Source of the DNA: Octopus vulgaris
Lineage: Eukaryota
Direction: 5' to 3'
Assembly: GCA_951406725.2 (NCBI GenBank)
Contig: OX597824.1
Location: 84,754,001-84,818,000, forward strand
DNA length: 64,000 nt
A model generated the notes under the pieces. The model had not been told where the DNA came from. It did no database searches and was given only the letters and a program-made list of their open reading frames with translations. The stretch's first letter is position 1. Each line of letters opens with the position of its first letter. Made by a program: the position numbers and the translations under genes. This document shows, piece by piece, positions 1-64,000 of the stretch.

Positions 1-645
1 AGGTGAAAGATTTTTTATAGATATAGTTGAAAGCAGAAAGAGGGACGATATCTGTTGTGTAGGTAGGCCCAAGTCGGATCTGATCGAGCAGACCTATGAG
101 CAAAGGTATTCCAGCTCGGTCCATCCAGTTTTTTTTTCATTCATTCATAGTGTCCTTTTATATGCCAACGACACTTATCTATCAGTCATCATCATCACCA
201 TCATTCTCACCGAGAAGTTCGAGGGAACAGAACGGCCGTGTAGCGGCGGAAGGGGTGTCTCTGGAAAAGTGATGATAGGAGAAATTTATGAAGAAAAGAA
301 AAGAGAGAAAGATAAACCAACAGCTATGACTTTGAAGAGAGGAATAAAAAAAAGTGAAAGGTTGAAAAGAATAACGAGGGAGGAAAGAAAGAGAAAAGAA
401 GTTGTGTGGGGGAAAAGAGGAGGAGGACAATGCGAAGTGTTGTGTGTGTACAGACATTGTTATAGAGTGTCGTACAACAGTTGGTTTGTATTATGAAATA
501 GTGTAATTGGTGATTGTGTGGGCAGCGATTATTTTCGTTGCAGCTGAAGAAGTAAATTTATTAGATGTCGAATGATGATGACGATATTGAACCCTAGGTC
601 AGACCTGGTTGTCCAGACATCTCAACCGTGGCTGTCCGCATTATA

Positions 646-867
646 TACAGAGTGCGGTGAATATATTGTCTAAATTACGTAAAAATGAAAATAATACTGA
701 CAGGAGTGGCTGTGTGGTATGTAGCTTGCTAACCAACCACATGGTTCCGGGTTCAGTCCCACTGCGTGGCATCTTGGGCAAATGTCTTCTACTATAGCCT
801 CGGGCCGACCAAAGCCTTGTGAGTAGATTTGGTAGACGGAAACTGAAAGAAGCCTGTCGTATGTATG

Positions 868-898
<31 letters not shown>

Positions 899-1884
899 TT
901 GTGTGTCTGTGTTTGTCCCCCTAGCATTGCTTGACAACCGATGCTGGTGTGTTTACGTCCCCGTCACTTAGCGGTTCGGCAAAAAGAGAGACCGATAGAA
1001 TAAGTACTGGGCTTACAAAGAATAAGTCCCGGGGTCGATTCGCTCGACTAAAGGCGGTGCTCCAGCATGGCCGCAGTTAAATGACTGAAACAAGTAAAAG
1101 TAGAGTAAGTATCTCATTTTAACAGATATATTTACCAAAATTACATAAAAATATCTTGAAATACTAAAGAATAAATTTTATTAGACGACTTTGGGATTTC
1201 CTGCAACTCTTCTGTACGATCTCCTTGTTTAAGTTGGTAAATGCTGCCATAATTTTTGCCTTCAGTTCATCTTTGGTGTTACAAGGTGTTTTGTTGGTCT
1301 TCCTTGATTATTATAATTAAGGTGGCTGCAGTCTGGCGAGTTGGGTGACCAGGTGTTAGGGATGATATGGTCGCAGAATTGCCTGACCGTCATGACTGGA
1401 TTCTCCTGCTTGTGTTGCATGAGGCAAAGTCCTGTTGCCTACCTTCCCCAGGCACTTGATGTAGGCCTCCGTGTTGAGTCTGAGGCCGTGTGGGAAGATG
1501 AATGGAAGCATAACGTCGCCATCACTAGTGATTACTTCAAACTAAAGGCTGGGGGTGATTACTCCAAGCACCATGATGTTGACTGGATGTTTGATTTTCA
1601 TCACTCTCGGTACATGTCCTCAGATTGCATTGTCCCAATTGGCCCCCAAACATTCTCAAATGTTCCGGCGCGAGTGCCAAGCAGTACAGCATGTCGTTTC
1701 CAAATCTCTGGCAGAGTGAATCGCGTCATGGTGTTGTTTTTCTCACAGATCCTACTGTACTGTATAATAAACAAAATCAACTGATCCTACTATGTAGTCC
1801 ACAAAATGTAAGTCCACAATATCAAAAACAAACAATGCACATGCGCGAAATTAGAAATATAAAATTACAATTTACCCATCGCAC

Positions 1885-1889
<5 letters not shown>
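646..1889 (-). mobile_element. Decayed Tc1/mariner DD37D (maT-like) DNA transposon, interrupted by a SINE A
   Basis: Minus-strand fragments read HVPRVMKIKHPVNIMVLGVIT, VITSDGDVMLPFIFPHGLRLNTEAYIKCL, QQD and NTWSPNSPDC, with frameshifts. Imperfect TIRs: TACAGAGTGCGGTGAATATATTGT at 646 and the reverse complement of 1866-1889. Confidence 0.8.
701..1105 (+). mobile_element. SINE family A (tRNA-like head, CORE-like CTTGGGCAA motif, internal microsatellite), full length
   Basis: Head with GGTTCAGTCCC B-box-like motif, central (TA)n(TG)n, 3' end GGCGGTGCTCCAGCATGGCCGCAG..TGACTGAAAC. More than 12 copies in the window. Confidence 0.9.
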
Positions 1890-1915
<26 letters not shown>

Positions 1916-2167
1916 TGTCGAAGTCAAGTCATGACCAAGTAAAATCACTTCCTAAGCTCAGTAAGTCCTTGCAAATATTCCGAAAGACGAAGTGCCGTTC
2001 ATGAATTCGTTTTGAAAGTCGTGGGACCGACTTTACATACATACATATATACATACATACATACATACATACATACATACATTAATAAAGATAAGTTTAA
2101 CACATTAAATTACCGCATAACATCTTCATTAACGCCACCACTGAATTTAGGACGTTTATATTACTTA

Positions 2168-2562
2168 CTAGCAGTATCGCCCGGCGTTGCTCGGGTTTGT
2201 AAGGGAAATAACTATATAAGCATTTTTAGAGAGTTATAGCCAAAAATTAGCAAAAAAAATGCATTAAAAATGGGAAAAAATGATGGTAAATTTTTTAAAA
2301 TCGTTGACTCATCGTAGACATTTTTAGAGAGTTACTTCCCTTATATAATAGCGAAAAAATGCATTAAAATGGGAAAAAAATTATGGTAAATTATTTTTAA
2401 AATCGTAGACTCATCGTAGACGCGCGTTAATACCCAGAAGGGCTCGATATGAATCACGACTATAAGATACCCGCTTTTGGTTAAACTGCACCGCAAAATG
2501 TGGGAGTAGTTAGGAATCTAAATCGTAGGAGACAGACACACAACTTGACTTTTATATATGAG
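2168..2562 (-). mobile_element. Non-autonomous Helitron
   Basis: Reverse complement of 46958-47361; 3' GC hairpin CCCGAGCAACGCCGGG followed by CTAG|T. Confidence 0.8.
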
Positions 2563-3253
2563 GTATTCTTCATTTTTTAGTTAGAGCGTAGTGGGGTTTC
2601 AAGGGGGTGGTACAAACCTAGCAATATGTGTTTTATAGTGAAAACAAAATTTCCATATAAATGGCAATTACCGGGCGATTTTCTGTTCGAGTCTAACCGT
2701 TTTAAGTTGTAATGGAAACGCGACCTATACTGCAAATAGGCATACGAATATTGTATAAATTTTATAACTGAAAAATTTACTATATTTTGTATATACGGAT
2801 ATACCAGCCTGCAGGGCGCAATAAAATGAGCTGACGGGGGTTTCCACATCCCTCTGCTCTAGGTAGAGATTCCATTGTTAGCTAGTCAGATGTCACATGT
2901 CAGATGATGTCACAGCTGTTGTAACAGTGGAGTGAATGGTATGTGATATTTTAGGCAGGAAGTAATCGTTTTGTACAGGTGTTTGTGACCGACTAATGAT
3001 TAAGCACAGGACTGGCTTACGCTTATGTACATTGATGGAGGTGTGCCATATTTAACCACCCACCCATCTGTCCATCCATCCTTCCGACGGTTGCTGATTC
3101 CCGAGTCATTGTACGGAAGATTTTTTTATGCGGGTGGAGACTGGAATTTTATTATGCTTTATGGTGCGTATTTGTGTCAAGTGATTCAATGTGATGCGAA
3201 TATCATTCGAACTTCGAGCCGGAAGACACTGAAGCCCAAAATTATGCAACATC

Positions 3254-3311
<58 letters not shown>

Positions 3312-4223
3312 TGCATGCGTGTGTGTTTTACTGTATACGATAGTTTTTGAGTGTGTGTCGACTTAACGACTTTTTTTTCGTGTGTGCAGGAGAAGCGTAG
3401 GATGTTTCTGTACAAGTTGTAAGCGAGAAATAATACTGTTGAAACTAATAAAACGTCTACGGTTACGACCAATTGCGATGTATATGTATGATTATAGCCC
3501 AACCCTAGATATTACCAGGGTTAGGCTAGAAGCACATACACGAGTCGATCCCATTGAATAATGGCTTATCATTAATAATACTCTAGCGTCATTTTTTTTC
3601 TTAAACTCGGTGATTCGAGTCAAACATAAAACGTCTCCAGATGTTGTGGTTTCGTAGGAGTGAATTTCAAAACACGATGTAAGTTCGCATGTGCTTCAGA
3701 TTATCCCAGAAACATGTCCTTGAAATAGATCAAAAGCTCAACCCTCAGAGTGTGGCATCTGATATTTCTGTCGTATCATCAACATGTTTCCGACTTCATT
3801 CATTTGCACTGAGCTAAGATGCTGTTCGCCCAGATGCTACACAGCATATTCGAAAGTTGTGATTCGGAAGCTGTGGTGGACTTGTACAGTGTCCAAGTTT
3901 TCGCATCCGCATAACAAATTCGTGAATACAGCCACTTTTTGGACACCAGTGGTGTTACTGTTTATGACAGACACAAAGTATCACGAAAGAAAGTATCGTT
4001 CTTGGTAATTTGCCACCAACGAACACTAACGGTGAATTAGTGCAGCATTGGTGTCGATGTCCCAAGAATGTTAACGACCAAGTGAAAGGTTTTATTTGCA
4101 CAGACGAAGCTAGAAACGATGTACTAATCATTTGCCTTCTCTGTCCCACAAGGTGTTCGGGATTAATTCTACAGTTAGCATAAAAGGAAAAAAGAACAAT
4201 ATATCCCATCCAAAAATGAAAGT

Positions 4224-4529
4224 GTGGAGGCACATGCCGTAGTGGTTAGAGCAGTGGACTCGCGGTCGAGGGATCGCGGGTTCGAATCTCAGACAGGGCG
4301 GTGCGTGTGTTTATGAACAAAACATCTAAGCTCCACGCGGCTCCGGTAGAAGGTAATGGCGAACTTCTGCTGACTCTTTCGCCATAACTTTCTCTCACTC
4401 TTTCCTCCTGCATCTTGTAACTCCCCTGCGACGGACCGGCGTCCCGTCCAGGTGGGGAATTATACGCCAAGGAAACCGGAAAACCGGCCCTTATGAGCCA
4501 GGTATGGCTCGAGAAGTAACAAACAACAA
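4224..4529 (+). mobile_element. SINE family C (tRNA-Arg-like head) with tail T1
   Basis: A-box TAGTGGTTAG, B-box GGTTCGAATC, (AAC)n end. 13-bp TSD CAAAAATGAAAGT at 4211-4223 and 4530-4542. Confidence 0.9.
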
Positions 4530-4544
4530 CAAAAATGAAAGTAT

Positions 4545-5289
4545 TTTTTAAAATGGGAAAAATCAACTGGATTAAGCCTGGGAGATAACAGGTTACTCAA
4601 AATAGCCGCCCTCAGCTTCCACCACTGCCTCAAGACGGCTCCGGAAACTGGTGGATGCGTTCATCAGTGTTCCTGGGAAGATCTTCGAACACCTCTTTCA
4701 TCTTGGTCACCACCTCGGCCTTGGTGTTGTAGGAAGAGCGGTTGGTGTCTTTGTCAGCTGTGCCCCACACATACTAATCCTTCCGATTACAATCGGAGAA
4801 ATTAGGAGACCAGTAATTGGGGCTGGTGAAGTTATAGACATTCTCATACAACCACTTCTGACTCTTTCCAGCAACAACCCTCTCTTGCAGCTTCGCATAG
4901 CCGTCCGAATTGAGCCTACGACCCTGCTCAAAGGTGTGGAGCAGCATGACGTCACCCTCACTGGAGGCACACCCAAAGACCATCACAATTTGGGGGAACT
5001 TGGTTCCTATTATATCCATGTCACGTTTTGCAGCCTTTACAGCGTTCACAGAGCATTGAGCAGTAGTCAAGATGCCGGCATTTTGATACTCGGCGCGAAT
5101 CATTAGGTAACTCTTTTCCAAAATTCAGATGACTTCCAGTCTTCCATGTCAGCTAATGTTTCCTCATCTATTACTACAGCTTTAATCTTTATGCTCTTCA
5201 ACGCTGTAGGTTGTTCACCAATACGTCAAATTGTTCCTGAAAAAAAGAAGACATAAAAAAATTGTTAAATTCAACCCGAACATCCTGTA
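4545..5289 (-). mobile_element. Second decayed DD37D (maT-like) transposon
   Basis: ORF 4774-5121 contains MVFGCASSEGDVM..FEQGRRLNSDGY..WSPNFSDCN, followed by YVWG after a stop; homologous to the 646-1889 element. Terminus CATCCTGTA near 5289. Confidence 0.75.
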
Positions 5290-6295
5290 TATTGACAACC
5301 ATCAGAAAATAGTAGATTTACTGTCACTCTGCTGATTTTAGATTTGGAGACAAATTTCTCGGGTGAAAGAAACAACTGCAAAATCAGAACTGGATATCCC
5401 CACCATCTTCCAGATTACAAATGCAGCTTCACTCATAGCTGAGAACAATCCCAAAAGAATAGGCTTTAAAATATATCCCTTCAATATATCACGCGTTGGA
5501 GAGGGAAAAGTTGTCAGAAGTTCACACCCTTATTAGACGGTGGTTATCATGGCGTCATGGAAGGGTTCAAATTGTATTCTTCAATGGCCTTTATTGTTCC
5601 AACATAATCCTTCGTTCTCCTTAGTCCTGCTTCGAGATAGCTCCTAGTCAGTTTCCGGCAGTTTTTTTCTCTGCTGGAGAACTACTACATAAAGTCGGAC
5701 CAGTACACGGGAATTATCTCTCCTGCTTCCATGTTCTCGGCACATCTCCAGCCTTTAATTATTGTTTTTCACACACGTAGTTGTTAAACTTGGAGGGCGG
5801 TTGACATTTCCGGATTAACTTACGAACTTCATGATCAGACGGTGCTTTAGATGTATTGAGGGAGTCAACAATGTCACACAACAGAGAATCGGCAGTAATT
5901 GATACCTCAGACAATTCAGGAACTTTACCTGGCATTTCAGATAAGGGTTCGGTAAATTTACCTGGCAATTCAGGTAACCCAGAAACTTCAGAAATAACAG
6001 GAACTTCACCTGCGGTGACAGTAGGAATACGAGGTACTACTATTTCGGCTAACCGGGTTGGGAACTTCAGACGTTCATCTACATGTTGTTGTAACACGCT
6101 TTCACACACTCTCGCTTCAATATTTATAGCCCCCAATCGTCGGGTTATAGGGTTTTCCACCTAGTGTTCATCAGCTCCAAAAATTTCGTATAAGAACCCC
6201 ATCGTCTTTTCTAAATGTACGCGTTGGATGTAATATCTTGGTCTATTACTGCTAAGTCAGAACTGGACATTTGTTCCTTCTCAATCCATGCCTGA

Positions 6296-6973
6296 TTCAT
6301 AAGGTCCGGTTTCCCGGTTTCCTTGGCGTATAGGTTCCCCACCTGGACAGGACGCCGGTCTGTCGCAGGTTAGCTGCTAGATGCAGGAAGAAAGAGTGAG
6401 AGAAAGTTGTGGCTAAAGAGTCAGCAGAAGTTTGCCATTACCTTCTGCCGGAGCCGCGTGGAGCTTCATCATCATCATCATTGTTCGACCGTGGTCGAGA
6501 CAATGGAATTTACCATGCTACGCCAGACTTCACGGTCCATCATAGCATTACGGAGGTCCTGTTGCTGGATGCCTGTATCCCTGGAGATTACATCAGGGTA
6601 GGAGAGTGTGCGCCCTCTGGTATCGCGAGCAGATGGCTTCCAGAGGAGAGGAGTAGAAATTGCCTCGTTTTCAGCTCTACAACAATGTCCAGCAAACTGG
6701 ACTCTCCTACCTTTCACAAGAGATGACACAGGTGGTAGTTTCCCATATATTTGCATTTTGGTTGGACGCTTCCACGAGAGATTTTGAGCTCTGATAAGGA
6801 GGCGAGTGTATGTTCCATCCAACCGCCTCTCAAGCTTCTTTGATAACGTCCATAGTAGAAGTGGAGCTTAGGTGTTTCGCTCATAAACACACACATCGCC
6901 CGGTCTGAGATTCGAACCCGCGATCCCTCGGCCGCGTGTCCGCTACTCTAACCACTAGGCCATATGCCTCTAC
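6296..6973 (-). mobile_element. SINE family C (tail T1) split by an RTE LINE insertion
   Basis: Reverse complement of 4224-4529 in two pieces, 6296-6466 and 6861-6973. Confidence 0.88.
6467..6860 (-). mobile_element. 5'-truncated RTE-clade LINE 3' end
   Basis: ORF 6478-6822 contains DGTYTRLLIRAQNLSWK..RRVQFAGHCCR..DREVWR; (TGA)n tail; 9-bp TSD GTGGAGCTT at 6458-6466 and 6861-6869. Confidence 0.88.
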
Positions 6974-8377
6974 AAAACTGGACGTCCCCACCATCTAACA
7001 GATTACAAATGCAGCCACAATCATAGCCGAGAACAATCTAAAAAGAACAGGCACAGAAATACATCCCGATAATATATACGCGTTGGAGACGGAGATTTTT
7101 TCAGAAGTTCATCTCCTGAGTAGACAATAGTTATCGTACTGTCATGAAAGGGATCAGATGATTTCAACCATTTTATCCGGCATAACCAGCTTGATGAGTA
7201 ATATTCAAAACGAATTTCTGGAAGAGGAATCACGGACTTAAGTTAGATTAACAAACAACATGTATAAGTTCGTTCTGTATTCCCTGACTTTTCTTGGATC
7301 TGGCACTGATCAAAGGTCACGTTGACAGTGCTATACTCTAACCTAAATCGGATTGACTTACTTTCTGGATGGACAATGTCTATAAGGTGGGTTCTCATTC
7401 AATCAAGGATGACAAAAATAGAAGCTAATAAAAATAACGCCCATGTGAGAATCTGACACATTGTTCTCACTTGCATAGGAACACACAACAGAGACGTGTA
7501 TTTTTTCTGTATACTGTATCAAACAAAATAACTTTGATGTCTGATCAAGCGATCAACTCAGTACGTATATATTTAGCTGGGGCACTGTTTTAGCTTGGGC
7601 ACCATCTATTAAGATAACTGCAAAATAGCGAATTTGACTTTAAAAAGTACGAAGTACCACCAATTGGTCTGGTCTCTGCTGTTGGTGATTGACGTCTCTA
7701 AAATCATTCGTACGCACAGGGTTGAGAAAATGAACAGTTATTACTTACTCCTGTAATTTTCCTTCAATAGAATTTAACCTCATTATTATTGATATGATGT
7801 GCAACTTGGGGATAAGCACAAAAACCTTTTAGGAAAATATTTGCAATCCAAGCAATGTGAATTGTTAGACTACATCCTTATTTATTGTTGAGACTGCGAA
7901 TACAAGAAACATGCATTCGAACGCTTTGTCGACAACAAGCTGGTATGCTCAAAACTAACCCTGAGAGAGAAAAATAGTTGAATTCATCGGAAGTTGTATG
8001 AATGTCGTTGTGTTACTAACTTTATTTATGCTTGCAGATTGTGTTTGTCAGGATGTGCCGGGATAGGACATTTTAGATCTAGGTCAGTCACAACACTGAA
8101 ACTGCATACAAGCTTATCAAAGATGATTTGTTTGTGTGCTCTTCAGAACAGCCGAGTTTTAGTCATCGCAGCCATTACAGTCATCGGAACTGGTGAAACG
8201 ATAGTGAGTTTTCCTTATGGGATGTGCTTCCGACAGTATACAGCTATCATAGAGTCTGACTCAATGACCACAACGCTTCCAAAAAAATACGATACTTGAT
8301 AGCTACCAGAAATTCAATGCAGATATACCTTTCTGTTGCAGGGTGAAGAATGGAAGTGGTAATTTAGTGGTGTAATT

Positions 8378-8855
8378 GTTTCAGTTATTGAACTGTTGCC
8401 ATGCTGGGGCACCACATTGAAGGGTGTAGGCGAACAAATCAACCATAATACTTATTGTTTTAATAGCTTAATACTTATTCAATCGGTCTGTTTTACCGAA
8501 CCACTAAGTTACGGAAACGTCAATAAACGAAAACACAACACAAATACACACACATACAAGCACACACACATACATACATACATACATACATACATACATA
8601 CATACATACATACATACATACTCTTTTAAATGTTTCAGTCATTTGACTGCGGCCATGCTGGAGCACCGCCTTTTAGTCGAGAAAATCTACCCCAGGACTT
8701 ATTCTTTGTAAGCCTAGTACTTATTCTATCGGTCTCGTTTGCCGAACCGGTAAGTTACGGGGCTACACTAGAAAATACTTGTACAATGTGCCGCGCAGTG
8801 GGACTGAACCCAAGACCACATGGTTAGGAAGCAAGCTTCTTAACCACACAGTCAT
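8378..8855 (-). mobile_element. Two partial SINE A copies (one older, one younger)
   Basis: Two 3' ends, GTTTCAG..GCCATGCTGG, at ~8378 and ~8632; head remnant at ~8790-8855. Confidence 0.75.
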
Positions 8856-8867
8856 GGTTATATATAT

Positions 8868-8898
<31 letters not shown>

Positions 8899-9091
8899 AA
8901 GGAGGGGAGAGTGAGAGATAGATACACAGAGAGGAAGGCAGATAGACAAACATTATTGTACTATTATCACCTCGACATTTGAAAATAGTATTACAGTCGC
9001 CCAATATACTTTACCGTCTGCTGTCAATCCAATCTCTAAGTGGAATCGTAGACTGCTTTAAAATTGTTATAGCGTCTTTTCTATGTTATGA

Positions 9092-9144
<53 letters not shown>

Positions 9145-9688
9145 ATTATATGGTCTATTAAGGTCAATCCGGGATCCGGGACGCAAAATTTTTTTTTCTC
9201 ACGAGAGCTCCGGACCCCAGTTATGAACTCATTTGCATACAGCCAATCAGAGCTCAACTATCGAACTAATTCATGAGCACATAACAAGTGATGAGCGATA
9301 AATGTTTGTTGTTCTTGCTTCAACCATGGCTGCCTCTGCGTAGTTATTTGTGTTGTTGTTTACTTTGTAAAACAGTAAGGGGAGAGGGTTGCTAGCACAT
9401 CACCCTCTACCTACATTTTCCCCATCCGCATTTTTATTATGTGGGGTCCTAACAAAATCCGATAATAGGTATAGATGCAAATCTATCTAATTACTTGTCT
9501 CCTTCCAAAATCAGGCATAACTTGGCGATCGGTCGACTTACAACCAGCGTCCTTCGTCTTGAGTTTATTTGTGGTTTACCAAGAGGTTGGTTGCTTTTAA
9601 CATATTCACGAGTGTTATGTTGGGTTTTTGGTCCAGGCATAACCTGAGAGCTGAACAGCACCTTTCCTTTCACACTTTTTAAACAACA

Positions 9689-10210
9689 GGCGCAGGAGTG
9701 GCTGTGTGGTAAGTAGCTTGCTTACCAACCACATGGTTCCGGGTTCAGTCCCACTGCGTGGCACCTTGGGCAAGTGTCTTCTACTATATATTTCTTTACT
9801 ACCCACAAGGGGCTAAACACAGAGGGGACAAACAAGGACAGACAAAGGGATTAAGTCGATTCCATCGACCCCAGTGCGTAACTAGTACTTAATTTATCGA
9901 CCCCGAAAGGATGAAAGGCAAAGTCGACCTCGGCGGAATTTGAACTCAAAACGTAACGGCAGACGAAATACGGCTTCGCATTTCGCCCGGCATGCTAACG
10001 TTTCTGCCAGCTCGCCGCCTTCTACTATAGCCTCGGGCCGACCAAAGCCTTGTGAGTGGATTTGGTAGACGGAAACTGAAAGAAGCCCGTCGTATATATG
10101 TATGTATATGTGTGTGTGTATGTTTGTGTGTTTGTATTTGTCCTCCCAACATCGCTTGACAACCGATGCTGGTGTGTTTACGTCCCCGTAACTTAGCGAT
10201 TCGGCAAAAG
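9689..10210 (+). mobile_element. SINE A (3'-truncated) interrupted by a SINE B
   Basis: A head at 9689-9788; the element resumes at 10019. Confidence 0.88.
9789..10018 (-). mobile_element. SINE family B (tRNA-like head, Meta/MESC-like central domain)
   Basis: Central GCCTTTCATCCTTTCGGGGTCGATAAATTAAGTAC resembles my recollection of the Meta-SINE domain. 11-bp TSD CTTCTACTATA at 9778-9788 and 10019-10029. Confidence 0.88.
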
Positions 10211-10663
10211 AAATTTTTCCATAAATCAACTATCGTAAAAATTTTATACGATGATATTTTCTGTGTATGTGTGTATACCTTAAAAGACGTCAATCACGAC
10301 ACACACCTTCACTCACTCTCTCTCTCTTTTTCTCATTCTCTTTGTCTTTCACATACACACGCGCAAGCACGCACGTACGCACACGCGCGCGTGCGTACAC
10401 GCACACACGTCCATTTCATATATCTTCTTTCAATTTCTGCTCTCCGCAAATAAATTTTTTACGGATACAACTGCTTACAAAAATAGGGGTTAATGCATAA
10501 TTTCTTTCTATGTTCATAATTAAATCAATGTTTTAATGATTAGACAGAGGTCCAGTGGGATAGCTCTCAGAAACAGACTATGTACAAATACGTCAATCAT
10601 CACGAAAACACACCTTCATTCTCTCACTCACTCTATCTCTCTTTACCACGCGCAAGCACGCAT

Positions 10664-10731
<68 letters not shown>

Positions 10732-10945
10732 ACATCCATTTCATACAGATGGAGGCTCCCATCGAAACAGGGGACCCGAAATAATAAAGTTGAGAAACGC
10801 TGTTATAGATTATGACTAATCGAAAACGATCACAGCCTCATAATCCAAACAGACCAAGTGAAACCGGGCTTAGCTGCTAGTATTATATAAACCTGTGTTT
10901 ATCTTTATTTCACCTACATACACACACATACATTTTTACGCTCAC

Positions 10946-10947
<2 letters not shown>

Positions 10948-10976
<29 letters not shown>

Positions 10977-11311
10977 TGTATATATGTATGTATGCATGTA
11001 TGTATGTATGTTTGTATGTATGTATGCATGCATGTATGTATGTATGTATGTATGTGTGTGTATGTGTGTATGTGTGTGTGTTTGTATGTATGTATGCATG
11101 TATGCATGTATGCATGTTAGTATGTATGTATGTATGTATGTATGTATGTATGTTTGTATGTATGTATTATGTATGTATGTATGTATGTTTGTATGTATGT
11201 ATGCATGTATGCATGTATGCATGTATGCATGTATGTATGTTTGTATGTATGCATGTATGCATGTATGTATGTATGTTTGTATGTATGTATGCATGTATGT
11301 ATGTATGTATG
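10948..11311. repeat. Degenerate (TATG)n microsatellite
   Basis: Visible directly; source of the MYVC/HTYI pseudo-ORFs. Confidence 0.95.
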
Positions 11312-11317
11312 TTATGT

Positions 11318-11778
11318 CAGGTCATGTAACCAGGTACAACCTGTTGCATGGTCGGGTTGAAAACCAAAACCCGTCCAAGGGTGGAAGAACTCTTGAGAGT
11401 CAACGGCCATCCAATAAATGTCTTAAGGCTGTATCATGCGCGGGGACATAGAAATAATCGGACTGAATACCCGATCGCGCGGTTAAACCATTGGGAGTGA
11501 AGGACTCCTAGCCTTTGTTTGGGCATCCTTTTTGGAAGAAGGTAACTCAGGTAACTTGGATAACTCCGAGATAAAACCTGCGACTCAGTGATTACCGATG
11601 ATGTTGACTTGTTCTTCTTTTCGGATTATGGCTGCTGTTGCTTAGTGAGTGGGATTGACTCAGTGCACAGCCTTTCCTCACTTTAAAAAAAATCTTCTTG
11701 CACAGGCATTGCACGATAACAACATTGATTAAGCTTCGTGCAATGGCCATACTCGATAACGAGGGGGCAGCCACCATG
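11318..11778 (+). mobile_element. Unclassified GC-richer insert within (TATG)n, possibly derived from a LINE 5'UTR
   Basis: Flanked by TATG repeats on both sides. Hairpins CGGGTT/AACCCG and CATTGCACGA/TCGTGCAATG (11707-11745). Single copy in the window. Confidence 0.35.
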
Positions 11779-12093
11779 TATGTATGTTGGTAGGTGTGTA
11801 TGTATGTATGTAGGTAGGTATATAAATATATTGCAAATATCATTTTTAACCATTTATGACCACACGCATATTGCTACATGTACAGTTTCCACTTACCTTT
11901 AAATAGCACTATCTATTATGAAGTGGTGAGAAGTTTCGTCGGACTTGTACAACCGTGCGCAATGACAAAATACCAGTGCAGAGATGTAGGAGATTTAAGA
12001 ACTTCCTCGGGGAAAACAGTTAAAGGTTACTGAACGCATCGAGCTTGGTTGACGAAATGTACTGCTTTTTGCTTGATTTCATATCATCTGGCT

Positions 12094-12136
<43 letters not shown>

Positions 12137-12814
12137 CATACATATACATATACTTAATATATGTATATAAGTATATGCGTGTTTATGTACATATATGTGT
12201 GTATGTATACATACATACATACATACATACATACATACATACATACATACATACATACACATAAACACGCAGGCACACAAGCATACATATGTATAAATAT
12301 GTATGTAGTTATGCACATGCATATATGTATATATAAATATGTATGAATTTATACACACACACACACATGTATTCTTTTATTCTTTATATAAATATATATA
12401 CGTATGTATGGATGTATGGATGTAAAATTTGTCATTGTTATGAAAATTAATTCATCGAGTTCCATCCCACAAGTTTTAAAACTAGGAAAACTCGTAAGGC
12501 GAGACTGTCAAGATTTTATTTCATTAATCGATTTTTATCGGTTGTAATAAATTGCCATTTATTTGGTGGTATATGGTTCTTTCTTTTTTTTCTTTTCATG
12601 TTAGTGATTCTTTCAGCGTTTTTGTAAACATATACCGTGCTTGTGTGTGTGTGTGTGTGTGTCACATTTATGCAAGCGTGTGTTTCACCTCATCAGTATT
12701 CCGCCATAAATACGACAATCTATGTTGATACTCCAAATATATACATTGTTCCCATTTATGCAAATAGTCAAACTTCGCAGGCTACACACACACATATATA
12801 TATACTCTTTCAGT

Positions 12815-13142
12815 CAGGAATTCTTCTTTGTAAGCCTAGTACTTATTCTATCATTGGTCTATTTTGCCAAACCGCTAAGTTATGGGGACGTAAACACACC
12901 AACATCGGTTGTCAAGCAATGGTGGTGAGACAAACACATACACACACACATATATATGTATATAATATATATATATATATATATATTTGACGGGTTTCTT
13001 TCAGTTTCCGTCTACCAAATCCAAGGCTTTTGGTTGGCCCGAGGCTATAGTAGAAGACACTTGCCCAAGGTGCCAGGCAGTGAAACTGAACCCGAAACCA
13101 TGTAGTTGGGAAGCAAGCTTCTTACCACACAGCCACGCCTGC
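12815..13142 (-). mobile_element. SINE A, 3'-truncated
   Basis: Reverse complement match to family A. Confidence 0.88.
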
Positions 13143-13169
13143 GTCTACCATATACTTATATACACATAT

Positions 13170-13237
<68 letters not shown>

Positions 13238-13440
13238 ATATAAACAGGGCTAATTAAGCAGTTTCGAATCTTATCGGATTCTCATTACAGGCGTCTACAT
13301 CAATTTGATCAATTTCAGAGAAACAAGCAGTTAATCTATTTATATATTCAACAATTACAGAAAACTGGGACTTACCAATTTGCACACCGTAGGTGTTGTT
13401 GACCCGTTAACCCACAAATGAAATGCGCGCGCGCTTGTAT

Positions 13441-13482
<42 letters not shown>

Positions 13483-13611
13483 CATACATACACAACGCAC
13501 GCGCGCACTCACACCTTTTTTCAGTTATTCATTAGTCAGAAATAAAAGCATATTCAATGTAAACAACAGACCGGATATATTTATATCATCAAGTTATTTA
13601 TTACTACTTAT

Positions 13612-13650
<39 letters not shown>

Positions 13651-13653
<3 letters not shown>

Positions 13654-13845
13654 ACGCCATGATAGATCGTTAGCTCCTACGCGCATATTTTTCATTCCTT
13701 GTTTTTTTTCTGTGTATCTTTCTGTCGAAGAGCGTAGGCTCGAAACGTAAAAGACTTTTTCTATTCCTGAGCGCTATACTAATTCATTTGTATGTTTGTA
13801 CTCCACCTGCCTTCGTCTTTTGTTTATTTTCGTAAACTTTCCCTT
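13651..13845 (+). mobile_element. Short hammerhead-bearing element (family H1) inserted in (TA)n, Penelope-pLTR/retrozyme-like
   Basis: Homologous to the reverse complement of 58892-59076; (TA)n on both sides. Confidence 0.7.
13717..13754 (+). ncRNA. Minimal type I hammerhead ribozyme fold with variant core CUGUCGA
   Basis: TCTTT-CTGTCGA-A-GAGC-GTAG-GCTC-GAAAC-GTA-AAAGA: 5-bp stem I, 4-bp stem II, loopless stem III, GUA triplet. Activity untested. Confidence 0.65.
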
Positions 13846-14151
13846 TATATATATATATATATATGTACATATATATATATAATTAATTAATAAGGGTGAG
13901 AGAATTAGATACTAATTTAATAGTATATCTATTCAACACCAAGTGGCCTAGTGCTCCGAGAAACCTGGATTATTATAATATTTTATAACATATTATAATA
14001 TTTTTACAAAATAAATATAAGAGAGTGGTCACTATGTGGCTCACTCCAGCACCAGTTAATCAAAAGGTTTCAACCACGAAAATACATGTTTCCCATGAAA
14101 GTCAGTATATATATATAACTCGTTAGAATGTTACCGTTTATTTCAAACTGA

Positions 14152-14424
14152 ATGTTGCCACTAGGCAATACTGACGACTCTTCAAACATGGTTGCCAGAA
14201 GCGCAGAGCCTCTTTATCGCTAGAGACACACAGATTCGGTGGTGGGAGAAGGGTGAAACGAAATTTAGTGAAAAATATTTCTTCTCCAAAATATCTTTCA
14301 CTAGATTTCCATCTTTTCCCACCTCCGAATCAACCTAGAATCTGTGTCCCACCTAGCTCAAAAGAGGCTATGCATTTTCAAAAATCACCTCTGAAAATTC
14401 GTCAGTATTGTCCAGTGGTAATAT
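14152..14424. mobile_element. Decayed foldback/MITE, palindromic over its whole length
   Basis: Arm pairs CAATACTGACGA/TCGTCAGTATTG, AGCCTCTTT/AAAGAGGCT and TAGTGAAAAATATTT/AAATATCTTTCACTA, centred near 14284. Confidence 0.7.
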
Positions 14425-14458
14425 CTGGCACGAAACCGACGTTTACATCCTGACTAAT

Positions 14459-14459
<1 letters not shown>

Positions 14460-14494
<35 letters not shown>

Positions 14495-14786
14495 CTCGAG
14501 CCATGCCTGGCTCATAAGCGCCGGTTTCCCGGTTTCCTTGGCGTATAGGTTCCCCACCTGGACGGGACGCCGGTCTGTCACAGGTGAGCTGCAAGATGCA
14601 GGAAGAAAGAGTGAGAGAAAGTTGTGGCGAAAGAGTCAGCAGAAGTTCGCCATTACCTTTAGCCAGAGCCACATGGAGCTTAGGTTATTTCGCTCATAAA
14701 CACACACATCACCCGGTCTGAGATTCGAACCGGCGACCCCTCGACTGCGAGTCCGCTGCTCTAACTACTAGGTCATGTGCCTCCAC
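14460..14786 (-). mobile_element. SINE C (tail T1) with poly(A)
   Basis: Reverse complement of family C; ~30-nt T run; TSD CTGACTAATT at 14450-14459 and 14790-14799. Confidence 0.9.
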
Positions 14787-14823
14787 ATTCTGACTAATTA
14801 TATGCCATAACCAGTAATATATT

Positions 14824-15058
14824 TGTTTCTTTACTGCCCACAAGGGGCTAAACATAGAGAGGACAAACAGGGACAGACAAAGGGATTAAGTCGATTACAT
14901 CGATCCCAGTTCGTAACTGGTACTTTATTTATCGACCCCGAAAGGATGAAAGGCAAAGTCGGCCTCGGCGGAATTTGAACTCAGAACGTAGCGACGGACG
15001 AAATACTGCTAAGCATTTCGCCCGGCGCGCTAACGTTTCTGCCAGCTCGCCGCCTTCC
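14824..15058 (-). mobile_element. SINE B, full length
   Basis: 16-bp TSD TAACCAGTAATATATT at 14808-14823 and 15059-15074. Confidence 0.9.
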
Positions 15059-15271
15059 TAACCAGTAATATATTGTTTGATGATATATGTTGAATTTAAA
15101 ATTAAAGTTTAGGTTGGAGACTCTAAGGTGTAGTATCCAAACCCAGTTGTGGGGATGTCCCTTGGAGTGTGCCTGTAGAGCACGTTCACTGCTTGCGGCT
15201 ACCAGGCGTCACTCGGGTAGTGCACTCTGTCCTCCGTATTAATCATTTTGGATATGCGTGTGTGTATGTGT

Positions 15272-15304
<33 letters not shown>

Positions 15305-15541
15305 AGAAAGAGAGAGAGAGAGAGAGGATAAAGACTAAATGCGGATATTTGTATGCATTTAATACGCATGTATCTAGTGATTGCTTAAGATAATCCTTAT
15401 ATAACACAATCTTCTTCAGTCAAACATTCCAAAATATAAACCGTAAACAAAAATTTGCTCTATATATCGCGATTGTTAGGGTGGTCATAGAGAACCTAAT
15501 TTGAATATGTGTGTGTGTGTGTATGAGACTGTACGCACGCA

Positions 15542-15577
<36 letters not shown>

Positions 15578-15588
15578 TATATATATAT

Positions 15589-15766
15589 GGTTCAAATGTA
15601 CAAAAAATAAACCACAGGAGCAGTTGAGGGAACATCAAACAAGGTGTATTAGTTTGATGTTCTGGGAAAATAGGGCAGTCTTTGAAGCTTCGAGCGTTCG
15701 GTCTTTGACAGAAAGGAATTTGGAAAGAAAACAGTGAGAGAAAAAAAGACGGGTCTAGATTAATGC

Positions 15767-15770
<4 letters not shown>
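15589..15770 (-). mobile_element. Diverged H1-like hammerhead element between (TA)n tracts
   Basis: Minus strand of 15679-15716 reads CCTTT-CTGTCAA-A-GACC-GAAC-GCTC-GAAGC-TTC-AAAGA, a decayed H1 motif. Confidence 0.55.
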
Positions 15771-15845
<75 letters not shown>

Positions 15846-15849
<4 letters not shown>

Positions 15850-16556
15850 GTTGTCAAGAAAGTTCTTGCGGAATTTTTAAATTTCAAATTAATTTTCGCG
15901 TGAAATTACTTTGATTTTATATATCATTTTTAATGCCCGTTTTTCGCTCTATCTAATCGTGTTACTTGATGAATACAACATGGACAAAAAAATATTCGCA
16001 CAATTTTCTTATTCCAGTTCAAGCTAAGCCGAAAAGCTGCTGAAACAGCCCGCGATATCAACGATGCATTTGGCCCAGGAACCACTAATGAAGGTACAGC
16101 ACAATGGTGGTTCAAGAAATTTCGTTGTGGTGACGAGAGCCTTGAAGATGATAAGCGTAGTGGTCGGCCATCGGATGTTGACAACGATCAACTAAGAGCC
16201 TTAGTCGAAGCCAATTCACGCACAACTGTTCGGGAGCTTGCTTCTGAATTAGACGTAACGAGATTGGAAAAACAAAAATACTTGAGAAATGGGTGTCACA
16301 CGAATTGAACGTCAACGAAAATAAAAACAAAAACGCCGTTTTGAAGTGTCGTCTTCCCTTCTTTTACGCAACAAGAACGACCCGTTTCTCGACCGGATTA
16401 TGACTTGCGATGAAAAGTGGATTCTTTACGACAACTGGCGACGCTCAGCTTAGTAATTGGACGACGACGAGGCTCCACGGCATTTCCCGAAGCCAAGGTT
16501 GCACCAAAAGAAGGTCATGGTGACTGTTTGTGGTCTGCGGCCGGTCTCAAGCCATC

Positions 16557-16560
<4 letters not shown>
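15846..16560 (+). pseudogene. Mariner transposase pseudogene (Hsmar1/cecropia-like), 3'-truncated
   Basis: TIR TTAGGTTGTCAAGAAAGTTCTTGCGG; ATG at 15980; KAAETARDINDAFG..WWFKKFR..RSGRP, WVSHEL, PFLDRIMTCDEKWILYDN, HQKKVMVTV; frameshifts and stops; (TA)n on both sides. Confidence 0.92.
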
Positions 16561-16627
<67 letters not shown>

Positions 16628-18717
16628 TTGTTTAGAAAAACATAAAATTCGGAGTAGAAGCACACTCTAAGAAGTAGAACAGTCTATATTTATTACTGGT
16701 GACTTACTCTTGCCATGCGCTTGGGTGGATGGTAGACTGTTCGCTATTGTTTCAGTCTCCACGAGATCACAATAAAAGAGCTATTCATTGATACAAGGCC
16801 AGATAGAGTTATTGCTGTTAATCTCTGGTTGGCTGTAGTGTAGCCAAGAGAGACAAGAGTTGGGTGATCCGCTCCGGACGACGCTTTTAAGGGATCGGCA
16901 CATTTGAGTCTGCCGTATAAGCCGGCATTGGCTATGCCGCCGGGAAGGAAGAAGCAAACTCAAGGGCTTGCTAGAGTGGCACACACACACACTCTAGCTA
17001 CTCCACTTCTAGCTGAGTGGCTCTCCTTGTTTGAATGAGGATAAATCCTGTATGAACAAAGGGTGATGTAATTGTAAGCTTAGTCATGAAATCTATGATA
17101 CTGTGAATTCCCTTGTATGTGGGAAATAGGTGAGGCTGTACGTTCGTAGTTACATCCTCTGCAACGAGCACAGATCCTTCTGCTGCTTCGTAGCCTCTGT
17201 CATTCCTAATGCAGTTCTATTTGTGAGCGCCTGCACCTGCAGTGGCGAGGCAAACTACTTGATCGCGGAGAGATATGTCCGTTTTCGATGTATGAAGTAA
17301 TGTTGGTATCGCAGGTCACAAATGTGTTGTGGAGGACAAGGACGTAAAAACTTTCATAATCCTTTTCTCCAATTCATCCGATGTGACAGCGTTTTTATTT
17401 GGTGCCTGATTCAGTTGTACATTCGACAGAAATGATTGGATATTTGTTTCATTATGACACCTTTTAAGTTATTTTCTCGAAGCAGTAGTTGCAGTTTTCT
17501 CAGAAGCCGAGATGGCTTACAACTTTCAAATTTTTCTGAAATGTGATGTAGATTGATGATGAAATCTCTCCCATCTTGTGCTATTTCCAGTTGAAGTGAA
17601 CCGATATTGTATAGGGGAAAGTGCTATATATTGTGCGTGAAGCTGGGCTTCTAACTGTAAAAATCAGAGAGCCTGGTCGTTGGACCAAAAAGGAGATAGT
17701 TTGAAGTTTAGATCTGACTGCAAAAAAGCTAGGGTTGCTTGAGACTTCTTGATAGTAGCAGTAAGGTAGAACATAGCTTGAAAATTCTTAGTTTTTGTCG
17801 TATACGTAACTGTAACACAATGTAAGAAATCGCTATTGAGTCGGTTTTGTTTTTTGTTTTTTTATAGCAATGTGCTAACTGCAAGAGTAAATATAAAAAT
17901 CAGAAAAATTTTTGATCGAAAACTTTCGGTTCCAGTTGTAGACTCATTCGTCGCTGTTTAAACCACAAACAGTTGTCGAAACTTGGCGTCATCAAGAGTA
18001 CACCGGTTGAGGCCTCTTCTGATCTGGATGTTAAAGACTAGGCGATAATAATTGCACAGCACATGGTTTGTGAACGAGTGTTTGAAGTAGGGGTGAATTC
18101 AGATTAGAAGACAGTAGACACTGATTTACAGCACCAACTAAAGTTTATATAAAAGTGTTTGTAAGGATATTTTAAAAAGTCACTAGTTAATGTGTATAGA
18201 GATGTTCAGACATAACCAACTTGTAAAGTCAAAAATGCTTAGGTTCAGATAGTTGACAGCTTTAAAGATAGACGTAGATAGTGTTCGGATCTTTAAACCA
18301 GAGTTATTCTGTAAACGTCAAACAGGCAATCGCGTAGCTAGAGTTTGCCTCCCAGGGACAGACCCTGTGCTTGCCGCCCTCCTTCCCCGTTGTTTATCCC
18401 GCCTCCTGTACAGGCTTATTCAACAGATCCAAGCATCACCCTCCATAAAAGCATTACCAGGGACGGACCTTCAGCAGCTACACTAGTGCAAACACGGATG
18501 AAGGATAGAAAGAAATTAGGTCTATTTCGGTTGGGAGAACTCGGTTGAAGGTGTTGTGTAACGCTCAGAGATCTTTTTACAACTGTCGTTTCTGGCCAGA
18601 TATAATGTTGTCTTAATTTTAAGTTCTGAAGTTGTTTTATCAGTTACTGTAACTTAGAAACACCGTTTTGAATCAACTTAAAGGACTTTCATATCTCACT
18701 AAGCTTTTTCACTAAAT

Positions 18718-18977
18718 AAAATAAATAAATGCGCCCTTTTAAAGCCTAGCCAGGCTCATGCACCCGGTTTCCCGGTTTCAATGGCGTATGTGTTCCCCAG
18801 CTGGACGGGTCGCCAGTCCATCGCAGCGTTACTCATTCTTGCCAGCTGAGTGGACTGGAGCAACGTGAAATGAAGTGTTTTGCTCGAGAACACAACGTGC
18901 CGCCCGGTTCAGGAATCGAAACCACAATCTTACGATCATGATGCTGACACCCTAACCACTAAGCCACGCGCCTCCAC
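18718..18977 (-). mobile_element. SINE family D (tRNA head, CORE-like body) with T1-like tail
   Basis: TSD TTTTCACTAAAT at 18706-18717 and 18978-18989; (TTTA)n tail. Confidence 0.85.
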
Positions 18978-19756
18978 TTTTCACTAAATGGCGAACTTTA
19001 TTTACATCTGACAAATACGCTTTCATCAACTCCAATGATGAAACAGACACGACCGATTTGAACTGAACTGTTAATAACCGTTGTGTGCTGACAGAACGGT
19101 TATAACGCTGTCAGCTGCAATACTGTATTATGCTTTGTCAAATGTAAGTGATTTTGAAACGTCATTGACTTCCATTAACCGAGGGTTCCGGAAACGAAAA
19201 GGCGCCAGAAATGTTTAACAAGATCAGCTGTGTTTACTGTCAAATCACCGATGTTTTAATGTAGCATTACATACATTATGATTTTAAACACTATTTTAAT
19301 TTTTAACATAATATAATGATTTTAAAATTTCGTACAGTTACACATTTAGTGGAGAGTAGATACCGTCAATCGTGTGTTTACTGAACAGTTGTTCGTGGTC
19401 GCGCAAATTTACCGGTCTACGTATATTGTGGTTGTGTACGTAGGGGTCCCAGTGCAATGCTTTGCCCGGAGACAACGATATTATTAAGAGGGCCCCTGGA
19501 TGTAGTGTGATAAAATATATCAGTACTTATTCAGGGATTTTCTCACTATTATTATTTTCGACTCCAGAAGGATGAAACTTCAATTTGACAGCGAAATTAT
19601 GTATGTATTTGTGTGTGTATCAATGTATGTACGTATGTATGTATGTATGTATGTATGTATGTATGTATGTATGTATGTATGTATGTATGTATGTACATAC
19701 ATACATACATATATATATATATACATTATGAATGTATTTATACATATGTATACATA

Positions 19757-19796
<40 letters not shown>

Positions 19797-19901
19797 CATA
19801 CATATACACACATATATATATTTATGTATATATATATACATATGTATACATATACATATATATCTGTATGTGTGTGTTCGTATATATGTATACATATATT
19901 A

Positions 19902-20133
19902 TAGTGGGGTCGGTCAGTTTATGAGGTTACCCCGGGTTTCTCGCTCATAAGGGGTTTAGCCTTACGGCGTATCTTCGGAGCCCAAACACTGCTGGCTTGA
20001 GACCTCTTTAAAATATGGAGGGGGAAAATCCTCATTTTTAAAGGTAAACCCCTTTGTGATTATCTTGGAGTCTGAAGATACCCCTTATGAGCGAGAAACC
20101 CGGGGTGACCCCATAAACCAGATTACCCCACTG
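19902..20133. mobile_element. MITE with ~53-bp TIRs (hAT-like YAGTGGGG ends)
   Basis: ACCCCGGGTTTCTCGCTCATAAGGGG and CCCCTTATGAGCGAGAAACCCGGGGT are exact inverted copies; no clear TSD. Confidence 0.8.
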
Positions 20134-20609
20134 CTCTACATCTTAGAGTGTGCTTCTCCTCCGGAGAACTATCCTATGTATACATATATACAAACATGTA
20201 TGTATACATATATACATTACATACATGAATACACCACACACACACATACAAACGTATGATAAGACAATAACAAACAATATACTATCAAATTACTTATCTT
20301 TAGTTTGAACCTACCTTGATTTCGACGCATGTTTTGACCCGTATCCAGTTAGTTTAAATTCAACAGATTAAGTTCATTCATCCTAACTTGAGCTTAGTTT
20401 GTCTCATCTGGTACTTTCGAATGTGTTTTATATAAGGAACACATCTACTATTAAACGGACACGTTTTAAAGAAATGACGATAACAAAAAAAGTGTTACTT
20501 CCAACAGAGACAGTAAACTGCCGCCATCTCGTTTTGTCTCCACTTCCGTTATTTCTCTCCTCTCCCTCCTGCCCTCTCCCTCTCTTATATATATATATAT
20601 ATATATATC

Positions 20610-20641
<32 letters not shown>

Positions 20642-20853
20642 TGCACACATACGCACGCACACACACACACACACGTACACACAGACCTCTCTCTCTCCAC
20701 CTCTCTCTCACCTCCCCCCCCTCTCTTCCCCCTCTCTTCCCCCTCTCTCTCTATATATATATGCATATATATACGTATATTATACACATACTCATATATG
20801 TGTGTGTATAATATGTGTGCATATATATATATATATAAATACATATATATATT

Positions 20854-20897
<44 letters not shown>

Positions 20898-21011
20898 TAT
20901 ATATATATACACACGCACACATACACGCATATATGTGTGCGCATGCTGAATATCTCTCTCTCTATATATAATATGTATATACATGTATGTGCGTGCGTAT
21001 ATACACGTGTG

Positions 21012-21057
<46 letters not shown>

Positions 21058-21424
21058 TGTATGTATGTATGTATGTATGTATATTCTACGTATATATGAT
21101 GCTTTTCTCCCTCTGTCTTTCCTTTCCCCTCTCTCTATCCGAGGAATTTATAGGAGTGGATTTCCGACAGACGAAAGGAGTGGGAGTTTTATTGTTTTAT
21201 TGTTTTGTTTTTTTTTTAGTTTTTGAAATGAGCTTCGCACAGCTGCGTCGGTAGAATCAGTCGTTACAACAAGCGATTGGTCAGCTCTTGCCGTTAACTG
21301 TGGGCATTATTATGGGGAGAAAGGATAACAGTTATTCCTTTCTTGGGGTTCTCTATACGCGCCAAAATACCTGATCCAAGATACAAACCTGCCTTACATC
21401 GTACTATGCTGAATATATTACACT

Positions 21425-21855
21425 TTTACTCATTTACTTGTTTCAGTCATTTGACTTCAGTCGAGCAAATCGACCCCAGAGTTTATTCTTTGTAAGCCTA
21501 GTACTTATTCTATCGGTCTCTTTTGCCGAACCGCTAAGTTACGGGGACGTAAATACACCACCATCGGTTGTCAAGCGATGTTGGGGAGACAAACACAGAC
21601 ACACAAACATATATATATATACATATATATATATACATATATACAACAGGCTTCTTTCAGTTTCTGTCTACCAAATCCACTCACACATATTATATACGAC
21701 GGGCTTCTTTCAGTTTCCGTCCGCCAAATCCACTCACAAGGCTTTAGTCGGCCCGAGGCTATAGCAGAAGACACTTACCCAAGGTGCCACGCAGTGGGAC
21801 TGAACCTGGAACCATGTGGTTCGGAAGCAAGCTTCTTATCACACAGCCACTCCTG
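21425..21855 (-). mobile_element. SINE A with an internal ~50-bp duplication
   Basis: The GGCTTCTTTCAGTTTC..CAAATCCACTCACA block occurs twice (~21650 and ~21702). Confidence 0.88.
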
Positions 21856-21867
21856 TGAAAAATATAG

Positions 21868-21968
21868 AAAAATATAGAACACTTCGCGAATTTGCGTGTC
21901 ATCCTTGCACAGATGTCATGCTAATCTTCTCTGTATTGTTCCAATTTTAGAATGTGTACCGCCGTAGC
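21868..21968 (-). pseudogene. U6 snRNA retro-pseudogene, near full length
   Basis: Minus strand matches U6 over ~101 nt (CTAAAATTGGAAC..TACAGAGAAGATTAGCATG..GCAAGGATGACACGCAAATTCG..TATTTTT) with about a dozen substitutions. ACAGAGA and AGC are intact, the ISL is mutated and the first ~6 nt are missing. Confidence 0.95.
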
Positions 21969-22037
21969 TATAATTCGACATCTGCAGTAACAGCTGCAAC
22001 CATAGAAGCACCACCAACAAAATCAGCAACAGCAACA

Positions 22038-22453
22038 GTGGAGGCGCAATGGCCCAATGGTTAGTGCAGCGAACTCGCGGTCGGAGGATCGCGGTTTCGA
22101 TTCTCAGACCGGGTGTTGTGTGTGTTTATTGAGCGAAAGCACCTAAAGCTCCACGAGGCTCAGGCAGGGGGTGGTGGCGACCCCTGTTGTACTCTTTCGC
22201 TCCAACTTTCTCTCACTCTTTTTTCCTGTTTCTTGTCCCCGACTTCCTACGCAACCGCTGAGCCTGGATGCGCATTCATCCATCCGTCGATGCTCTCGGT
22301 GTCGGGGGTTGACCTGCTTTCTCTTCTGCGGGTCTTACGAATAGCAAAGGACCACGTTTCGGACTTCTCCCACTACAGACAATCCTGAGGCGCGATCTTG
22401 CGAGCTCTGGGACGAAGACCGCAACGCTTAACAAACAAACAAACAAACAAACA
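22038..22453 (+). mobile_element. SINE C' head/body with a distinct tail T3 ending in (AAAC)n
   Basis: Head matches the 37429 and 44798 copies; 13-bp TSD AGCAACAGCAACA at 22025-22037 and 22454-22466. Confidence 0.85.
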
Positions 22454-22715
22454 AGCAACAGCAACAACAATAGCAACAACAATAGCAACAGAAACCATCA
22501 CAACAGTAGTTTTGGAAACAAATCTTACGACACAGAAGCTCAGTTCGCCACTGCAATAACCAAAAGAAGCCCTCCCAACTTCACAAAGTCATTAAAACAA
22601 AGGCATTCACTTACCCATGTCTATAAGTGGACGCATCCACTTATATACTTTGCGGTTTCTATTGTATTGAAAGCACTTTAGGTTATATATGTGCGATACA
22701 ATATAGTGCTGTTTC

Positions 22716-23014
22716 TTATTTCTTTATTGCCCACAAAGGGGCTAAACACAGAGGGGACAAACAAGGCAGACATATGTATTAAGTCGATTACATCGACCCC
22801 AGTGCGTAACTGTACTTATTTAATCGACCCCGAAAGGACGAAAGGCAAAGTCGGCCTTGGCAGAATTCTGAGTTCAAATTCTGCCAAGGTCGACTTTGCC
22901 TTTCATCCTTTCGGGGTCGATTAAACAAGTACCAGTTACGCACTGGGGTCGATATCATCGACTTAATACCTATGTCTGCCTTGTTTGTCCCCTCTGTGTT
23001 TAGCCCCTTGTGGG
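22716..23014. repeat. Head-to-head SINE B palindrome (~138-bp arms, ~9-nt loop)
   Basis: 22730-22867 is a near-perfect reverse complement of 22877-23014. Confidence 0.92.
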
Positions 23015-23423
23015 TGCGGATGTAAAGATATATTCGTTAATTTATATTCCTTGAAAACATTTTAAAATAAAGATAAATTGTTATAATCCTTTTTGTGTGG
23101 CGAATATTACGATGCGAAGCCGAGATAGTTTTCCGCTTTATTTATTCGATTTTTCTTTTGTCGGTTTTTTTTTCTTTGCATCTGCGCTTTGTCCTTGGAA
23201 TAAGGATTTCAAATAAGCAGAGCTAGAATCGTGTGAGATACGGGATGATTTCATTTCTAGATGAGTCATGCGAGAGGTTATAGATATTGCTCCAGGATAA
23301 GTGGTCGCTGAGTGTGTGCGTGCTTGCTTGCAAATTTCCTCTTTGACATGCAAACAGATCTTTTGTTGTGCAAATTATTATTAGACGTAACTCAGTTTCT
23401 TTCTTTCTTTTCTCTTTTTTTTT

Positions 23424-23825
23424 TGTTTCGCTCATTTGACTGCGCCCATGCTGGAGCACCGCCTATAGTCGAACAAATCGACACCAGGGCTTATTCCTTG
23501 TCAGTCTAGTACTTATTTTATCAGTCTCTTTTAAGATGGTGGTGTGTTTTCGAGGAACACGCCACCATCGGTTGCCAAACGATGCTGGAGGGTCAAACAC
23601 AGACACACATAGACATACAAACACACAAACTCACACGCACACACACACACACACAAACACACATAAATATATATATATATATATATACGACGGGCTTCTT
23701 TCTGTTTCCGTCTACCAAATCCACTCACAAGGCTTTGGTCGACTCGATGCTACAGTAGAAGACACTTGCCCAAGGTGTCATGCAGTGGGACTGAACCCGG
23801 AACCATGTAGTTCGTAAGCAAGCAT
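23424..23825 (-). mobile_element. SINE A
   Basis: Reverse complement match to family A with internal (CA)n(TA)n. Confidence 0.85.
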
Positions 23826-24656
23826 CATGTTGAAAGTTTTATAGTAAAATGTTAAAAAAAAATTCAAAAAAAGTCCCGTAACATTTAATTCATTTTTTGT
23901 TGTTTCTAAATTCAGTCACGTAGCTTTATTATAATCTAACTACTAAGCTTTAAAAAAATCGTTCCAGTGGAACAATTATACCTTTTATATATATCACCAA
24001 ATTTCACTTCACAAAACGAAAATGCAATTGCTTCGAACCATAGCACACGTAGCAGAAGGAATGTTCAAATGATAGATCAATTCAAGTGTCCAGTGGATAA
24101 TATGAATTTGTAGTGACTTGAAATGGCGGCTGTGTAAGTGAGCCAGTGTGTGTAGGCGTAAACTGTGAAACCAGCTGTTCACATAACAGTAGTTATTGAA
24201 TTTTTAATCATTTTGAGATCATATAATACTCAATTTTACTCAAGATTATGTGTTATCAGCGGTCAATAAACAAACAAATTTCCGTTTTATAAGTATTATA
24301 GATAAACATAAATAGGTAGATACCTTATATATATATATATATAACACCAAACTTCACAAAATGAAAATACCATTGATTCGAATCGTAGCACATGTAACGC
24401 AAGGAGTGTTCAAATAGTTGATCGATTCAAAAAGTGCTTATCTGTAATTTCGAGAGACCCTTCCCTCCTCGTCAGGCGTGGAGGGAAGAGTCTCTTTTCA
24501 GAAAAATGATTCGTTAACGAGTGAGTCGGATGTGAGATCGGTTGAAAACAAGCAAAAAAAAAAAAACTAACAAAGAAAAGAAAAAAATCTGAGGCTTCCT
24601 CTTCCTCACCCCCAAGCAGCTTTCAGGGGGTAAAAAAGCATGTCAGAGGTCAGATT

Positions 24657-24852
24657 CCGAGTTCGATTCCAAGCAGTGATCTGAACAATAACAATAATAA
24701 TAATAATAACATCGAAAAATACCTTAAGAATGAGAACCCAGGTTCGAAATTTCCCCCAAGACACATGAAGAAGGCCGGAGGGTATATTAGCCGAAACGTT
24801 GTGTTAACAACAAACAAGATGAGAACAAATATCCGTCGAATGTAAATAATGT
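24657..24852 (+). mobile_element. Family H2: retroposed element with B-box, (AAT)n and hammerhead-like 3' region
   Basis: 12-bp TSD AGAGGTCAGATT at 24645-24656 and 24853-24864; begins CCGAGTTCGATTCC; hammerhead fold at 24760-24805 with C3>A; homologous to 42931-43130. Confidence 0.8.
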
Positions 24853-24986
24853 AGAGGTCAGATTAGTTGAAAACACACGAAAAACCCTTAATTATTACCA
24901 ATTTCATTTAGTATTATTAGCAGTCAACGTACAACACAAAGTTCCTTTTTTATAAGTAATAAATGAATGATAACTTAAACAGAGGT

Positions 24987-25072
24987 GGGCAAGTGTCTTC
25001 TAGTATAGCCCCGGGCCGACCAAAGCCTTGTGAGTGGATTTGGTAAACGGAAACTGAAAGAAGCCCGTCGTG

Positions 25073-25144
<72 letters not shown>

Positions 25145-25390
25145 TGTGTGTGTGTCTGTGTGTGCGTGCGTGTGTGTGTGTTTGTGTATGTGTTTGTCCC
25201 CCCCAACATCGCTTGACAACCGATGCTGGTGTGTTTACGTCCCTGTAACTTAGCGGTTCGGCAAAAGAGACCGATAAAATAGGTACTAGGCTTACAAAGA
25301 AAAAGTCCTGGGGTCGATATGCTCGACTAACGGCGGTGCTCCAGCATGGCCACAGTCAAATGACTGAAACAAGTAAAAGAATAAAAGAGA
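24987..25390 (+). mobile_element. SINE A, 5'-truncated
   Basis: Match to family A from GGGCAAGTGTCTTC onward. Confidence 0.88.
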
Positions 25391-25676
25391 GTATGACGCG
25401 CAGAAGACAACATAATACTTTTCTGTCATCTGAAAGCCCAACGCTTCATAAGTCAAAGGGCTGGGGATACAGAAAGGTAAGAAAGGTAAGACAGGCTCCA
25501 GTCCCAGAGACAACGAAATACCGTTGGAGACACAAGAGCAACGAGAAGCAAGACTTCAATTGGAAACAACTAGGCAAGCCCGCTTGAGGGAACAAAAGAC
25601 GAGAGCAGAAACGACGGAGGTTGGAGTCTCAAGCCGATAGAAAAGTCCCTTTAAGAGAACAAGTATCAACAGAACA

Positions 25677-25909
25677 GGCGGCGAGCTGGCAGAATCGTTA
25701 GCACGCCGGGCGAAATGCTTAGCAGTATTTCGTCTGCCGTTACGTTGTGAGTTCAAATTCCGCCGAGGTCGACTTTGCCTTTCATCCTTTCGGGGTCGAT
25801 AAATTAAGTACCAGTTACGCACTGGGGGTCGATCTAATCGACTTAATACCTATGTCTGTCCTTGTTTGTCCCTTCTATGTTTAGCCCCTTGTGGGTAATA
25901 AAGAAATAG
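25677..25909 (+). mobile_element. SINE B, full length
   Basis: 14-bp TSD GTATCAACAGAACA at 25663-25676 and 25910-25923. Confidence 0.9.
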
Positions 25910-26971
25910 GTATCAACAGAACAACTTCAAATTAACGCAGCCAAAAATGCCCACTCCATAGAACAGGAAATATAAAAGTAACGACAAATGGGGTTGGAAT
26001 TTAGACCTTTTGCTCGTTAAGAGTGGCGACTAGTAGTCTTTAACTACGATCTGACACATAATTTTGTCGATAGATTTATAGGTCTGGCTACCTCCAGGGA
26101 TCACTTGTGAGATCTATGCCCTCCCCCACCCCCCAAAAAACATCTCACAGTGATTTTTTGGTGGGTGGCAGAATCGTTAACGTGTCGGACAAAATACTTA
26201 GCGGTAATTCATCAGACTTTACGTTCAAATTTCGCCGAGGTCGACTTTTTCTTTTATTTTCTTGGGGTCGATGAAATAGGTATCAGTTGAGCACTGGGGT
26301 CGAAATAATCGTTTAGTTTCCGCCTCTAAAATTTCCGGCCTTGTGTTTAGAGTAGAAAAGATTTTTATTATAAAAGAAGGCGGGGTGTGTTTGCATTAAA
26401 AAAAAAAGAAAAATCCACCACTTTGTGAAAGGGAATCAATGACCCCAAAACAGTATGGAATACTGGGTTAAACAATTCTTCTTTCACTGATGAAGTCTAA
26501 TACGGCCGAAATTTGTCCGGATTTTATCACCTAACAACCGAAACTCAGAATTACTACCAGCACCCTGCACTCTATTTTAATAAGGTTAATCATTGGGGTT
26601 GCCTCCCTGTCTTTCCCAATCAAATTTAATCATTAAAATAATGAACTTCTCTCTTCACCATAGGTGCAAGCATAAGTCATTAAAGTTGGTTGGCTCATTA
26701 AATTAAGTATGTTAACGTCCAATTTTCTAGTTGATAAAAAGTGCTTATCTAGTGACTCAGAGATGTCAGCTAGGATGTTTGTAATAAAACTGGAATAAGT
26801 GCACTAATTCTATGAAGTTTCATTTAATTCATTTAAATAAATACACAATATAGCTTCCGGGTAACTTCTCTGGATACAGTCAAAGTAGCAGCCAGAGTTA
26901 AAAGCATTTAAACGTTACACACGCAGAAAGCTTATTTATAAATATGGCCATAACCAACTATGAAAAATTAA

Positions 26972-27534
<563 letters not shown>

Positions 27535-27537
27535 TAA

Positions 27538-27930
27538 GCGGAGTGGCTGTGTGGTTAAGAAGTTTGCTTCCCAACCACATGGCCCTGGATTCAGTCCCAC
27601 TGCGTGGCACCTTGGGCAAGTGTCTTCTACTATAGCCTCGGACCGACCAGAGTAGATGGAAACTGACAGAATCCCGTCGAATGTATATGTGTGTGTGTAT
27701 GTATGTGTGTGTGTATGTATGTGTGCATCTCTGTTTGTCCCCCCACCATCGCTTGATAACCGATGTTGGTGTATTTACGTCACCGTAACTTAGCGGTTCG
27801 ACAAATGGGACCCATAGAATAAGTACTACGCTGGCTTACAAAGAATAAGTCCTGGGGTCGATTTGTTCGACTAGAGGCAATACTCCAGCATGGCCGCAGT
27901 CAAATGACTGAAACAAATAAAAGAATAGAA
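27538..27930 (+). mobile_element. SINE A
   Basis: Match to family A. Confidence 0.88.
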
Positions 27931-27975
27931 GAATAAGAAAGAATGTGTGTGTGTGGGTGTGTGTGTGTGTGTGTG

Positions 27976-28320
27976 TACAAGGAAGTACACAAATGTAACC
28001 GGAAACGTTCTCTGTGGGACAAGCCCGTAGTAGTTCGGACTTCCGCCGCTAGAAACTACTTGATGCGACCTTGTTGATATGCGAAATTGTTGATATAACT
28101 GGTGTATCCTGGAACTCCTGCCAACGAATTTTGAACGAGGAATCACGAATAAAAAAAAGTTGTAGCAAAATTTGCGCCTCGCCTATTCATGGAAGATCAA
28201 AAGCAGTCACCACTGAATGCGTGTCGTGAGATGAAAGAACAGTTGGCAGTTGATCCTGACCCTTTTTCGAAGGTCATCACTGGTGACGAAAGCTAGTGCT
28301 ACGGAATTTGCTGATGTGAA
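27976..28320 (+). pseudogene. Internally deleted mariner remnant
   Basis: 28165-28305 translates AKFAPRLFMEDQKQSPLNACREMKEQLAVDPDPFSKVITGDES*CYG. Confidence 0.8.
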
Positions 28321-28429
28321 AGAGGCTTATAGCAGAAGACACTAGCCCAAGGTGCTACGCAGTGGGACTGATCCCGGGAACCTTGTGGTTAGAAAACAAG
28401 CTTCTTACCACATAGCCACGTCTGCTCAG

Positions 28430-28910
28430 TGGCATTTCTTCTGACTCTTTACATTCTGAGTTCAAATGCTGCCGAGATCAACTTTGCCTTTCAGCTCTTC
28501 GGGGGTCGACAAAATAAAGTACCAGTCAACTAAGGCGATCGATGCAATTGACTTGTCACCTACCCTCAGAAATTGCCGACCTTGAACCCTGCAACTGACC
28601 GGCGTCCCGTTCAGGGGAATGTGGTGATCCCGTTCGCTTATACGCCATAGAAACTCTTTACATTCTGAGTTCAAATGCTGCCGAGATCAACTTTGCCTTT
28701 CAGCTCTTCGGGAGTCGACAAAATAAAGTACCAGTCAACTAAGGCGATCGATGCAATTGACTTGTCACCAACCCTCAGAAATTGCCGACCTTGAACCCTG
28801 CAACTGACCGGCGTCCCGTTCAGGGGTATGTGGTGATCCCGTTCGCTTATACGCTATAGAAACCGGGTAACCAACAAAATGGGTCCTAGGACTCGAGGAA
28901 AAACAAAATC
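28430..28910 (+). mobile_element. Hybrid SINE (B-type body plus T1'-type tail) with a 209-bp tandem duplication
   Basis: 28444-28652 is repeated almost identically at 28653-28861; an older homolog lies at 51783-52020. Confidence 0.82.
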
Positions 28911-30084
28911 AAACAAAGAATTTACGCAATGTGTCAACACTTATACCCATATGACTGTGATTCCGCAGGGAAAGATTCATAGCAATTTAAGTTATATTTT
29001 GACTACAGTCACCGAAACTCAGAATGCTTTGGCTGGATGTGAAACAAGTCAGACGAGAATGACAAAATATGTTCGAAATTAAAGGGGAAAACTTATTTAA
29101 TTATGTATGACTTAAACATTTCTGACAAGAAGTCATCGAGAAAACTTAAGAAAGTAAGACATTGCGCAAATGACTGAAATTCCATTCAAAAAGTCTAGCC
29201 TAAATGGCTCTTCAATATGGCGGTTATTGCTAAGTTTATATATAACTTACGTTAGCATACATGTGTCCCATATATATAGGTGGAGTTGAATTCCCCTTCT
29301 ATATATAGCAATAATGGTGTATGTTTTTTTTTGGTTGCGTCAGTGATGGCAAATGTTTTATTTATTTAGCCTAGTTTTAACCAGAAGGGAATCACATCAG
29401 CTTATTATTATCCTGTATTATTATATGTCTATATTTTCTCTGGTTTCAGCCACTGGGTCTCGGCCATGCTGGGACACCGCTTACTCTTCCGTGAATGAAG
29501 GTGCTAGATGTAACTACACTTCACCATTGTCTCCTCTTGTGATGTGGATTCATCGGAGGTTTTACCTATAATATTAGTGGCGCAGTAGTTGAATTGTTAG
29601 AGCGTTGGATTCATTACCTTAAGGTATTTGTTTCGGCTCTCTAAGTTCAAATAGCAACGGGACCAACTTAGCCTTTCATACCTTCGGTGTCGATAAATAA
29701 AGTACCAGTTTTGTACTGGTGTCAATTCTCTTTCTTCTTCTGGATTTTTGTTTGTATCTCTTTGTGGAAGAATCAGCTACGGCCTGACCTAGAGAAAGAG
29801 GGATCCACCACGTCTAAAAGTGCGTAAGACACACCCTATATCACCATAGGGTCCCGACGCTGGGTGAGTTCTAAGTCCAAGGAGTGGCTGTGTGGTAAGT
29901 AGCATGCTTACGAACCACATGGTTCCGGGTTCAGTCCCACTGACCTTTTTCTTTCCTTTAAAAATCGGCACGAACTTTCCGGACAACCCAATATTTTCAG
30001 TCATATTGACTCCAGTATTTATTTCAGTTTCACGATTAATCTCTCTTTCCCTCTCTCTCTCTCTCCCTCGCTCTCTCATATATT

Positions 30085-30186
<102 letters not shown>

Positions 30187-30198
30187 GACAGACAGACA

Positions 30199-30377
30199 GA
30201 GATCGATAAAAGAACTTAGGGTTCACCAAAGGAGATCGATAAAATAACTTAGCGGTACACCAACGGATATCAATAAAATAACTTAGCGGCTCGCCAAACG
30301 AGATCGATAGAAAAATCTAGCGATTCGCCAAACGAGATCGATAAAATAACTTAGCGGTTCGCCAAACGAGATTGATA
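30199..30377 (+). repeat. ~34-bp minisatellite (5 units) derived from SINE A
   Basis: Unit TAACTTAGCGGTTCGCCAAACGAGATCGATAAAA versus SINE A TAACTTAGCGGTTCGGCAAAAGAGACCGATAGAA. Confidence 0.85.
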
Positions 30378-31289
30378 TATATTTTTTTTTCTCCCTCCCT
30401 CTCTCTCTCGCTCTCTCTCTCACTCTCTCTCTCTCTGTCACTCTCCCTCTCTCTCACACTCTCTCACTCCCCCCCTCTCTCTCTCTCTCTCTTTCGTCGA
30501 ATTACTAATGACAATCAGCCATGTTAATGGAGAACTTTCATGTGTGGCTGTGTAGTTTTTCTGTCTTCTTGCCCAACGTGGCATGCCATGGGATGGAACC
30601 GGAACCACAGGACTGCGAAGTGAATTCTTAACCGCTCGGCAATGTTTATGTCTTAATAATTGCTCCTAACATAGGTACAAGGCCTAAAATGTAAGAGAGG
30701 GGGAATAGTCGGTTGTATCGCTCTCAATACCTGGTTGGCAACTTTATTTCATTGACTTCCAAAAGATGAAAGGCAAAGTTGACCTTTAAAGGATCTGAAT
30801 GTAGACCCTTAAAAAAAACAACGATCTATCACTTCTGCTAATCCACAGTCCTAGTAAAGTTTAAAATAATAACCAGAAAGAAATACAAACAGTGAAAAGA
30901 AGGAAGTAGGGATAAAAAGCAGATTAAGGGCTGTAACATCAAAAGAGGAATGATTTATGTGAAATTAAAAACTTACTTTGACATTGCTTACTAAGCGCCA
31001 TTTGCTTTTCTTATGTCGATAAACCTTTTCTTCAAAACTTCTGATCAAGTCCAGAAATTGATCATGTGTTCCAATAACGCTTCTTCTTCGGTTTTCACGT
31101 ATCCTGGATTGTTTTAACTAATTTCTTCTGTCTCTCAAAAGTTTATTTCTGGGTATGGAATAAATCTCGCATAATTCTAGGAAGAGGAAAAACAGTAAGA
31201 ATGCAAAGATTAGTTCAAACGAATGATTATAGATGACCCTTTTCCTATTTTCGATGTATGTACCTCAATATCTCTATATCTCTATATGT

Positions 31290-31535
31290 GAAGGTGCGTG
31301 ACCTAGCGGTTAGGGTGTTGCACTTACAATCGCAAGATCACTGTTTCGGTTCCCGGACCGAGTGGTGCGTTGTGTTCTTGAGTAAAACACTTCATTTCAA
31401 TTTGCTCCAGTCCTCTTAGCTGTAAATAAGTAACCCCGCGACAGACTGGCGTCCCGATTGGGGAGTGGGGATGTTGTGATCTCGGGGTCACTTATATGCC
31501 ATGAAAACCGGGTAACTGGCCCCTATGAGTCCAGC
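31290..31535 (+). mobile_element. SINE D with T1' tail
   Basis: tRNA-like head, TGTGTTCTTGAGTAAAACACTTCATTTC body, GCCATGAAAACCGGGTAACTGGCCC tail. Confidence 0.8.
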
Positions 31536-31834
31536 AAACTCATTGGCATTTTTATTGAAATTTCAAGGTCAATGTAAATAAACAACACAAAGTGTTTTTA
31601 TGCTACTCTTGAAAAATTCAGAGGAATTAGCAGTTAGTATTTTCAGGTGAAAAAAGTTATTTTATGTGGTGTCACATACGTCACTTATTTATTTTTATTT
31701 TTATTCTCTTGTAAAAATTCATCATGCATTCCCTGAAAAAATTTTTGGGGTTTAATACTTGTCTGGGCAGTTATAATTTACTGTGAAAAACGAATCAATA
31801 TAATTCTTGTAAATGTCCAAGATTTACAGCTTAA

Positions 31835-32151
31835 CCTCTTAACATAAACATTTTTTTTTCAATATCCATGCAAAAAATATATTTTTATTATTATTTATTT
31901 TGAATCTATATATTAGGAAGAATAAGTGCACAAATTATTTTAGATCAGTTATGAGTTGTTGTAAAGTTACCGATAGAAATAACAGTTACAGATAGTTAAT
32001 GATAGAAAACGGGAATGCCATCATAAACGAAATATTTCTGGTTTAAAATAAATGACAGATGCATCAAAGTACAGTGAATGTATATTTTCGTTCAAATATA
32101 TATTTATTAGACCTCTCTGAACGAAAATATACGGGATAATACGTTAAGAGG
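31835..32151. mobile_element. piggyBac-type MITE
   Basis: TTAA|CCTCTTAAC ... GTTAAGAGG|TTAA; subterminal inverted repeat GTATATTTTCGTTCA/TGAACGAAAATATAC. Confidence 0.6.
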
Positions 32152-32806
32152 TTAAGGTATTTCATAATTTGTCTTTGTCATGTACATCACACGAAAATGG
32201 CGCTTTTTGTGTTTTCTAAGGTTACGCCCAATCGAAATCGTACTCGGTAAAGCGTATTTCGGGTTCAAAGGGATATGTTTAATGCTGAACAATTTTTGAA
32301 GGACATGAATGTGATTTTGTGGCGTTCATGCCTTTCTGAATTGAATTAGTAAGTATATATCCAGAAAGTTGGTTTCAGCCGGAAATCGAAACTGACTCTC
32401 GGATATGACCAGTCAAGTGTTTACTTCTTGCTCTCCAGCGTTTATCGGATAAGTAAAAATAAATAAATAACATATCATTAAAAAAATATATAGAAAATTG
32501 AAATAACCATAAAAAAATAGACAGCGTTATTTTGGAGCTTTAAAATATCTTTGCTTCTCCTGTATTCTAATTATACGGATGACGTTTTATCAAATTCCAA
32601 TCTTTAGTGTCGACGTAATTTATTCATTGAACAGGAAAGTAACTCGTCTGAAGTGTTATATTTATTTCAACATAATATGAACCAGACAGTCTATAACAAT
32701 GACTATCTACATAATGTATGTAGGTAAGTTGACAAATTGAATAGCTTTTTCAAAGTAACTTGTTAGGTTAATTACTAATGGCTGCCCTTGTGGCAAAATT
32801 TGAAAC

Positions 32807-32873
<67 letters not shown>

Positions 32874-32961
32874 GTTATTATTATTATTAGGCGACGAGCT
32901 GGCAGAATCGTTAGCGCGCTAGACGAAATGCTTTGCAGTATTTCGCCCGTCGCTACGTTCT

Positions 32962-34838
<1,877 letters not shown>

Positions 34839-36090
34839 CGTCCGCCATTACGTTCTGAGTTCAAATTCCGCCGAGGTCATCCTTTTGGGAATCAATAAAA
34901 ATAAGTACCACTTGAACACTGGAGTCTACGATCGACTTATCCTCTTCCCTGAAATTTCTTCCCTTGTGCCAAAATTTGATATTGTTAATATAACTCAGTG
35001 AGAGATCAGCACACGCCTTCAAAGTGATGCTGGGTCACAAATATACGAAGCCCAATATCCCATCATCACTACCTGTTGCATAAGGGTACACTAGGCACAT
35101 GCATCACAACCATATGTGCGCGGCATGGTGGCCTTATATCAAGATCACGTATACCCTTGCAGGTTGGGGCCCAGTTAGGAATTTCTTCAAGTAGAGCAGT
35201 CCATTCCGCTCAAAAAGGTCCCTGAATTAAGGTTGTTTAAGGATGATAAACGAAACACCTTTCGGGATCAAATATTATGTGTACATGTGTAACTAAAGTA
35301 ATAATACGTTTTAATATATTGTATAATGTCTTTTATCTCACACCTCATATTTATGTAAATGTGTATAAAATGTACATTCCTAAGAGTTTTGTAATACGGT
35401 GTATGAATGAATGTGCTATTGAGGGCGCAGTAAATGAAAGAATTGTTGTTGCTGTTGTTGTTGTTGTATATGAATTTGATAGCGTGAAGATTTCCTTTTA
35501 ATTTTCCATTCGAAACACACTTTATTCAAGCATAACAAACCCAGATTTTCTTTCGAATACTTGTAAAAAGAACTGTGATTGCTTAAAGTAACGCTGCCAT
35601 TAACACTGCGGTGGGTAGACAACAGAAGTATGAGGTTTGTTTCACAAACTCACAACATTTTATTTACTCACATTACTTTTTCGCAACTACAAAAGGACAA
35701 CCACACACAATTAATTCAACTGACAAAACACTACAAAAAGCCAAAGCACACAACTAAATATACGAAAGGAACAAAATAAAGAGTGTAGTGAACATTCGAT
35801 AGAAGAAAATGTTCCGAATATTCAAATAAGCAATTTAGAAAACAGTACAAGTAACAAGGATCGCACTAGCGATGGTTCCAAATATTGCGATCTGTTGAAA
35901 AAGTATTTGTGTGAAGGCAAACCTTCCTCCAATGTAAAGTGAACAGACAGGATTTTCGAAACATCACAGTTATAAAGAAATAAATGTAGATGCGAAAATT
36001 TTGTGTAACTGAACAGCATTTTCATTTTTGGATTTGGTTTGCAAGATTCTTTATATGAGTTCGTGTGTTGAAGCATATTCTGTTGTATCT

Positions 36091-36273
36091 GGGGAGAGTC
36101 ATTTTCTTTTTGTGCCTTATAATGTAACACACTCACCGGTAAAATTTCCACTTTTTTCTTTTTTTTTTTTAAGAAAATAGAAATAAGAAAAAGAATAAGA
36201 AATAAGAAATAAGTGGAAATTTTGCCGGTGAGTGTGTTACATTATAAAGCACAAAAAGAAAACGACTCTCCCC
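36091..36273. repeat. Inverted repeat, ~63-bp arms with T-rich/A-rich spacer
   Basis: GGGGAGAGTC..AAAATTTCCACTT (36091-36153) versus AAGTGGAAATTTT..GACTCTCCCC (36211-36273), about 4 differences. Confidence 0.92.
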
Positions 36274-36887
36274 ATGAACAGCAATTCTTTACCGCAACAG
36301 CTCATCCAGGAGAGAGCAAAGAGAAAAATGACACCACAGCTTAGCAAAAAAAAAAAAAAACGGAAAGGGATTAAATTTTCCCTCAAGTTTTACAAACTCT
36401 CCGGGAAATATTGGTTTCAAATGTTAGCACAAGGCCAGTAATTTCGGGAAGAGTGCAAGTCGATTACATCGACCCCAGTACTCAACCGGTAATTATTTTA
36501 TCGACCCCGACGGAATTTGGACTCAGATCTTAAAGGCGGACAAAACGCCTCTAAACATTTTTTCTGGCGTCCTAATAGTTTAACCAGCTCGCCTCCTTAG
36601 CTCTTCAGGACATATTGAGAGTGAAATTATCTCAACTGGAAAGTGCCTTGATGTTTTTGTTCCAACCCTTTACGTTCTGAATTTAAACCTCGCTGATGTC
36701 AACCCGGCTTTTCATCCATCCAAGATCGATAAAATGAAGCACCTATCTTGAACTGGAGTAAGTCAAAGCAATCGATTAATTCCTCTTTTCAGAATTGTTG
36801 GACTGATGCCTATAACAGAGGCAGTGATTGTTTATTGTTGGTGGCGGTGGTGGTTGTTGGTAGCTGTTAATGTTGTTGTTGTTGTTG

Positions 36888-37429
36888 TTCTTCTTCTTCT
36901 TCTTCTTCTTCTTCTTCTTCTTCTTCTTCTTCTTCTTCTTCTTCTTCTTCTTCTTCTTCTTCTTCCAATCAGGACTCACGCCATTAGCCACAAAACATAA
37001 TCTCTAAGCTACTAAGAATGCGTGTGGCAACTTGAAGATCCACCCACCACACGCGATAGACTGGCGGTTGCACGGGCGCGAAAGCTACGTTGTTATCCTC
37101 ATTGCGTAAACGGTGGCTTTTAACGGGTGGAGAGCTGAACCATCCTAGGGTACAGAGAATTCGCAATCTAGACTAGGGTCTGAAAGTTTACCACACCATA
37201 ATGGGTTACACCATGGTTCCTCTGATTTGTGGCAGACGTAGGAAGTAAGAGTGAGAGAAAATTGTGATGAAAGAGTACAGTGGGGTTCACTCCCCACCCC
37301 CCGCCGGAGCCTTATGGAGCTTAGGTGTTTTTGCTCAATAAACAATCACAATACTCGGTCTGGGAATCGAAACCGCGTTCTTACGATCGCGAGTCCGCTG
37401 CCCTAACCGCTGGGCCATTGCGCCTCCAC
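36888..37429 (-). mobile_element. SINE C' head/body with tail T4 ending in (GAA)n
   Basis: C' head at 37240-37429, unrelated ~275-bp tail, (CTT)n tract at 36888-36965. Confidence 0.75.
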
Positions 37430-37951
37430 TGTTGTTGCTGTTGCTAGTCATGAGCAGACGTTTGTTAAAGGAACTCCCGAAATAATTCGAATATTGCTGC
37501 ATTTTACTTCATGCTAAATTCCTCCTGTGGATTTTTAGGTTTTGGCACTTTTGAGCGTCCAGTCGTTTTACCTTGTGGTGATGAATATATGTATTGTTCT
37601 GGATGCATTCATATATTTCACTTTGTAGACTTTCGTTTATTTGCTTAACAAAATGACCTCTTCGTAGAGTTGCGGTAAACGCCACTAACCGCAAAGGCAA
37701 AAGCAGCGTATACGCCCCCAAAGTTTTTGAAGAAAAATTTTGTTGAAAATTGTAAAAATAAAGCACACAGCAAGAAAAAAGAACAGAGAAAAGCGTATGA
37801 CAAATAGAAAAACATAGCAATTATAACACAAACACAAGTGCAGACAACACAAAAAAAATATACAACGCAAACACATTTGTATTATAAATACAGATGCTGG
37901 CGATAGCCGAAATTTGTCCAACGCAAACAATAATAAAAATAGATCAGTCAA

Positions 37952-39280
37952 TGTTGCGAGCTAGAGAAAAACTGAACTTTGGACAACTCCCAAAATTGAA
38001 TAGGTATGGTACGAAATATTATGCCTCCTTGCTTAATGGTTTAATAGAAGATAGGGAAAAGAAAAAGTGACATACGTTTGTCTCTCGAAAAGCAGAGGGG
38101 CTTTCATTGCGCCCTCAATGAAGTTACAACAGAAAGCTCTAGGTGATGTGTGACGCAATGTGTTTGCTATCGATCGGGACAAAGCGTATAGAAGCGTGTG
38201 CTCGATTTTTGGATCCGAGAACAACAGGCCATGATGGTGCGCCATACACTTGTCCACAGATTGGTACGGCAATAGGAAAGTGTAATACAAGGGTTGCAGC
38301 CAAAAGTGTTGGTTCGGGTGTAGGCCTTTGGGTCGTCATAAGATTTGTGTGAGCACCAAAGAGAACTAAAAAGGCGGCACGTAGTGAGGTTTGCATACAC
38401 ATATGCGTCCCGATGATTCCAAAAATTCATAGGCCCATCCAGGAGCTCATCGTGGAGGCCAAAAAAGCGATACAACTAGTAGATATGGCAGTAAGTAAGC
38501 TGCTGCACATATGACATTAAGGTTTGCTAAAGAGCTTTCTGAAAAGCTGTAAAAGTAGAGGTGGAGAGAGAATGTGGCAGAGAACAGCAGAACCAGCATC
38601 AGTATTAGCAGGTCTGTTGAAGCTGTTGTTTCTAAAACACAGCTGGTAGCAGCTCCGAGGATTGCCGAGGGTCACACCTCGTCGCCAGTGTCGAGAACCG
38701 ACAACCAGAAAGCGGATTCGGAAGCCGGAATTCTAGTAGAATCAACGAGACGAGGCACAGATGTGGCAACACGGTTCTGTGGCTAAACATAGCTCTAGAT
38801 TCAAAAGTGGGATTTCCGATGTGTGATTATGAGTAAGATGCACTGAAGAAGGAAGGGAAAATAGAGAAAATAGAGCTGGAGTTTAAGAGGGATTCGAACA
38901 ACATGTTGTTGTTGGAAGATTACAGTGTTGGTTTGTCGTGTACAGAGGACCGTTGGTGGTTTTTGTCTGACCCGATCCAATCCAATGTAACAAATCCTTA
39001 CAGAAGCGGCAGACGGACAGAGTTGTGAAGCGCCCTAACCTAACCAGTGTGATGGATTCTAACGGAGGTATGTAGGTGGGTTGTCTTAATTGCTTTCTTT
39101 TTTCACTAAATTATATATGTATTTTAAAATTATATCTATGTTTTATATAATCATCTTGTCTGTTTAGTTATATTCTCCAAGTCAAAAGTTTTTAACATAT
39201 CTTAATATATTGTGTAATGTCTCCACTGACCTCGTTTTACACATAAAGGGCGCTCACGTTTTTGTATCCCCTTTGTAACA
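37952..39280 (+). mobile_element. Possible solo LTR
   Basis: TGTTG...TAACA termini, higher GC and non-coding; no TSD match found. Confidence 0.35.
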
Positions 39281-39623
39281 AGTGTATTGTACGTATGAAT
39301 TGGCTCTAGGTACAAAAGAAAAGAAATTGCTGTCACATTGGGCTTTTATTGCTATCTTTCTTTACTTGACTTATTGCGGCTTCCCGCCTTCATTTTTACC
39401 AACACGTTGTAGTGCACCTGAGTACTGCATACAATACATTCATTATTATTAAAATGTCACGTGCTATTCATTCTGAGTCTTTACAATATGAATTCAAATC
39501 TCGCCGAGGAAGACTTCAACATTCATCCTTCCGAGGTTGATAAAATAAAGTGATAATTTGTCAAGTACTGGGATCGAGTTAATCGACTAATTCCTCTCCC
39601 CAAATTACCGGCCTTGTTCCTAT

Positions 39624-39685
<62 letters not shown>

Positions 39686-39774
39686 TTATTATTATCATTA
39701 TTATCATTATTATCATTATTATTATCATTATTATTATCATTATTATTATCATTATTATTATTATTATTATTATT

Positions 39775-39816
<42 letters not shown>

Positions 39817-39852
39817 ATTATTATTATTATTATTGTTATTGTTATTATTATT

Positions 39853-40321
39853 TTATGTTTGACTTTTACATTTGTACAAGTTGGTTCCAAGTTTCACCCA
39901 GAGGCCTCAAGAGGCAACAAGTTGGAAGTTCATGTTGGTGTTATGCCTAGGGTACCATATATTTGTTTCTGTACGTAGTGTTGTTCTAGAGAATGTTTAA
40001 GAAACCATAAGAAAATTATGTTTGTTTTAAAACTTAAAACTTGAGATTACATAGAAAGTATTTTGCGTAGGATATGAGCAGTTCCCATGAGCACTATCTT
40101 TTGAATTTCTGCCATTTTGGGGTTTCCTGGTATCTGAGCTAGGTAGCAATCAGCCCCTTTGCTATCATTCCCAGGGCACCTATGATAATAGGTATTGTAC
40201 TAGTCTTCAGGTTCCACATTTTGCTAATTTCTATTGCAAGATCTTTATATTTGCTCAGTTTTTGGTAGGTCTTGACAGATACGTTTATATCGATTGGGAC
40301 AGTCATATCAATGAGGAGGCA
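39853..40321 (-). mobile_element. R4/Dong-clade LINE 3' fragment (RLE endonuclease C-terminus plus 3'UTR) in (TAA)n
   Basis: CLLIDMTVPIDINVSVKTYQKLSKYKDLAIEISKMWNLKTSTIPIIIGALGMIAK, one frameshift, then GADCYLAQIPGNPKMAEIQKIVLMGTAHILRKILSM* (stop at 40047-40049). Confidence 0.88.
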
Positions 40322-40327
40322 TTATTA

Positions 40328-40394
<67 letters not shown>

Positions 40395-40406
40395 CATTAT
40401 TATTAC

Positions 40407-40477
<71 letters not shown>

Positions 40478-40478
<1 letters not shown>

Positions 40479-40650
40479 GGCGGCGAGCAGGTGGAATCTT
40501 TAGCACGTTCTGAGTTCAAATTCCGCCCGGGTCGATTTTGCCTTTCATCCTTTCGGGGTCCATAAATTAAGTACTAGTTGAACACTAGGGTCGATATAAT
40601 TGACTCATCCCCTGACCCAAAATTGCTGTCCTTGAGGCAAAATTTGAAAC
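40478..40650 (+). mobile_element. SINE B variant with AAAATTTGAAACC tail and (ATT)n
   Basis: Related copies at ~26165, 32888, 34783, 39470 and 45835. Confidence 0.8.
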
Positions 40651-40676
40651 CATTATCATTATTATTATTGTTGTTG

Positions 40677-40740
<64 letters not shown>

Positions 40741-41021
40741 GGCAGCAAGCAGGCAGAATCCTTAGCACGCCGGACATTTTTCTTCACCTAGTTTATGCAA
40801 ATCTCAACACAGTTGTAACCTGTCTATGTAATGTCACCTTCTCTGACATCCCTAAACATCGATTGAGCGGGTTTGACCAGAGCGATCGTCAACAATAGAT
40901 GGTAAGTCTGTCTGAAGAGAGCATGATAGTAGAGTCGATTGAGTATAGCAAAGAAAATTTTTTTGCTATTTGACCAAAGACGCAATTTCTAAATTTTTCA
41001 GTGTAAAATTCTGAGAGGTTT

Positions 41022-41520
<499 letters not shown>

Positions 41521-42324
41521 AAACAGAGCCGTTTCTATCCAAGAAGACTCAACTTATTTTGACTCCCAGCTTACCTGAATTTATATGACAGACTGTCGGT
41601 AAACACAGTTTTTTTTTCTTTTAATTCACATATTTTTAATGCCTATTTATAACCTTAAACCATTACTTGCTGACTGTGATGTTGTCAAATTACAAACGCT
41701 AGTACACACATCTGGCCTGTCTGTTTATATCGACATCATTATATTTCATTCAGCCGCGTTACTGTGTCCTGTAAGAAGATATATTCACCAATGGACGAAA
41801 CAGTCAAAAATAGGTTGGTACGTGTCAATATTAAGATCATTCATTGACACAGAAACAACGGTGTTATTGTATATCGATAACAATGATGGTCTAAGAGAGA
41901 CTCCGTTGGCCTGATTTTTAATAATCTATGATACTGACAGTATTAGTTTTCTTGATTAGATTACAGGGTAATGGGGATTTGGAAGATAGTGGCGCTCATC
42001 ACAATAATGGAGGCATTATGTTGCAGGTAATTCCTTCCACTGGTAACGCTTTCACGGATTTAAACTTCGCATAATTCATTATTTGTAGGAAGTCGTTGAG
42101 CGGTAATAAGCTCTTTGTACGCCGAATTTATATCAAAGGTTCAGTTACCTTTTGTGTCTTACCGCTTAACATATTTGAATTTGCCAACAGAAGCAGATGA
42201 ACTTAGCGAACTTTTCTATGAACTCTCCCATTGGCTATGTGTTACAGACGCAGACTATCACAAGTTCCCATGGTTTCTGGGTTTTTCTCTAAGTCCTCGG
42301 CAGAAAAAAGAAGGCTTTCTCATC

Positions 42325-42485
42325 CGTGTGTAAAGGTAACACACTTAGTCATGTTAACAAAGGGATGTGGGTTTGGGTCCCACGCGAATGGGAAAGACTT
42401 CTTTTTTCTGTCGAGGGCTTATATGCCCCGTTATTAGACTATTTTCCGTAGTCATTGCACGGTGAACGGCATAAGCTTTAAGCTT
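42325..42485 (+). mobile_element. Old tRNA-headed SINE family F
   Basis: Shares GTCCCACGCG, GTCGAGG, TTATTAGACTATTTTC, TAGTCATTGC and ATAAGCTTTAAG with the reverse complement of 61853-62010. Confidence 0.65.
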
Positions 42486-42581
42486 ATATAAAAATACCAT
42501 TATTATTATTTACAGGATTGTAAAATACGGAGCTGTATAACAAAACCATTTGCACCGAAAGCATGTATATATATATGCTTA

Positions 42582-42876
42582 TTATAGCCTCAGGCCGACC
42601 AAAACCTTGTGAGTGGATTTCGTACTCGGAAACTGAAAGAAGACTGTCGTATATAGGTGTATATTTGTGTATGTGTGTGCGTGTGTCTTGTGTTTGTACC
42701 CCATCATTGCTTGACAACTGATGTTGCTGTGCTTACATTCCTGTAACTTAGCGATTTGGTAAAAAGACACTGACAGAACGAGTACTAGGCTTACAAAGGA
42801 TAAATCCTGTGGTTGATTTCTTCGACCAACGGCGGTGTTCCAGCATGGCCGCTGTCACATGACTGAAACAAGTAAA
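42582..42876 (+). mobile_element. SINE A, 5'-truncated and diverged
   Basis: Match to family A; followed by a Helitron-like 3' end stub at 42887-42929. Confidence 0.82.
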
Positions 42877-42930
42877 GCAATAAAAATCTATGCCAATTTA
42901 ATCCCGAGCAAGGCCGGGTATTTCTGCTAG

Positions 42931-43130
42931 TAATAATAATTATAACATCGAAAAACACCTCAGGAAGGAGAACCCAGGTTCGAAATTTCCCCAAGACACC
43001 TGATGAAGGTTGGAGGGTATATCAGCCGAAACGTTGTGTTAGCAACAAACAAGATGAGGACAAATACCTATCAAATGTAAATAATGTAAATAATGTACAT
43101 AATTCCTCATCTCTTAAATATAGAACTGTA
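42931..43130 (+). mobile_element. Family H2 hammerhead-bearing element
   Basis: Homologous to 24700-24852; extends further 3' into (TA)n. Confidence 0.8.
42995..43040 (+). ncRNA. Minimal type I hammerhead ribozyme with canonical core
   Basis: GACAC-CTGATGA-A-GGTTGG-AGGGTATA-TCAGCC-GAAAC-GTT-GTGTT: stem I GACAC/GTGTT, 6-bp stem II with wobbles, palindromic AACGTT stem III. Confidence 0.75.
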
Positions 43131-43506
43131 ATATATGTATATATAATACAAAATGGGACAAGAACGCAAAACATCCGGTCAGCTAGGTGATACAAAAAGG
43201 GATAACAAAACATCCAGATAGACTATACAAAGAAAACAAGGATGGGTCATTCGAAGTTTTCTTTCTTCAGTCAAGCACCAGATTATCCTCGCAATTTCGG
43301 CTGATTATATATATAGTGTGTGTGTGTGTGTGTATGGTGTAATAAGTGGAATAGCACTCTATCAGCTAATAGAATAAAAATAATGTTATAATAAAGACCG
43401 CAAAGCTTGTTGAGTACAGCTAACCTGGTCGAAACCTTAATCCATTTCGCCATTTTTCATGCTGATAAGAACAAAACACTTTGGGCAAGTGACTTGATAT
43501 ATACAT

Positions 43507-43621
<115 letters not shown>

Positions 43622-44075
43622 GTGTGTAAGGTGAGCGACATTTCACGCCCTTTTAATACGCTAGACGTTATATTTATCACTATTATTTTTGTAAATTCGG
43701 TTCATTGAAGCTATTATGACAACGAAGTGGATTACCAAGATAAGAAAACCAAACTGGAACAGGGTGAATGACCATCCGCCAACACCCATGAAAAATATAT
43801 TAGAGATGGTTTTTCACAACAGGATATACGGGTGACATTGGCTGCGCGTGTGAAATTAGGGTGGAATCAACCCCAACGTCAGCACATTTTTAACTTGGGC
43901 GTTTATGTCACGTTGGCTGCATCTCAAAACAGGATTAACGCCCACTGAGAAAGTGTGTGTGTGCATGAATATATACTGTTATAGAGATGCATATATATAT
44001 ATATACATTATATGAACATACATACACATACATATATATACACACATATTTGTATATATTTACATATACACATTT

Positions 44076-44112
<37 letters not shown>

Positions 44113-44180
44113 GACACATTTATATATATATATACATATACACATTTATACATATATATATATATATATATACATATACA

Positions 44181-44381
44181 TTTTTTTAAAGTTTCAGCTC
44201 AGAGCTGCGGCCATGCTGGTGCACCGCCGTTTTGCGCTACACTGTTATGACTAGGAGCCTCCTCTAATATGTGGCACTTGATGAAGAATGGAGTTTGATA
44301 TAGCTACCCTCATTTGCACCTCTTGCCGTGAGGTAGGCTCATCTGGGACTCTAGACAGGAAGAGGTTCAGCTTTGATTTAT
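44181..44381 (-). mobile_element. CR1/Zenon-like LINE extreme 3' end
   Basis: KSKLNLFLSRVPDEPTSRQEVQMRVAISNSILHQVPHIRGGS* (stop at 44251-44253), then a short UTR sharing the SINE A 3' end and an A tail. Confidence 0.75.
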
Positions 44382-44410
44382 ACACACACACACACACACA
44401 CAAATATAGA

Positions 44411-44798
44411 TGGAAGCACTCCGTCGGTTACGACGACGAGGGCTCCGGTTGATCCGAATCAACGGAACAGCCTGCTCGTGAAATTAAGTGGCTGTAAGTG
44501 GCTGAGCACTCCACAGACACGTGTACCCTTAACGTAGTTCTCGGGGATATTCAGCGTGACACAGAGAGTGACAAGGCCGGCCCTTTGAAATACAGGTACA
44601 ACAGAAGCAGGAAGTAAGAGTGAGAGAAAGTTGTGGTGAAAGAGTACAGCAGGGATCACCACCATCCCCTGCCGGAGCCTCGTGGAGCTTTAGGTGTTTT
44701 CGCTCAATAAACACTCACAACGCCCGGTCTGGGAATCGAAACCGCGATCCTATGACCGCGAGTCCGCTGCCCTAACCACTGAGCCATTGCGCCTCCAC
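44411..44798 (-). mobile_element. SINE C' with tail T2
   Basis: C' head; tail TGTACCTGTATTTCAAAGGG..CGTAACCGACGGAGTGC shared with D copies at 48280 and 57458. Confidence 0.88.
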
Positions 44799-45004
44799 TA
44801 CACACAAATATATATACAGATGTCTGTATTAAGTGAAACGTATACATACATGCATACACACACACACTCATACATATATTCATATTTTCATGTGTGTGTA
44901 TACATGCACACAAAAGTGTATTGACATCCAGATATTCGCAGATACTTTGGCGCGAAACCGTTATACGGTTTTCCAAGAGTCGAGAGAACCCATAACTCTG
45001 TTTT

Positions 45005-45156
45005 ATGGCTGTGTGGTTTAAGAAGCCCTCTTTTCATCCACGTGGTCTCATGTTCAGTCCCGCTGTGCGGCACCTTGAACAAGAGTCTTCTGTTATAGGT
45101 CCGGGCTGACCAACGCTTTGTGAGTGAATATGGTAGACAGAAATTGTGGAAGCTGT

Positions 45157-45207
<51 letters not shown>

Positions 45208-45385
45208 CTTTGTGCTTGTCCATCTCCGCTTGATAACCGATATCGGTTTGTTTACGTCCCCGTAGCATAGCAGTTCGGTAGAATGTGACGACAGAATAAG
45301 TATCTTAAAATCAAGTACTGGGATCTATTTCTTCGACTAAACCCTTCAAAGCGGTGCTCCAGTATGGTCGTAGTCCAATGACTAC
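45005..45385 (+). mobile_element. Old SINE A
   Basis: Diverged match to family A. Confidence 0.75.
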
Positions 45386-45465
45386 GTACTCCAAAAGGAG
45401 GAATGATATTTAAATTTTATCGACTGACATTACATCTCACCAGAAACCCTGAATGGAATACGTTC

Positions 45466-45625
45466 TGAGTTCAAATTCCGCCGAGGTCGACTTTGCCTTT
45501 CATCCTTTCGGGGTCGATAAATTAAGTACCAGTTACGCGCTGGGGTCGATGTAAAAGACTTAATCCGTTTGTCTATCCTTGTTTGTCCTCTCTGTGTTTA
45601 GCCCCTTGTGAACAATAAAGAAATA
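45466..45625 (+). mobile_element. SINE B, 5'-truncated
   Basis: TSD GGAATACGTTCT at 45454-45465 and 45626-45637. Confidence 0.88.
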
Positions 45626-46957
45626 GGAATACGTTCTAAGTTCAAGAACTTCTTCCCATCTCACCTGGATCCATAAAATAGGGCAAGAGAAGAAAAATGG
45701 GTTTTAAGCTCCTCATCTTCACTACCTGCCGTGTCTTGATGGATTAAAAGACAGACGGGCATACTTGACGCATGTCATTTAGCAAAAAATTGTTTTTAGG
45801 GCATTACAGAATACAATATAGCTCTCAACTTCAAAGCAGGGAGCTGGCAGAATCGTTAGCACGCCGAGCGAAGTGCGTAGCGATATTTCGTCATTCTCTG
45901 AGTTCAATTTCCGCCGAGGTTGACTATGTCTTTAATCCTTCCAGGGTCGATGAAATAAGTACCATTTAAAATCTGGGGTCGACGTAATCGACTTAACTCC
46001 TTCCCCGAACTTGCTGGCCCTGTTCCAAAATTTGAAATCAATATAGTTCCAGCTTCACAGATAGGACCCGCGGGTAATATTTCGAGACATTGTTTTGGAA
46101 AAACAAAATGTTGTATATCCCATCAAATATGATCATTCTCCTCCGGGGCAACGGGGATAGTGAGGTAATCTTGCTCAATACGTTCGTGTTCGAAACATTC
46201 TTGGCCTTCGGTAAAAAGAAACGAAAACGACATAACATATTAAGCAAAAGTGAACCAAAGGAAATATATTAACACGTTGCAAAAACAAACGAAATTTTTT
46301 TTTTTTCGAATAACAACAGATCTCGCTGCCAAAAGTTGATGTTTAGCCATCTGTTATTGTTGACATAACATTTCTGTAGTGTTAGTAATTTTCGTTTGTT
46401 TAATACATCTCATAGTAGACTGTGTACTTCTCCATGAGAAATGTATAACTATCTCGTAGATATCTCAGTATTTGTTGGTTGTGAATAAAACAGCAAAATA
46501 TCTGAATAATACGACTTACATTTGAAAACAAAAGAAAAATAACAGTGATAGTATGATATTTGAAAACATAGCGGCATATCAGTTTAGTCAGCTACTTTAG
46601 AAGGTTTTTTGGCGCCTTTTGAACAGACGCACTGTTTGTTATTGTTTGAGAACTTTTGGTTTTGTTTCAGAACGCCTTTATTTCCCTTCGCTCAGTTTTG
46701 TTTAATATGTCATGTCACTTTGGTTTTGTACCAGAGGTCAAGGACTTTTTCAAAACGAACGCATTGAGCAAATTTACCAAATAGCAAATGTAAACGTTCG
46801 TCAAAAGTTGTAGTAGTTTTCCCTGGTGGGTGTGAGTTCAATCTGTCTAATTTGCTTATCCCAACATTTGCCTCTATACCAGCTCAAGTTTAAATTACAT
46901 CAGCACTACTAAGTGTATTTTATACGGAGAATATCGGGATCTCATCTATGAACTATA

Positions 46958-47361
46958 TCTTTATATATAAAAGTGAGGTTGTATGCTGTCTGTCTCCTAC
47001 GATTTAGATTCCTAACTACTCCCACATTTTGCGGTGCAGTTTAACCAAAACCGGGTATCTTATAGTCGTGATTCATATCGAGCCCTTCTGGGTATTAGCG
47101 CGCGTCTACGATGAGTCTACGATTTAAAAAATAAATTACCATCATTTTTTTCCATTTTAATGCATTTTTTCGCTATTATATAAGGGAAGTAACTCTCTAA
47201 AAATGTCTACGATGAGTCAACGATTTACAAAAAAAATTTACCATAATTTTTTTTCCATTTTTAATGCATTTTTTTTTGCTATTTTTTGGCTATAACTCTC
47301 TAAAAATGCTTATATAGTTATTTCCCTTACAAACCCGAGCAACGCCGGGCGATACTGCTAG
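46958..47361 (+). mobile_element. Non-autonomous Helitron, complete
   Basis: A|TC 5' end, 3' hairpin plus CTAG|T, no TSD, internal ~83-bp direct repeat. Confidence 0.85.
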
Positions 47362-48279
47362 TATATATATATATATATCGAAACGTGGAGTAGATGAAAC
47401 AAAGGCGACTGAAGAAGGGGAATTTTCCTTGTATTGTATGTCCTGTACTCTATTTTTTCTTTGTTTAAGAAAAATGTCCATTTCCTTGGTTTTGTGTTTA
47501 TGTTTTCGTTTCTCATTGTGTTCGACGTTTTTTGGTGTCCTGTACCCATATATGCATGTATATATACATGTAGAGGTAGGTAAGTACATATATGTATGTA
47601 TATATGCATATGTTTTATTTATTTATTAATTTATATATATATATATACACAGACACACTCGGTCATCGATTTCATGGCATATAAAACGCACTTTTAAAAA
47701 AAAAGTCAGTGTCAAAATATCATTCCGGATCCTATATGCAAGATAGGCTTATATTACATACTTTCATGTGCCATATCTTTACTCTTTCTTCTTCGAATAT
47801 GCCTTTCTGAAATTTGGGTGCGTCTAATATGCCCGTGCAGCTTTTCCGCCGTATATATACGCGCGCGCGCGTGTGTGCTACAGAATCTCCCCCAAAACAA
47901 GAACCCATTGATTAAGTATTATCCTAGCCTAATAGGATTATCTATGAAGTCAATCAAGCAATGCCATTGTATAGAGTAGCCAAAAACTATGAATCCAAAA
48001 CATGTTCAGCCTTAAGAAAATGAAAGACAACTTCAGAATAACGAGACACCAAGATATAAAAGATTCCTTAACCAGTACATCAGACACAGATTCCCACCTT
48101 CAGCTGCCTAACGGATATCCCAATGGTTTCGACACTTAGGCAGTACCATTCACTCCGGCGGTGTTAACAGCATTAAAAGCAAAAACACTACTTGGGAATC
48201 AATAGACTAGCAACAGAAACTAAACATTAGCGTAAAATGCCCACTACACCAATACCTGCTTATTATTATAAATAACAAT

Positions 48280-48595
48280 GAAGGCACGTGGGTTAGTGGT
48301 TAGGTTACTCAGCTCACGGGTGTAATGTCGTGAGTTCGATTTCCAACAGTGCGTTAGTCCCTTGAACAAAACACTTTATTTCACATAGTTCTAGTCCACT
48401 CAGCCGGTAAAAATGACTCGTACCTCTTTTTCAAAGAGCCAGTCTTGTCACATTCTGTCTCATGCTAAATATCCGTGAGAACTACGTTAAGGGTATGCAT
48501 GTCTGTGGAGTGCTCAGCTACGTTAATTTTACGAGTAGGATGTTCCGGTGATCAGACCAAGGGGAACACTGGTTTCTTAACTGACGGAGTGCTAG
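48280..48595 (+). mobile_element. SINE D with tail T2
   Basis: Diverged D head joined to the T2 tail. Confidence 0.78.
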
Positions 48596-48897
48596 TTTTT
48601 ATTTTTAATCATAAATAACAACGTTGAATATCAACAAAACAGTATTAATTTATAGCTCAAAGCTAGAAATGAGAAAAAGCAGCATCTATAAAACAAAGAA
48701 TTTCTTCTCACAAAGGACATAGTGATTTAAAAAAGACTAAAGTACCATACAGAACTAGCGAACTAGACGCATTGAACAAACCTACTGAACAATCAATACA
48801 TTGCATTATACAAATAGTTTCATATTTTGGCACAAGGGCAACAGCTTTTGAAGGGAGGGTGAAGTCAATCACATCAACCTCAGTAGCATAGTAAATT

Positions 48898-49140
48898 GAG
48901 GCTTAGTAGTTAGGGGGTGTTGGACTCATGATCGTAAGATTGTGGTTTCGATTCCTGGACCGGGTGACGCGTTGTGTTCTTGAGCAAAACACTTCATTTC
49001 ACATTGCTCCAATCCACTCAGCTGACAAAAATGAGTAACCCTACGATGGACCGGCGTCTCATCCAGGTGGGGAATATATATACAATGACATCGGGAAACT
49101 GGCCCTTATGAGTCGGCATGACTTGAGAAGGTAACTTTAC
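48898..49140 (+). mobile_element. SINE D with tail T1
   Basis: D head plus GATGGACCGGCGTCTCATCCAGGTGGGGAA..GGCCCTTATGAG. Confidence 0.82.
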
Positions 49141-49599
49141 TAGCAATTTACAGTAGCGTAACAAGAGGTCTGGATGAGGGGTGAGTCAATCTCGGAGGCA
49201 TTTGGACTCAGAATATAATAAACTAGAAGAAATTTCTACCAGCTCACCGCCTTTACCCACCATAAAATATTAGTAAAATTTTTGGTACCCCGTCCACATT
49301 ACAAAAAACAAAAAAACAGCAACAGTTTACCGTGGTGTTAGACATGTTTAAAAGAGCTGCTAAGCAGTATCTTATTTTACTTAAAATGGTAATTTACCCG
49401 GCCCCTTTTCAATTCCAACGGTTTCTTTATGAAATATATTAGAGAATGTCCTCATGACCCATGTTCAGGCCCTCTAAGACACTAACATTATGAAGGGATG
49501 ACGTTATCTTCAGAATGGAGACTGGTTCAAATACGTGCGACAACGATTTTATCAATGTAATTTATAAAGATGGAAACCATCTTAATTTCATTCAACATA

Positions 49600-49775
49600 G
49601 GCGTAGGAGTGGCTGTGTGGTAAGTAGCTTGCTTACCAACCACATGGCTCCGGGTTCAGTCCCACTGCGTGGTACCTTGGGCAAGTGTCTTATAGCCTCG
49701 GGCCAACCAAAGCCTTGTGAGTGGATTTGGTAGAAGGAAACTGAAAGGAGCCTGTCGTATATATGTATATATACA

Positions 49776-49811
<36 letters not shown>

Positions 49812-50062
49812 TGTATGTATGTATGTATGTATGTATGTATGTATGTGTGTGAGTGTGTATGTTTGTGTGTCTGTGTTTGTACCCCCAACATCGCTTGACA
49901 ACCAGTGCTGGTGTGTTCACGTCCCCGTAACCTAGCGGTTCGGCAAAAGAAATCAATAGAATAAGTACTGGGTTTACAAAGAATAAGTCCTGGGGTCGAT
50001 TTGCTCGACTAAAGGCAAAGCTCCAGCATGGCCGCAGTCAAATGACTGAAACAAGTAAAAGG
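49600..50062 (+). mobile_element. SINE A, full length
   Basis: Match to family A with internal (TATG)n. Confidence 0.92.
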
Positions 50063-50553
50063 GTAATGTAGATAGGAGAGGAACTTGTTTTAAAACATAC
50101 AGTTCGGACATGTAACAGACATGTTTTAATCGTACACACACACAAAGGACTTATTGTTAATGTTGATTATGAATATCAACAATATAGCTGAGAGGAAATA
50201 CCTCCGAGGAGCTTTCTACATATTGTAGGGTCGTACATATGTTATACAGTACATTTTTTTTTAGAAATCCGCATCAACTTAGATTATTCATGCAACTGGT
50301 TTACAGAAACTCCGCTTGTTATTGTTTAAAATCTAAAACAAACGAAAAACAAAAAAGATAATTTCAACAAAAAAAAAAAAAAGCCAACTGAGAAATTTTT
50401 TGAACATATAGACAATGCAGATGGGAATAGATATCTCGTCTTTGAAGCTAAAAGGAGAAATCAAAGAACGTTTCGGTATCAATTTCCCTCTTCAGCGAAG
50501 CATATTTTACTCAGTACAACTTAGAAGTGGTCTATCTGTGTTTGTGTGTGCGA

Positions 50554-50588
<35 letters not shown>

Positions 50589-50726
50589 TTCAGTAAAATT
50601 TAGATTCAGATGAATATGGTACTTAAGCTAAAGGCACCAGAATTTAGTATGGTATTATCCATATAATTCAAAATGGGGTGATTATATAGTCAAAATAAGC
50701 AACACGGATATCCAGAGGTAATGCAG

Positions 50727-50757
50727 AAAAATATGGAACGTTTCACGAATTTTGCGT
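50727..50757 (-). pseudogene. U6 snRNA 3'-terminal fragment (31 nt)
   Basis: AAAAATATGGAACGTTTCACGAATTTTGCGT versus the U6 reverse complement AAAAATATGGAACGCTTCACGAATTTGCGT (one substitution, one extra T). Confidence 0.85.
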
Positions 50758-50790
50758 ACCTCTGGATATCCTTGTTGCTTATTTTGATGT

Positions 50791-50895
<105 letters not shown>

Positions 50896-51077
50896 TAATA
50901 GCTAGCAGAAGCGGCTGAATATCTCAAGGACCAAGAGTTTCGTTCATGAGCACTTATCAAACTGGTTCTGCTAAATATTAATAAAAATATTCATATATTC
51001 ATATTTTGTGTTCTATTTTTTCCTGTTTGCATATATATATATATGCATATGTATGTATATATATATATGTGTGTGTA

Positions 51078-51133
<56 letters not shown>

Positions 51134-51449
51134 TAATATTCCATGTACATATATATGGAATAGATTTACAGAATATGAATATGGCTGAAAGAAAATACGT
51201 CAGAGAAGCACACGGAGTCATATTCTCACATGTATTTGATGTAATTTGATGTAATCTATGTCGATGTGAAATTAAATCTGCAAGGACCTTTTCAGCAGTT
51301 TGGGATGAAGATTGTAATGTAAATGACTCGTCAACAGTCGCTTATCTCCCTGCTCCACCACAACAAGATAAAATAACCGAAGATTAAATTATTATAAAGC
51401 GTAAACAGAATTATGTTAAGACACAACTCATTCACTTATTGGTAAAACG

Positions 51450-51680
51450 AGCGGCGAGCTGGCAGAAACGTTAGCACGTCGGGCGAAATGCTTAGCGGTA
51501 TTTCGTCTGCCGCTACGTTCTGAGTTCAAATTCCGCCGAGGTCGACTTTGCCTTTCATCCTTTTGGGGTCGATTAAATAAGTACCAGTTACGCACTGGGG
51601 TCGATATAATCGACTTAATCCGTTTGTCTGTCCTTGTTTGTCCTCTCTGTGTTTAGCCCCTTGTGGGTAGTAAAGAAATA
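51450..51680 (+). mobile_element. SINE B
   Basis: TSD GGTAAAACG at 51441-51449 and 51681-51689. Confidence 0.9.
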
Positions 51681-53647
51681 GGTAAAACGTTGACGGCCTT
51701 ACAATAATTACTGGATTTATCAATATGGTGTTGGGGGTTATGGATAAATAGACATACAGAATGAAACCCATTTCTTCGGGCCCTTTACTTTCTGAATTCA
51801 AATCCCGCTGAGATCAACGTTGCCTTTCGTCCCTTCGGAGTCGGTAAAATAAAGTACCAGTCATTTACTGGAGTCGACATGTACCCTCGCCTCAAAATGG
51901 CTAACTTTCCAAGTCCGCAACGGACCGACGTTCTTTTCAGGGGAAATGTTGTGATTACGGTCACTTACATGCCATAGATACCGGGTAACTGGCCCTAAGA
52001 GACCTAGGACTCAAGAAAAAAAACCCCAAAAACGAGGAGTTCAAATGAGAAAAGTTGTGTAGTGTTATCTACTGTGACTGCCTGGCAAGCAACATATACT
52101 TGGTTCGAGTTGTGTCAAAGTAGTTATTTCTGATTGACATTAATTTGTTTCTTGCAGATTTTATGCACTCACTGCACAGTTGCAGATTAGTCCTAAACAA
52201 AAAATATTAATTTCTAATTACTTAATTAAATTTTAGTAGTTAATTCTTTTGGCCTCAGTCACAACACAGAACGATGCGAGGACTGCCAATAGTTCGGCTG
52301 CCGCTTTGATAATCTTTTGACCCAGCCAACCGTGCTCTCTTCCATATCCGAAGTTATGAATTAAAAACGCAAAAAGCAACAACGCCTAAAAACTGAATAA
52401 GTGAAATAGGGCCATGAGACTTTCAAATACAATGGTATTCCGCTGACAATGAATGGAAAATGTTTACTTCGAGATGTCAAGTACTGAAATCATACGTAAT
52501 AATAATAACGCTTGAGTTATTCAGAAAGGAGAAAATAAATCATGAAGGCGTGAATATATTTTGTCTGGCGATTGTAATTATTAATGATATCCCTCAGTAA
52601 CATCTGTCAAGATTTTAGAGATATGGTTTCTTTTATGAAACAAACTTGTTTACGGTGTAGAGGATTACATAATTACTGCTCACAAAGCTTTACAATAACA
52701 ACAGTGACACCGAATGTAGTGATTGCGTGATGACATACAATTGATGAACACGATGAGACTTGGTGCAATGGCGATTGTTTGTGAAGCGCTACATAAGTGG
52801 GTGTTGGGAGTTAGAGGAAACGGACAACAAAGAAATGTTTATGTATATATGGAATGTATGTATATATAAATGGAATCCATACCTCGTCAGAGCATCCATG
52901 GTTAGAGAAAATAAACGAAGTGGAAACGGTCTTTTTCCTGTAGCTCAAGTGTAACTGAAATCTCATAACATAGATTTAAAATAAAGTGTTCATGTATAAT
53001 TGATACACTTTACGAGGCTAAGACAACCAACTTTTTATGTCCCTCTTTTTTAATGTCTTTCTATCAAGGGAATGCAAGATAATGAGTTTAAAAGCAGCCG
53101 ACAACGTCAACCATCTTGCTGCGATCTAGCTCACTGGAATTGGGAAACGCCTTTAAAGAAAACATAAGATGGCCAACTCCACCTCCCCTCTCGCATCTTC
53201 TTTTTTTTAGTATTTTTTCCTTTTCTTTTTTGGGTTTTTTTTCTTTCTTTTTTTTATGATATTTTGATGTAAGATTGTGTAAGATTTTGTTCTGAAAATT
53301 TCATTTATTTTCTTAAGTAATCCTTCAGAAGTAGAAAACACCCACTAAATTTGATGTTATCTTTCTATAGATTCAAAAGTTTGTGACGCACTTGCATGCT
53401 TGCGCATGTGTGTGTATTTATGTTGTGTGTGTGTGTGTGAATATAAATATGTCGTGTGCGACAGTTGCTGAATGACTGTTAGCTGACTCGGTTAAGATGT
53501 GAGTTTTCCACTCCGTCTCATGTGTGTCTAAACGTCCATGACCAAAACACTCAAATAAAACAGTCAACCTAGTTGAAAATAGGTAGCATACAGTGGATAC
53601 AACACACCGGCTTAAGCAACAGAAACAACATAGAATTAGATTCTATA

Positions 53648-54091
53648 AGGCGACAAGCCGGCAGAAACGTTAGCACGACGGGCAACATGCTTAGCGGTGT
53701 TTCGTCTGCCTTTATGTTCTGAGTTCAAATTCCGCCGAGGTCGACTTTGCCTTTCATCCTTTCGGGGTCGATAAATCAAGTACCAGTTACGCACTGGGGT
53801 CGATGTAATCGACTTAATCCGTTTGTCTGTCCTTGTTTGTTCCCCCTATGTTTAGCCCCTTGTGGGCAATAAAGAAATAAGAAACGTTAGCACGCCGGGC
53901 GAAATGCTTAGCGGTATTTCGTCTGTCTTTACGTTCTGAATTCAAATTCCCCCGAGATCGTCTTTGCCTTTCATCCTTTCGGGGTCGATAAATTAAGTAC
54001 TAGTTACACACTGGGGTCGATGTAATCGATTTATCCACTTTCCCGAAATTGTTTGTCCTTGTTTGTCCCCTCTATGTTTAGCTCCTTGTGG
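53648..54091 (+). mobile_element. Head-to-tail SINE B dimer
   Basis: Junction AAAGAAATA|AGAAACGTTAGC near 53880. Confidence 0.88.
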
Positions 54092-54317
54092 AGCAACTCC
54101 AGTCTAAAACCTACAGCTTGCTTGTCCCCGCAGCCGTCATGGCCCGCAGAGTCACTGTGATCAGACTTCCCAATGGGATTAGATTCAAGGGGATTAGATT
54201 CTGTGGACTAATTCTCGCTTTAAAACTACTAAGCACAGACAGGAAGAAAAGCCCTGTAGCATCAAGGATCCTACTGCCCTTCTCCAAAGATCTTCGTACA
54301 TGAAGAAACTGCCATCA

Positions 54318-54376
<59 letters not shown>

Positions 54377-55400
54377 ATGTGTGTGTGTATGTGCGCGCGC
54401 GTGTGCCTGTTGACATACCGTATTTACTGATGCATAATGTGAGAATTTTTTTATGAGACATCAGAGTCAAAATTGGTGGATGGGGAAAGAGGATGAATTA
54501 ATACAGTCAGCCATCACTTGCTAATTATTTTGAAGTGCCTGTGTAATCGTGGACAGACATGGACACTCTCTTATACTTATAATTTCAAATAAAGGTAAAA
54601 AAAGGAATTAAAAATGAGGGAGTACCTGAAGGTAAGAGAGATGCAACCCTCGCCCTCGGCTCAGCAGAACATCCAAGATGTGACAACTGTGGAGAGGGAG
54701 GAGACAGAGAGAGAACTGCGTCAGCACCAAACTCGTACCCATTACAACTGAGGAGGTTGGAACAACGATAAATAAAGTGCTTTTTCAAGGACGGAACGTA
54801 CTTCTTGGTCCAAAAATTGAACCTACAACTGTATGATCATGAACGGAATGCCCTAACCATAAAGCCACGCATTTTGCTCTCGTTGACAAAATTGTTTACT
54901 TTTTCAAATATTTAGTAAAATATAGAATGTTCGTGGAAATGTTATACAATAAGTCATTGACCACAATATTTATTACAAACAAAATCTGAGAAATATTTTC
55001 CCAAGAAAAATACCAAACGTTAGGCAAGCCCTTCTCTCACTAAACTAATTATCTTGTGATTTTGAGGCCAAACGCTTCTAACTACTGTGCCATGCGTCTT
55101 CACAAAAGGGAATTAAATTATATAACATCTATCCTCCTTTATCACGGGTTTTTGGTTTAAAAAAAAAAGACAGTGATAAATAAAACATCTCCGTCCACTT
55201 TGTAAATGGAATGAATGGTAGGTTCAAAGACATCAAACTCGCGACCCACAGCGGTGGAAGCTTAGTTTCCAGCGTCACGTATTTTCCTAATCATTTCTAC
55301 TTTTACCTGCGTCGAAGGTTAGGATTCAGCGCCTTCGTATTATTTTCTGTTTGCAGGTCCCATGTTGATGGATACGAGCACATAAATATGTATTAAAAAA

Positions 55401-55622
55401 GGCGGTGAGCTGGCAGAACCGTTAGCACGCCGGGTGAAACGCGCAGCCGTATTTCGTCTGCCGTTACGTTCTGAGTTCAAATATCGACTTTGCCTTTCAT
55501 CCTTTCGGGCTCGATAAATTAAGTACCAGTTGCGCACTGGGATCGATGTAATCGACTTAATCCCTTTGTCTGTTCTTGCTTGTCCCCTCTATGTTTAGCT
55601 CCTTGTGGGCAATAAAGAAATA
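55401..55622 (+). mobile_element. SINE B
   Basis: TSD AAATATGTATTAAAAA at 55385 and 55623. Confidence 0.9.
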
Positions 55623-56371
55623 AAATATGTATTAAAAAATTACGCAGCCTCACAGCACGGTCATGCAAACTCAAACGATGGTCAGTACTTTCTGGGTAGC
55701 TGGGTACTGTGGATGATTGTAGGGACGCGTTTTTATGGTATAAGCAGAATCTTCGACTTATCGCCGACCCGTGGTATCAAACATCAATCCGTGATGAACG
55801 TAACATGGTTCACAATTGAGCGTACGATATTTATCTGGATCAGTGATGAATGAATTGGCGAAAAAACGCGGCTACACGTGTACTAATTTTTTAAGTACAA
55901 AAAGCGGTGGTCGGATTAACTTCGAGATATTATTATACACCAGTAAAATATGGTTTTTCTTTTGTATGTATATATGTCAGCTTGGGACGATGTATTTATT
56001 ATACATGTGAACATGTGGGCGTATGGAAATGTGAATTAGTCCTAGAATATGGGTGGTAAGAACGACAAAAATAGTCAGGCAAACGCGTGATATGCCCAAC
56101 GCTCAGTGAGAACCGCGCTTGCACACAGAGCTATGGGGGAATACCTCTAAGGCTATCATAACATAAACTCGACCCACATCTAGAGTGGTAATTTAACGCA
56201 TAAGTAAAATCATTTTTCTTTTTCTTTTCTTTTAATTTCTCTATTCTTTATTTTAGGTTTTTTTTTTTTTTTTTAGGGTCGGGGTAGTATGGTGGTTGTG
56301 GGACATTTCTCGTCATCAGCTTCTCACTTCGTATAAAGTTTCATTCAATGCTAAATGGGGGGGGAGAAGCG

Positions 56372-56743
56372 TTCTTCTTCTTCTTCTTCTTCTTCTTCTT
56401 CTTCTTCTTCTTCTTCTTCTTCTTCTTCTTCTTCTTCGTCGTCGTCGTCGTCTTCTTCTTCTTCTTCTTCTTCTTCTTCTTCTTCTTCTTCTTCGTCTTC
56501 TTCTTCTTCTTCTTCGTCGTCGTCGTCGTCGTCGTCTTCTTCTTCGTCGTTGTCGTCGTCGTCTTCTTCTTCTTCTTCTTCTTCTTCTTCGTCGTCGTCG
56601 TCGTCGTCGTCTTCTTCGTCGTTGTCGTCGTCGTCGTCGTCTTCTTCTTCTTCTTCTTCTTCTTCTTCTTCTTCTTCTTCTTCTTCTTCTTCTTCTTCTC
56701 CATCTTCTTCTTGTCCTCCTCCTCCTCCTCCTCCTCCTCCTCT
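56372..56743. repeat. Compound (CTT)n/(CGT)n/(CCT)n trinucleotide tract
   Basis: Visible directly. Confidence 0.95.
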
Positions 56744-56980
56744 TCCGCCTTCTACATCATCGTCATCATCCCCTTCATATTTTTCTTCGAGTCAAGTCGA
56801 GACCGCGACACAGTTTTCCATTTTCAGTTAATGCAAATTCTCGTTCACGAACGCTTACGCCATTTTGAAAATTAAAAAAAAATGTCAACGCAACACCACA
56901 GCCTCCCATTATGAAACCAATGTATTATGTAAGAGTGCTCTCGCTACACATAATTGTTTAGCAATACCTACCGTGATACC

Positions 56981-57213
56981 TATTTCTTTATTACCCACAA
57001 GGGGCTAAACACAGAGGGGACAAACAAGGACAGACATAGATATTAAGTCGATTACATCGACCCCAGTGTGTAACTGGTACTTAATTTATCGACCCCGAAA
57101 GGATGAAAGGCAAAGTCGACCTCGGCGGAATTTGAACTCACAACGTAACGGCAGACGAAATACCGCTAAGCATTTCGCCCGGCGTGCTAACGTTTCTGCC
57201 AGCTCGCCGCCTT
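56981..57213 (-). mobile_element. SINE B
   Basis: 15-bp TSD ACCTACCGTGATACC at 56966-56980 and 57216-57230. Confidence 0.92.
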
Positions 57214-57457
57214 TAACCTACCGTGATACCCTTTTACCACAAGATGAGCTGGAGCATTGAGAGTCGTCGTATTTGCGGATGTATAAGACACACTTTTTGA
57301 TCTTTAAATGTATCAGAAGCTTAGTCTGCGACTGTTAGGGGTTAGGGAACTAGATGAACATAAGGTCCGTTAAGTAACACAAGACATTATAACCCAAAAT
57401 ACGAGTTTTACGATTACAGACTGTATGGCAATTCTCTTGATCCAAATATATACATTG

Positions 57458-57740
57458 GTACTCCGTCAACGAAACAGCTTGCTCGTAAAATTTATGTGCG
57501 AGTGGCTGAACACTCCACGTACACACGTACCCTTAACGTTGTTCTCAGGGAGATTCAGCGTGACACAGAATCTGAGAACGTTGGCCCTTTCAAATACAGG
57601 TACAACTCATTTTGGCCAGCTTAGTGGACTGAAGAAACGTCAAATAAAGTGTCTGGCTCAAAGCCGTAACGCGCCGCCAGGACGCGAACTCACGACCTTA
57701 CGATGGTAAACCGAATACCCTAACCACTGAGCCACGCGCA
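57458..57740 (-). mobile_element. Old SINE D with tail T2
   Basis: Reverse complement similarity to 48280-48595. Confidence 0.72.
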
Positions 57741-57789
57741 TTCCCTACACACAGCTATACAGTTGATCTGTATAAGAGGGTAGATAGAT

Positions 57790-57888
<99 letters not shown>

Positions 57889-58060
57889 CATTTGATTAAT
57901 GAGAGACGTAAGATTTTCTCCGTCTTCTTCATCTTCTTCTCCATCTTCCTCAATTTCTCTTCCTCCTCCTCGACGCGCTAGATGGGTCGAAACAATCGTA
58001 GTGGCTAATAAAAACTCATGTATCTTCCATCTTCTGTCTCTCATTAACTAAATACATAAC

Positions 58061-58107
<47 letters not shown>

Positions 58108-58561
58108 TTCTCTTCCGCGCGTGATCATCTTTCTTTTCTTTCTGGATTGTCTTAAGGACAACAGGTATCCGATCTCTCTCTTCCATCTTTCTCTTGTCAA
58201 AGAAAATATTTCTCCAGAGTTCGCTATTTTACCCTCGTTCTGGTCTTACGACCCTCCATGTTTGTTTTCGTTCGGTTTCCCTGTATGTCCCCACTGCCCT
58301 GTCTTTGTTCCCAGCTTTGACACTCCATAAATCCCAAATTTAATTTTGGTACTTATGGAAGCAACTGTCTTCCAAGACTCATATTGTCGTTCAGTGCTCG
58401 AAATGGGGAGTAGATTGCCGACAACTGATGAAGGGTCGTCGTTTATGTTACTAGTCCTGTTTTCCATTTGTTTCTATCGTTGTTTGCATATTGAACTCAT
58501 TTGCTTTGTATTTCATGTTGTTTGCTGTTGGTGACGTCTTGTACCCATATATGCATGTGTA

Positions 58562-58648
<87 letters not shown>

Positions 58649-58835
58649 TCTTTTTGTTTCAGGTGACAATGGAGTTGCGCATAATATAATCTAGTCCGGC
58701 TTTTACATTTCATGTCCTAATACATCTCCTGCTGTGGCTGTGTAGTCATATCCTGGACAAAAACTCCCTCTGGCAGGTGCGCAAATGTAGCGAAGACTTT
58801 GCCTGGCTGGTTGTAATGGCATAGATTCTTGTTTA

Positions 58836-58891
<56 letters not shown>

Positions 58892-58895
<4 letters not shown>

Positions 58896-59076
58896 AGTGT
58901 TTACGAAAAAAAACAAAAAACGAAGTCAGGTGGTGTACAAAACAAACAGATGTATTAGTATAACGCTCAGGAATAGAAAAATTATTTTACGTTTCGAGCC
59001 TACGCTCTTCTACAGAAAGGGACACAGAAAAAAACAAGGAGAGAAACAAGGAATGAAAAAGAGGAGAGAAAAAAGG
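58892..59076 (-). mobile_element. Family H1 hammerhead-bearing element in (TA)n
   Basis: Minus strand of 58984-59020 reads CCTTT-CTGTAGA-A-GAGC-GTAG-GCTC-GAAAC-GTA-AAAT. Confidence 0.7.
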
Positions 59077-59109
<33 letters not shown>

Positions 59110-59526
59110 CATGTGTGTGTGTGTGTGTGTGTATGTATGCATGTATATGTATATATATAAGAGGATAAAACTGAAAAGAAGCCCGTCGTACATATATGTA
59201 TATATATATATATATGTGTGTGTGTGTTTGTTCCTCTTCGCCATCGCTGGCGATCTAATCGCACTGTAAGGCCGTACGAGTACATCGGACGGGTGTTATG
59301 TTTTAAATATATACAACTTAATAAACATTGCATAAAACTGTCACACTCGTGACTAAGAGTAAGTGGCCGTCAGAGAAGGGGAGGGGCGAAAGAGAAAGAC
59401 AGAGAAGGCGTGTGAGCGCGCACGTGTGTTGAGAGACGAATACCGGTTTTAGTATGATAATTTCAAGAACAGTAAACGATTATAGATTAAAAACCAAAGG
59501 AAAAGGAAGTTTAGTACATACATACA

Positions 59527-60278
59527 TTCTTTTCTACTCTAGGCACAAGGCCCGAAATTTTGGGGGAGGGGGACCAGTCGATTAGATCCCAGTACGCAAC
59601 TGGTACTTAATTTATCGACCCCGAAAGGATGAAAGGCAAAGTCGACCCCGGCGGAATTTGAACTCAGAATGTAAAGACACACGAGATACCTATTTCTTTA
59701 CTACCCACAAGGGGCTAAACACAGAGGGGGACAAACAAGGACAGACAAATGGATTAAGTCGATGATATCGACCCCAGTGAGTAACTGGTACTTATTATAT
59801 CGACCCCAGTGAGTAACTGGTACTTATTATACTTATTATATCGATTAAGGCGGCGAGCTGGCAGAATCGTAACACGTCGGGCGAAATGTACAAATTGAGG
59901 TTTAATCGACTGGGGTCGATGTAATCCTTAATCCGTTTGTCTGTCCTTGTTTGTCCCCTCTGTGTTTAAAGGATGAAAGGATGAAAGGCAAAGTCGACCT
60001 CCCGGCGGAATTTGAACTCAGAACGTAACGGCAGACGAAATACCTATTTCTTTACTACCCACAAGGGGCTAAACACAGAGGGAGACAAACAAGGACAGAC
60101 ATAGGTATTAAGTTGATTACATCGACCCCAGTGCGTAACTGGTACTTAATTTATCGACCAGGAAAGGATGAAAGGCAAAGTCGACCTGGGCGGAATTTGA
60201 ACTCAGAACGTAACGGCAGACGAAATTCCGCTAAGCCTTTCACCCGACGTGCTAACGATTCTGCCAGTTTGCACCCTT
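59527..60278 (-). mobile_element. Rearranged nest of at least five SINE B pieces
   Basis: Minus-strand multimers, an internal ~32-bp duplication, and a plus-strand piece at 59847-59967. Confidence 0.85.
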
Positions 60279-60322
60279 ATACATACATATATTAATTGCC
60301 ATTTGGCACATCCACAAAAGGA

Positions 60323-60601
60323 CTCTCTTTACTTTTTACTCTTTTACTTGTTTCAGCCATTTGACTGCGGCCATACTGGAGCACCGCCTTTAGTCGAGCA
60401 AATCGATCCCAAGACTTATTCTCTGTAAGCCTAGTACTTATTCTATCGGTCTCTTTTGCCGAGCCGCTAAGTTACGGGGACGTAAACACACCAGCATCGG
60501 TTGCCAAGCGATGTTGGTGGGGTGGGGGGAACAAACGCAGACATACACACACAGACACACACACACACACACACATATATACATATATATATATATATAT
60601 A

Positions 60602-60656
<55 letters not shown>

Positions 60657-60903
60657 ATAGATATATATATATATTATTGAAGTATTTAAATGAATTATCT
60701 TATTACGGATTATTCAAATGATAACCGATACCTGGGTAGCAAAAATCCCAACAGAAAAATCACGGTTGAGGTTACGACCATGGGGTCTCAAACCCGTGCC
60801 TTAGTGCGACATATATACGACAGGCTTCTTTCAGTTTCCGTCTACCAAATCCACTCACAAGGCTTTGGTGGGCCCGAGGCTATAGTAGAAAACATCTGCC
60901 CAA
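60323..60903 (-). mobile_element. SINE A split by an insert in its microsatellite
   Basis: A pieces at 60323-60545 and 60810-60903; insert at ~60672-60810. Confidence 0.82.
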
Positions 60904-61070
60904 AAATCAAGAATTCATATAGTATGGTATTTGATAAGCCTGTATTTGTCTGTGTGTACACACATACACACGCACACACACATATACACACACATGCTCA
61001 TGCAACAAACAAATACTACATACACTATTTATGTATTTGTGCGTGTGTTTATGCATATAGATAGATAGAG

Positions 61071-61218
<148 letters not shown>

Positions 61219-61243
61219 TCACACACCCACACACACGCACGCA

Positions 61244-61302
<59 letters not shown>

Positions 61303-61739
61303 ACACAAGTACACATTCACAAACAGATGAAGACGTATCTAGAGTATGACCGCGTGGGAGTACAAATGCCTATTTTTAACATAAATATCTATTTTTGGTA
61401 CCGTTTTGTATCTTATATTGTTTCATAGACAAAGCAACTGGAAGCTTGTATATTTAAATATTATACAGAATAGTTGATATTTTCAGAGCTTTGTTATGTG
61501 GAGCTAAAATAAAAAAAACAGGCCAATATTACGGTGAATCACAAGGATTCATAAAGCGATGATTATTTAGCTGCAGTTTCTCTAACACCGAACAGATGAA
61601 GGAATTAATGTGGCCCTGAAAACAACGGTATTCCACAATATGGAAGGTTTTCTACATTGCTCAATTCTTTCTCTTCCCAAGAGTGTCAGCCATCTTGAAT
61701 TTTCTTCCTATGTAAAAGCATATATATATAAGCATATAT

Positions 61740-61771
<32 letters not shown>

Positions 61772-61852
61772 GCTTTTACTGAGATAGGTTTTGTTAAGCA
61801 GCATCGATTTTTACAATTCTGTGAATAATAATAATAATGTCATTTTAAAAAC

Positions 61853-62010
61853 TTAAAGCTTATAAGCGATCACAGCGCAATGACTAAAGAAAATAGTCTA
61901 ATAATTGGGCTTGTAAGACCTCGACGGAAAAAGTGTGTTTCCCCGTACGCGTGGGACTTGAACCCATATCTCTTTTCTTTCGCGACACCATTGCTACCAT
62001 TACACTTGCA
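61853..62010 (-). mobile_element. SINE family F
   Basis: A-box-like AGTGTAATGGTAGCA and B-box GGTTCAAGTCCC on the minus strand; homologous to 42325-42485. Confidence 0.65.
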
Positions 62011-62028
62011 CACAACCTGCTTCATTCC

Positions 62029-62397
62029 GGAGGAGGTGGAGGAGGAGGAGGAGGAGGAGGAGAGGAGAGGATGAAGAGAGGAGAGGAGAGGATGAAGAGA
62101 GGAGAGGAGAGGATGAAGAGAGGAGAGGAGAGGATGAAGAGAGGAGAGGAGAGGATGAAGAGAGGAGGAGAGAAGAGAGGATGAAGAGAGGAGGAGAGAA
62201 GAGAGGATGAAGAGAGGAGGAGAGAAGAGAGGATGAAGAGAGGAGGAGAGAGAGGATGAAGAGAGGAGGAGAGAAGAGGATGAAGAGAGGAGAGGAGAGG
62301 ATGAAGAGAAGAGGAGAGGAGAGGATGAGGAGAGGAGAGGATGAAGAGAAGAGGAGAGGATGAAGGGAAGAGGAGGAAGAGGGGGAGGAGGAGGAGG
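62029..62397. repeat. Purine-rich minisatellite (GATGAAGAGAGGAGAGGAGAG)n
   Basis: Units of roughly 18-24 nt, each with a single T. Confidence 0.92.
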
Positions 62398-62808
62398 AAA
62401 TGGTTTTGTCGATGGCGGTTCAATCTCAGGTCTATTTTGATTCGGCAAACCTGTGATCAAACGCATTGCAGATTTATTTTAAAGCCTTTGTATATAAATT
62501 CAATACATCCTTCTTGTTTTCTATAACAATAGTATGTGGTATGAGGGAGATTCTGGGTGCTATTTCTAGCAGATCAAAAGTTCCATTTGTGGACCATTCG
62601 CTCTTTTAAATTTCCAGCATAATGTCATCCAGAACTATATAATAAAATTTCTTCTTGTTTTAAGGCAATAGACGTACGATTTGAGAAGCATCTTACGAAG
62701 AGATGTTTTTATCCTCTCTGTCTGTCTTTCTCTTTCTTTTCCCTTTCTTTTTTCTTTCTTTTCTCTCTCTTTTTTCTTTCTTTCTTTTCTCTCACTTTCT
62801 CTCTCGCC

Positions 62809-62940
<132 letters not shown>

Positions 62941-63039
62941 GTCTGTCTATCTCTTTCTATCTATCTATCTCTCTCTCTATCTATCTATCTATTTCTCTAC
63001 CCCAAACTCTCTCAATTTATCTAACTCTTTTTCTCCTTT

Positions 63040-63114
<75 letters not shown>

Positions 63115-63184
63115 CTTCCTCCCTCTCTTTCTCGTGTGTGTACCTGTTTTGCATAAAACCCTGTGCATGTGTGTGTGTGTTTGT

Positions 63185-63223
<39 letters not shown>

Positions 63224-63532
63224 TGTATGTGTGCGCGCCGAAGGAGTAAATTAGTGCGTGCTTGCGCCCATAAATATCTATTTTGGACATTGGTGACATT
63301 GTCATATTTGCGAAGAGGCGACACACACAACGGTAAATATTTATAAATATTTGACTAATATAGCTACCGTTTGCTTGTTATTGGCTGCGTGACAGTGAAC
63401 CGTGAGTCACCCAGAAATAACTTCACACAACTTCCTTAAAATACACGCATCTCATGGAAGGAAGGTCCAATGAACTGCTCACCCACTTCACAAACAGAGA
63501 CTGAAATTTAACATTAAAATTACGCTCTAGAT

Positions 63533-63625
63533 CAGTGGTTCTCAACTGGGGTCGGTCCATTATTGGCCTTTAGTGGTCCATATAAGATTTTGGTGTTACA
63601 ATTTATATGCAAAATTCCAAATGCA
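63533..63625 (+). mobile_element. hAT (Charlie-like) element left end
   Basis: CAGTGGTTCTCAACTGGGG terminus; no right TIR found. Confidence 0.5.
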
Positions 63626-63628
63626 ACC

Positions 63629-63848
63629 CAGAGGAGAGGATGAAGAGAAGAGGAGAGGATGAAGAGAAGAGGAGAAGATGAAGAGAAGAGAAGAGGATGA
63701 AGAGAAGAGGAGAGGAGAGGATGAAGAGAGGAGAGAAGAGGATGAAGAGAGGAGAGGAAGAGAGGAGGAGAGAAGAGGATGAAGAGAGGAGAGGGGAGGA
63801 TGAAGAGAAGAGGAGAGGATGAAGAGAGGAGAGGAGAGGATGAAGAGA
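63629..63848. repeat. Second array of the same purine-rich minisatellite
   Basis: Same GATGAAGAGA core, same strand. Confidence 0.92.
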
Positions 63849-64000
63849 TGGAAACCCATGGATTTCTTCGGGCCAGACTTAAGTTGAGGAAGGAGATGTA
63901 GAAACAATGAAGGTTGTAATGGAGCAGTAGTTGTATAGAGGTGTTAGTGTGATACACACAAACGCTGATAGTTTGTCATGAGAAACGGTGCTTTTCGTTT

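What the first reader, a model, noticed from the sequence alone, without database searches (positions are those of the whole stretch)
24645..24864. Retroposed Pol III-type element with a Penelope-style hammerhead tail (family H2)
Seen: a 196-bp insert with a perfect 12-bp TSD starts at a tRNA B-box (GAGTTCGATTCC), has an internal (AAT)n and a hammerhead fold (C3>A in this copy). The sister copy at 42995-43040 has an intact CUGAUGA/GAAAC-GUU core. Known: Penelope-like elements (PLEs) carry minimal type I hammerheads with a loopless palindromic stem III in their pLTRs, and SINEs normally borrow LINE 3' tails. Inference: this is a 5'-truncated tRNA-SINE whose mobilisation tail comes from a PLE, i.e. 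a self-cleaving SINE or SINE-retrozyme hybrid. I cannot check whether it has been described.
Basis: partly seen in the sequence, partly recalled or inferred. Interest (0 to 1): 0.85.

Follow-up and report, generated by a model that had tools for sequence, protein, structure and literature searches.

The report
Penelope retrotransposon with tRNA-type promoter
The insert is a clipped end-piece of a full protein-coding Penelope-like jumping gene that begins with a tRNA-like sequence and carries a predicted self-cutting RNA inside its own gene, so it likely runs on the kind of promoter otherwise seen in short non-coding repeats (SINEs).

Summary
In detail: 196-bp insert, 12-bp target duplication, B box, (AAY)n, minimal hammerhead (C3>A here, intact core in the sister copy). 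The interpretation needs changing. This is not a SINE that borrowed a Penelope tail. The whole unit (tRNA-like head with A and B boxes, (AAY)n, hammerhead, tail) is the pseudo-LTR of an autonomous Penelope/Poseidon-type element. The head follows the RT + GIY-YIG ORF stop by 32 nt in 25 of 30 ORF-selected loci, and it also stands upstream of the start codon; the hammerhead lies inside the first ~25 codons. Roughly 10,000 copies hold the head but only ~2,400 the 26 nt before it. 26 of 44 head-reaching copies stop at the head's start, which suggests the RNA begins there. The 2.6-kb sense strand has no TTTT (a Pol III terminator) in column-majority letters, unlike two control families (P 0.01-0.18, suggestive only). 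ORF-linked and short copies share the same three subfamilies. Pol III transcription, translation and cleavage are untested. Verdict: new variant of a known kind. If Pol III makes the mRNA, it would be an autonomous Pol III-driven retrotransposon, which I did not find in print.

The parts
24645..24656 (+). left copy of the 12-bp target-site duplication; its last 5 nt also match the element upstream of the insert start (microhomology)
   Evidence: 9-15-bp duplications are common in the family
24657..24683 (+). 3' third of the tRNA-like head of the PLE pseudo-LTR, with B box at 24661-24670; the A box is lost by 5' truncation
24684..24709 (+). (AAY)n run of variable length, in the 5' leader of the PLE ORF
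24710..24759 (+). end of leader and start of the PLE ORF; start codon at 24730
   Evidence: natural copies L224 and L238 read in frame from this ATG through the hammerhead and tail into the ORF N-terminus; coordinates
24760..24805 (+). minimal type I hammerhead inside the coding frame; C3>A and a stem II mismatch make this copy predicted inactive; predicted cut after 24800
   Evidence: geometry as in PMC4209133
24806..24852 (+). 3' part up to the 'tail-less' end class (about 52 nt after the cut site)
   Evidence: two 3' end classes, +45..+59 (118 of 343 arms) and +80..+94 (187 of 343)
24853..24864 (+). right copy of the target-site duplication
42932..43129 (+). sister copy: AAT remnant, body (start codon mutated), hammerhead 42995-43040 with intact core, full 30-40-bp PLE tail; no tRNA head

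Best explanation
The insert is a 5'-truncated copy of the pseudo-LTR of an autonomous Penelope/Poseidon-type retrotransposon whose unit runs tRNA-like head, (AAY)n leader, start codon, in-frame hammerhead, tail, RT + GIY-YIG ORF and head again, and whose RNA likely starts at the tRNA-like head, probably from a Pol III internal promoter. Shown: the anatomy, the two 3' end classes, the 5' inversions, the duplications and the pile-up of 5' ends at the head's start. Inferred by analogy with the Anolis Poseidon element (PMC11167929): the PLE protein binds the start of its ORF and begins reverse transcription internally, about 50 or 90 nt past the hammerhead cut site. Started in the 5' pseudo-LTR of the RNA, the cDNA runs out at the RNA's 5' end after ~300 nt, giving the many SINE-sized copies. 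Started in the 3' one, it runs into the ORF. The focal copy stopped earlier still, inside the head. The hammerhead does not set the 3' end; it may cut the mRNA within the first codons and so limit translation (inferred, untested). Odds: anatomy and PLE mobilisation ~0.9; RNA start at the head ~0.75; Pol III making the whole mRNA ~0.4.
For: Head ~32 nt after the ORF stop in 25 of 30 protein-selected loci (spacing). [quoted passage not shown] Head, leader, ATG, hammerhead and tail run straight into the ORF in L228 and L238. 26 of 44 head-reaching copies end at -17..+7, 6 go on upstream, 12 stop inside the head. Estimated copies: ~2,400 for the 26 nt before the head, ~10,300 for the head, ~24,500 for the hammerhead. 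52 of 86 anchored copies have an inverted partner upstream, the PLE signature of PMC8557442 section 6. A profile of the genome's own tRNAs finds the head in 9 of 9 loci (E 8e-6 to 0.011), with 60-63% identity to tRNAs over 73-76 nt. T>=4 runs in column-majority sense letters: 0 in 2,284 ORF columns (3.9 expected) and 0 in 295 pseudo-LTR columns (0.8 expected), against 14 (8.4) in a second, Neptune-like PLE and 12 (8.9) in a CR1-like LINE of this genome; 8 of 8 related metagenome PLE ORFs have 2-12. 9 of 30 tRNA loci here have exactly T4 as their first T run. In 97 copies not selected on the hammerhead, the only shared substitution in it is at the free core position 7 (71 T, 25 A).
Against: The TTTT test is only suggestive: codon-aware nulls give P = 0.013, 0.037, 0.054 and 0.18, G>=4 runs are also 0 (2.9 expected), and the sense strand is T-poor (21.6%). 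Phe TTC bias is not significant (P 0.057 and 0.15). Rfam and ARAGORN do not call the head a tRNA, and shuffled heads reach 57-63% identity at best. Only 8 of 96 5'-junction arms reach the head: 2 stop at its start, 5 inside it, and 1 (L319) goes on into the previous ORF end, so some templates were longer. Drosophila Penelope uses a TATA-less LINE-like internal promoter (PMC2377424, passages). No stem II covariation was seen, and position 7 is also a coding D/E choice. No fully intact full-length copy was found.
Confidence: 0.75

Rival explanations
1. The head is a passenger: a tRNA or SINE fragment caught in the PLE's untranslated spacer. The element is transcribed by Pol II, and the pile-up of 5' ends comes from a Pol II start that happens to lie there or from RT stalling at the small palindrome just before the head.
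For: Penelope's known promoter is internal and LINE-like (PMC2377424, passages). The TTTT deficit may be chance (P up to 0.18; G4 also 0). L319 shows a template running through the boundary. Uncapped Pol III RNA is a poor mRNA (recalled).
Against: The boundary lies ~14 nt before an intact A box, where Pol III starts (spacing recalled), and A and B boxes keep tRNA spacing. The palindrome is a 4-5-bp hairpin that one natural copy did not even form in its best fold, a weak block for a ~4-fold step. All five control ORF sets hold 8-12 TTTT runs.
Confidence: 0.3
2. One reading: an independent tRNA-SINE that took its 3' part from the PLE and spreads from its own master copies.
For: Short head-to-tail copies outnumber ORF-linked ones about 3 to 1, have both boxes, lack TTTT and formally meet size, copy-number and tRNA-identity criteria of SINEBase (PMC3531059 passages). 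Solo copies with intact boxes could be re-transcribed.
Against: The head is part of the autonomous element. The three haplotypes occur in both classes: 14/8/7 among 37 ORF-linked arms and 18/11/32 among 72 short arms (the short set is enriched for the focal haplotype by selection). In the Anolis element the RNA needs sequence to +172 of the ORF, past its RT start sites, which solo copies may lack (PMC11167929; transfer to this family inferred).
Confidence: 0.15
3. A non-LTR retrozyme: hammerhead cleavage releases monomers or circles that are copied into tandem arrays.
For: Minimal hammerhead with palindromic stem III. 12 of 343 arms have 5' ends at 0..+4 of the cut site against about 4 per 5-nt bin upstream, which could be copies of 3' cleavage products.
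Against: 3' ends avoid the cut site (3 of 343 within -6..+8). Direct tandems are seen in 2 of 86 loci. The 5' cluster could be RT stalling at stem I, and a larger cluster (28 arms) lies at +35..+39 where there is no ribozyme.
Confidence: 0.05

Closest known systems
Penelope/Poseidon PLEs, e.g. Poseidon_Ac (PAc) of Anolis (PMC11167929; structure summary in PMC8557442 section 6)
   Same: Single ORF with RT then C-terminal GIY-YIG; pseudo-LTR overlapping the ORF start; hammerhead overlapping the first codons; two 3' end classes 30-40 nt apart (tail); inverted 5' partners; heavy 5' truncation.
   Different: The pseudo-LTR starts with a tRNA-like A/B-box head and an (AAY)n leader, and the sense strand lacks TTTT. 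The start codon lies upstream of the whole hammerhead (in PAc at stem II). Penelope's mapped promoter is a LINE-like TATA-less one (PMC2377424).
Schistosome Sm-alpha / Sj-alpha hammerhead SINE-like repeats (PMC6765202 passages; PMC4918200 section 10)
   Same: tRNA-related sequence, apparent Pol III promoter and a type I hammerhead in one short repeat.
   Different: Those are non-coding, often tandem, with a canonical hammerhead that frees monomers, and no autonomous partner carrying the same head is described in the passages I saw. Here the module belongs to a protein-coding PLE and copies end at PLE tail positions.
Animal non-LTR retrozymes (PMC7229834 passages; bioRxiv 10.64898/2026.07.22.740005, parts 1-3 of 5)
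   Same: Short hammerhead-bearing repeats related to PLE pseudo-LTRs.
   Different: They are tandem arrays with circular RNAs. Here copies are solo or head-to-head, and the parts I read describe no tRNA head on the autonomous PLE.
tRNA-derived SINEs (SINE2; definition in PMC3531059)
   Same: Head with A and B boxes, ~300-bp dispersed copies, thousands of copies, target duplications.
   Different: The partner is a PLE rather than a LINE, the head is shared with the autonomous element, and the body is coding sequence.

Membership tests
Penelope/Poseidon PLE (EN+) | [quoted passage not shown] | tested here: met
   569-aa open frame, RVT_1 E 2.7e-6; GIY-YIG-like motif read by eye, no Pfam hit on the 186-aa piece; some homologues carry PF01541
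Penelope/Poseidon PLE (EN+) | No extra Zn-finger linker between RT and EN (unlike Neptune/Nematis); phylogenetic placement | tested here: inconclusive
   No CxxC linker seen in the translations; no tree was built
Penelope/Poseidon PLE (EN+) | Pseudo-LTRs, inverted 5' partner, optional 30-40-bp tail | tested here: met
Penelope/Poseidon PLE (EN+) | Minimal type I hammerhead in the pseudo-LTR | tested here: met
   Core letters, extra A before stem II, G10.1-C11.1 and palindromic AACGTT (features from PMC4209133); 40 of 92 spanning copies keep the core; no Rfam hit
Hammerhead ribozyme | Self-cleavage at the predicted bond | not testable with these tools
   Only a hint from a 5'-end cluster at 0..+4
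Hammerhead ribozyme | Covariation in stems | tested here: inconclusive
   Copies are ~7% from the majority with scattered changes; no shared stem change; no DNA of sister families was obtainable
tRNA-SINE (SINE2) | >=60% identity to a tRNA over >=60 nt | tested here: met
   60-63% over 73-76 nt in 6 of 6 heads scored, borderline against shuffles; profile hits in 9 of 9 loci
tRNA-SINE (SINE2) | Short (<1 kb), interspersed, >=100 copies | tested here: met
tRNA-SINE (SINE2) | Non-autonomous family depending on a partner LINE | tested here: not met
   The unit is the terminal repeat of an ORF-bearing PLE with shared subfamilies
tRNA-SINE (SINE2) | Transcribed by Pol III | not testable with these tools
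   Indirect only
Non-LTR retrozyme | Tandem units each with a hammerhead; monomer ends set by cleavage | tested here: not met
   2 of 86 direct tandems; 3' ends away from the cut site
Non-LTR retrozyme | Circular RNA | not testable with these tools
   The reads laid were ordinary unstranded libraries

The most novel reading that the evidence does not exclude
An autonomous, protein-coding retrotransposon transcribed end to end by RNA polymerase III: a Penelope-like element that captured a tRNA as its internal promoter, purged TTTT terminators from a ~2.4-kb ORF, translates an uncapped RNA through an unstructured (AAY)n leader, and sheds SINE-sized copies of its own 5' end.
Probability: 0.4. Interest if true: 0.85.

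Novelty: new variant of a known kind. Interest (0 to 1): 0.62.

Why it matters
SINEBase states that LTR elements and LINEs are transcribed by Pol II and SINEs by Pol III (PMC3531059), and Kojima writes that SINEs cannot encode a protein (PMC5786205). A PLE whose mRNA starts at a tRNA head and lacks Pol III terminators would cross that line. It would make two open questions testable: where PLE transcripts start, and how an uncapped RNA with a ribozyme in its first codons is translated. Even without Pol III, the family shows how SINE-looking repeats can arise with no SINE, as run-off copies of a PLE's 5' end. That matters for repeat annotation and suggests an origin for tRNA-plus-hammerhead repeats such as Sm-alpha.

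Tried and rejected
Rfam scans found no tRNA or hammerhead model hit in the window, three loci or two short stretches; ARAGORN none in the window. The donor tRNA is unresolved: Arg(TCT) scored best, but Thr, Cys and Ala scored about as well, and only 7 amino-acid types were sampled; a pattern for an Ile-type arm found nothing. RNA: no RNA holder listed for the stretch. Three raw RNA runs of a coded organism and one contig set laid on L133 were unstranded, fell off toward the ORF 5' end like the genomic copies, and showed no pile-up at the head start or cut site; L133 has a deletion in its own 3' hammerhead, so this says nothing on cleavage or start. DNA of close sister families (proteins 55-68% identical) could not be had: the metagenome scan gave only 34-42% relatives, viral contigs none, prokaryote genomes one weak hit. 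So whether relatives share the head is open. A PKR-type N-terminal mark was in only 2 of 26 long homologues. The second hammerhead-like motif at 50495 has only two weak matches in G000. No earlier scan finding matched by sequence or place. Lunse et al. 2017 was not held; Ohshima and Okada 1994 was seen only as a reference; no supplements were read, and Repbase/Dfam were not available, so the family may already be catalogued as a SINE or a Penelope.

Full report
Observation. The duplication AGAGGTCAGATT lies at 24645-24656 and 24853-24864 around 196 bp. The insert holds a B box (24661-24670), an (AAY)n run, and a hammerhead at 24760-24805 with C3>A. The sister at 42932-43129 has an intact core and a predicted cut after 43035. 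The window is G000:C11:84754001-84818000 of a 2.8-Gb genome; its repeats looked octopus-like to me, which is recall and was not tested. The family is large: an exact hammerhead 29-mer has 2,454 hits, control 0. Duplications of 9-15 bp flank 33 of 115 insertions (28 of 65 inverted, 5 of 50 single), control 1 of 115.

The head. Longer copies extend 5' into a ~73-nt head with an A box at +7 and the B box at tRNA spacing. Rfam and ARAGORN miss it. A profile HMM of 35 distinct tRNA sequences from this genome finds it in 9 of 9 loci (E 8e-6 to 0.011). Identity to single tRNAs is 60-63% over 73-76 nt, against a shuffled mean of 53-54% and maxima of 57-63%. The donor isotype is unresolved.

The head belongs to an autonomous PLE. 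Two hammerhead-anchored loci held an inverted ORF end running into the head. Of 30 loci chosen by that protein, 25 have the head right after the stop, 3 have body without a detected head, and 2 nothing; the spacing is 32 nt. [quoted passage not shown] At the other end, the tail runs straight into the ORF N-terminus (170 genome hits to the junction 27-mer at <=2 mismatches). L228 and L238 show head, (AAY)n, ATG, hammerhead, tail and ORF in one piece. L224 and L238 read in frame from that ATG through the hammerhead into the ORF, and homologue P0003 has a similar N-terminal peptide. So the supposed SINE body and tail are the first ~53 codons of the PLE.

Ends. Among 343 arms not anchored on the hammerhead, 3' ends fall at +45..+59 (118) or +80..+94 (187) from the cut site, and only 3 within -6..+8. 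This matches the optional 30-40-bp PLE tail (PMC8557442, section 6) and the two internal RT start sites of the Anolis Poseidon element (PMC11167929, parts 1-2 of 4). The focal copy is tail-less and the sister tailed. 52 of 86 anchored copies have an inverted partner upstream and 2 a direct one downstream. The 86 are 86 of the first 100 listed hits, all on C1. For 5' ends, 20 stop in the body, 22 in the AAT run and 44 reach the head. Of those 44, 26 stop at -17..+7 (the -17..-11 cases are fold-backs at a palindrome), 12 inside the head, and 6 go on. Exact-match counts corrected by match rates in ORF-selected copies give about 2,400 copies of the 26 nt before the head (647; 15 of 55), 10,300 of the head (3,443; 16 of 48) and 24,500 of the hammerhead (2,454; 5 of 50); these are rough. 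Of 96 5'-junction arms, 8 reach the head: 2 stop at its start, 5 inside, and L319 goes on into a previous ORF end.

No separate SINE lineage. Three linked sites define haplotypes found in both ORF-linked arms (14, 8, 7 of 37) and short arms (18, 11, 32 of 72); the short set is biased to the focal haplotype by how L001-L030 were chosen.

Pol III? A Pol III transcript must lack T runs (T4 in vertebrates, recalled). Here 23 of 30 tRNA loci have a T>=4 run within 40 nt, exactly T4 first in 9. Column-majority letters show no T>=4 run in 2,284 ORF columns (coverage >=18; 3.9 expected from composition) or 295 pseudo-LTR columns (0.8), and at most 13% of copies have TTTT at any place. A second, Neptune-like PLE of this genome has 14 (8.4 expected) and a CR1-like LINE 12 (8.9) (both labels are my reading of the translations). 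8 of 8 related metagenome PLE ORFs have 2-12. Against: codon-aware nulls give P 0.013-0.18, G>=4 runs are also absent (2.9 expected), and Phe codon bias is not significant. Drosophila Penelope has a LINE-like internal promoter (PMC2377424, passages). I put Pol III synthesis of the whole mRNA at about 0.4. A role of the (AAY)n leader in cap-independent translation is my inference from recalled plant-virus leaders.

Hammerhead. It has the features listed for PLE minimal hammerheads (PMC4209133, parts 1-2 of 4). In 97 copies not selected on it, the only shared substitution is at free position 7, which is also a D/E codon choice; 40 of 92 spanning copies keep the core. No stem covariation was seen. 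5' ends cluster modestly just after the cut (12 arms at 0..+4, about 4 per bin upstream, 1 at -5..-1). That fits copying of 3' cleavage products or RT stalling at stem I. In the Anolis element the ribozyme needs protein and is not needed for insertion in vitro.

Mechanism. RNA starts about 7 nt before the head (inferred). The PLE protein binds the ORF start and begins cDNA internally (inferred from PAc). From the 5' pseudo-LTR the cDNA runs off after ~300 nt, giving SINE-sized copies, often jumping to a second template or folding back; from the 3' one it enters the ORF. The focal copy is such a cDNA that ended in the head and joined the target through 5 nt of microhomology. It has no A box and a broken core, so it is predicted dead.

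Prior knowledge. tRNA plus hammerhead in a Pol III repeat is known in schistosomes (PMC6765202 passages; PMC4918200 section 10). PLE-derived retrozymes are described (PMC7229834 passages; bioRxiv 10.64898/2026.07.22.740005, parts 1-3 of 5). Eight full-text searches and passage look-ups in PMC13282606, PMC8967140, PMC5786205, PMC3531059 and PMC10886601 showed no autonomous PLE with a tRNA head or Pol III promoter. Subscription papers, supplements and Repbase were not seen. Three earlier scan notes report non-coding tRNA-bearing repeats with PLE-type insertions in other genomes (unchecked leads, not support). Verdict: new variant of a known kind, interest 0.62.

Noticed in passing
window 21868-21971 (-): U6 snRNA copy (91.4 bits) with several changes and a short repeated T-rich 3' end abutting another repeat; probably a retrocopy.
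   Followed up: no
window 50455-50510 (-): Second minimal hammerhead-like motif (CTGAAGA ... GAAACGTT) with weak stem II; only two weak matches elsewhere in G000.
   Followed up: partly
window 42903-42931; similar at 2166-2195 (-), 27380-27410, 47332-47362: Hairpin plus CTAG ends that look like Helitron 3' termini (label recalled); one abuts the sister copy.
   Followed up: no
L281-L305 (e.g. G000:C3:128329299-128330689): A CR1-like LINE family with 40 of 40 scored copies 99-100% identical over 1.4 kb: very recently active.
   Followed up: no
L251-L280: A second, Neptune-like PLE family, mostly 90-96% identical, used only as control; its terminal repeat was not examined.
   Followed up: partly
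L221-L250 (e.g. L226, L227, L232, L248, L323): Many insertions are template-jump mosaics: a pseudo-LTR piece joined to a second template 30-400 nt into the ORF start, a natural record of PLE template switching.
   Followed up: partly
P0003, P0071 N-termini: Peptides resembling the hammerhead-coded stretch suggest related PLEs also carry the ribozyme in frame; DNA not available.
   Followed up: partly
window 32837-33977 and 33778-34937: A ~1.1-kb local direct duplication, 88.6% identical.
   Followed up: no

What the first reader, a model, noticed from the sequence alone, without database searches (positions are those of the whole stretch)
50585..50790. U6 3' end captured in the loop of a 31-bp inverted repeat
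Seen: TCAAAATAAGCAACACGGATATCCAGAGGTA (50690-50720) and its reverse complement (50757-50787, one mismatch) enclose ATGCAG plus the exact 3'-terminal 31 nt of U6 in antisense. The ~200-bp unit is flanked by (TA)n. Known: RTs can jump onto the U6 oligo-U end, and PLE insertions often have inverted partial terminal duplications. Inference: one event with two template switches (element to U6 RNA to the nascent strand), suggesting U6 capture by a non-L1, possibly PLE, RT.
Basis: partly seen in the sequence, partly recalled or inferred. Interest (0 to 1): 0.75.

Follow-up and report, generated by a model that had tools for sequence, protein, structure and literature searches.

The report
U6 fused at Penelope ribozyme cut
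A short copy of an abundant repeat, likely a Penelope-like retrotransposon, carries the last 31 bases of U6 spliceosomal RNA joined exactly at the element's predicted self-cleaving (hammerhead) site, which would be a genomic fossil of that ribozyme cutting in living cells and of U6 likely being ligated onto the cut RNA before it was copied into DNA.

Summary
The hairpin is real: 31-bp arms with one mismatch around a 36-nt loop, holding U6's 3' 31 nt in antisense. Contigs of 4 public runs show that 50587-50726 is the 3' end of an abundant repeat. Inverted short copies and a second (TA)n-joined end at 50792 recur at other loci without U6. The inverted arm is therefore most likely the family's ordinary inverted second copy, not a snap-back.

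New here: just beyond 50726 the parent carries the 3' half of a hammerhead ribozyme of the kind listed for Hydra-clade Penelope-like elements. U6's five terminal U's are joined exactly at its predicted cut, with no extra or shared bases. A hammerhead cut leaves a 5'-OH and mature U6 ends in a cyclic phosphate: the pair RtcB ligates for U6/L1 (PMC6789731).

Best reading: U6 was ligated to ribozyme-cut PLE RNA and then retrotransposed (0.45). A reverse-transcriptase jump at the same cut end is the main rival (0.25). Limits: one locus; the ribozyme's 5' half and the element's ORF were not seen. I found no U6/PLE chimera in print.

The parts
50555..50586 (.). (TA)16 microsatellite, left part of the insertion target
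   Evidence: other family copies also end in (TA)n here (pieces reaching 50572)
50587..50726 (-). Direct copy: 140-nt 3' end of an abundant repeat, likely a PLE pseudo-LTR; runs from the first base after the predicted hammerhead cut (+1 = 50726) to the family's long 3' end (+140, boundary within about 2 nt)
   Evidence: single copy in the window; 4533, 2666, 1458 and 158 contigs laid on the unit in 4 runs
50690..50720 (-). Arm 1 = positions +37..+7 of the direct copy (not a separate part)
50721..50726 (-). First six bases of the direct copy; predicted 3' strand of hammerhead stem I
   Evidence: the parent continues behind 50726 with the ribozyme 3' half (table 7), compared with File S2 of PMC8557442; inferred
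50727..50757 (-). 3'-terminal 31 nt of U6 snRNA ending in five T, same sense as the direct copy, joined without extra or shared bases
50757..50792 (+). Inverted copy (arm 2 plus 5 nt) = element positions +7..+42, ending at the family's second, short 3' end; shares 1 nt with the U6 piece
   Evidence: depth on 50788-50803 and loose ends behind 50801 that go on as (AT)n in 35, 35 and 27 contigs of three runs
50793..50893 (.). short (TA)n followed by (TG)46, right part of the target; no target-site duplication can be told

Best explanation
The unit is a single insertion of an abundant (TA)n-flanked repeat, likely a Penelope-like element, whose RNA was likely cut by its own predicted hammerhead ribozyme and likely ligated to the 3' end of U6 before being reverse-transcribed into the target. 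Steps: (1) shown: direct copy, U6 3' end in the same sense, inverted short copy, microsatellite flanks. (2) Shown from other genomes' contigs: the parent carries a hammerhead 3' half that ends exactly at the U6 junction. (3) Inferred: self-cleavage left a 5'-OH at +1. (4) Inferred by analogy with U6/L1: RtcB joined U6's cyclic-phosphate end to it. (5) Inferred: one target strand primed cDNA from the +140 end through the junction and 31 nt into U6, the other strand primed a second cDNA from the +42 end, and the two were joined head to head over 1 nt of microhomology, which gave the hairpin.
For: Behind 50726 the parent continues with one sequence in all 4 runs laid (76, 63, 40 and 3 contigs; agreement 0.84-0.98; table 7). 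Read on the element's strand it gives GCA, TGAA, a self-complementary 8-mer (stem III, AC..GT) and an unpaired A, followed by the first base of the window's copy. That is the layout of the hammerheads in File S2 of PMC8557442, where 9 of 25 Hydra-clade families share the same nine letters GCATGAAAC (my count). Such a 3' half with a third stem-III pair precedes 13 of 128,000 positions of the window, the looser form 51. Annotated Hydra-clade 3' ends lie 29-47 nt (10 of 24) or 87-152 nt (11 of 24) behind the cut; this family has ends at +42 and +140. Of 15 listed joints, 11 join a forward copy to an inverted one without U6. (TA)n targeting and inverted 5'-truncated copies are PLE hallmarks (PMC8557442). 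A purified PLE protein cuts and extends both strands and starts at two internal sites (PMC11167929). The junction has five T, no untemplated bases and no microhomology, as in RtcB products (PMC6789731). RtcB efficiently joins hammerhead-cut animal retrozyme ends (PMC7229834).
Against: One locus only. Just 30 nt of the parent beyond the junction were visible, and they hold no CUGANGA half or stem I partner, so the ribozyme is incomplete as seen. I noticed the motif after looking, so the frequencies overstate the surprise. No RT or GIY-YIG ORF was linked, and the family matched none of the published octopus Naiad or Hydra ends I compared. The two ends are 98 nt apart, not the 30-40 nt tail described for PLEs. 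In the anole PLE, ribozyme cleavage was dispensable in vitro and no RNA-seq reads began or ended at the cut. A DNA junction cannot separate ligation from an end-to-end RT jump. The three bases on the far side of the U6 piece also equal the parent's last three bases before the cut, which slightly favours an insertion reading. The 11 fold-back joints are single contigs with sides of 21-28 nt at 80% likeness, weak one by one.
Confidence: 0.45

Rival explanations
1. Same PLE insertion and same ribozyme cut, but no ligation: the reverse transcriptase ran off the 5' end of the cut RNA at +1 and jumped end to end onto the 3' end of a free U6.
For: Predicts the same junction position and an intact U6 3' end. 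Template switching is the older model for U6/LINE chimeras (PMC4476161; PMC11838501). Two other listed copies leave the direct copy at +1 and +2 without U6, so RT ending near the cut is not rare.
Against: No untemplated or shared bases at the junction (end-to-end jumps often add bases: recalled for R2, not checked here). It does not explain why the partner is the one abundant RNA with a cyclic-phosphate end. For L1 the chimeric RNA forms without active RT.
Confidence: 0.25
2. One reading: a template switch from element RNA to U6 at an arbitrary point, then a snap-back onto the nascent strand; the hammerhead-like motif is coincidental.
For: The U6 cDNA end can pair imperfectly (with G-T pairs, one base out of register) with ATGCAG next to arm 1. 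The ribozyme is not shown complete.
Against: A snap-back would end anywhere, yet arm 2 ends at a recurrent family end. Arm 2 differs from this locus's arm 1 at 50705 and beyond +37, and at 50705 it carries the base seen in family contigs (tables 5c, 7); later mutation of arm 1 could also explain this. A junction exactly at the motif's cut would be chance.
Confidence: 0.12
3. Two events: an ordinary fold-back PLE copy came first, joined over three bases that the parent's continuation shares with arm 2, and a U6 cDNA fragment was patched in later, for example at a break in the hairpin loop.
For: The parent's next three bases behind 50726 equal the first three of arm 2; one of the three is also explained by U6.
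Against: No target-site duplication or poly(A) around the U6 piece. It would have to land on exactly the predicted cut among about 180 positions, in sense orientation and with its exact 3' end.
Confidence: 0.1
4. Assembly or library artefact.
For: Short hairpin between microsatellites; the window's own assembly and reads were not available.
Against: The arms differ from each other, and the U6 piece differs from the window's other U6 copy. Both element parts stop at biologically meaningful family positions. A DNA library has no obvious route to this junction.
Confidence: 0.04

Closest known systems
U6/LINE chimeric retrocopies (U6/L1; also L2 and RTE partners), RtcB ligation model of PMC6789731
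   Same: U6 3' end with 4-6 T joined in sense, without microhomology, to a 5'-truncated retroelement (here five T); 5'-truncated U6 joined to RTE-type elements without TSD is reported from opossum
   Different: The partner is likely a PLE, not a LINE; no poly(A), TSD or L1 endonuclease site; U6 is cut to 31 nt; the partner's 5' end sits at a predicted ribozyme cut, whereas L1 junctions show no sequence motif
Hydra-clade Penelope-like elements (PMC8557442)
   Same: (TA)n target, hammerhead 3' half of the same layout, 3' ends at the same two distances from the cut, inverted 5'-truncated copy
   Different: No ORF seen, so no clade assignment; sequence differs from Hydra-1_Obim; the two ends are 98 nt apart rather than a 30-40 nt tail
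Naiad PLEs of Octopus (Naiad_Obim, Naiad_Ovul, Naiad_Omin)
   Same: (TA)n target, abundant short 3' ends, inverted copies
   Different: The 3' ends of Naiad_Obim and Naiad_Ovul read are unlike this unit; Naiads lack canonical hammerheads; Naiad_Omin's end was only motif-searched (0 hits)
Animal non-LTR retrozymes (PMC7229834; bioRxiv 10.64898/2026.07.22.740005)
   Same: Short non-coding units with a type I hammerhead whose cut ends are RtcB substrates; proposed non-autonomous PLE derivatives
   Different: Retrozymes are tandem repeats of 170-400 nt that circularise; this copy is solitary with an inverted arm; tandem organisation of the parent was not tested

Membership tests
Penelope-like elements | Single ORF with PLE-type RT and GIY-YIG endonuclease | not testable with these tools
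   The unit is a 200-bp non-coding end; no genome is held; only 30 nt of the parent beyond the junction were seen
Penelope-like elements | Type I hammerhead in the pseudo-LTR | tested here: inconclusive
   3' half (GAA, stem III, unpaired H) present directly before +1; CUGANGA and the stem I partner are not within the 30 nt visible
Penelope-like elements | 5'-truncated copies with an adjacent inverted 5'-truncated copy | tested here: met
   This locus, and 11 of 15 listed joints in three runs; single contigs with short sides
Penelope-like elements | Optional 30-40 bp tail giving two alternative 3' ends | tested here: inconclusive
   Two ends exist (+42, +140) but 98 nt apart; annotated Hydra-clade ends show the same two classes
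Hydra clade of PLEs | Insertion into (TA)n | tested here: met
   shared with Naiad and Neptune, so not diagnostic
Hydra clade of PLEs | C-terminal EN without CCHH, DKT and RWK motifs, CxCX5C linker | not testable with these tools
   no ORF available
Published octopus families Hydra-1_Obim, Naiad_Obim, Naiad_Ovul | Sequence identity with the family's 3' end | tested here: not met
   0 hits for 8 short motifs in the supplement (exact search over line-wrapped FASTA); the ends read by eye are unlike the unit
U6/LINE chimeric retrocopies | U6 3' end with 4-6 T joined in sense to a 5'-truncated element | tested here: met
   five T, same strand, no extra bases
U6/LINE chimeric retrocopies | LINE partner with poly(A) tail, endonuclease site and TSD | tested here: not met
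   ends in (TA)n, no poly(A), no TSD discernible
U6/LINE chimeric retrocopies | U6 mostly full length | tested here: not met
   31 nt only
Non-LTR retrozymes | Tandem monomers of 170-400 nt, each with a hammerhead | not tested
   single copy in the window; arrays elsewhere could not be examined

The most novel reading that the evidence does not exclude
PLE hammerheads cut their RNA in the germ line, the cut 5'-OH product is a real template for retrotransposition, and host RtcB ligates U6 onto it. U6/PLE chimeras joined at the ribozyme site would then form a countable genomic record of in vivo ribozyme activity across PLE-rich animal genomes.
Probability: 0.45. Interest if true: 0.8.

Novelty: new variant of a known kind. 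Interest (0 to 1): 0.62.

Why it matters
What the hammerhead in Penelope-like elements does is an open question: PMC8557442 calls its function unclear, and PMC11167929 found it dispensable in vitro with no RNA ends at the cut. A U6 end fused at that exact position would show that the cut happens in vivo and that the cut RNA is retrotransposed. It would also extend the RtcB model of U6 chimeras beyond LINEs to a case where the source of the 5'-OH is known. The idea is testable by computation alone: count U6 and other cyclic-phosphate RNA junctions against hammerhead cut sites in PLE-rich genomes. The hairpin itself is ordinary for PLEs.

Tried and rejected
No whole genome is held, so no genome-wide count and no empty-site check could be done.

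No second copy of the body in the window. My first idea, that the body is the native 3' flank of a U6 gene, was rejected: it is a multi-copy repeat whose parent continues with non-U6 sequence.

One search listed 24 runs (13 studies, 5 organism labels). None held half of the 17 words, and no RNA holder was listed. I laid 4 of the 24 runs (3 studies). In one search the U6 part had next to no cover and no piece spanned the unit. Human-like records are filtered and contigs drop rare variants, so this says nothing either way, and the junction remains unconfirmed by reads. Run X9 is only guessed to be RNA, so no claim of expression is made. Summed contig depth was not used as a copy number.

Two window motifs found 0 matches in metagenome, prokaryote-genome and viral collections. 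Other Rfam hits near the unit are low-score matches to microsatellites or to the hairpin shape. The 140-nt piece folds no better than shuffles (z -0.25).

Motif searches in the supplement of PMC13282606 (its repeat library is on Zenodo and was not seen) and in the paper library found 0. Paper searches for a U6/PLE or U6/hammerhead chimera listed none, and 'Penelope' occurs 0 times in PMC4476161 and PMC11838501. The library lacks most subscription papers, and Repbase and Dfam were not searchable.

Dada transposons (U6-targeting) and Helentron subterminal repeats were considered from recall and dropped untested, because a truncated body with an intact U6 3' end and a ribozyme motif fits neither. 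A double ligation of a U6 fragment into the cut (about 0.03) is not excluded.

Full report
1. Observation. The hairpin is as described: arms 50690-50720 and 50757-50787, 31 bp, one mismatch, 36-nt loop. The arm occurs only twice in the window, against 0 in 100 shuffles. The loop is ATGCAG plus the 3' end of U6 in antisense (50727-50757). It matches the window's own decayed U6 copy at 21868-21971 (91.4 bits) at 26 of 31 columns, better than all 5000 shuffles, but alone it reaches only 14.6 bits in Rfam. 'Exact' is therefore not shown; the terminal five T are. Flanks are (TA)16 on the left and (TA)5(TG)46 on the right. The window looks like octopus DNA from its SINE-like repeats; that label is recalled and comes from no call. 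No genome is held.

2. What the body is. It is single-copy in the window. I laid 4 of 24 listed public runs (3 organism labels, 3 studies) on 50572-50808 at 80% likeness. They gave 4533, 2666, 1458 and 158 contigs with many variant positions, so the body belongs to an abundant repeat family. Family copies end in (TA)n at 50587. Behind 50726, in all four runs, the parent goes on with one sequence that is neither U6 nor the inverted arm (76, 63, 40 and 3 contigs; table 7). So U6 starts exactly where this copy of the parent stops. I number the element on the minus strand with +1 = 50726 and +140 = 50587.

3. The inverted arm is a family trait. Arm 2 is +7..+42. Cover on the (TA)n just right of it is of the same order as on the (TA)n left of +140 (bin ratios 0.6-1.3 in the three larger runs). 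It falls to 2-4% on the following (TG)n, and 35, 35 and 27 contigs leave at 50801 into more (AT)n. So +42 is a second recurrent 3' end. Of the 15 joints listed, 11 join a forward copy to an inverted one entered at +13..+36, none with U6; the other 4 are strand changes that reflect family sequence fitting arm 2 better than the mutated arm 1. Each of the 11 is one contig with a 21-28 nt side, so they count only together. Inverted 5'-truncated copies, alternative 3' ends and (TA)n targets are described PLE features (PMC8557442). A purified anole PLE protein cuts and extends both target strands and starts at two internal sites (PMC11167929). A snap-back onto the nascent strand would not be expected to stop at a family end.

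4. The junction is a predicted hammerhead cut. On the element's strand the parent sequence before +1 reads GCA, TGAA, a self-complementary 8-mer starting AC and ending GT, then A. This is the stem II 3' arm, GAA core, stem III and cleavage base of the type I hammerheads tabulated for Hydra-clade PLEs (File S2); 9 of those 25 families share the same nine letters, by my count. From Files S1 and S2, annotated 3' ends lie 29-47 nt behind the cut in 10 of 24 families, 62-69 in 2, 87-152 in 11 and 354 in 1 (I left out Penelope-18_HMa, whose motif lies at the 5' end, and the antisense row of Penelope-13_HM; offsets are good to about 1 nt). The two ends found here, +42 and +140, fall in the two main classes. 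In the window, 13 of 128,000 positions follow such a 3' half (51 for a looser form). The motif was recognised after the fact, and the 5' half (CUGANGA and the stem I partner) is not within the 30 nt visible, so the ribozyme is inferred. The family is not Hydra-1_Obim, Naiad_Obim or Naiad_Ovul, and no ORF was linked, so I do not file it as a member of a clade; it works like a PLE pseudo-LTR.

5. Mechanism. Self-cleaving ribozymes leave a 5'-OH on the 3' product (abstract start of PMC8782182). Mature U6 ends in five U and a 2',3'-cyclic phosphate, and RtcB joins it to 5'-OH L1 or GFP RNA with clean 4-6 T junctions, independently of L1 RT (PMC6789731). RtcB also circularises hammerhead-cut animal retrozyme RNA far better than self-ligation does (PMC7229834). 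The junction here has five T, no added base and no shared base. I therefore favour ligation, then target-primed reverse transcription from +140 through the junction and 31 nt into U6, a second cDNA from +42 on the other strand, and head-to-head joining over one shared base (0.45). An RT jump from the cut end onto U6 gives the same DNA (0.25); both readings need the ribozyme cut. Against: it is one locus; the anole study saw no RNA ends at its hammerhead site and found cleavage dispensable; the three bases outside the U6 piece also match the parent's last three before the cut, which keeps a later insertion (0.10) or a double ligation (about 0.03) alive; two U6-free copies also leave the direct copy at +1 and +2.

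6. Comparison and novelty. U6 chimeras are known for L1, L2 and RTE, including 5'-truncated U6 with RTE-type partners and no TSD in opossum (PMC4476161). An O. vulgaris annotation lists U-derived and 'U-L1' SINE families without detail (PMC13282606). My searches listed no U6/PLE chimera and no U6 junction at a ribozyme cut; Repbase, Dfam, most subscription papers and the Zenodo library of PMC13282606 were not seen and could hold the family's name. An earlier AI note (e1-7858584) describes a shark Penelope copy switching template at a hammerhead site; I did not test it and it is no support. Verdict: a new variant of a known kind, interest 0.62.

7. What I read. PMC8557442: abstract, passages, sections 7, 11, 15 and 20, supplement parts 1, 2, 52 and 53 of 59, and two supplement searches. 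PMC11167929: parts 1-2 of 4. PMC6789731: part 1 of 8 and passages. PMC13282606: parts 1-2 of 3 and one supplement search. bioRxiv 10.64898/2026.07.22.740005: part 1 of 5 (supplements closed). PMC7229834, PMC4476161 and PMC11838501: passages only. PMC8782182: search listing only. R2 template jumping, Dada and Helentrons: recalled, nothing read.

Noticed in passing
window 21868-21971 (-): Near-full-length decayed U6 copy (91.4 bits) with a 10-nt duplication of its 3' end, followed within 3 nt by the start of an abundant SINE-like repeat; another repeat lies about 65 nt upstream. No flanking duplication seen by eye. A second U6-derived insert within 29 kb, possibly another chimera.
   Followed up: partly
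window 42995-43042 (+): Complete minimal type I hammerhead (stem I, CUGAUGA, 6-bp stem II, GAAA, palindromic stem III), likely a remnant of a different PLE family; folding z-score only -0.25.
   Followed up: partly
window 50455-50505 (-), 26477-26525 (+), 24435-24485 (-): Hammerhead-core-like motifs without clear stem I pairing; the first lies 50 nt left of the unit's microsatellite. May be decayed PLE ends or chance.
   Followed up: partly
window 22730-23014, 36090-36274, 14152-14424, 42290-42421: Other fold-back inverted repeats (93%, 81%, 67% and 71% self-complementary by blastn).
   Followed up: no
window 28444-28863: Tandem duplication of a 209-bp unit at 98% identity.
   Followed up: no
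window 6478-6867 (-) and 5759-6160 (-): Open frames of 129 and 133 aa that look like retroelement protein ends (resemblance recalled, not searched).
   Followed up: no
window 50706-50713: Perfect 8-bp palindrome inside the arm; several other family copies switch from forward to inverted copy at or next to it, so it may be a preferred joining site.
   Followed up: partly
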